From Candidatus Harpocratesius repetitus (lineage in GTDB: Archaea > Asgardarchaeota > Lokiarchaeia > Sigyniarchaeales > Promethearchaeaceae), in NCBI GenBank assembly GCA_021498095.1, contig JAIZWK010000001.1:1470001-1502000 (forward strand): a DNA stretch of 32,000 nucleotides, read 5' to 3'. Below are positions 1 to 32,000 of the stretch, piece by piece (the stretch's first letter is position 1; each line of letters opens with the position of its first letter). The notes beneath the pieces were generated by a model that saw only the letters and a program-made list of their open reading frames with translations, ran no database searches and had not been told where the DNA came from. Position numbers and translations under genes: made by a program.

Positions 1-377
1 AAGATATTATCGAAATAAGTCGTTTGCTAAATCTGATTTCACAGCACTATACTTCTCAAGCTTGCTTAGCTTCTCGAATTCCTTTTAATCTTCCTATTAC
101 GCCAGAATTATTACAGAGTATAGATAAAAGTGAAGCATTCATCCGCTCCTTACTTCCTAATAAGCATTCATCTTTACGTGTTCGAATTCAGCAATTGTTA
201 CCCACCAAACAACTACTCGCTCGAATCGAAGTGGGCTCAGATTTTTACAAACTTCTTTCAAACGCTGATACCCGCGCAAAAATTGTAAATAAACTGCGTG
301 AATATGGGTTTACTTATGTTACATTGGATTTAGAGGGATTTCATAGTGGTTCAATGCACAAAATGCTAGATGTTTGA
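1..377 (+). CDS. larE: ATP-dependent sacrificial sulfur transferase LarE, C-terminal part (5' end outside window)
   Basis: Frame is open from base 3. ACLASRIPF, RVR, ARIEV and GFTYVTLDLEGFHSGSM match the LarE C-terminus. TGA stop at 375-377. Confidence 0.85.
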   Translation, partial: DIIEISRLLNLISQHYTSQACLASRIPFNLPITPELLQSIDKSEAFIRSLLPNKHSSLRVRIQQLLPTKQLLARIEVGSDFYKLLSNADTRAKIVNKLREYGFTYVTLDLEGFHSGSMHKMLDV

Positions 378-454
378 AATCTGATTTCTAATATCTCTTG
401 TGAAATATTTTAATAAAATTATGGGAAAAAAAGGAAAATCCCCTCATACAGAGG

Positions 455-497
455 CGTCAGATTTTCTCCAAGGTTTATAGAAAATCATCATTCAACG
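455..497 (-). promoter_or_regulatory. SECIS element (eukaryote-like) in the 3' UTR of the 508-807 selenoprotein gene
   Basis: Minus strand reads CGTTG-AAT-GA-T-GATTTTCT-ATAAACCTTGG-AGAAAATC-T-GA-CG: AUGA/GA core, perfect 8-bp helix, apical AAA. Begins about 10 nt after the TAA stop. Confidence 0.85.
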
Positions 498-507
498 GAT
501 TTTTTGT

Positions 508-807
508 TTATGCTTCGACCAGCACTAAGCGTTTAAATGCTGCCCAGCCTGCAATGTCTATTTTTGCTTGAGTCCATAGATGTGCTAAGCGTTTATCCAA
601 ATAAATCGGATACTTAAATTTCTCTACTTTTTTTATTTCAAACGCATTTTTATCTTGAACCATTTCTTCACTGGCTGGTGCTACAACATTAACCACTTCT
701 GTGCCACATCAACCGCGGTAAATTCGTTGAAACACAACCAAAATTGGTTTCTCGAATTCTTTTGCTTGTTCTTCCATGTATGCGGAAGCCTCAGAGCTAA
801 TATGCAT
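508..807 (-). CDS. HesB/IscA-like (CC/Se-motif type) selenoprotein, 99 aa, Sec33 in R-G-U-C-G
   Basis: ATG at 807 is in frame with the 508-696 track ORF through one TGA (709-711): MHISSEASAYMEEQAKEFEKPILVVFQRIYRG-U-CGTEVVNVV...IYLDKRL...KIDIAGWAAFKRLVLVEA. SECIS lies directly downstream. Confidence 0.8.
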
Positions 808-923
808 AAGTGATCATATCACTCAAATTAATGATACATTTTAAGGTTGTGCATTGTAATTGAACGTTCAAGCCGTAAAAAGAATTATAAAAAATAGGAT
901 AGGAATGATGAGATTAAGATTTA

Positions 924-1136
924 TTATTTTTTATTATTCTTCGGATTTTGCGATATTTGGAGTGAGTAGATTAAGTATAATGAAATAGCTGAAGCTGAAA
1001 GTAGAACAAAAATACCAAAATTAAATCCAGCAATACTTTCTTCTTTTTCAAAATTATCTGAATTTGAATTATTAGAAGTATATTTTGAGTCTTTGATAAG
1101 TGAATGAATATTATAAATAAAAATAAAATACTTAAG
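924..1136 (-). pseudogene. Possible remnant of a C-terminal membrane anchor (Loki-CTERM-like)
   Basis: Startless open frame: S/N-rich linker, then IAGF, a hydrophobic stretch (NFGIFVLLSASAISLYLIY) and a KNNKK* tail. Confidence 0.3.
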
Positions 1137-1165
1137 TTAAAAAAGCTGTTTATTTAAAAAGAACA

Positions 1166-1405
1166 TCAGCAAAATTCTGTTGATAAATATCTTTCTCCAG
1201 TGTCTGGAAAGACTGTAACAATATTATATTTCTGTGTTTTATCGAAATTTGATAATTGCGTTTCCAAAATTTCAATAAATTTAAACACACATGCTAAAGC
1301 AGCTCCTGAAGAAATTCCAACAAAGATTCCCTCATTTTTTGCCAGATAACGTGCATATAAAAATGCTTCCTGGTCTGAAATAGTTAGAATATAATCGATT
1401 AATTC
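1166..1405 (-). pseudogene. cysK: Cysteine synthase (CysK-type PLP enzyme) C-terminal remnant
   Basis: ELIDYILTISDQEAFLYARYLAKNEGIFVGISSGAALA...IVTVFPDTGERYLST. The frame is closed upstream by TGA and TAA, with no start and no N-terminal half. Confidence 0.8.
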
Positions 1406-1648
1406 TCAGAAATTGGTTAATTATAAACTTCATGGCTTTAAACATTCCGAATTTGTGTTATTTTCTTACGCTTATATAAAGAAAGAAAATGTGTTGAAGT
1501 TATTATTTTTTAGAGACATTTTCTAAATCTAAATTTACTTTACTTATCAAATAAGTTATATATCTTTTATCTCAATAGAAATTTGAATGCTTTTTTCCAT
1601 TCTGGTAAAGAAAGAAAATAAAAAAAAAGGATATTAAAGTGAAAAAAA

Positions 1649-2137
1649 ATGCCTCAAATGATAGGAATTGAATTAAATAAAGAGTTTAATAATCAAATTG
1701 TTGAAGAATTACGTTCAGGATATATCTATTTGGCAATGAGTGCATGGGCTGAACAACGGGGAATGCATAATTTTGCTGCTTTTATGAAGACTCATGCTGA
1801 AAAAGAAGAATATAAACACGCAATGAAATTTGTAAAATTCATTCAAGATGCTGGTGGTAAAGTAGAATATGGTGCTATTGAAAAAGTACCTTCTGATTGG
1901 GCGGATTTAGAAACAGTTTTGAAAGAAGCAATCAAGCACGAGCAGCATATTACTGCAAGAATAAAGATCTTATGGGATTTAGCAAAAAAAGAGAGTGAAG
2001 TTTACGCTTTTGAAATGTTGGGTTGGTTTTTGGAAGAACAAATGGAAGAAGAGAATCTTTTTGAAGATCTTCTTAGACAATATGAATTAACAGGTAAAAA
2101 AGATGGATACTGGGACCATAGAGTTCATCATCCGTAA
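1649..2137 (+). CDS. ftnA: Non-heme ferritin
   Basis: 162 aa with NQIVEEL..YIYLAMS, EEYKHAMKF, HEQHIT and WFLEEQMEEE ferroxidase-centre pattern. Confidence 0.9.
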   Translation: MPQMIGIELNKEFNNQIVEELRSGYIYLAMSAWAEQRGMHNFAAFMKTHAEKEEYKHAMKFVKFIQDAGGKVEYGAIEKVPSDWADLETVLKEAIKHEQHITARIKILWDLAKKESEVYAFEMLGWFLEEQMEEENLFEDLLRQYELTGKKDGYWDHRVHHP

Positions 2138-2623
2138 TATAAAATCAATTTCGCTTTCTACTATTCATCCGAGATGAAAATTTTTTCACCTAAAATTTAT
2201 TCGAAGTTATTTTGTGCGTAAAATTTTTTACATTTTTTTTGTGAATTCTTATTTTTCCTTTTATTTTTTAATTATCTTAATTATTCCCGGTTTTCTTAGG
2301 ATTAATTTATTAGATTTGATCATCCTTAACTATATTCTATTATTTTTTGATATTCTCTCAAATAATTCCTAATTTTCGTTTATTTTTATATTTTAATTCA
2401 AACAAATAATTCTTAAGGTAATTCTCTTTCTTAGCAATATGATCATTTTTCATTTAATTCCTCAACAATTTCATTAAAATAACACAAAAAAATGAAAAAA
2501 TAAGAAAAAGGATATTTCATCTTTAGTAAAATTAGTAATATAAAAAGAAATTGGATGGGTTTTCTGGATTGTTCAAAAGACTGCTCAAATAATCAGAACT
2601 CAGAAAGAATATGGGGTGGTAAA

Positions 2624-3052
2624 TTAATACCAGAAAGATTTTGAATAACGCTCTTTTTCAATCTTACATTTTATCCAATCTTTAGTACGGTGAATCTCTT
2701 CCAAAGTAGAAGGTGTAATGTAGTACAATATTGGCACAGTATATGCTTGTAAAAGTAATTTATCTGATTTCTCAAAACTCTCTTCAAGTTTTCCTTCCAC
2801 TGCCAGATTCTTTGTTAATTCATTTTCAGCGAGTAATCGAAGATTGTTTCTGCATATTTCTTCTAAATCAGCAATCTGTTCGGATAATTTCTCATACCGT
2901 GAAGGTTCCGATACTTTGGGAAGTTCCTCAATTCGTTCCAAAGCTTTCTGGAAATATTGATGCATGATTAATTCTCGCAATTCCATCACAATATGTTGCA
3001 TTTCTTGTGGATTTTTCCAGATAGGTGGCTTGAAGTTCATTTTATTTCCCAT
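2624..3052 (-). CDS. Hypothetical helical protein
   Basis: 142-aa ATG-started ORF with coding-like composition and no recognised motif. Confidence 0.65.
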   Translation of the reverse strand: MGNKMNFKPPIWKNPQEMQHIVMELRELIMHQYFQKALERIEELPKVSEPSRYEKLSEQIADLEEICRNNLRLLAENELTKNLAVEGKLEESFEKSDKLLLQAYTVPILYYITPSTLEEIHRTKDWIKCKIEKERYSKSFWY

Positions 3053-3209
3053 GTTATTTTTCTTATTTCAAACTAAAAAACTTTCGTAATTCCTCGAAGA
3101 ATTATTCATAAATTTTATTACTTGTAATAAAATTTTTAAGATATTTATTTGTTATTTTTTTAAAGTTATCTATATATATTCTTTATCTCCAAATACAAAC
3201 AAACTCAAA

Positions 3210-3947
3210 ATGCGGAGTGTTTTTCTATTTTTTGGAGAAATCTTTAAATATTTGATTCTTCACTTTTATAATAGGATGAAATCTTCAATTTACAGCAAAG
3301 TAAATCCTAGTAATCCGAAAACGAAATTAAAAACGGTTCTTTGGATAATTATCATTCCTGTAATTGTTATTATTGGCTTAAATTTAGCTTATATTGGTTT
3401 AAATGCATTGTTCACTCCTCCTAAATATCAAAATGTCATTAATATTAATGGTCCAACTGAATATCAATCAGTAGTAACTCAATTTTTAGAAAATAATGGT
3501 CAAGAAGCAGATTGCAATTTTTCACATCTCACACCTGCATTTATTACTGAAGAGTATAATCAACTTAAAGAAAAATACCAACAAGTTGTTCAAGAATATA
3601 ATCTTGAATTTTCTCCTCCATTGAATTTAACACTGATATCATCCAATTACGAATGGACTTTCAGCAATTTCTCATCTGCTCATTTCAATAATAATTTCAC
3701 TCACTATTCTTATGAATTATTCATAAATGCTTCTAAAACTCCATTTTCTCAAGTAGGAACCGGTGCACTTAATGGTTCATGGCAGCTTCATGATTTGATT
3801 ATTGTTAAATTATATTTCCACCAATATTTTACCACCTTATTTGGAAATAGCCATGATTATACCTATAATTTATTTGCCATGATAGATCCTAATGCTAATG
3901 CTTTGATTTATGAAAAAAACATTTTTTCAGAATTTTATCCAATATAG
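3210..3947 (+). CDS. Hypothetical single-pass membrane protein
   Basis: 245 aa. Hydrophobic segment VLWIIIIPVIVIIGLNLAYIGL is followed by an N/S/F-rich, probably extracellular domain. Start uncertain. Confidence 0.7.
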   Translation: MRSVFLFFGEIFKYLILHFYNRMKSSIYSKVNPSNPKTKLKTVLWIIIIPVIVIIGLNLAYIGLNALFTPPKYQNVININGPTEYQSVVTQFLENNGQEADCNFSHLTPAFITEEYNQLKEKYQQVVQEYNLEFSPPLNLTLISSNYEWTFSNFSSAHFNNNFTHYSYELFINASKTPFSQVGTGALNGSWQLHDLIIVKLYFHQYFTTLFGNSHDYTYNLFAMIDPNANALIYEKNIFSEFYPI

Positions 3948-4042
3948 AGATCTTTTTTTCTTCTTTATATTTAACCAAATTTTGTAGATCTCGAAATCTT
4001 ATGTTAGAACTTCTCAGAATCAGTAAAATATAAGTCAAGAAA

Positions 4043-4138
4043 TGGGACGTATGCGATTCGAACGCATGATCAAAGGGTCTGGAGCCCTTCATCTTAGCCA
4101 GTTTTTAGGTAAGCTTCTAGCCACTAGACGAACGTCCC
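4043..4138 (-). tRNA. tRNA-Trp(CCA) with a 23-24 nt insertion (putative intron) in the D-loop
   Basis: Acceptor GGGACGT/ACGTCCC+A; D-stem GTCT/AGAT; anticodon arm AAGGG-CTCCAGA-CCCTT; T-arm ATGCG-TTCGAAT-CGCAT. The D-loop is 31 nt instead of 7-8. Confidence 0.9.
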
Positions 4139-4276
4139 ACGAATATGTATATAAACCCAGAAAACTTCCTAACATTAAAAATCAAGATGGCATTAAATTA
4201 AAGTTTTTTGTGTTTCATACATTTCTTTACTCGAAATAAGCGGAATATATTTATTTATTAGCTCTGAAGTGGATTT

Positions 4277-4495
4277 ATGGCCGAAATTATTATGCGAAGC
4301 ACGGTCACTTGTCCTCACTGTGGAGCAAATGAAACTTATACTCTTTCAGAATCTGTGTGAATTCAACAAATCTTGTGTAAAAATTGTGGAGAATTAATTA
4401 AAGGGCATATAAATCATCATGGATGACCGTGAATCTATTGTACCTTTGGAGATGTTCCTTGAATCGCAATTCAGCGCCAAGTATTGGGTATGTAA
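4277..4495 (+). CDS. GDCCVxC-like metal-binding selenoprotein, 72 aa, four Sec (U28, U50, U52, U62)
   Basis: MAEIIMRSTVTCPHCGANETYTLSESV-U-IQQILCKNCGELIKGHINHHG-U-P-U-IYCTFGDVP-U-IAIQRQVLGM-TAA. TGAs at 4358, 4424, 4430 and 4460 fall at or next to family Cys positions. SECIS at 4601-4652. Confidence 0.85.
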
Positions 4496-4600
4496 ATGAA
4501 TTAATTAAATTCAGTTGAATTCAACTTAAGAAACAGTCTTTTGGTGCAAATAAGTCCATGTTACAGGAATAATGTCATATATAAAAAAATCTTATTTACA

Positions 4601-4652
4601 TCAATGAAAATACTTCATAAATCTTGAGAAAATCAGGAAGAAGTGTTAGAGG
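4601..4652 (+). promoter_or_regulatory. SECIS element with apical mini-helix (type II-like) for the 4277-4495 gene
   Basis: TC-AAT-GA-A-AATACTTC-ATAAA-TCTTGA-GAAAA-TCAGGA-A-GAAGTGTT-A-GA-GG: AUGA/GA core, 8-bp helix with one G-U pair, AAA bulge and 6-bp mini-helix. Confidence 0.85.
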
Positions 4653-4953
4653 AAATGCGCATTTTAAATGTAAACAAGATTAAATAGAACCATGATATGA
4701 AAGTGACAATTTTTTTTATTTTTTGATTATATTGGTAAAATTTTGTTCCAAGTGAAGGAAGTTATATACTAAACTAATTTTTTTTTTTCAAATCGACTTT
4801 TTTTTTGGTGAACTGAATATTAAAATAATTCCCCAATTTCCATGATTTCGTGTGAAAAGGTAGAAAATGCAATATGTTCCCGTTCTTCATGCGAAATTTT
4901 TGATATGGTTAGGCTTATCTTTAAATAAACAGAAGTTCTTTATTGAGTAATAT

Positions 4954-5361
4954 ATGATTAAAGGAATACAAATATCTGATTCAAACGGAATTCCGTTCTA
5001 TACAAAATTTGGCTCTGATCTGGGTAAATTTGAAGGTACTATACTATCTGGATTAATTTCTGCGATAGGTAATATGAGCTATCTATTATTTAACAAGGAT
5101 GTTGCTTCAATTTCATTTGGACAACAAGGAGACCTAAATAATATAATAATCTTATCAAAAGAACTGCGCCAGGCAAAAAAGAAAATTTATTTTGTCTTCT
5201 TTGCTGATGATAATGAAAATATTAGCGAATTACGTATGATAGCTACCACTCTTTTTATTCAGACGAAAGAATTATTAATGCAGAGAACATCTGAAGTGCG
5301 TTATGTTTCAAATCGAATTGATAAAGTTTTAGGAACACAGTTCGCTCAAATAGCTCTTTAA
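4954..5361 (+). CDS. Longin/roadblock-like small protein
   Basis: 135 aa. IQISDSNGIPFY, then ILSGLISAIGNMS, then beta-strand pattern KIYFVFFAD, typical of Asgard longin-like domains. Confidence 0.65.
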   Translation: MIKGIQISDSNGIPFYTKFGSDLGKFEGTILSGLISAIGNMSYLLFNKDVASISFGQQGDLNNIIILSKELRQAKKKIYFVFFADDNENISELRMIATTLFIQTKELLMQRTSEVRYVSNRIDKVLGTQFAQIAL

Positions 5362-5629
5362 AAGTTAATTTCCTAACAGTTCTAAATTTATCCTTAAAAT
5401 AATCCCCAAAATAAATCCCCCAAATCCAAAATTAGAACAAACAAAAACCAAAAGAAAATAAAATAAAAAGCTATAAAAAGCAACATTTCTTTAACCAACA
5501 AACAAAACTATTTTTTATTCAACAATCATAACCCTTTTTTTTCCATTCGATCATCGAACAAAACTTTTTTTTTAATTAACAACCATAACTAGATTTTTAC
5601 TAATCTTTATGGTTGTTACCTATTAATTA

Positions 5630-5848
5630 TTAAATTTTAGCTATTCCTATTTTTGTTAAAATAGAGCGAGTAAAAGCGTATGATTTTGCAATAAATTCTT
5701 CTTTTGCATTATTATCTAGTGCTTTTTTAATCTGCATGTAGAGATTTTTCTTAGATTGAATTACATGGCTTTTTAAATTAGTCTTTTGCAATTTTTGTAT
5801 TAGTTCGATCTGATTTGATTTATCTAAACCACTCTTCATAATTCTCAA
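5630..5848 (-). CDS. Small hypothetical protein
   Basis: 72-aa Lys-rich ORF with no motif; may be a fragment. Confidence 0.4.
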   Translation of the reverse strand: MRIMKSGLDKSNQIELIQKLQKTNLKSHVIQSKKNLYMQIKKALDNNAKEEFIAKSYAFTRSILTKIGIAKI

Positions 5849-6039
5849 GTGAAAACTCTAAAAATGGGTATAAATTGACAGTTATGATCAAGAAAACATA
5901 CTGATCATCTTGATTTTCACTCGCACAAATATTTAGGTGCTTGGTTCTTTGAATTATTTAGCTTTTTTACCTTCTTGTATTTGAATTAAAAAAAGTGGGA
6001 TAATCAAGATATTATAAAATATGATTCGAGGTAAGTGGA

Positions 6040-7077
6040 ATGATAGATAAGCAAAACAATCAAAATAACAACGCAATTCCTTTTGAATCTAAACCACCAA
6101 AAATCTCTTCAAGTGGGAATAATCACAACGTTCACCGAAGTAACGCTGATTTATTTGCAGTTATTATAATAATCATTATATCAGGAAGTGGATTTGTTGC
6201 TGGTTATTTTCAAAATCAATATGGCGAAGAGGTAAAATATTTTAATGATTTAGCAACGAAAGCGGAACAAAACTCAGATCAAATGTATGATTTGATGCAA
6301 TACTGGATAGAACATGACAGAGCGCTTTATGATAGTGCATCTAGGGCATTTGAAGAAGTATACGTTAATTCACTCGAATGGCTCGATCTTCTTAATCCCG
6401 CTTTAAATATTAGCGGTGAACAGATGTACATCATAAATACTACTCATCTTATTCCTATTCAGACGGCTCTATTTCGAGCGATAGGATATTTGAATGATTC
6501 TTTAGTTCATGATCTTTATATGAGTTTTACCTTTTTTGAACCCGGAGAAGATTATTATCTCGCTTCTGAAATTGTGGAAGGATATGATTTTATTATTCCA
6601 TATTCTGATTGGTCAAACAAAAATCTTTATTCTATTGAACCAATGGAACAATTTTTAAACACAACTTTGGTTGATTGTGGATTTCCGCCTGAAACAAATG
6701 TGTTACAGAGGATCTTGAGTGATGCACCAGAATATGTTTTTCGTTTTGAAATAGGCAAACTCCATGATTTGCTATTTGATATATTTTTAAATGAACGTGA
6801 AAAAGCATTTCTATACCGAGATCAATCCATTCTTGCAAAGGATTTATTAAATAAAGTTTCGTTAGGTGTTTCTGTAACCACAGTAGCAATTGTTTTATCA
6901 ACAGCCATGTCAAACCGAATCGAACAAAAGAAATATTTTGCCACTGTGGATCAACTTAGGGCAGATATTTATCATAATGAAGAAGTAATTTCAAGTAAAA
7001 CGGATAGGATTGCTATTCCTGTCTTGATATTGGCAGTGGCAATTTCTTTAACAGGGTTAATCCTTGTATTTTTATAA
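6040..7077 (+). CDS. Hypothetical membrane protein
   Basis: 345 aa. One N-terminal TM (LFAVIIIIIISGSGFV) and two C-terminal hydrophobic segments flank a soluble loop. Confidence 0.75.
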   Translation: MIDKQNNQNNNAIPFESKPPKISSSGNNHNVHRSNADLFAVIIIIIISGSGFVAGYFQNQYGEEVKYFNDLATKAEQNSDQMYDLMQYWIEHDRALYDSASRAFEEVYVNSLEWLDLLNPALNISGEQMYIINTTHLIPIQTALFRAIGYLNDSLVHDLYMSFTFFEPGEDYYLASEIVEGYDFIIPYSDWSNKNLYSIEPMEQFLNTTLVDCGFPPETNVLQRILSDAPEYVFRFEIGKLHDLLFDIFLNEREKAFLYRDQSILAKDLLNKVSLGVSVTTVAIVLSTAMSNRIEQKKYFATVDQLRADIYHNEEVISSKTDRIAIPVLILAVAISLTGLILVFL

Positions 7078-7148
7078 AATAATTGTCTATCTATGATTTT
7101 AATAATTACAAATCTTTTTTTATTTCTGCTTCTTTTTTAATGTAATTT

Positions 7149-7406
7149 ATGGCGAAAATTTCGTTAAAAATTTGCTGTGGAATGAATTGTTTGGCACATG
7201 GGGGACAAGAACTTCTTGACTTAGTGGAAGATTCTCCTACGTACACAGCATATGTTGAATTAGCATGTGTTGAATGTTTAAATACATGTGGAGATCGCGG
7301 CTATAATTCACCAGTTGTGGAATTAAATGGTAAAATCTACTCAAATATGACTGCTGAAAAATTAATGGAGCTGCTTGATCAATTGATCCAAACTAATAAT
7401 AATTAA
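7149..7406 (+). CDS. NuoE-like thioredoxin-fold [2Fe-2S] protein
   Basis: ICCGMNC...CVECLNTC...PVVELNG..YSNMT pattern; directly upstream of the [FeFe]-hydrogenase. Confidence 0.8.
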   Translation: MAKISLKICCGMNCLAHGGQELLDLVEDSPTYTAYVELACVECLNTCGDRGYNSPVVELNGKIYSNMTAEKLMELLDQLIQTNNN

Positions 7407-7465
7407 ATAATTGATTCAAAATCGATTATATTGTTAAAATTTAACTCTATCGGAGCTGCTTTCCT

Positions 7466-9130
7466 ATGCCTTTACCATCTTTGAATATTTTTGAAAAAAT
7501 GCGGGGATTATATACCCCTGTAATAAATATTAGGCGTCACGTTCTCTCTGAAGTAGGAAGAATGGTTGTCGAAGGAAGACCTCCACATTACATTGAAGAA
7601 ATACCTTATCGAGTAATTCCTAAATCAACACCAACTTATCGTGAATCTGTTTTCAAAGAAAGAGCAATTGTTAGAGAGCGGGTACGCTTAGCTTTTGGTA
7701 TGGATTTAAAGGAATACGGGGCCCATGGACCAATTCATGATGATGAAGTTGTTGAATGCATGAAACCTATTAAAATTCTTAAGCGGCCTATTGTTAATGT
7801 GATTAAAATCGGCTGCGAACGCTGTCCAGAAGAATCTTATTGGGTAACAAATCTCTGTCGCGGTTGTATTGCTCATCCTTGTGTAACTGTTTGTCCTAAA
7901 AATGCAGTTTCAATTCAAAATGGGCGTTCAGTTATCAATCAAGATTTGTGTATTCAATGTGGGAGATGTGCACAAGTATGTCCATATAATGCTATTGCCT
8001 TCCGCGAACGACCTTGTGCTTCTGCTTGTGGTGTCAATGCTATCGGTTCAGATGAAGAAGGCTATGCAAAAATTAATTACGAGAAATGTGTTTCATGCGG
8101 TCTTTGCATTGTTTCATGTCCATTTGGTGCAATAGCAGAAAAGTCCGAAATTGCCCAGATTATTTCATCCTTAAAAGCTGGAAAGAGGGTTTATGCTGAA
8201 ATTGCTCCTGCTTTTGTTAATCAGTTTGGACCATTAGTCACTCCTCCTAAAATTGTTGCTTCTTTGAAAAAAATGGGTTTTAAAGATGTAGTTGAAGTAG
8301 CTGCAGGTGCAGATAGAGTTGTTTTACAAGAAGCTCATGAATTAATAGAACTCATAAAGAAGCGTAAATCATACAGAATAGAAACAAGTAAAAAGAAAAA
8401 TCAGAATCTACCAGATAATTTAGAAAGTAATTTGAATATAGATTCGAAAGAAGTAGAAGATTCAGTGATAGATAGTACTGTAAACAAGACTTTTGTTGGA
8501 ACAAGCTGTTGCACTTCTTGGACATTGGCTGCAGAAAAGAATTTTCCTGAAATCACCGCTGCAAATATCAGTGAATCATTTGCACCAATGGTAGAAGCGG
8601 CTAAAATAATCAAAGAAAAAGACCATGAAGCCGTTGTAGTCTTTATCGGCCCTTGTATAGCAAAAAAAGAAGAGTGTTTTATTCCAAAAGTTGCTGAAGT
8701 TGTCGATTACGTAATGACTTTTGAAGAATTAGCAGCAGTTTTTCAAGCTTTTCATATTGATCCCACCAAAGTACCTCCAGATAATGATCTTCAAGATGCA
8801 TCTTCCCTTGGACGGGGATTTTCAGTTGCAGGAGGTGTTGCTGCAGCAGTAATTAAACAAACAAAAAAGATGCTTGAAGCGGATATTACCATTCCTCATG
8901 TATCAGTTGATACACTAAAAGAATGCATGGCATTGTTAAAAAAAGTAAAGCAGAATCGACTTGATCCTGCTCCCCTTTTAGTGGAAGGTATGGCATGTCC
9001 TTATGGCTGTATAGGTGGACCTGGAACGTTAGCTCCCTTGAATCGGGCAAAACGCGCTGCCCAGAAATATGCAAAGGAAGCCATCCATGAATATCCATCC
9101 GATTTTTCTTCAGCTGAATCTGATACTTGA
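7466..9130 (+). CDS. [FeFe]-hydrogenase (group B-like) with ferredoxin-type Fe-S motifs
   Basis: H-cluster motifs TSCCTSW, GPCIAKKEE and EGMACPYGCIGG. Three CxxCxxxxC/CxxCxxC ferredoxin motifs (CRGCIAHPC, CIQCGRC, CVSCGLC). Confidence 0.9.
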   Translation: MPLPSLNIFEKMRGLYTPVINIRRHVLSEVGRMVVEGRPPHYIEEIPYRVIPKSTPTYRESVFKERAIVRERVRLAFGMDLKEYGAHGPIHDDEVVECMKPIKILKRPIVNVIKIGCERCPEESYWVTNLCRGCIAHPCVTVCPKNAVSIQNGRSVINQDLCIQCGRCAQVCPYNAIAFRERPCASACGVNAIGSDEEGYAKINYEKCVSCGLCIVSCPFGAIAEKSEIAQIISSLKAGKRVYAEIAPAFVNQFGPLVTPPKIVASLKKMGFKDVVEVAAGADRVVLQEAHELIELIKKRKSYRIETSKKKNQNLPDNLESNLNIDSKEVEDSVIDSTVNKTFVGTSCCTSWTLAAEKNFPEITAANISESFAPMVEAAKIIKEKDHEAVVVFIGPCIAKKEECFIPKVAEVVDYVMTFEELAAVFQAFHIDPTKVPPDNDLQDASSLGRGFSVAGGVAAAVIKQTKKMLEADITIPHVSVDTLKECMALLKKVKQNRLDPAPLLVEGMACPYGCIGGPGTLAPLNRAKRAAQKYAKEAIHEYPSDFSSAESDT

Positions 9131-9210
9131 TTGGAAAGAATTTTTTCGGATGTATATTAAAAGGCAGAATTTCGAAAAATTTTGAATTCATTCACTACTA
9201 TTTTATCAGA

Positions 9211-11934
9211 TTATTTGGAACTGCCTGGATTTTGATTGTTTTTTGCCGATTTTATTGCATTCTGAATCGTTTTTCGTAACTCTGTCATAGTAAATGGCTT
9301 TTGAAGAACTTCATTAAATCCATACTCTAGATATCGACTAAGAATTTTTTCATTTGAATATCCACTTGCAACTATTGCAATAATATTCGGATCAATCTCT
9401 CTAAGGTATGGTAGTGTCTCTCTGCCTCCCATTCCTCCTGGAATTGTTAAATCCAAAATTACTAATTGAAATGGCTTTTTTTCTATCCATGCTTCTTGAA
9501 AAAGTTTAATTGCTTCGTGTCCATCATTGGCAATACTAATTGTACAACCCCACTTTGTCAATATTTTACTCAGTGTGGTTCTAATGGCTAAATCATCTTC
9601 TAAAATTAGGATATTAAAAGCACAAAAATCTTCAGTTTCATTTTCAAAAATAGAATTCAGTGAACTTGAAGCGCTACATGGTAAATAAAAATAAAAAATA
9701 CTGCCTTTTCCTACTTCAGAAGTAAATCCGATGTGACCGTTATGCTTTTGGATGATAGAATAGCACGTTGCTAATCCTAATCCATTTCCTCTGGGTTTTA
9801 ATGTGAAATACGGAGTAAATATTTTTTCAAAATACTGAGGATCAATACCGATTCCTTCATCAATTACTTCACATTTTAAATAATCACCTGCAGGATGTGG
9901 AATTTTTGACTTTTCAGTTATTGTCTCTTTATATGCTTTTATCGTAATATTTCCTCCAGATGGCATAGCCTGTTGAGCATTAATTAAAAAATTATTCAAA
10001 ACTTGTGAAATTTGGCTTGCATCAATTTCGACTAAAGGAAGGGGTGATTCCAATTCAATAGTTGCTTGGCAATTGCTTCCGTGCATAATAAAATCTACGA
10101 CTTCTTGGATTAGGTTTTCCATATCTGTCAATTTAATTACCGGATCGCCCCCCTTTGAAAATGTTAGCAGTTGGTTTGTTATTCCACGTGCTCTGATGAC
10201 GGATTTTTCAAGCATTGCTAATGTTTCTCTTAAAAAGGGGGTTAAATCTTCTTCCATCTGCAGTAAATTGATGTTTCCAAGTAAACCCATTAAAATGTTA
10301 TTAAAATCATGAGCGATACCTCCAGCAATAATTGCAAGAGATTCGAGTTTTTGCTGCCGGAGGCGATTCTCTTCTTCAAGTTTTTGCTCTGAGATATTTT
10401 CAAATATTATAAAAGCTGTGTTTTCATTTGCCATAATTAAATGAATAGAAATTTCTAGCTTTTCACCGGTTTTTGTTTCCATCATAATACTTTTTGGACT
10501 TTTTTGAACTTTTTCTACTTCATTTGTACTTGAAAGTATATTTTTCCAGTATTGCTTAATTTTTTCTCGATAATCCTCATCAGAAATACTTAATTGAAAC
10601 CAATCATCAGTTGAAGTGATTTCTGCTTTATCGTATCCAAATAATCGTTGAAATGCTTGATTGATATAAACAATTTTATTTGGTAAGACTACAGATACTA
10701 TTGGAAAAGGTAATAAATCCGCAAGAGCGCGGAATTCCATAATTTGCTTTTGGATAGAATCGATCATCGAATTAAAATTCTTTCGAAGTTGATGTAGTTC
10801 TTTTCCACCAGATGAAACTGCTATTGGTTCATAAATTCCTTTCCGAACATCATTTGTTTGTGTGATAAAGGAATTTATTGAACGTGATATCGATTTTGCT
10901 GATATCAAAAAAAGTAATGTGAGTAAAAGCAAAGAAAGTACACTAATTCCAATAGAAATTAACAATATTCTTTGAATTTCATTTTGAATTTCTGAATATG
11001 GTATTTGGATATATAAGGACCAATTGACGTTTGTTGCAGAGATAGGTTTACCAAATAGTAAAAAAAAGGAATTACTCTGATTATTATAATAATTTCCAAC
11101 ATAATGATTTTGGGAGTTCTCATAACAAAAATTAATCCAATCTTCATTAATTAGTGCATTTATTTCATGAGCACCTGTTACATTTATGAATTCTGAAAAT
11201 GCCAAACCAATATAATTATTAGTATCGGTTGCAACAATACGCTGAGTGTGATCTGCATTTTCAACAACAAATGCTGATCGACTAGAATTTGAACCAATTT
11301 GAGAAATATACGAACTAATCTGACTTAATGCAATATCTGTTCCCACCATTCCAATAACATTCCCCGATTCATTCAAAATTGGACAAACTAAAGATATCAT
11401 CCATATTTGCATAAAATCTTTATCGAAATATGCTTTAGTAATTGCAAATTCTCTCTTTTTTAATGGAAGATCATACCAACTTTGATTAGCGTTTTGATAT
11501 GCACTTTTTGGATAAACTCTGGTAGTGATTTTAGAATTATTACGAAAAGTTACAGTTAAATTACCAATTGATTTATAAGCAACATATACATTATGGATTT
11601 CTAGATTAATTTCTAAAATCTTCGCGAACCAATCAGGAAAAATATCTTCAGTTCCATTAATAATTGAAGGATTTAAAGCTAAATTTTTTGGAATTTTTCC
11701 GACTCGATTCAGAAGTTCATCAATTGATTTTGCATAATTATCTAAAACTTCATTGATTTCTTGCTCTTTTCCCTGCCACGTTAAATCTTGTACTCTATTT
11801 ATGTAAAAAATTTGTGTTAATAAAGTAGTAACTAAAATTGGTAATAAACCAAAAATTACGAAACGCTCCATCAACGGAAGTCTAGAAAAAATACTATGAA
11901 AAGATGAACGTTCGCGAGGAAGTCTTTTTTTCAT
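9211..11934 (-). CDS. Hybrid sensor histidine kinase/response regulator (Cache-like, HAMP, PAS, HisKA, HATPase, REC)
   Basis: Two TM segments; H-box GGIAHDFNNIL; N-box NFLINAQQA; DEGIGI and GNGLGL G-boxes; receiver ILEDD, LDLTIPG and KPF. Confidence 0.92.
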   Translation of the reverse strand: MKKRLPRERSSFHSIFSRLPLMERFVIFGLLPILVTTLLTQIFYINRVQDLTWQGKEQEINEVLDNYAKSIDELLNRVGKIPKNLALNPSIINGTEDIFPDWFAKILEINLEIHNVYVAYKSIGNLTVTFRNNSKITTRVYPKSAYQNANQSWYDLPLKKREFAITKAYFDKDFMQIWMISLVCPILNESGNVIGMVGTDIALSQISSYISQIGSNSSRSAFVVENADHTQRIVATDTNNYIGLAFSEFINVTGAHEINALINEDWINFCYENSQNHYVGNYYNNQSNSFFLLFGKPISATNVNWSLYIQIPYSEIQNEIQRILLISIGISVLSLLLLTLLFLISAKSISRSINSFITQTNDVRKGIYEPIAVSSGGKELHQLRKNFNSMIDSIQKQIMEFRALADLLPFPIVSVVLPNKIVYINQAFQRLFGYDKAEITSTDDWFQLSISDEDYREKIKQYWKNILSSTNEVEKVQKSPKSIMMETKTGEKLEISIHLIMANENTAFIIFENISEQKLEEENRLRQQKLESLAIIAGGIAHDFNNILMGLLGNINLLQMEEDLTPFLRETLAMLEKSVIRARGITNQLLTFSKGGDPVIKLTDMENLIQEVVDFIMHGSNCQATIELESPLPLVEIDASQISQVLNNFLINAQQAMPSGGNITIKAYKETITEKSKIPHPAGDYLKCEVIDEGIGIDPQYFEKIFTPYFTLKPRGNGLGLATCYSIIQKHNGHIGFTSEVGKGSIFYFYLPCSASSSLNSIFENETEDFCAFNILILEDDLAIRTTLSKILTKWGCTISIANDGHEAIKLFQEAWIEKKPFQLVILDLTIPGGMGGRETLPYLREIDPNIIAIVASGYSNEKILSRYLEYGFNEVLQKPFTMTELRKTIQNAIKSAKNNQNPGSSK

Positions 11935-12140
11935 TTAAATCACAAAAGTCATAAATTTTAATGTCGCTAAAATTGAATAATTTGGTTTCGCTTTTTTTCC
12001 CAAATCACCAATATAAATTAATAGATTTCTGCCTAAATAGTTATCATTCGTAAATTAATTAACAAAATTAACGATGTTTTCCTAATTTGCTTTTGTATTG
12101 AGAAGAAGAAAAAAAAAGAATTAAGCGCATTATAAAAGAA

Positions 12141-13451
12141 TTAAGCGCCTTTTTCAATATTTAAGACCACACCAACAGATACGGTACGACCCATATCTCG
12201 TACTGCAATCCGACCAATTTCAGGGAAATCTTTGTATTTTTCAAGTGGGAATTTCTTGATTGGTTGGAGTTTAACAATAGCAGCATCGCCTTTCTTGATA
12301 AATTGAGGATTGTCTTCTAAAACTTGTCCGGTTTTTCCGTCAAGCTTTTTGGAAAGTTCCACAAATTTACAAGCAATTTGGGCAGTGTGAGAGTGAATAA
12401 CAGGAGTATATCCTAAAGCTAATGCTGTTGGATGCCAAATAACAATAATTTGAGCAGTCATGGTGTCTTTTGGAGTAACTACGGTGCATGGTGATTTTGC
12501 ATCAGCAACAACACAACCTCGATAGACATCTTTCATGGTAATACCACGAATGTTGAATCCAACATTGTCACCTGGTTCTGCTGATTGTAAAGCTTCGTGG
12601 TGCATTTCAATTGATCGCAATTCTCCTTTAAAGTTGGTTGGTGCTACTTCAACTTGCATTCCAACTTTCATCATTCCAGTTTCGATTCGACCTACAGGTA
12701 CAACTCCTGCACCTTTAATTTTGTAGACATCTTGAACAGGTAAGCGTAAAGGTTTGTCGATTGGTTTTTCTGGAACAGGTAATTGATCTAATGCTTCTAC
12801 TAAGGTTGGACCTTTCCACCATTTCATGTTTTCAGAAGGTTCAGCTAAGTTATCTCCAACAAAAGCGGATACTGGTAAGAAGGTGACATCTTTTTCGGTG
12901 TTGTAGCCGACTACTTTTAATAAATTCTCAATTTCACCTTTTACTTCATTATAGCGCTCTTCAGAGTAATTTACAGAAGCATCATCCATTTTGTTAATGG
13001 CTAATATAATTTTCTTTACACCAAGAGTTTTGGCTAAGAATGCGTGTTCACGACCTTGACCGTTGTCAGAAATTGCTGCTGCAAATTCACTGGTTTTTGC
13101 AGAGAAAACTAAAATTGCTGCATCGGCTTGGCTGGCTCCAGTAATCATATTTTTAACGAAATCAGCGTGTCCTGGTGCATCAATAATAGTAAAGTATTTG
13201 GTTTTGGTCTCAAATTTGCGGAAAGCCAAATCAATGGTAATTCCACGTTTTCGTTCTTCGGCTAATCGGTCCATGAAATAAGCAAATTTCCAAGATTCAC
13301 GATCTAAGTCTTTTGCCATCTTTTCCATTTCACGGGCTTCACGATCAGAGACTGCACCGGTTTTAATCAATAAATGGCCCATAAGCGTGGATTTTCCATT
13401 ATCGATGTGGCCGATGATAACTAAGTTCATATGTGCTTTTTCTTTTGGCAT
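12141..13451 (-). CDS. tuf: Translation elongation factor EF-1alpha (archaeal type)
   Basis: GHIDNGKST, RGITID, DAPGH and NKMD GTPase motifs; PLRLPVQDVY; GRIAVRDMG. Probable start is the ATG of MPKEK (the track starts 12 nt earlier). Confidence 0.97.
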   Translation of the reverse strand: MPKEKAHMNLVIIGHIDNGKSTLMGHLLIKTGAVSDREAREMEKMAKDLDRESWKFAYFMDRLAEERKRGITIDLAFRKFETKTKYFTIIDAPGHADFVKNMITGASQADAAILVFSAKTSEFAAAISDNGQGREHAFLAKTLGVKKIILAINKMDDASVNYSEERYNEVKGEIENLLKVVGYNTEKDVTFLPVSAFVGDNLAEPSENMKWWKGPTLVEALDQLPVPEKPIDKPLRLPVQDVYKIKGAGVVPVGRIETGMMKVGMQVEVAPTNFKGELRSIEMHHEALQSAEPGDNVGFNIRGITMKDVYRGCVVADAKSPCTVVTPKDTMTAQIIVIWHPTALALGYTPVIHSHTAQIACKFVELSKKLDGKTGQVLEDNPQFIKKGDAAIVKLQPIKKFPLEKYKDFPEIGRIAVRDMGRTVSVGVVLNIEKGA

Positions 13452-14156
13452 ATGTATCATCACACAATGTGTAAGTTTTTACTTCACTAGAGGTGATTCT
13501 GAGGTGCTAAACTGCGGAACGAGTTCGATCGTTGTGCACGCAAAGGATTACCTCTTAGAGAGTATGATAGAAAGTAGTGGAAAGTATTAAAGGATTTGTA
13601 TCACAACATTAACATTTAATTTTAAACGGTAGCTTACTTAAGAAATCATGATAATAATAGGGAAATTCGATAAAAGAAGCGAAAAATAAACATTAGATCA
13701 AAGAAATTTGCTTACTACAGAATAAAGATTGATTTATATTGCAATATAATCCAAGAAATGCAAAATTGTATTGCGAAAATTTAATTGAAAATCATGGAAG
13801 ACAACGCCAAAAAATTAGAATAGATGAAGAATAAACAAATTAAATATGGTAAGTTATGCACAATTATTGTAATCTTTAAGCATTCCAATAATTATAATTG
13901 TTATGATGTTTGATATTAAGTATTATTCGAGATTGTTGTAAAGATGAGTCATTTAGAATTAAAACAAGCTATATTGATCAATATTCAATAATTCAAATAT
14001 GCTATAACTTGATTATCTGTCTAAACTATATGCCTATCGAAAACACTGATTTTCTGCCAATTGAGAGTGTGAAATTTGTGTGAAATCAATGTATGTGAAT
14101 GAAATCCTAATAGTTTAGTTTATAAGTTATATAAAAAATTTTTAAGCGTATTATTT

Positions 14157-14807
14157 TTGTTCACTATTATGATTCCTAATAATCAAGATGTCAGAAATAA
14201 TAAGTCTTTTAAGATTTTTATAACACTTTTTATGTCTCCATTTGTTGGTGTGGGTATTTTTTTAATTCTTCTGGTTTTTAATAAAATTCCTAACATGGAA
14301 ATGGTTTCTACTGAGAGAATCCCGATAGCTTTTTTTACTGTCTTGTGGAATGGTTTTATTTTTATATTTATTTCAGCAATATTTCGAAAGAAAAGACCAC
14401 CCATGGATTATAATCCTGAATTAAGTTATGAAGATAATCCAATGGACGATTCTTCGGTAGATTATCGAGATAATGCTGATTGGGGTGAAGTTGATAATTA
14501 TGATAGCATTGACAAATATGAAAAAGTTGATGATTATGATCGTATGTATGGAGATGAACAGCAGTATATTCCTGAAGACCAAGTAAGGGCATTTACGAGA
14601 AGGAGTTCAGCGGAGCGAATATTTGCTACGATATTTCTCATACCTTTCATTGCAGTTGGGATATTTCTTATCTTAATTGTATTCAATGCTATTCCTTCAA
14701 TGGGGGGCTTAGTTTTATTTGCACGAATTTTTGTTGGATTATTTGCGATTGCATGGAATAGTTTTGTTTGGTATTTTCTTGTATTATTATATCGGAAAAA
14801 TCGATAG
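14157..14807 (+). CDS. Hypothetical membrane protein with two similar TM hairpins and an acidic linker
   Basis: PFVGVGIFLILLVFNKIP...LWNGF and PFIAVGIFLILIVFNAIP...AWNSF repeats around a D/Y-rich linker. Confidence 0.8.
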   Translation: MFTIMIPNNQDVRNNKSFKIFITLFMSPFVGVGIFLILLVFNKIPNMEMVSTERIPIAFFTVLWNGFIFIFISAIFRKKRPPMDYNPELSYEDNPMDDSSVDYRDNADWGEVDNYDSIDKYEKVDDYDRMYGDEQQYIPEDQVRAFTRRSSAERIFATIFLIPFIAVGIFLILIVFNAIPSMGGLVLFARIFVGLFAIAWNSFVWYFLVLLYRKNR

Positions 14808-14882
14808 ATTTTAACTATCTGGTGTTGATAAGTTTCATTTTTGTCTTATCACCATTATTATTATTATTTTTTTGCGAATTTT

Positions 14883-16475
14883 GGCTATTTTTAATAACGA
14901 AGGATCAATTCACTGACACCTCGGTTTGATTTTTTTTCCCAAAATTTTCGTTTAATTGAAATAGTCGTTTAATTCCTGAATTATTCCATTCATAAAAAAG
15001 AATTTTTGGGCTAAATCGGTGTGGAACAATGGTAATTCCTAAGATTTCTGGGTTATTTCTTACGATAATAAATGCCCGAAGTCGCTGTTCTAAACCCTCA
15101 GGTGTTTTAGGGCCTGTTAAATGCACACGAGTCTCAATCACACTATTTATATTCTCCGCTAGATTATTTGATATAGACTTGTGCCAAAATAAGTCTTGTG
15201 TTTCCCTAAAAGCAGCTGCAACTGCGGGAAGCACATCTTTTGCCAGTTTGAGAGTTTTATGAAAAGGGTCAATTTTTGCATATCCCCGTTTTCCTCTGTC
15301 AAAAACTTTAAAAAGTCCTTTCCGCCTCTGCTTCATTTTTGGTTTTAGATTTTTTCTTTGTTTTCCTTGCCAGTTCTTCACTCCTTTTGGTCTTCCTCGT
15401 TTTTTTGATATTGACATGCTCAAATCATCTTCATTCACTAGGTAAAAGTATTCTCTCTTCCCCCGTTTTTTAAAAAAATCGGTTTTAACACCTATTTTGG
15501 TAGTTATTCGCTTTTTCTTTTCATAGTCTATATGCCAAATAACGGCTTTATCATAGGGTTTTTTATGCTTATGAATTATTAAGGTAATTTTACGCATTAA
15601 ATTCTTGCTCATTGTTTGTGTAGCACCCCATGCATCGGCAGTAACTACCTTTATCGGTAATTTTGTATTTCGATTCGCTTCTTCAAAGACTTCACGGATG
15701 TCTCTTTCATTCCTCGTTTTTGAAACCTTTATTCCGAGAATTTTGTGACTGGAATAGCCTGTAAACATGATAATATAAAACGGTACACCGTTTATCCGAA
15801 TGAAAGTTTCATCTGCTGCAACCGCAGTATCATTCGTTAATTCTACAACCAGATTTTTTAATCCCTGCAAATCTGAAATTGTTTTCTCAATTTTAGAACG
15901 TAAATAGCAGACAAAAGCATCAGAAACACCATATTTTTCGGCTATAGCACTCTGGCTGATTTTTCCTTTCATGATTTCTTTTGTCATCTTACCAAGCATG
16001 CCGTCAAGCACTTCTTTGACACCTCCAGATGTAGTCAAGGCAAATTGTCTGGCAGTATTGTGAGTTTTATTGAATGAACATGCAGGATTTTTGCACTGAT
16101 AATATTGAACCCTTCTCCCTTTCCGTTTATGAGTGCCACATAGTCCAACGACAGCGGAGCGACATTCTGGGCATAAAACAGGTATTATTTCCAGTAATTC
16201 CTCCCTTTCATCTTCGATATTGATGTACAATGGCTCGAATAATGGAGGATATTCTTTTTTAGGGCGTCCTACCATAAGATAACACATGATCAATGTGATT
16301 TAAACATTTCCAAAACATCGGTTTACGAACTGACTTGAAATAGATGCTTAAGGTAGTGTACGCTTTGCTCATAAATTTCAACTAAGTTGCCAAAAATAAA
16401 TATTTGAAAGATAATTTGGGAATAATTTAAAAAATATGGCTTCTCTTAATTGATCCTTTATCCTTAAAAATAGTC
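14883..16475 (-). mobile_element. Insertion sequence (DDE; IS6/IS1-like, family uncertain) with 28-bp TIRs and 8-bp TSD
   Basis: Left TIR GGCTATTTTTAATAACGAAGGATCAATT (14883-14910) matches the right TIR (16448-16475) at 23/28. CGAATTTT is duplicated at 14875-14882 and 16476-16483. Confidence 0.88.
14905..16293 (-). CDS. DDE transposase
   Basis: N-terminal Zn ribbon (CPEC...CKNPAC), HTH region, catalytic-type ADETF, TADAW and NNLAENINS segments. The stop codon lies inside the TIR. Confidence 0.88.
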   Translation of the reverse strand: MIMCYLMVGRPKKEYPPLFEPLYINIEDEREELLEIIPVLCPECRSAVVGLCGTHKRKGRRVQYYQCKNPACSFNKTHNTARQFALTTSGGVKEVLDGMLGKMTKEIMKGKISQSAIAEKYGVSDAFVCYLRSKIEKTISDLQGLKNLVVELTNDTAVAADETFIRINGVPFYIIMFTGYSSHKILGIKVSKTRNERDIREVFEEANRNTKLPIKVVTADAWGATQTMSKNLMRKITLIIHKHKKPYDKAVIWHIDYEKKKRITTKIGVKTDFFKKRGKREYFYLVNEDDLSMSISKKRGRPKGVKNWQGKQRKNLKPKMKQRRKGLFKVFDRGKRGYAKIDPFHKTLKLAKDVLPAVAAAFRETQDLFWHKSISNNLAENINSVIETRVHLTGPKTPEGLEQRLRAFIIVRNNPEILGITIVPHRFSPKILFYEWNNSGIKRLFQLNENFGKKNQTEVSVN

Positions 16476-16573
16476 CGAATTTTCTTTATTTATTATTTTT
16501 TCTTTCTTAAAAATCAAGTATACGCATTAATCATAGAATTAGGAGGTTTTAGCAACCTCATGTGTTGATAAGT

Positions 16574-17365
16574 TTAATCAAATAGTTCATTTTCAACATT
16601 TTCATGCTTTGCATAAGTTATATATTCATCATGCCATGTTCTGAAAATTCTTTCTTCATTTTCCAGCTGTTGTAATAGTTGTCGAATTAAAGATTTATCG
16701 ATAGGGGTAAACAGATCAACAATCTCATCGTATGAAGTTTGTCCTAAGCGGTGAATTATATTATATAGAAGTTCTTTAATTACATTTAGTTGAGGTTTTT
16801 GGATTGATTTTATTTGAAATTGAATTTCAGGTGAGAAATAAGCATGCATTGCTTGGCGAATGAGACTGGAGCGCGTGTAGAAATTTTGTTTGGCAAATGA
16901 GTCCCATTCTGCCAAGTCTTCTGAATCAACTCTAAAGGTAAAAGGAATTAATGAGAGATTTTTATCTAATTTTTTATCTGAGTTATTATCTGAGTTTTTA
17001 TCTGAGTTTTTGTTAAGATTCTTGCTCGAATTTTTTTTTTTGATATTATTTTCTTTATTTTTATCAAGAATTGAATTTTTTTTTAATTGAGTTTCAATTG
17101 ATGAAATAAAACTTGAAATAGTAGATTCATGACTGTATATGGAATATGGATTGAGAAATAATGAAATTGCATGAGTGATAATTTGTCCGATAGGTCGATT
17201 TTGAGTTCGGGCAAATGTTTCCCACAAAAATTTTTCATCTGGAGTAATTCTTATTCCAATAACACGAGATGGCACATAATTAATAATATTACATTCAAAT
17301 AAAATTTGGTAACCTTGAAAATCAAATGAAAAATAAAATAACATATATAATAAGATACTTATCAC
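16574..17365 (-). CDS. Putative DNA-binding protein (two ribbon-helix-helix-like segments and a C-terminal winged-helix-like segment)
   Basis: VIGIRITPDEKFLWE..A....IGQII and FTFRVDSEDLAEWD.FA....RSSLIRQAM resemble CopG/RHH repeats. Start uncertain. Confidence 0.6.
   Translation of the reverse strand: MISILLYMLFYFSFDFQGYQILFECNIINYVPSRVIGIRITPDEKFLWETFARTQNRPIGQIITHAISLFLNPYSIYSHESTISSFISSIETQLKKNSILDKNKENNIKKKNSSKNLNKNSDKNSDNNSDKKLDKNLSLIPFTFRVDSEDLAEWDSFAKQNFYTRSSLIRQAMHAYFSPEIQFQIKSIQKPQLNVIKELLYNIIHRLGQTSYDEIVDLFTPIDKSLIRQLLQQLENEERIFRTWHDEYITYAKHENVENELFD
16960..17007. repeat. 12-bp tandem repeat (TTTTATCTGAGT-like, 4 copies) encoding NSDK-type units
   Basis: ttttatctaatt ttttatctgagt tattatctgagt ttttatctgagt. 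Confidence 0.85.
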
Positions 17366-17537
17366 ACTGACATTGGATAAAAATAATCTATATTTTGAGA
17401 AAAAACATTATAAAATAAATTTATGTTTAAAGCTTTTTAATGAAGAATAAACTATTCAACATGAACAAATTACAAAAATGCCATAATTTTATTACATTTA
17501 AAGGATAAATATTATTAAAGGAAGGGAGCCGAACAAG

Positions 17538-19511
17538 ATGTGGGAATACTACGACATAGACAAAATCCGACAATTGTTAAGTTTCGGGCGTTATAACGAG
17601 GCTCTCCAAAATATAATTTTATATAAGAGAAAAAAAGAATTGTCTATTCGAGAAAATATTGAAGTAGAATTACTTCATATTGAAATTCTTTTAAAAGCAG
17701 GATTTTTACAAGATATTAGTCCAAAATTAGAACAGTTGAGAAAAAGCAGTAAAATTGATTCCTTTCCTGAATTAAAAATAGAATGGCTAATTTTAGAAGC
17801 ACAATTTCAACAACAGGTCGGTCATTTACAAAAAGCAGATAAAGCTCTGAGTGAAGCTCATGAAATAACCATTACATACTTAAATCAAGCAAATAGTTCT
17901 GAAATTTTTCAAAAATTTATTCAAAAAATTCTTTTTCTTGAAGGTATTCAACATTGGTATGAAGGAAATATAAATGAAGCTGCTCAGAAATTAGAAGAAG
18001 TATTATCATTGATTCCCCATAAAAAAGGTTCAGATCAATATATTCAAGTTTTAACAAATTATGGAATGATTTTGTGTGAAAAAGGGGATTATAAAGGCGG
18101 TATAGAGAATTTAAAACTTGCATTAGAACTAGAGCGTGATTTGGGTGATGATGTCTCCTTAGCGAATATATTGGGACATTTAGGGAGAATATCGCATTTA
18201 CAAGGGCATTTAGATGAAGCATTGAATTATTTACAGGAATCCATTTTTATTTGGGAAAATTTAGGTGATTTTTCCCAAATTCGTTTTAACTTAGTGAATA
18301 TAGGAATAATATACCGGCAAAAAGGGGATTATCATCAAGCATTAAATTATATTAGGCGTAGTTTGGCCATTGCAGAAAGAATTGGTAATCCAAATGAATT
18401 ATCTAGATTTTTACTCGAACTTTTACGAATATATTTAGAAATGGATGCAATTGAAAATGCAGAGATTACCTTAGCACGTTTGTATAATTTACAATTACTA
18501 ACAGCAAATAAAAAAATAGAGTTAAGGTATAGATTAGCTAATGCTTTAATTTTAAAGTATAAAGGTCGAGCAAAAGACTTATTTCAAGCACAAAATTTAT
18601 TTTCATCTATTGTTAAAGAACCTATTGTTGAAGAAGAAATTTCACAAATAGCTTTATTAAATTTATGTGAACTTCTTTTAGTAGAATTACGATTAAGAGA
18701 CGATCACACAATTTACCAAGAATTAGATGATGTAATTGAAAAATTACTATATCAAGCTAAACATCAACATTCACATTTGCTGTATGCAGAAACTTATTTA
18801 CTGAAAGCAAAACTAGCGTTACTAAAGTTAAATGTTTCAGAAGCTCGTAATTTTTTAAGTCAAGCACAAAGCTATGCGGAAAATAGTGGTTTATATCGAA
18901 TTGCAATGAAAATTAGTGAAGAACACGACAAGCTCATTGCTCAACAACAAATATGGAATTCTTATCAAATAAATGAGGTTTCACTTCAGAAACGAGTCGA
19001 ATTGGCCGAAATTGATAACTATTTACAGACAATAGTTCATCAAAAAGGGATTGATCTCCCTCAAATGACAAATGATATTCCTGTTGCATTTATCTTATTA
19101 AATGATCATGGAAAAGTGCTGTATTTCAGATCTTTTACTTCATATTGGGAATTCGATAGGGAAATGTTGGCAGGATTTTTATCTGCATTTGATACTATGA
19201 GTGGTGAAGTATTTTCTCAGACATTAGAACGTGCAAAATTTGGAGATTTTAATGTAATCATAAATAAAATTACTCCATTTATGTTAGGTTATGTTTATCA
19301 AGGACCTTCATTTTACGCTCAAAAAAAGATTCACCAAATTTCTCAAGAATTTATTGAACATAAAGATATTTTAATTGGCTTTTTTGAAGATAACCAAGAT
19401 GTTGAGCCAAGCACCGCTTCACATATAAGATTTGTTGATCATCTTTGTGATAATATTCTGTTATCTGATTTTACTCCTATTTCTAAATCTCCCTCTTTTG
19501 TTGAAAATTAG
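17538..19511 (+). CDS. TPR-repeat protein with C-terminal longin-like domain
   Basis: Repeated NYG/NIG..Y..KGDY..AL TPR units; C-terminal FILLNDHGKVLY...LAGFLSAF...AKFGDFNVII. Confidence 0.85.
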   Translation: MWEYYDIDKIRQLLSFGRYNEALQNIILYKRKKELSIRENIEVELLHIEILLKAGFLQDISPKLEQLRKSSKIDSFPELKIEWLILEAQFQQQVGHLQKADKALSEAHEITITYLNQANSSEIFQKFIQKILFLEGIQHWYEGNINEAAQKLEEVLSLIPHKKGSDQYIQVLTNYGMILCEKGDYKGGIENLKLALELERDLGDDVSLANILGHLGRISHLQGHLDEALNYLQESIFIWENLGDFSQIRFNLVNIGIIYRQKGDYHQALNYIRRSLAIAERIGNPNELSRFLLELLRIYLEMDAIENAEITLARLYNLQLLTANKKIELRYRLANALILKYKGRAKDLFQAQNLFSSIVKEPIVEEEISQIALLNLCELLLVELRLRDDHTIYQELDDVIEKLLYQAKHQHSHLLYAETYLLKAKLALLKLNVSEARNFLSQAQSYAENSGLYRIAMKISEEHDKLIAQQQIWNSYQINEVSLQKRVELAEIDNYLQTIVHQKGIDLPQMTNDIPVAFILLNDHGKVLYFRSFTSYWEFDREMLAGFLSAFDTMSGEVFSQTLERAKFGDFNVIINKITPFMLGYVYQGPSFYAQKKIHQISQEFIEHKDILIGFFEDNQDVEPSTASHIRFVDHLCDNILLSDFTPISKSPSFVEN

Positions 19512-19657
19512 ATTTTAACTATATGAAATTACTCTAATTTTTATTTAATGATGCATTGAATTGCAAGTTAGACTATTTCATAAAAATAGTTATAGCATGA
19601 TTGTAAAAGCATAAAATTATGCAATTTGTGACAAAAAAGTCTGTTTGAAGTGCTTTT

Positions 19658-21667
19658 TTGTTAGAGTATATCAATCCATTTCAGGTAGTGGTCATGTCAA
19701 ATATTCCTAAAAATTATCCAGAAAAAGCAAATGATAAAATAGAAAGGCTTTTGTGTGAAATGGATGAACTTCTAAATAAAGGACAATTTCCAAAGGCACA
19801 AGAATTGATGAAAGAAATTGAAATTGTTCCTATTCTTTCAATGAAAAATAAGCTAAGAATTAAACTTTCAAAAATTAAACTGCTAAGGTTTATTGAAGAT
19901 TTTGAAGAAGGTATAAAAATTGCTAATGATGCCTATTCATCATCTATCGAATTTGGTGATTTCTATTTAAGTCTTCAAATTGGTGTTGAATTTGCCAATA
20001 TATTAGATAGAATGGGTGATTTCCAATCTAGCATGGATCTTTTAGAAGATCTTGAAATCTTAAATCAAGCTCACTTTCAATCAAAACAACCTATTTTTCA
20101 GCAATTTCTTAGCGATATTCTTTTGGTTAGAACAACAATTTTCTGGCATATTGGGGATTTGAAACAAGCATTAAGTTCAATTTTAAAATCTATTGAAATT
20201 CGGAAAAAATTCTCATCTGATTTCGAAATAGCAAATGCAATTGCATTAGGTGGAATGATTTACTGTGAAATTGGAGATATCGTAAATGGAATAAGCTTTT
20301 TAAAGGAGTCATTAGTTCTTCAACAAGAATTACATAATATTCATTATTTAGCTATTTTGTATAATAATTTGGGTTGGGTTTTTCGACTTCAAGGGGATTT
20401 GATTAAAGCAAAACATTATTTAGAGGAAAGTATAAAAATTAGGAAAGATCTTGGAACTGAAATAAATTTTCGAATTGAATCTGCTAATCTAGGTGTGGTT
20501 TTACATCAGATGGGAAAATTTCAAGAAGCTGAAGAATATCTTCATAATGCTCTTTTATTAGGAAAAAAAGTAGGAAATCCTGTAGAAATTGCAATATTTT
20601 TGTTTTATATTATTCATTTAATGTTGGATCAAAATCGAATTAATGAAGCTAAACAATTTATCGATGAATTGCAAGTGTTAAGTGAAAAAACAGGAAATGA
20701 GAAAATTCATCAACGATTTTTGCTTTGTTATGCTTTATTTTTGAAGAAGAAACCGCGAATTAAAAACGTATATCGAGCACAAAATATTTTCCGAGAAATT
20801 GCACATGATGCAATAGTAAAACACGAATTAACTGTAGAAGCTCTAATTAATCTTTGCGATTTATTGATCTTTGAATTAAAAATCTCAAATGATCCCGAAA
20901 TTTTGGATGAAATTAACGGTTGTATTTCAAATCTCCTCGCTATTGCAAAAGAAATTCGGTCATACTATTTATGGGCAGAAATTAACTTTCTGAAAGCAAA
21001 ATTAGCATTAATGAATTTTGATATCGTAAAAGCTAGAAAAATGTTTAGCCAAGCTCAAATGCTTGCCCAAGAGCAAGGTTTAAGCCAACTTGCTATTAAA
21101 ATTTCTAATGAACATGATTATTTACTTGAACAAGAACAGATATGGGAACAATTTAAAAATCACCCTCCTAAATTTGATCAGAGGCTTGAGCTAGCTCGAT
21201 TAAATGAAAATTTGGAGAGAATAAAAAGACAAGGAATCATTAAAAATTCTCCCGTTTTACCCGAGCAACCAATTATGATTGTTATTATGAATGAAAATGG
21301 ACCAACATTGTTTTCACATTCATTCGATCGAGAATTGGAATTTAATGAACAGCTGTTTGGTGGGATATTAACGGCTTTTGAATCTTTTAGTTCTGAAATA
21401 TTTAATGATATGTTGGAACGGGCGAAATTTGGCGAATATAAAATCCTCTTGAAGGCCATTTCTCCTTTTTTAATTTGTTATATTTATAAAGGTCAGTCTT
21501 ACTATGCGCAGCAAAATTTTATTAAACTACTTGAATTAATTCAAAATAGCCAAAATATATGGAATCTTCTAATTGAAGCAATAGAAAATGGAAATTTGGT
21601 TTCAACTCATAGAATTCCTCAACTTATTAAAGAAATCGAAAAAATATTTAATGGAATAATGAATTGA
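19658..21667 (+). CDS. TPR-repeat protein with C-terminal longin-like domain (paralog of 17538-19511)
   Basis: NNLGWVFRLQGDLIKA and NLGVVLHQMGKFQEA TPR units; C-terminal IVIMNENGPTLF...FGGILTAF...AKFGEYKIL. Confidence 0.85.
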   Translation: MLEYINPFQVVVMSNIPKNYPEKANDKIERLLCEMDELLNKGQFPKAQELMKEIEIVPILSMKNKLRIKLSKIKLLRFIEDFEEGIKIANDAYSSSIEFGDFYLSLQIGVEFANILDRMGDFQSSMDLLEDLEILNQAHFQSKQPIFQQFLSDILLVRTTIFWHIGDLKQALSSILKSIEIRKKFSSDFEIANAIALGGMIYCEIGDIVNGISFLKESLVLQQELHNIHYLAILYNNLGWVFRLQGDLIKAKHYLEESIKIRKDLGTEINFRIESANLGVVLHQMGKFQEAEEYLHNALLLGKKVGNPVEIAIFLFYIIHLMLDQNRINEAKQFIDELQVLSEKTGNEKIHQRFLLCYALFLKKKPRIKNVYRAQNIFREIAHDAIVKHELTVEALINLCDLLIFELKISNDPEILDEINGCISNLLAIAKEIRSYYLWAEINFLKAKLALMNFDIVKARKMFSQAQMLAQEQGLSQLAIKISNEHDYLLEQEQIWEQFKNHPPKFDQRLELARLNENLERIKRQGIIKNSPVLPEQPIMIVIMNENGPTLFSHSFDRELEFNEQLFGGILTAFESFSSEIFNDMLERAKFGEYKILLKAISPFLICYIYKGQSYYAQQNFIKLLELIQNSQNIWNLLIEAIENGNLVSTHRIPQLIKEIEKIFNGIMN

Positions 21668-21780
21668 AAAAATAACCCTAATATAATTAAATATTGTTAA
21701 TGGTTGATATCTGGCTTTCTTAAAAAGACATAAAAAAAATAAAAGGTACATTAATATTCAACTTACGAAGTGATTTCAAC

Positions 21781-22395
21781 ATGCGATTTTTCTGCCCTCA
21801 ACTTATGGATAATCCTCAAGAAACGGATAAGGAAACATTTTTAGCACTTATGCTGAAAAAACGACCAGAATATGCGGTTCTTTGGGATGTAACGGGAGAT
21901 GATGTAATCGAATTTAATCGTCGCGTTTGGGTTACGCAGTATGTAGTTATACAAAGTCAGACAGTATATTATTCTCAAGCTCGACATTATGCTACTCGAG
22001 CTAAAGCTTTATTCAGTATTGATAAAATAGTGTATGTTGAATCTGATGAAGAGTGGAGAGAATATCTTCCTGCTGGCGAAAAATTCAAGAAAATTCGATT
22101 TTATGCTCCTGGAGTTGTAGGTGAACCCTCAGAAATTGCTTTAGAAGATTTTATTAATAAAATGCTTAAGATAAGACCACCTTTTGCTGTAATTTGGGAT
22201 GTTACCTTGAAAGATGTTGAATATATTTCATCAAGAGTTTATGTTACCAGTTATATGCCTGTTATTAATGATACAATATACTATTCATATGGTAAACATT
22301 TTGCATATCTTGCTCAGAAAAAATTTAACATTCCAAACAGGAAAAAAATATCAATTCAGCAACCATCGTTTCTAGATGAGCCAATTAGCGCATAA
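21781..22395 (+). CDS. Hypothetical protein made of two homologous halves
   Basis: MLKKRPEYAVLWDVT...RVWVTQY...TVYYS and MLKIRPPFAVIWDVT...RVYVTSY...TIYYS. Confidence 0.75.
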   Translation: MRFFCPQLMDNPQETDKETFLALMLKKRPEYAVLWDVTGDDVIEFNRRVWVTQYVVIQSQTVYYSQARHYATRAKALFSIDKIVYVESDEEWREYLPAGEKFKKIRFYAPGVVGEPSEIALEDFINKMLKIRPPFAVIWDVTLKDVEYISSRVYVTSYMPVINDTIYYSYGKHFAYLAQKKFNIPNRKKISIQQPSFLDEPISA

Positions 22396-22440
22396 AATTA
22401 AAAAAAATAAAAATTCATTTTTATAAAAACACAACATCCG

Positions 22441-22950
22441 TTATCTTAGGTCTTTTTCTTTTAAAACACCGATTTTTCTTAAGTATTCTGTTATTATATG
22501 ACAAATTTCTTCATCAAAAGATTCATATATTGCTTGATTGCTCTTTTTTTGTTCAAGTGGAATTTTAAATTTTTTATAAAACAAATTTAAACCTTTGATT
22601 GCTTCTTCTTCTAAATAGTTCTTTACCATATTGGGTCGAAAAAAAGTAGTCAATATCAATCCATTACGTTGAATTATACTAAGTTCAATATTCAACCCCC
22701 CAATGAAGATTCTGTTGATTTGACCAACATTTTCTTTACCAAATAATGATAAAGCGGCGATAAATTGAGAAATTAAATCCACACGAATTCCCGGATCGAC
22801 TTGGAAATTGTACAATACATCACCTGATGATCGTGAGATAACAATACCAAGAACATACTTTTTTAAAATTTCTTTAATAATTTTACATTGCTCTTTTGGA
22901 ATATTTGCTTTATATCGATCGAAAATTAAGATAGGTGTTGATTTTTCCAT
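22441..22950 (-). CDS. Longin-like protein
   Basis: LGIVISRSSGDVLY...LISQFIAALSLFG...LSIIQRNGLILTTFF pattern; 25 nt downstream of the GTPase remnant. Confidence 0.7.
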   Translation of the reverse strand: MEKSTPILIFDRYKANIPKEQCKIIKEILKKYVLGIVISRSSGDVLYNFQVDPGIRVDLISQFIAALSLFGKENVGQINRIFIGGLNIELSIIQRNGLILTTFFRPNMVKNYLEEEAIKGLNLFYKKFKIPLEQKKSNQAIYESFDEEICHIITEYLRKIGVLKEKDLR

Positions 22951-22974
22951 TATTTCTTCAATCCTTCTTCTTGT

Positions 22975-23277
22975 TTAAAAATTTCCACTGCAAGTGTTGA
23001 TAAGTTTATAAAACATATCTTGGACATTCTCACCTGTCTTAGCTGAACATTCCATGAATAAGAAACCATGTTTCATAGCAAAATCTAATCCTTCTTCTCT
23101 ACTGACTTCTCTATCAAGATCTATTTTATTTCCTACTAATAGAGTGGGTATTTTTCCACAGTTATCTTCTAATTCTTGCATCCATTTAGAAAGATTTTCG
23201 AAAGTTCGCCTATTACTCACATCGTAGCATAGAATTGCAGCACGTGCATCTCTGTAATAGATACCCCTTATTCGATC
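22975..23277 (-). pseudogene. Rab-like small GTPase, C-terminal half only
   Basis: YYRDARAAILCYDV, LVGNKIDL (G4) and ECSAKTG (G5). In-frame TAG at 23278-23280; no P-loop or G3 motif upstream. Confidence 0.8.
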
Positions 23278-23384
23278 CTAGAGAAGATTGAATCTTCCAT
23301 TTGTAATAATAACCATATTAAAATACCCATCTCCAAATTTCAAATGGATAATTAATAATGGATATTTGCTTTTATAATTGTTTG

Positions 23385-24229
23385 GGCTATTTTTAATTAC
23401 GAAGGATCAATTCACTAACACCTCGGTTTGATTTTTTTTCCCCCATTTTTCGATTAATTGAAATATTCGCTTAATCTCTAAATCATTCGACTCATTAAAG
23501 AGAATTTTTGGGCTAAATCGATGTGGAACAATGGCTATTCCTAAGATTTCTGGTTTATTTGTGATTGTAATATATACCTGAAGTTGCTGTTCTAAAACCT
23601 CAGGTGTTTTAAGACCAGTTTAATGCACGCGAATCTCAATCACACTAATTATATTCTCTGCAGGATAAATCGATATGACTTTTGCCACACATAGTCTTGT
23701 ATTTTCTTGATAGCAACTGTAACTGCGGAAAGCATATTTTTTGCTAGTTTGAGAGTTTTATAAAAAAAAACAATTTTTGCATATCCCTGCTTTTCTTTGT
23801 CAAAAGCTTTAAAATGGTACACGCTTTGCTTAAAAATTTCAGAATAATTGCCAATAAGTTTTTTTTGAATTAAGAGGTTATAGCAGAATTTAAAAAATTG
23901 AAGGAAATCCGAAAATCTTGCATCGGCTATCCACAAAACCCAAATCTATCCCAATTTTAAAATTGTCGAAAAATCGTTTAAGAAAAAAATATATAATTAA
24001 GTCAATAATTCAAAGAAAAATGATGGAAATGTGAAATTCTTGACCGCATTTAAGGGTTTAAAAGTGCCGACTCAAATAGTAATTGGATGCGCAGGAGTAT
24101 TGTCGAAAATATTGGCCCAAAAGATAGAATTTGATTAAGATAAAAAAAATTGCTAGAGCCTCTTAAAATTTTGAAATAATTTAAAAAATAAGGCTTTTCT
24201 TAATTGATCCTTCATTCTTAAAAAGAGTC
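23385..24229 (-). mobile_element. Non-autonomous, internally deleted relative of the 14883-16475 IS
   Basis: TIRs GGCTATTTTTAATTACGAAGGATCAATT (23385-23412) and AATTGATCCTTCATTCTTAAAAAGAGTC (24202-24229). ATTGTTTG duplicated at 23377-23384 and 24230-24237. Carries a decayed copy of the transposase 3' end. Confidence 0.88.
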
Positions 24230-24361
24230 ATTGTTTGCTTTTTGTTTCCATTTTGTATTAAATAATTCGCATTTGTTTTGATCATATAAAAAGGATCATG
24301 ATAAATGTTAAGATATATAGAAAAAAGGAACATTAGTATTTAGGTAAAAATCATTTCACAA

Positions 24362-24601
24362 TTGATGATTTTATTAAAAATTGATCTTAAAATTCAAACT
24401 TTTTCAAATATTCCCAGATTTGATGAATATGAACCTCCAAGTGTGTCCACGATCAGTAAGCGTATCAAATATATGAAGGAAAATGGAGTTATATTATATC
24501 CAACGACTGTAATTGAAGAAAAATATAAAAAAATGGATAACACTTTATTATCCTTAAATTACTTTACTTTTATCGCTTCTCGGAGGATACCACTCTTATA
24601 A
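24362..24601 (+). pseudogene. Possible Lrp/AsnC-type winged-helix fragment
   Basis: PPSVSTISKRIKYMKENGVI resembles an HTH recognition helix and wing. The ORF is short and overlaps the next gene's 3' end. Confidence 0.35.
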
Positions 24602-25425
24602 CCAGTAGGTGCTTTACCTTTATCTGCATACACAAATAATGCTGTGTTGAATACTTTTTCTGCTACTTGAAAAACTAATGACACAATTATTGCATAAACC
24701 AAGAACGCACCCACAATTATAAGTATGGCGGTGATTCCTGATTGGTAAAAGAGAAACAGTAAAATACCTGCAATAATTATTCCTAAAAAGATAAAGAGGA
24801 ATTGTAGTAATCCTAAACCATAATATCTAAGTATTGATTCACCCCAAGTTTTCTTTAATGTTTGAGTTGATTTTTTAATTGCTTTAAATGGTGAAAGGTT
24901 ATAATAAACCATTGCAGGAACAACAAAGATTGTCAAGATACTCCATAACATACCTAAAATACCTCTTAAAATAGAGACTATGATTTGACCTGCTTTTCCT
25001 AGGCTTTGAGCGATATTATCTAAAAGATAAAAGAATAATCCTACAGTTGCAGAAAGTAAACTCCACATAAAGATTGTTGGAATTCTTTTAATTGCAAATC
25101 CCAAACTTTCTCCGAATTTTGCATTTCCACCTTCAAAACGAACTTTTGCTGTATAAACTACGCAGACATTAAAAAAAGTTGAAATAAATGCCAAACCTAA
25201 ATATGTCAGAAATACAAAAATATATTCAGTAGTTCCAATTAAAGTAGAATAATCCGGATTTGTTGCTTCTAAAATCGGAATAATTATTGATGGAACTAAC
25301 ATTGCAATTGAATATAATAATGAGAAGAAACTGGCTAGCATAGGATAAAGAAGCAGTTCCTTATCTTTCTTAATTACACGGAAACTTAGTTTTGTAAATT
25401 CCCACGATCGGCTGAATACATTCAT
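24559..25425 (-). CDS. Multi-pass membrane protein (DUF6159-like)
   Basis: MNVFSRSWEFTKLSFRVIKKDKELLLYP start, several TM segments, and S..TLKKTWGE motif. Start moved to the ATG at 25425. Confidence 0.75.
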   Translation of the reverse strand: MNVFSRSWEFTKLSFRVIKKDKELLLYPMLASFFSLLYSIAMLVPSIIIPILEATNPDYSTLIGTTEYIFVFLTYLGLAFISTFFNVCVVYTAKVRFEGGNAKFGESLGFAIKRIPTIFMWSLLSATVGLFFYLLDNIAQSLGKAGQIIVSILRGILGMLWSILTIFVVPAMVYYNLSPFKAIKKSTQTLKKTWGESILRYYGLGLLQFLFIFLGIIIAGILLFLFYQSGITAILIIVGAFLVYAIIVSLVFQVAEKVFNTALFVYADKGKAPTGYKSGILREAIKVK

Positions 25426-25706
25426 GGTAATTATTAGGTTTGAAATATCATTTAAAAATCTTTTAGGCCTTAAAATTAGAATTCTTAGCATATTCTTTAA
25501 TAAGTGATCAAGAATAAAGTAAGAAATTCGTCATTTTTCATAGAAATATGTTCTTTTTGCGTAATTATTCATATTGTGTAAAAGAATGAAAAAAAGGTAT
25601 TTAATAGCATATTACCTTATTACACAGTACTAGCTGACTTTAGTGCCTTTAATTAGGGGTGTCTAAAGAGAGATATTCTTTTTTATCAGCAAAATGAGGT
25701 AGAATT

Positions 25707-27074
25707 ATGGCGAAAGTAGCTTTTATGCAACTCGCTTCATGTTGGGGCTGTCATCAGTCACTACTTGATGCACATCTGACCCTTTTGCATGTACTTCCCG
25801 AATTAGAATTTGTTTATTGGCCTGCAGTGGTTGATTTCAAACTAGATGATTTGAAAGGATACCCTGACAGTTCAGTAGATGTTGGATTCTTAGAAGGGTT
25901 TTGTCGGACTGAAGCAGATGTTGCCAATGCAAAATTAATGCGGCAAAAATGTAAAATTATTGTGGCAATGGGCTCCTGTGCTGTATTAGGGGGAGCACCA
26001 GGGATGGCAAATCTCTTTTCTCGAGAAGAGTTAGAAGCCCGAAAGTTTATGGATGAAGAATTTGTGGATAAAGGTTCAGTGGTTCCAACTGAACATGTTC
26101 CTAAAATATTAGATGCAATTCCTGATACACATGATGTTATTAAAGTTGATATCGATTTACCTGGTTGTCCACCTAAAACAGGTAATATAATTGGGCTCAT
26201 TGCAGCAGTGTTGGGAGAAATTGATACGAAAGTGGATATTTCCAAAAGCATGTGTGATGTTTGTCCATTACAAAATTGCTTACTGGATGAAAATAAGTTA
26301 TGTTATGGACCAATTACAGCTGCAGCTGATCCAATTGGAAGGATTGCGGAAGGATATCCTGTTTTGGGTGAATTTGGCCTAACTAATGCTGTACATCAAG
26401 CAAATGCTGAAAAACTATTTTCAAAAATCACAAGCAAACCCATGGATCATTCAGAAGTTCGCCAATCTGTTGAAGCGCTTATGTTCATACTTGGTAGTAA
26501 TCCTTTAGGATTTTTAGCTAAAAAAGCAGATCCTATACGAAAAGTCCGATTAGATCCTGAAAGTCTTTCCATGAAATCAGTTCTTGATAAAGAAATTGTT
26601 GATTTCACTGCTGATGGATATCCTGAAATTGTTAACCATATTATTGGGGCGGTTATGGCTGATCTCAAACAGAATCCAGAATATGATGATTCTGCAAAAA
26701 CAGTTTGCAGTTCATGTGAAAGAAACTTAAAGGATAAAGAAGTTGTTCGTTATAAACGAGATTATGAAGGTCTGCCTGATCAAGAAACTTGTTTCTTATT
26801 ACAAGGGTATGTCTGTATGGGGCCGTTAACTACAACTGGGTGTGGTGCGACTTGTATTCGAGCAAATTCACCTTGTTTGGGATGTTATGGTCCAGCTGCA
26901 AATGTTGATGATTATATCAGTAAAGCTACCAGCTATTTCCCATCAATTTGCACAGATACTCCAGAAAATATTACTGCATTCTTTAAAGATACTGCAGGAT
27001 TATTTGGACGCTTCTGCATCCCAACCAGCAAACTTGGGCATAAAATATCTGATTCAAAAATGGAGGATAAATAG
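25707..27074 (+). CDS. mvhG: [NiFe]-hydrogenase small subunit, MvhG/VhuG-like, extended to 455 aa
   Basis: ASCWGCHQS, GSCAVLGG and PGCPP proximal-cluster motifs; distal module CSSC...CFLLQGYVCMGPLTTTGCGATC....CLGCYG. Confidence 0.88.
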   Translation: MAKVAFMQLASCWGCHQSLLDAHLTLLHVLPELEFVYWPAVVDFKLDDLKGYPDSSVDVGFLEGFCRTEADVANAKLMRQKCKIIVAMGSCAVLGGAPGMANLFSREELEARKFMDEEFVDKGSVVPTEHVPKILDAIPDTHDVIKVDIDLPGCPPKTGNIIGLIAAVLGEIDTKVDISKSMCDVCPLQNCLLDENKLCYGPITAAADPIGRIAEGYPVLGEFGLTNAVHQANAEKLFSKITSKPMDHSEVRQSVEALMFILGSNPLGFLAKKADPIRKVRLDPESLSMKSVLDKEIVDFTADGYPEIVNHIIGAVMADLKQNPEYDDSAKTVCSSCERNLKDKEVVRYKRDYEGLPDQETCFLLQGYVCMGPLTTTGCGATCIRANSPCLGCYGPAANVDDYISKATSYFPSICTDTPENITAFFKDTAGLFGRFCIPTSKLGHKISDSKMEDK

Positions 27075-27091
27075 ATAAAGGTGAAATTCTC

Positions 27092-27610
27092 ATGGTAAAA
27101 GTTGATCTTAATTTTAAACGCGCCGTCTTGGATAAATTGGTTGATGGTGACAAAATAAGCTATTGTTTTCAATGTGGAAAATGCAATGATGTGTGCCCGA
27201 TTTCAGCACGTTGGGGTTCTAGATACAACCCTCGCGATATAGTTCTTTTTTCAGCATTAGGATATAAAGAGGCATTAGTTAATGCAGTCGTCAAAGATCC
27301 CTTTATTCTATGGGGATGCACTACATGTGAGACATGTGATGAAAAATGCCCAGCAGAAATTCCAATTACGGATATCATTTCTATGTTGAAAAATCTTGCT
27401 GTATCTCTTGGGGTAACTCCTGATTTTTATCCAAGTTCTGCCCTCCAAATAATGGAACATGGTATGGCAATTCCAGTACAAGCTGCAGTTGAAAAACGAA
27501 GAGAAAAGTTAGGAATTGGTGTTGCTCCAGAAATTCCTGTTTCTGAAGTTCAGAAAATCATGCAGGCAACTGGGATTGAAAAACTCGTAAAAAAGGAGGA
27601 AACTGCATAA
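27092..27610 (+). CDS. hdrC: Heterodisulfide reductase subunit C
   Basis: CFQCGKCNDVCP and CTTCETCDEKCP motifs; overlaps the hdrB start (TAATG). Confidence 0.9.
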   Translation: MVKVDLNFKRAVLDKLVDGDKISYCFQCGKCNDVCPISARWGSRYNPRDIVLFSALGYKEALVNAVVKDPFILWGCTTCETCDEKCPAEIPITDIISMLKNLAVSLGVTPDFYPSSALQIMEHGMAIPVQAAVEKRREKLGIGVAPEIPVSEVQKIMQATGIEKLVKKEETA

Positions 27611-28494
27611 TGATAGAATATTTATTATTTCCCGGATGTTTCATTCAAAATCGAATCCCATTTATCGAAGCTTCAGCTAAATTTGTTTTTGAACAATTAG
27701 GAATTCAACAATCTGCTGGGAAATTTGGATGTTGTCCCAATCCTGTCGGATTAAGATTTGTGGATGAAAAAACTTGGGCGGCTCTTGGCGCAAGGAATAT
27801 TGTTGAAGCAGAAATGGAAGGAAAACCAATTATGTCTCTATGTAATGGTTGTTATCAATCATTATCTGTTGTTGATCATGATTTAAAACACAACAGTAAA
27901 CTCAAAGATGAAGTAAACGGTATTTTGGCAGAGATAGGAAAAGAATATCGTGGAACTGCAAGAATTGAGCATTTTGTGAGGGTTTTACATGATGAAGCCG
28001 GTTTAGAACTCATTAAAAGTAAAATTACTCGTCCATTAACCGGATTAAAAGTTGCACTTCACCCTGGTTGCCATTATGCTCGACCATCTCATATTTTACA
28101 CGGTGAAGATCCCTTCAATCTGACTTATCTTCGCGATTTAGTCGAAGCAACTGGTGCCACAGTGGTTGATTATCCACAAGAAAACTTATGTTGTGGTAAT
28201 GGAGTCCGAAACTCAGATCCATACACTGCTAATACAATGCTGAAAGCAAAAATTGATGGTGCACTTTCAGCAGGTGCAGATTGTTTTGCTGTTAATTGTC
28301 CTGCATGCTTCCAGCAAATGGATGCTGAACAGCGTAATCTGAAAGAATTAGCAGAAGAAGGTCAAGAATATAAATTTCCCACATTCTATATCACAGAATT
28401 ATTAGCAATGGCTATGGGAAAAAGTCCAAAAGAAATTGGTGTGAATTTTCACCGTAATAAAGGAAAAGAAGCATTAGGAAAGGTGGGATTATAA
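27610..28494 (+). CDS. hdrB: Heterodisulfide reductase subunit B
   Basis: Two CCG domains: FPGC...CCPNP...CNGC and HPGCH...CCG...CPAC. Confidence 0.92.
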   Translation: MIEYLLFPGCFIQNRIPFIEASAKFVFEQLGIQQSAGKFGCCPNPVGLRFVDEKTWAALGARNIVEAEMEGKPIMSLCNGCYQSLSVVDHDLKHNSKLKDEVNGILAEIGKEYRGTARIEHFVRVLHDEAGLELIKSKITRPLTGLKVALHPGCHYARPSHILHGEDPFNLTYLRDLVEATGATVVDYPQENLCCGNGVRNSDPYTANTMLKAKIDGALSAGADCFAVNCPACFQQMDAEQRNLKELAEEGQEYKFPTFYITELLAMAMGKSPKEIGVNFHRNKGKEALGKVGL

Positions 28495-29831
28495 TGAGTC
28501 CAGATAAAGTTTATGAAGTTGAACCGGTTACTCGGTTAGAAGGTCACGGCGGATTAAGATTAGTGATGTCTGAAGATGGAAAGAAAGTAAAAGATGTGCA
28601 ATTTAATATCACCAGCACCCGATTTTTCGAAAAACTCTGCGAAGGTCGTTTTGCTGAACATGTTCCCAGAATCACCAATCGAATTTGTGGAATTTGTCCT
28701 GTTCCTCACCATTTAGCTGCTACCAAATCAGTAGAAAAAGCATGGGATGTAGAAATTCCATCAGCTGCATATAAATTGCGACAGCTATTTATTAATGCCA
28801 AACAATATAGTTCACATCTGCTTCATTTTTATGCATTGGCTGCTCCAGATTTTCTCTATGGTCCATTTGCTCCAGCAGCAAAAAGAAATGTTGTTTCAAT
28901 AATTAGAGATATGCCTGAAGTTGGTGCAATGGCATTGAAAATGATGGATTTTGGACAAAACATTTGCACTGCAATTGGAGGAAAAGCTGTTGGTCCAATA
29001 GCTGGAATTGTTGGAGGTATGCGCAATCCTCTTTCATCTGATCTACGAGATGGATTTATTGCACAAATTCCAGAGCAATTGGAATATGTTAAAAAGACAG
29101 TAGAAATTGCTAAAAAGGTTGTTACTGATTATTGGGATGTAATTGCAAATTTAGCTGTTACTGAGACATATTATTGTGGTGTCGCAAAAAAGGTAAATGG
29201 TGAGCTTGTTCACGAGATTTATGATGGAGACTTGATTTTTGTTACCCCTGAAGGTGAGAAAAAGGTATATGATCCTCAGAATTATCTTGAAGTTATTGGA
29301 GAACATGTTCCTTCCCATTCATATGCGACTCATACCTATTATAAACCAGCCGGATATCCTGCAGGAATTTATCGAACGAATTCTTTAGCTATGATTAATG
29401 CATGTGATCGAATGGCAACACCTATAGCCGAAGATGCTCGAAAGGAAATGGTGAAAGCATGTTTAGGGGATGATGGAAAGGTGATCCACAACACATTCGC
29501 TTACCATTGGGCACGTATCGTGGAGACAGTCGAAGCTTTCGAGTTATGTGTTCAGTATCTGAAGGATCCAGAAATTTTAAGTACTGATATTAAAACTCTT
29601 GACGTGCAACCAAAAGCAGGTCGTGGAGTGGGGATGGTGGATGCACCACGTGGTAATTTAATTTATGACATGACTACGGATGCAGAAGGAATTTGTCGTA
29701 AGTTAAATATTCTTGTAGCCACCAATCACAACATTGCGGGTATTGAAAAGAGCGTGAAACACGCCGCCCAACAGATCTTTGAGCAAGATGTCTTATCTAA
29801 AATAAAATTACCCGATCCTTGGCTCAAATAA
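28494..29831 (+). CDS. mvhA: [NiFe(Se)]-hydrogenase large subunit lacking the C-terminal ligand motif (VhuA-type)
   Basis: TRLEGHG, L1 motif RICGICPVPH and DAPRG are present. The protein ends at LPDPWLK without DPCxxC; that motif is on the next small ORF. Confidence 0.92.
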   Translation: MSPDKVYEVEPVTRLEGHGGLRLVMSEDGKKVKDVQFNITSTRFFEKLCEGRFAEHVPRITNRICGICPVPHHLAATKSVEKAWDVEIPSAAYKLRQLFINAKQYSSHLLHFYALAAPDFLYGPFAPAAKRNVVSIIRDMPEVGAMALKMMDFGQNICTAIGGKAVGPIAGIVGGMRNPLSSDLRDGFIAQIPEQLEYVKKTVEIAKKVVTDYWDVIANLAVTETYYCGVAKKVNGELVHEIYDGDLIFVTPEGEKKVYDPQNYLEVIGEHVPSHSYATHTYYKPAGYPAGIYRTNSLAMINACDRMATPIAEDARKEMVKACLGDDGKVIHNTFAYHWARIVETVEAFELCVQYLKDPEILSTDIKTLDVQPKAGRGVGMVDAPRGNLIYDMTTDAEGICRKLNILVATNHNIAGIEKSVKHAAQQIFEQDVLSKIKLPDPWLK

Positions 29832-29864
29832 ATTCAGAATAAACTCATAAAATGAGGGAACATT

Positions 29865-30014
29865 ATGGTAGAAGTTACAGATAATATTCTCAATCTGCTC
29901 GAAATGGTAATTCGCTGCTATGATTGCTGACTTTCATGTGCAGCTCACATAACCATTGTCGATCCGGATGGCACTGAGCGTGTAATTCGGAAACTCGAAG
30001 TAGATTGCGGATAA
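29865..30014 (+). CDS. vhuU: VhuU-type hydrogenase C-terminal selenopeptide, 49 aa, Sec22
   Basis: MVEVTDNILNLLEMVIRCYDC-U-LSCAAH-ITIVDPDGTERVIRKLEVDCG-TAA; TGA at 29928-29930. Not in the ORF track. Confidence 0.92.
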
Positions 30015-30022
30015 TTGGTTAA

Positions 30023-30090
30023 TCGCCCTACTCAATGCATTTTTCTCACAAACATGGGAGAAAAAGAAGAGTCTTGTCCAAGATGGGCGA
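30023..30090 (+). promoter_or_regulatory. SECIS-like hairpin with variant core, 3' of vhuU
   Basis: ACTC-AAT-GC-A-TTTTTCTC-ACAAACATGG-GAGAAAAA-G-AA-GAGT (30030-30072), enclosed by a TCGCCC/GGGCGA stem. Confidence 0.65.
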
Positions 30091-30211
30091 AAAAAACAAA
30101 TTTCGGTTTAAAAACCTTTTTTTTCATCTTTTTAAATTATTCGTTTAGTGAAGTTAAGTATTTTGAAAGTAAAGCTAATATGTTTCCTTTCCTTAACACG
30201 AATGACGAATC

Positions 30212-30874
30212 GTGATCAATTCATCTCCTAATCAAACTTTAGAGCACTGGAAAAAGGTGCTTCGTATTATTACCAAAAAGATTTATATGCCATGTCAAAA
30301 ACATAATGTGGAATGGATAATCACTGGTTCTACAGCTTCAGCTCTTCAAAATTGTCCCTTAAAACCTGAAAACATTGATATTCTTGTTAAAAATCCTGAA
30401 TCTGTTAATTTTATTTCTGATCAATTGATTTGCTTTGAAATGAAAGAGAAATCATTTTTAGATTCCACTCAATGGTTATCTTCTTGCGAAAACAGAGTGT
30501 TTATATTTGATAACAAAGAACGAAATGAAATGTGGCATATGGGTCGATGGATTATTGAAGATATGAAAGTTGAAGTTGCTTATATTCAATCACAAACGAC
30601 ATTAGATGAATCTCGAGAAGAAGGTTATATCTGGGAAAATGGGCCTGATATGTATCCGTATGTAAAGAAGATAATGTTTTATGATTTTCAGCTTAATGTT
30701 GTGCCATTAGAAATTCAGTTATCTTCGCTATTCTTTCGTGGAATGGTGGCTCGTATTACTAAAATTGCAGTACACTTCCAACAATACGGCTATGATGAAA
30801 ATCTTTTAAAATTGGCATTAAAAACATCCCAAAAGGCTCAATTTGATTCTATTTTGGCAAATATTCGCACTTAA
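30212..30874 (+). CDS. Nucleotidyltransferase-fold protein (putative)
   Basis: WIITGSTASALQ...PENIDILV resembles the GS...DxD signature, with one Asp replaced by Asn. Confidence 0.6.
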   Translation: MINSSPNQTLEHWKKVLRIITKKIYMPCQKHNVEWIITGSTASALQNCPLKPENIDILVKNPESVNFISDQLICFEMKEKSFLDSTQWLSSCENRVFIFDNKERNEMWHMGRWIIEDMKVEVAYIQSQTTLDESREEGYIWENGPDMYPYVKKIMFYDFQLNVVPLEIQLSSLFFRGMVARITKIAVHFQQYGYDENLLKLALKTSQKAQFDSILANIRT

Positions 30875-31021
30875 AATAGAATATAAAGTTTTCATCATTT
30901 TCATTATTTTTATCTTTTTTAGACACTGTTCAAAAAGATATATGACTTCCAAATTAACTTATTAAATATAGAATATACTTTAGAATACTTAAGATCGCCT
31001 ATTTTTTCCCCATTTCCCTCT

Positions 31022-31999
31022 TTAACGGCATATAATGGCGCCACGATGCGGATAGCGCCGTATATGAAATCCCAATGTTGTCTTCATCGAAATTTCATGA
31101 GCAAAAAACAATGTTGTTCGCTTCTTAAGGGGAAATAACAAATCCAAATAGTTTCTGTTGTTTAAATTTCCCCCCAATTGCTCAAAAGGAGATTGATCAT
31201 TATGAATGCCTGTATATCGTGGTGTTGTATTATAATATAATCTGAAAAGTTCACACAACTGCGTAGTACCTTCAACTGTTTGGAATAATTTACTTAAATC
31301 AAGAAGAGGCCGAAAAATACCGAATATACGCTCAATCGTATTGCTGTTTTGGTAATTTGAGGCAAGATCATTTTTATTTTGTAAAGAAAAAATTTGAGGA
31401 TTATTTTTAATCATTTTGTGAAGTTGAGATGCATATACATATGGTGATTTTTCTAGTCGAATCATAAATTTTTGAAGATTAGATTTAAAGTTAATGGAAT
31501 GATCTTTTAATAGATGATAAAATTCTTTTCCAAGTCGGCAAGATTGGAGATATATATTTTTAAGTTTTTTAAGTGATTTCACAATGCAAGAAAGTTCTTT
31601 AGATTTCTCATCTCTCGTTTTTCGAGCCTTCTTAAGTGTTTTAATAGTATCTTTTAGAGATTCTACTCGCCTTTTGATTCGTTTTTCTAAAGCAATTAGT
31701 TTTTGATCCATAGTTTTGGTTCTTCCACTCTTTGAGTTTCGTTTAAATAATTTCAATTTTTGACGTTCTATACGATCTTTTGCCAATTTTCTTTCCCAAT
31801 CGGCTTTTTGAGAAACTAACTTAGTTATTTTTCCACGAAGTTTTTCCAGAACTTTGGATATTCCATCTCTTTTCTTTTTCTCCCGTTCACATGTGACCTT
31901 TATTTTCTTTATATGTCTCATTGATTCTCGATAAGCATGTACATGACAACCAAGATGTTGGGCATGATGGAAGATTTCTGGAATTACAGTTTTATAAGC
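31022..31999 (-). CDS. DDE transposase of a second IS type, C-terminal part (5' end outside window)
   Basis: Frame stays open past the track start to the window edge (AYKTVIPEIFHHAQHLGCHVHAYR, a CxxH motif as in IS256/ISH6-like enzymes). SNTIERIFG and YYNTTPR...SPFE near the C-terminus. Confidence 0.8.
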   Translation of the reverse strand, partial: AYKTVIPEIFHHAQHLGCHVHAYRESMRHIKKIKVTCEREKKKRDGISKVLEKLRGKITKLVSQKADWERKLAKDRIERQKLKLFKRNSKSGRTKTMDQKLIALEKRIKRRVESLKDTIKTLKKARKTRDEKSKELSCIVKSLKKLKNIYLQSCRLGKEFYHLLKDHSINFKSNLQKFMIRLEKSPYVYASQLHKMIKNNPQIFSLQNKNDLASNYQNSNTIERIFGIFRPLLDLSKLFQTVEGTTQLCELFRLYYNTTPRYTGIHNDQSPFEQLGGNLNNRNYLDLLFPLKKRTTLFFAHEISMKTTLGFHIRRYPHRGAIICR

Positions 32000-32000
32000 T

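Follow-up and report, generated by a model that had tools for sequence, protein, structure and literature searches.

Positions 807 to 508 on the minus strand of a 32,000-nucleotide stretch of the Candidatus Harpocratesius repetitus genome (GCA_021498095.1, JAIZWK010000001.1:1470001-1502000; hereafter the window) almost certainly form, on sequence grounds, a single gene for a 99-residue selenoprotein in which codon 33, a UGA, is recoded as selenocysteine (Sec). The protein is predicted to have the IscA/HesB (A-type carrier) fold, and the putative recoding signal is a eukaryote-like Asgard SECIS element (lokiSECIS, or eSECIS-like type I) in the 3' untranslated region (3'UTR). A Sec-based role in redox chemistry, sulfur transfer or Fe-S carriage is likely, and the overall explanation that we favour on balance is a recoded IscA-fold selenoprotein that acts as a chalcogen relay serving LarE, the product of the convergent neighbouring gene (Table 1).

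Table 1 Features of the selenoprotein locus, in window coordinates
Feature	Position	Strand	Basis
Selenoprotein gene, 99 codons plus TAA stop (510-508), ATG at 807-805	508..807	-	Frame and full-length homologues whose codon 33 is TGA or Cys
TGA, putatively read as Sec33	709..711	-	Invariant in orthologues; aligns with Cys of CC homologues and with the IscA ligand Cys
TGT codon of Cys34, the protein's sole cysteine, next to Sec33	706..708	-	Translation and alignment
Core and upper region of the SECIS: AUGA (491-488), U, helix II (486-479 with 467-460), loop AUAAACCUUGG (478-468), U, GA (458-457)	457..491	-	
Lower stem (503-497 with 441-435), enclosing a further small hairpin (454-442) together with the SECIS	435..503	-	MFE fold
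Oligo-T tract CCTTTTTTTCCC, likely an archaeal transcription stop past the SECIS	423..434	-	Sequence only
3' part of convergent larE (full gene L001:498-1364)	1..377	+	TIGR00268, 222.8 bits (cut-off 150)

The original prediction held that a 62-residue open reading frame (ORF) extends through one TGA to an ATG-started protein of 99 residues with an adjacent Sec-Cys pair, G-U-C-G. The minus-strand frame bears this out, being open throughout save for a single in-frame TGA (711-709, codon 33); the shorter ORF, from GTG 696 to 508, is the post-TGA portion of the gene, and the product carries the motif R-G-U-C-G-T at residues 31-36, with Sec33 next to Cys34. The latter is invariant in our alignment (A1), where the corresponding residue of a U-U paralogue is a second Sec displayed as C, and in the wider family the position is taken by U, G, S, L or T.

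Comparison with orthologues indicates that both sides of the TGA are conserved as protein. Relative to an orthologue from the same genus, codons 1-32 differ at 5, 4 and 16 sites in codon positions 1, 2 and 3, respectively, and codons 35-99 at 12, 7 and 38. Across genera the Arg, Gly and Gly codons flanking the TGA vary synonymously, and the TGA and TGT are fixed. Two doubts attached to the prediction, that residues 1-32 might lack homology to family members and that translation might start at GTG 696, find no footing here: residues 1-32 are conserved in homologues, and we see no evidence favouring the GTG 696 start. Among 30 loci that were read out, the TGA lies at the identical hairpin position in all 28 TGA-bearing genes, within local motifs that include RGUCG, SSUCG, GUGG, TUGG and R[ST]USG, and the remaining two (L039 and L043) have Cys at the Sec position (QACAG).

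Homologues in protein databases were sought by word-indexed and exhaustive searches. Many entries are fragments of 37-62 aa that start past the TGA, the truncated entries including P0004, P0006, P0007, P0009 and P0017; the first of these is a 95%-identical relative whose public entry has the same truncated call. Other homologues, about 100 aa long and covering the whole query, show W at codon 33 (P0002, P0003, P0005, P0008, P0010, P0013 and P0023), which is the TGA read through by a caller using another code. The search for CC-type homologues that had been suggested as a check yielded several, all single ORFs, with Cys-Cys at the Sec position (P0011, P0012, P0020, P0022 and P0025) or G-C-C-S (P0015). 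The TGA aligns with Cys in these CC homologues, with protein conservation on both flanks. Two long database proteins, P0016 and P0026, were judged spurious, having matched via a short repeated hairpin-like stretch only.

The convergent larE gene itself ends in TGA at window position 377, so that TGA serves as a normal stop codon in this genome. An alternative genetic code in which TGA means Trp or Gly was rejected, as TGA ends larE and other genes, and is further disfavoured by the gene's only TGA sitting at a Cys-equivalent codon. Machinery for Sec incorporation is encoded in the same genome, with a tRNA-Sec (59.8 bits), a TGA-containing SelD, SepSecS and a SelB-type factor.

It could still be argued from the way standard gene calling splits the locus, and from the truncated database entries, that there is no selenoprotein, the TGA ending a 32-aa peptide that is followed by a separate 62-aa protein from GTG 696, or the locus being a decaying pseudogene. 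This is highly improbable in view of the coding-type conservation 5' of the TGA, the fixation of the TGA across genera and its occurrence, once or twice per gene, in 66 of the 77 family matches from a six-frame search of 400 Asgard genomes. It also sits poorly with CC homologues that are single ORFs, with a SECIS that accompanies TGA genes and is missing after Cys forms, and with the confident AlphaFold2 (AF2) folding of the full-length sequence as one domain, to which residues 1-32 contribute a helix and a sheet strand. Selenoprotein status is strongly supported: the TGA and the N-terminus are conserved, homologues with Cys exist, the SECIS goes together with the TGA, and the genome encodes the Sec machinery.

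The AUGA core of the SECIS starts 16 nt past the last base of the stop codon. Its stem has 8 Watson-Crick pairs and, next to the core, a U-U, and the apical loop of 11 nt, AUAAACCUUGG, ends in G. The lower stem starts 4 nt beyond the stop codon, and the original placement of the SECIS at about 10 nt was thus roughly right. A SECIS-like pattern occurs 49 times on both strands of the 4.36-Mb genome, with about 3e-4 expected per 60-nt stretch. Of the 30 TGA-bearing family genes whose 3'UTR could be read, 22 carry the element at a distance of 11-50 nt from the stop by one fixed rule (AUGA, a helix of 6-9 bp, an A-rich loop, then GA, or AA in four cases), and the same rule detects no SECIS in the expected 3' position of the two Cys-form genes. 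Under this rule there is also no canonical element behind the paralogue L002, nor behind L027, L028, L031, L038 and L044; by eye, the 3'UTR of L044 seemingly contains a bulged version.

Covariation in helix II is evident across the family. At least ten different helix sequences occur, all of them pairing, as in GAUUUUCU/AGAAAAUC, GCAAAUC/GAUUUGC, CCCGCCCG/CGGGCGGG and UCUCUCUU/AAGAGAGA. The covariation score is 0.663 compared with 0.224 in shuffles, none of 500 reaching 0.663, and slid pairing scores at most 0.472. A covariance model (R1) matches window positions 451-497 on the minus strand at 33.2 bits. The MAFFT alignment behind the first covariance model was out of register by one column on the 3' side, and the 75.8% of cells paired in that model therefore understates the helix. 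The loops of the genome's VhuD (GUAAACUUUGU) and SelD (GUAAACUUUGAG) SECIS elements closely resemble AUAAACCUUGG.

Several further observations concern these RNA elements. The SelD gene (C1:3802493-3803323, minus strand; L010) has an in-frame TGA and a SECIS-like hairpin, with helix GGAGAGAA/UUUUCUCC and loop GUAAACUUUGAG, that is preceded by ACGA, not AUGA. Elsewhere in the window, the SECIS model has a second, weak match on the plus strand (4598-4644, 16.1 bits), and the pattern scan matches 4604-4650 on the same strand (AUGA, an 8-bp helix and GA). The three-helix layout of the 3'UTR, inspected by eye, recurs in seven orthologues (L019 and L021-L026) with differing complementary sequences, lower-stem pairs including AAACUCAAU/AUUGAGUUU and CCAAUCGU/ACGAUUGG. 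Rfam models at gathering thresholds have no match anywhere in the window; at E values up to 10, weak matches resembling C/D-box snoRNAs fall on the SECIS, which fits a K-turn motif in its core.

The published lokiSECIS consists of AUGA, a stem of nine positions, a loop of 11 nt with an A-rich start and a final G, and a closing GA (PMC4989117). The window element shares with lokiSECIS and eSECIS-like type I elements (PMC4989117, PMC11227280) the stop-proximal 3'UTR site, the AUGA, the nine-position stem, the 11-nt loop and the GA. It differs from lokiSECIS in a loop that opens with AUAAA rather than AAAAA and in the U-U at the first stem position. In addition, a lower stem that covaries, as judged by eye, encloses a second hairpin with the SECIS, and we found no account of this layout in the text of PMC4989117 or PMC11227280.

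The family extends well past this locus, its matches in the six-frame search coming from 53 of the 400 Asgard genomes. In the taxonomic family to which the window belongs, 12 of 13 sampled genomes have matches, with several paralogues each, and orthologues of the window copy are found in two cultured organisms, Promethearchaeum syntrophicum MK-D1 (near 3,777,938 of NZ_CP042905.2) and Lokiarchaeum ossiferum (near 2,054,814 of CP104013.1). The Ca. H. repetitus genome, assembled as one contig of 4.36 Mb, has three further paralogues, all with TGA, of which two are of the U-C type and one is U-U. The closest subfamilies retain a vicinal pair (U-C, U-U or C-C), and more distant members have U-G or U-S, which implies that the vicinal pair is not the universal active unit of the family. 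By published surveys, Asgard archaea have 5 to 7 selenoprotein families and archaea as a whole have 11 (PMC4989117, PMC11227280, PMC13188914). The original prediction knew of no such family among lokiarchaeal selenoproteins, and the four lists of Lokiarchaeal and Asgard selenoproteins consulted (PMC4989117, PMC11227280, PMC13188914, PMC9723677) indeed do not contain it, nor do the results of full-text literature searches.

The two Cys forms (L039 and L043, in G174 and G175) each follow immediately on a TGA-bearing paralogue as a tandem pair, and that paralogue's own SECIS lies between the tandem genes (covariance-model matches at L039 1839-1885 and L043 608-654). On a broader scale, Cys-type IscA-like genes with Cys/Gly-rich tails occur in taxonomic families f14-f17, which lack the Sec family, and the reverse is seen in families f1-f7, f21 and f28, where the Sec family is present and such Cys-type genes are absent, a pattern in which kinship is uncontrolled.

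Structure prediction, which had been suggested as a check, gave a confident AF2 model with an IscA/SufA fold (pLDDT 95.4, built on 17 family members), in which the hairpin formed by strands 21-32 and 35-46 has U33-C34 at its tip. Among the best 12 Foldseek matches, ten are structures of the IscA/SufA/HesB type. In VIA-align comparisons the model superimposes on Escherichia coli IscA (1s98) with Z 9.9 and an r.m.s.d. of 2.9 Å over 90 residues, followed by SufA (Z 9.5) and DsrR (Z 8.5), the next unrelated chain reaching Z 3.3. Profile-profile alignment by hhalign with ordinary IscA-like proteins of other Asgard families returns a probability of 89.9% (E 1.7e-6) and lays G-U-C-G on G-C-S-G, so that Sec33 would occupy the position of the first cluster-ligand Cys. 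Sequence searches of the PDB with the family profile and with one relative produced chance matches only.

The protein therefore shares with the A-type carriers IscA, SufA and ErpA (PF01521; 1s98, 1r94, 2d2a, 1x0g) a predicted fold (Z 9.4-9.9, 85-90 residues aligned) and profile-profile homology. It departs from them in having Sec for Cys and an added adjacent Cys, in lacking their C-terminal Cys-x-Cys, Cys34 being the only cysteine, and in matching no Pfam family, PF01521 included.

Among curated families, the profile search that had also been proposed places the protein nearest to NF041239 (NCBIfam 'Moor_selen_rel'; Pfam PF28096, CC_Se_fam), the CC/Se motif family first predicted in Moorella thermoacetica. 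Residues 2-95 match profile positions 4-87 of 91 colinearly (E 9.8e-8) at 32 bits, below the 40-bit cut-off, as are all Asgard orthologues (19-37.5 bits); 16 of the 28 Asgard-type relatives match this model. It is the only significant NCBIfam model, the other listing for the protein being NF006418 (E 0.15). Two Cys homologues bear weak or faint PF28096 marks, and the CC homologues align with U-C and are themselves sub-threshold on NF041239; a review lists the motif as CxxU (PMC13188914). Judged from these sequence matches, the protein appears to be a divergent Asgard branch of NF041239, a bacterial family with which it has in common a length of about 91-100 aa, the full-length colinear match and, putatively, a vicinal Cys/Sec motif. 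The differences are that NF041239 is listed as bacterial only, with a SECIS within the coding region and the Sec motif CxxU (PMC13188914), whereas the Asgard protein has U-C and a eukaryote-like SECIS in the 3'UTR.

The HesB/IscA-like label of the original prediction thus holds for fold and remote homology and fails for membership of TIGR01911, the classical HesB-like selenoprotein family known from methanogens and bacteria. That the protein is nevertheless an orthologue of this family seems barely credible, even though both have the same fold, a Sec at the first conserved hairpin Cys, a U-x-G motif (UxGP is listed in PMC13188914) and a small single domain. TIGR01911 has no match to the protein at E up to 1, none among the genome's four paralogues at E up to 0.1 and none over the cut-off in any of the 400 Asgard genomes, where its weak matches are TGA-free genes in other families; NF041239 is, as noted, the sole NCBIfam model significantly matched. 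The Asgard motif is U-C-G-T and that of TIGR01911, which ranges over Methanococcales and bacteria, is U-x-G-P.

A vicinal pair of this kind also occurs in mammalian thioredoxin reductase, whose C-terminal redox centre is Gly-Cys-Sec-Gly and can form an eight-membered selenenylsulfide ring. By analogy, the glycine-flanked pair of the Asgard protein may behave similarly; it differs in the Sec-Cys order and in its predicted beta-hairpin site, as opposed to a flexible C-terminal tail, and belongs to an unrelated fold with no homology to the enzyme.

The neighbourhood of the gene offers leads to its function. As originally noted, the gene converges on larE, and the encoded LarE has an SGGxDS P-loop and a CXXC-C triad, with C106, C109 and C186 invariant in 7 orthologues; orthologues across genera are 44-47% identical to it and keep both the loop and the triad. 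Every orthologous locus with enough flank has a convergent larE 90-130 nt away, including those of MK-D1 and L. ossiferum, and the opposite flank is not conserved. This amounts to 8 of 8 loci from the genome search, and to 7 of 8 named loci, the eighth being a paralogue. In Thermotoga LarE the CXXC-C triad binds a [4Fe-4S] cluster that an outside donor must recharge with sulfane sulfur (PMC9283937). A larC homologue lies elsewhere in the genome (4,322,610-4,323,995), and larA-like genes are also apart from larE. Beside the paralogues, a thioredoxin gene directly adjoins in 6 loci from two taxonomic families, mostly just downstream on the same strand. No consistent gene context emerges for the Cys homologues, whose contigs were of insufficient length or differed too much, and one Cys homologue adjoins genes for an ArsR-family regulator and a DGC-domain protein.

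Other genes of the surroundings are recorded here for completeness. For the genome's larE, the selenoprotein gene is the sole conserved neighbour. The selenoprotein gene has a ferritin gene 840 bp away (window 1649-2137, plus strand; PF00210, 105 bits), a neighbourhood common to L019, L026, L059 and L065 and not found at the Promethearchaeum loci. Window positions 1166-1405 on the minus strand match only the C-terminal end of a PLP-dependent, cysteine-synthase-like enzyme (PF00291 positions 237-276) and are probably a gene remnant, having no upstream N-terminal part. Further along, positions 7466-9130 on the plus strand encode an [FeFe]-hydrogenase-like protein with ferredoxin-type 4Fe-4S domains (PF02906, 183.7 bits).

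From the thioredoxin genes beside the paralogues, the convergent gene for a CXXC-C LarE and the vicinal pair of the closest subfamilies, we tentatively propose that the Sec-Cys pair is a chalcogen relay, reduced by thioredoxin, which in the case of the window copy may serve the neighbouring LarE. Sec33-Cys34 would cycle between the selenol/thiol and selenenylsulfide states, or would carry sulfane sulfur as Se-S-S, and thioredoxin would re-reduce the pair. The window orthologue would hand sulfur or reducing equivalents to the adjacent [4Fe-4S]-type LarE which, needing an external sulfane-sulfur donor, would then make the nickel-pincer cofactor. The selenoprotein gene and larE are convergent and hence not co-transcribed, and all larE-pairing loci belong to one taxonomic family, so that shared ancestry could explain the pairing. 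The narrower claim, that the protein is a dedicated donor of sulfane sulfur (or of a cluster) to the [4Fe-4S]-type LarE of Lokiarchaeia, seems rather unlikely; if true, this would be the first selenoprotein known in a cofactor sulfur-insertion pathway, that of nickel-pincer nucleotide synthesis.

An Fe-S carrier role accounts for the observations nearly as well as the chalcogen relay, and we consider it a serious if somewhat unlikely candidate. Here the protein would form a dimer in which Sec33 and Cys34 of each chain supply four ligands for a [2Fe-2S] or [4Fe-4S] cluster, to be passed for instance to LarE, which is of the cluster-dependent type (PMC9283937). The IscA/SufA fold and the position of Sec on the IscA ligand Cys are what such a role would predict, and four of the 28 relatives, more distant ones, have PF01521 matches that stay below the cut-off (at most 22 bits against 26.3). 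The distant relatives L033, L037 and L044 have C-terminal cysteines that recall the IscA tail, the complementary distribution of Cys-type IscA-like genes (f14-f17) and the Sec family points the same way, and a ferritin gene is close by. The genome itself, searched with PF01521, has no match over the cut-off and thus no canonical A-type carrier, but such carriers are missing from many archaea anyway. The absence from the window protein of the C-terminal Cys-x-Cys that defines A-type carriers, with Cys34 as its sole cysteine, speaks against this role, as does the adjacency of thioredoxin genes, which suggests redox cycling; we also know of no characterised precedent for Sec as an Fe-S cluster ligand.

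The predicted exposure of a vicinal dichalcogenide on a hairpin would equally suit a chaperone for soft metals or metalloids, in which Hg, As, Ni, Cu or the like would be bound by Sec-Cys and then passed on or sequestered. IscA has been crystallised as a mercury derivative (1r94), one Cys homologue has the ArsR-family and DGC-domain neighbours mentioned above, and LarE is itself part of a nickel-cofactor pathway. We regard this role as improbable, because these indications are circumstantial and come from single cases, no metal transporter, reductase or regulator adjoins the gene or its orthologues, and the conserved neighbours are instead LarE and thioredoxin, the two partners in the chalcogen relay that we prefer.

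The lokiSECIS selenoproteins, the IscA/HesB superfamily and the CC/Se family were already known. In this study, we describe the presence, breadth and paralogue expansion of the family in Asgard archaea, a Sec-Cys pair at the IscA ligand position and a conserved pairing with LarE, all of which are new. Gene callers systematically split the genes of this family in two, and since all Asgard orthologues lie under the curated cut-off, automatic annotation probably misses them. The family supplies further natural examples of the eukaryote-like SECIS, and its presence in two cultured Asgard archaea makes direct tests possible, the conserved pairing with a cluster-dependent LarE providing a concrete biochemical hypothesis. 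The use of Sec in Asgard archaea is thereby extended from hydrogenase, Hdr and peroxiredoxin chemistry to a carrier protein with the predicted shape of IscA.

Follow-up and report, generated by a model that had tools for sequence, protein, structure and literature searches.

The window analysed here, a term that designates the whole stretch of 32,000 nucleotides, contains on its forward strand a small frame of 72 codons that runs from ATG to TAA and is crossed by four in-frame TGA codons. Its neighbours are an unknown ORF of 245 aa, a tRNA gene, and an unknown ORF of 135 aa; a ferritin gene and a [FeFe]-hydrogenase-like gene are found further away. Because of these four in-frame UGA "stop" codons, a gene of 72 codons is missed by ordinary gene finders: the ORF listing of the window (translation table 11) has no entry for it, and the longest piece without a stop in this frame is 27 codons. 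When read through with UGA as selenocysteine (Sec, U), the frame yields a peptide in which CPHC, U28, CKNC, HHGUPUIYC, and VPU follow one another, with a total of 5 Cys, 4 Sec, and 4 His. The Sec density is thus 4 in 72 residues (5.6%), the four Sec all falling within 35 codons and two of them being only one codon apart. The main features of the locus, all on the forward strand, are as follows.

4277..4495, forward strand: coding sequence of the 72-residue selenoprotein, with ATG at 4277 and TAA at 4493-4495, supported by the sequence, the match to model NF041374, homologues, dN/dS, and AlphaFold2
Within 4277..4495, forward strand: two halves of the coding sequence, namely a zinc ribbon (CPxC...CxxC) at the N-terminus and a HGUxUIxC...PU site at the C-terminus
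4358..4360, forward strand: UGA codon 28 (Sec28), TGA in 18 of 18 aligned homologues, in a column where the Cys forms, Asgard and bacterial alike, have a conserved Cys
4424..4426, forward strand: UGA codon 50 (Sec50), first Sec of HGUxU, in a column where most Cys forms have the Asp of GDCC and the CxC variant P0028 has Cys
4430..4432, forward strand: UGA codon 52 (Sec52), in the column of the second Cys of GDCC
4460..4462, forward strand: UGA codon 62 (Sec62), in the column of the Cys of the conserved VPC motif
4244..4259, forward strand: AT-rich, TATA-like stretch, 18-33 nt 5' of the ATG, seen by eye in the sequence
4710..4724, forward strand: runs of T8 and T6, 3' of the SECIS element described below, seen by eye in the sequence

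The evidence gathered below indicates that positions 4277-4495 very likely represent a genuine four-Sec selenoprotein gene, for which no expression or selenium-incorporation data are available. The two flanking features are inferred from sequence alone. The TATA-like stretch might be an archaeal promoter, which would leave a short leader or none, and carries little weight at 31% GC; the T runs might be an archaeal oligo-T terminator, giving an mRNA of about 450 nt.

The genome is a single contig of 4.36 Mb with 31% GC. A full-length actin (436 bits), three ESCRT-III (Snf7) genes, and SepSecS identify it as that of an Asgard archaeon. It is equipped with a Sec machinery that comprises a tRNA-SeC(tca), SelB (247 bits), SepSecS (443 bits), a SelD gene with one in-frame TGA of its own, and thus Sec-containing, and a PSTK candidate (94.8 bits) falling below a cut-off trained on methanogens. 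A genome-wide reassignment of TGA was considered and rejected, as this codon is an ordinary stop that ends 291 of the 1735 open frames of at least 300 codons (17%). Next to the four-UGA frame lies a tRNA gene (positions 4042-4140, reverse strand) whose acceptor stem and T arm are good and whose anticodon arm reads CCA (Trp). Its D arm is separated from the anticodon stem by an insert of about 16-25 nt, which would be a non-canonical intron; the same tRNA occurs as a continuous 74-nt gene in L025, a genome of the same genus, and its adjacency to the four-UGA gene is kept in the genus only. This tRNA was missed by a default ARAGORN run and by Rfam at its gathering threshold, and its reading as Phe(aaa) by ARAGORN with the -i option was regarded as implausible.

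Six-frame searches conducted on 100 relatives, and then on 400 genomes of the phylum, showed that 26 other genomes of this order, distributed over two families, carry a homologue. In all 27 genomes of the order with a match, including this one, TGA was found in the same four columns, and 26 of the 27 have exactly four Sec. With identities to the window protein of 27-55% (BLAST), or 30-58% in an alignment of 18 sequences (hereafter designated as A1), the sharing of a four-TGA frame is well beyond chance. All four columns are TGA in 18/18 aligned homologues and never TGG, and the invariant columns of A1 comprise C12, P13, C15, U28, C34, C37, N46, H48, G49, U50, U52, C55, and U62. The residues located after codon 28 are the best-conserved part of the protein. 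Downstream of the first TGA, dN/dS ranges from 0.18 to 0.38 (Nei-Gojobori, pairs with usable divergence), with similar values upstream, and the two genomes of the genus display a pS of 0.99 (synonymous sites saturated) for a pN of 0.22. The frame is therefore under purifying selection past codon 28. A fifth in-frame TGA was observed in a single homologue (L088, genome G006, contig C204), in which the last Cys of the second CxxC is also replaced by Sec (CGGU).

Outside the order, all-Cys homologues were identified in 34 genomes belonging to three other Asgard families. These have the form STIKCPFCG...C...CNNC...GDCCVFCSYADVPC and lack any in-frame TGA; a 35th match, in a fourth family, was weak and partial. 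Joint alignment of the Sec forms with Cys forms placed U28, U52, and U62 on Cys columns and U50 on the Asp of GDCC, so that GDCC becomes GUxU. One variant (P0028, HCTCVIC) has Cys in both the U50 and the U52 columns. In a maximum-likelihood tree, a well-supported branch separates all Cys forms from the Sec forms, apart from one long-branch sequence. This tree of a 70-aa domain is otherwise poorly resolved (76 of 140 forks left open), and it was used for the split between Sec and Cys forms alone.

The affiliation of the protein was provided by the model NF041374 ("GDCCVxC domain-containing (seleno)protein"), which the read-through peptide matched over positions 1-58 of 58 with 47.3 bits (E 1.8e-12, U read as C), above the curated cut-off of 40 bits. 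The same model reached 34 bits in a six-frame search with stops left unread, and Pfam returned generic zinc ribbons alone. A word-index protein search with the read-through peptide gave no match, and an exhaustive profile search was needed, in which 962 relatives reached E<=1e-3. Its five best matches were the Asgard form itself, found on short metagenome contigs with TGA translated as Trp and without a name in any source; those inspected among the remaining matches had Cys in the Sec columns, mostly with GDCCVxC. Hundreds of Cys-containing forms occur in metagenomes. One relative (P0007) is a tandem duplication of the GDCCVxC domain. The zinc-ribbon half of the family is present, with C12, P13, C15, C34, and C37 invariant in 18/18 homologues and in agreement with the alignment of Cys forms. 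In contrast, the literal GDCCVxC motif is absent and is replaced by HGUxU[VI]xC, the vicinal CC becoming U-x-U and the Asp becoming Sec, with 2-3 extra residues before or inside the motif and new invariant residues at Asn46 and His48. The four-Sec form is likely to be a divergent subfamily of NF041374, and is treated as such because the whole-domain model and the fold still match.

The family is also known as "hypothetical protein GOS_B", under which name it is listed with one Sec in a 2026 review of prokaryotic selenoproteomes (PMC13188914). It was described in the Global Ocean Sampling data with 11 Sec forms, 125 Cys forms, and no known function, the Sec forms having a predicted bacterial-type SECIS shown downstream of the UGA (Zhang & Gladyshev 2008, PMC2398784). 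The Asgard protein resembles GOS_B in its size range (ca. 60-100 aa), in the (S)T(I/L)TCPxCG...CxxC zinc ribbon, in the Cys-rich motif at the C-terminus, which closes with ...C(S/T)(Y/F)G(D)xPC (C55-T-F-G-D-V-P-U62 in the window protein), in the interchange of Sec and Cys within the family, and in its predicted fold (TM ca. 0.8). Yet, known GOS_B selenoproteins are listed with a single Sec, derive from a marine metagenome, and are shown with a bacterial-type SECIS, whereas the Asgard form combines four invariant Sec, with a fifth in one genome, and a eukaryote-like SECIS in the 3' UTR, is restricted to one Asgard order, and occupies its own side of the well-supported split in the tree.

These results can be set against the original prediction, which was made without database searches. 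The frame from ATG to TAA with four TGA, the peptide as written, and the longest stop-free piece of 27 codons held exactly, as did the assignment to an archaeon and to the GDCCVxC family and the proposal that three UGA sit on Cys columns with the fourth turning GDCC into GUPU. TGA/TGY interchange, which it had suggested looking for, was confirmed by the Cys found at Sec columns in other Asgard genomes, the HMM search that it had proposed gave a match to the GDCCVxC family, and the claim also survived one of the conditions that would have refuted it, namely a lack of purifying selection after the first TGA.

Downstream of the TAA, a single SECIS element was found in 4496-4700. Its features are as follows.

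4604..4651, forward strand: predicted eukaryote-like (type II) SECIS in the 3' UTR, with a fold energy of -10.4 kcal/mol
4604-4607 and 4649-4650, forward strand: SECIS core, AUGA and GA, respectively
4609-4616 paired with 4640-4647, forward strand: 8-bp helix of the SECIS, AAUACUUC/GAAGUGUU
4622-4627 paired with 4633-4638, forward strand: 6-bp mini-helix of the SECIS apex, preceded by an unpaired AUAAA

In the Asgard eSECIS-like model proposed by Huang et al. 2024 (PMC11227280), an AUGA...GA core encloses a helix of 7-15 bp and an A-rich apical loop or bulge, a mini-helix being optional. Positions 4604-4651 fit this type II model, and their role in Sec insertion is inferred. The same structural test is passed by 0.07-0.5% of random 200-nt windows of the genome. 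The element starts 109 nt past the stop, as compared with 0-45 nt in the other Sec forms. Its homologue in the same-genus genome L025 has a wholly different yet pairing stem with conserved flanks, and the start of the loop of the window element, AUAAAUCUUG, is common to the SECIS of SelD and to that of a HesB-like selenoprotein in this genome (motif AUAAA(U/C)CUUG). A SECIS-like element was present after 19 of 19 Sec forms and after 4 of 4 further ones, one of which has an AAGA core; among the Cys forms, only 1 of 16 had even a weak SECIS look-alike.

Covariation was examined in the sister family, whose 13 elements form a gap-free alignment. Their 8-bp helix is paired in 96.9% of cases, six of the eight pairs change on both sides, and shifting the 3' partner out of register lowers pairing to 20-58%. 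These elements also served to build a covariance model (R1), which gave no convincing match when searched against this genome; the window SECIS is of another subtype, whose apical region is longer. Owing to this difference from R1, the window element was judged by its structure, by its background frequency, and by comparison with the SelD and HesB-like elements. At gathering scores, Rfam detected neither a SECIS nor any other family, and lax thresholds produced only noise, such as the bacterial SECIS_5 at 16.9 bits for a gathering score of 50.

Several observations concern the termination of these frames. Four members of the sister family (L031, L034, L041, and L042) end in TGA rather than in TAA or TAG, and their SECIS starts 0-19 nt past this codon; the UGA that closes the L031 frame is that of the AUGA core itself. 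A fifth UGA is thus found in several homologues inside the SECIS core or just 5' of it, where it appears to be the true stop. In these frames, the first four UGA would be decoded as Sec and the fifth as a stop, which fits a minimum distance between UGA and SECIS for recoding. The AAGA core mentioned above is that of the five-TGA homologue L088, and the SelD SECIS of this genome has a likewise deviant core, ACGA.

AlphaFold2 modelling based on A1 produced a structure with a pLDDT of 92.3, which consists of four short strands bearing two CxxC knuckles (a zinc ribbon) followed by two short helices (residues 53-57 and 63-70). Family representatives of AlphaFold database (AFDB) clusters matched this model with a TM of about 0.8, and Foldseek searches against the PDB provided no match at E<=0.001 and only generic zinc ribbons. 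In the model, U28 is located in the loop between strands 2 and 3, U50 and U52 just before the first helix, C55 inside this helix, and U62 just before the second. Secondary structure and conservation together suggest, by inference, a single site made up of the four Sec, C55, and H48. The model has no thioredoxin fold, and this second site has no CxxC or UxxC redox box.

No conserved neighbours of the four-Sec genes were found beyond close relatives; the gene of the window is neither beside nor fused to merT, merP, merC, or merA, and searches of this genome for MerT, MerC, and MerA above cut-off found none. Among the bacterial relatives, one lies in a merR-merT-merP-merF-[GDCCVxC]-merA operon and another in a merT-merP-[GDCCVxC] arrangement. 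Fusions were also identified, with the GDCCVxC domain carried by the C-terminus of MerC in the metagenome proteins P0059 and P0135 (200 aa) and by that of MerT in the AFDB entry A0A5B8VQW6 (269 aa). A second context, as yet unexplained, is provided by the Asgard family f16 (L173, L174, and L177), in which the Cys-form gene overlaps or directly follows a gene for an M48 peptidase (Ste24-like, with a five-TM N-domain) and is accompanied by a divergently placed gene for a 248-aa membrane protein of no known family. The same M48/GDCCVxC/248-aa cluster occurs on a metagenomic contig (L058) with an additional SAM methyltransferase upstream. The possibility that the 245-aa ORF upstream of the four-Sec gene is the counterpart of this 248-aa membrane protein was tested and found not to be so.

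A selenolate site for soft metals was inferred from these mer operons and MerC or MerT fusions of bacterial relatives, which occupy the place of the Hg(II) modules known in mer systems (the HMA domains of the NmerA/MerP type and the Cys pairs of MerT, MerC, and MerA), either between merF or merP and merA or as a C-terminal extension of MerC or MerT. Hg(II) hand-off sites such as those of MerA and MerT typically contain a vicinal CC pair. The Asgard protein differs from these modules by its fold (a zinc ribbon with a helical hairpin instead of a ferredoxin-like HMA fold) and by its location outside any mer context. Binding of a soft, Hg-type metal by the second site, with Hg(II) as the best guess, rests on analogy and not on binding data, and the evidence falls slightly short of making it the probable answer. 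The link to Hg is further weakened in that it is supported by a subset of the bacterial relatives, other relatives, among them the Asgard Cys forms of f16, adjoining the M48 peptidase and the 248-aa membrane protein instead. The chemistry of the GUxU site might also differ from that of the Cys forms, since GDCC has become GUxU, two residues have been gained, and Asn and His appear as new invariant positions.

Taken together, these data are best accounted for by a four-Sec protein of the GDCCVxC/GOS_B family that is decoded by a SECIS and holds a metal site. This combined reading is likely, in the absence of data on expression, Se incorporation, or binding. The gene would be expressed as a short mRNA with a single eukaryote-like SECIS, a kink-turn hairpin located in the 3' UTR 109 nt past the UAA. 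This hairpin would recruit the archaeal Sec elongation factor loaded with Sec-tRNA(UCA), which would recode the UGA at codons 28, 50, 52, and 62, situated 144-246 nt 5' of the SECIS, and the UAA would terminate translation. The product would fold around a Cys4 zinc ribbon formed by C12, C15, C34, and C37, with a second site made of U28, U50, U52, C55, U62, and probably H48. This selenolate-rich site would bind a soft thiophilic metal ion, for which Hg(II) is the best guess based on bacterial relatives. Since the genome is devoid of MerA, MerT, and MerC to receive the metal, the protein is proposed to act as a stand-alone cytosolic scavenger or buffer of very high affinity. A bolder reading, which remains possible, is that one Asgard order has converted a Cys-based module for Hg or soft metals into a metal trap with four selenolates. 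If true, a single eukaryote-like SECIS would have to support four Sec insertions over a span of 35 codons. Judging by the type of SECIS, the order concerned is likely to be the one published as Lokiarchaeia/Lokiarchaeales.

The main rival explanation, which is possible, accepts the same gene and the same Sec decoding and assigns the Sec-rich site a redox or Fe-S role. An Fe-S cluster may be held by the five chalcogen ligands, or the site may undergo selenol/diselenide/selenenyl-sulfide cycling as in a small oxidoreductase. Several arguments favour this view: the Lokiarchaeal HdrA offers a precedent for Sec as an Fe-S ligand, most prokaryotic selenoproteins are presumed to be redox proteins (PMC13188914), and the UxU...C arrangement near the start of a helix would suit diselenide chemistry. 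The genome is also that of an anaerobe rich in Fe-S proteins, with ferritin and the [FeFe]-hydrogenase-like gene in the window itself. However, the predicted structure has neither a thioredoxin fold nor a CxxC or UxxC redox box in the second site, and the only functional contexts found for relatives are mer operons or fusions and the M48 cluster, with no redox or Fe-S assembly genes.

A role in Se storage or delivery, in which the protein would be an archaeal analogue of selenoprotein P valued for its Se content, is very unlikely. Such a role would be consistent with the very high Sec density (5.6%) and with several UGA codons per SECIS, as in SELENOP. Yet, the Sec positions are invariant and fall on the ligand columns of a fold that exists in an all-Cys form, which points to a structural or chemical role; a storage peptide would tolerate variation in the number and position of Sec, and exactly four are found in 26 of 27 genomes. 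In addition, no signal peptide was seen in the read-through peptide sequence. The protein also differs from SELENOP itself, with which it shares the decoding of several UGA per mRNA by a kink-turn SECIS in the 3' UTR and a high Sec density: SELENOP is a secreted and much larger protein with a thioredoxin-like domain, two SECIS, and a Sec-rich tail of variable Sec number, and is unrelated in sequence and fold.

The weakest alternative, that UGA is not read as Sec and that the frame stops at codon 28 (leaving a peptide of 27 residues), is a dead gene, or is read through by near-cognate Trp or Cys insertion, can invoke the lack of protein-level data, the tRNA-Trp-like gene located 137 nt upstream on the opposite strand, and the metagenome gene callers that translated TGA as Trp in some homologues, but is very unlikely given that the residues past codon 28 are the best conserved (dN/dS 0.18-0.38), that TGA never swaps with TGG and matches Cys codons in relatives, that a covarying SECIS accompanies the TGA forms only, and that TGA is a normal stop in this genome with the tRNA adjacency kept within the genus only.

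With the reading as a SECIS-decoded, metal-binding selenoprotein retained, the protein can be compared with the selenoproteins described so far in Asgard archaea. Five Lokiarchaeal families were reported by Mariotti et al. 2016 (PMC4989117) and seven Asgard families by Huang et al. 2024 (PMC11227280), a list repeated in the 2026 review, in which 119 families are tabulated and known prokaryotic families have one Sec, with 2-3 in a few (PMC13188914). Neither GDCCVxC nor GOS_B appears among the Asgard selenoproteins of these three publications, and no mention of GOS_B or GDCC was found in the 87 supplementary files of PMC11227280. The Sec count of the protein exceeds that of any of the 119 families in PMC13188914, and its density (4 in 72 aa) is unusually high. 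The closest parallels are the Lokiarchaeal HdrA, VhuD, and PrxL.1, which share with it the lineage, the decoding of several UGA by one eukaryote-like SECIS in the 3' UTR, and the presence of Sec in place of metal-ligand or redox Cys. HdrA has up to four Sec, with up to six UGA per SECIS (PMC4989117). These three proteins nevertheless belong to unrelated families of enzymes of 400-650 aa in which Sec represents a small fraction of the residues.

The four-Sec form thus represents a variant with several Sec, restricted to one lineage, of a (seleno)protein family that was already known but previously unreported in archaea. Since multi-Sec decoding by one SECIS was already known from the Lokiarchaeal HdrA and VhuD, it does not constitute a new kind of system. 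The further claims of the original prediction can be weighed accordingly. Its statement that the family was unknown among described archaeal selenoproteins held for PMC4989117, for PMC11227280 with its supplements, and for PMC13188914, and its proposal of a metal-binding protein received only indirect support, through the mer contexts of bacterial relatives. Se storage received no support, and the suggestion of an undescribed system failed, as the family was already named.

The Asgard selenoproteome nonetheless gains a family that has no entry in the 2016 and 2024 surveys or in the 2026 review. The gene may have been missed by earlier surveys because their searches were based mainly on homology, either with selenoproteins already known or with Cys homologues, and the annotation of Lokiarchaeal genomes misses it wholly; where it is called, it is only with TGA as Trp. 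As a small and well-folded model, the protein offers a means to study how one eukaryote-like SECIS supports the repeated recoding of closely spaced UGA in archaea, and what benefit selenolate ligands provide over thiolates in a metal site. The uncharacterised GDCCVxC/GOS_B family also gains a testable function, the mer-operon and MerC/MerT-fusion contexts pointing to soft-metal binding.

Other genes of the window deserve mention. The ferritin-like gene (Pfam PF00210, 105 bits) lies at 1649-2137 on the forward strand, 2 kb upstream of the four-Sec gene, and this adjacency is not kept in other genomes. The [FeFe]-hydrogenase-like gene, at 7466-9130 on the forward strand, encodes a product with Fe_hyd_lg_C and 4Fe-4S domains. 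Its best 80 relatives in species-representative genomes are all bacterial, among them a Leptospirales MAG (52% identity) and members of Clostridia and other groups (33-42%), which suggests that this gene was acquired from bacteria. Finally, the window contains a second hidden selenoprotein gene, belonging to the HesB-like selenoproteins, a group absent from the published Asgard lists (PMC11227280 and PMC13188914). Located at 511-807 on the reverse strand, it encodes a product of 99 aa with one UGA (RG-U33-CG) and is followed, about 21 nt past its stop, by a canonical SECIS at 445-503 on the same strand, with an AUGA, an 8-bp helix, a AUAAACCUUGG loop, and a GA.
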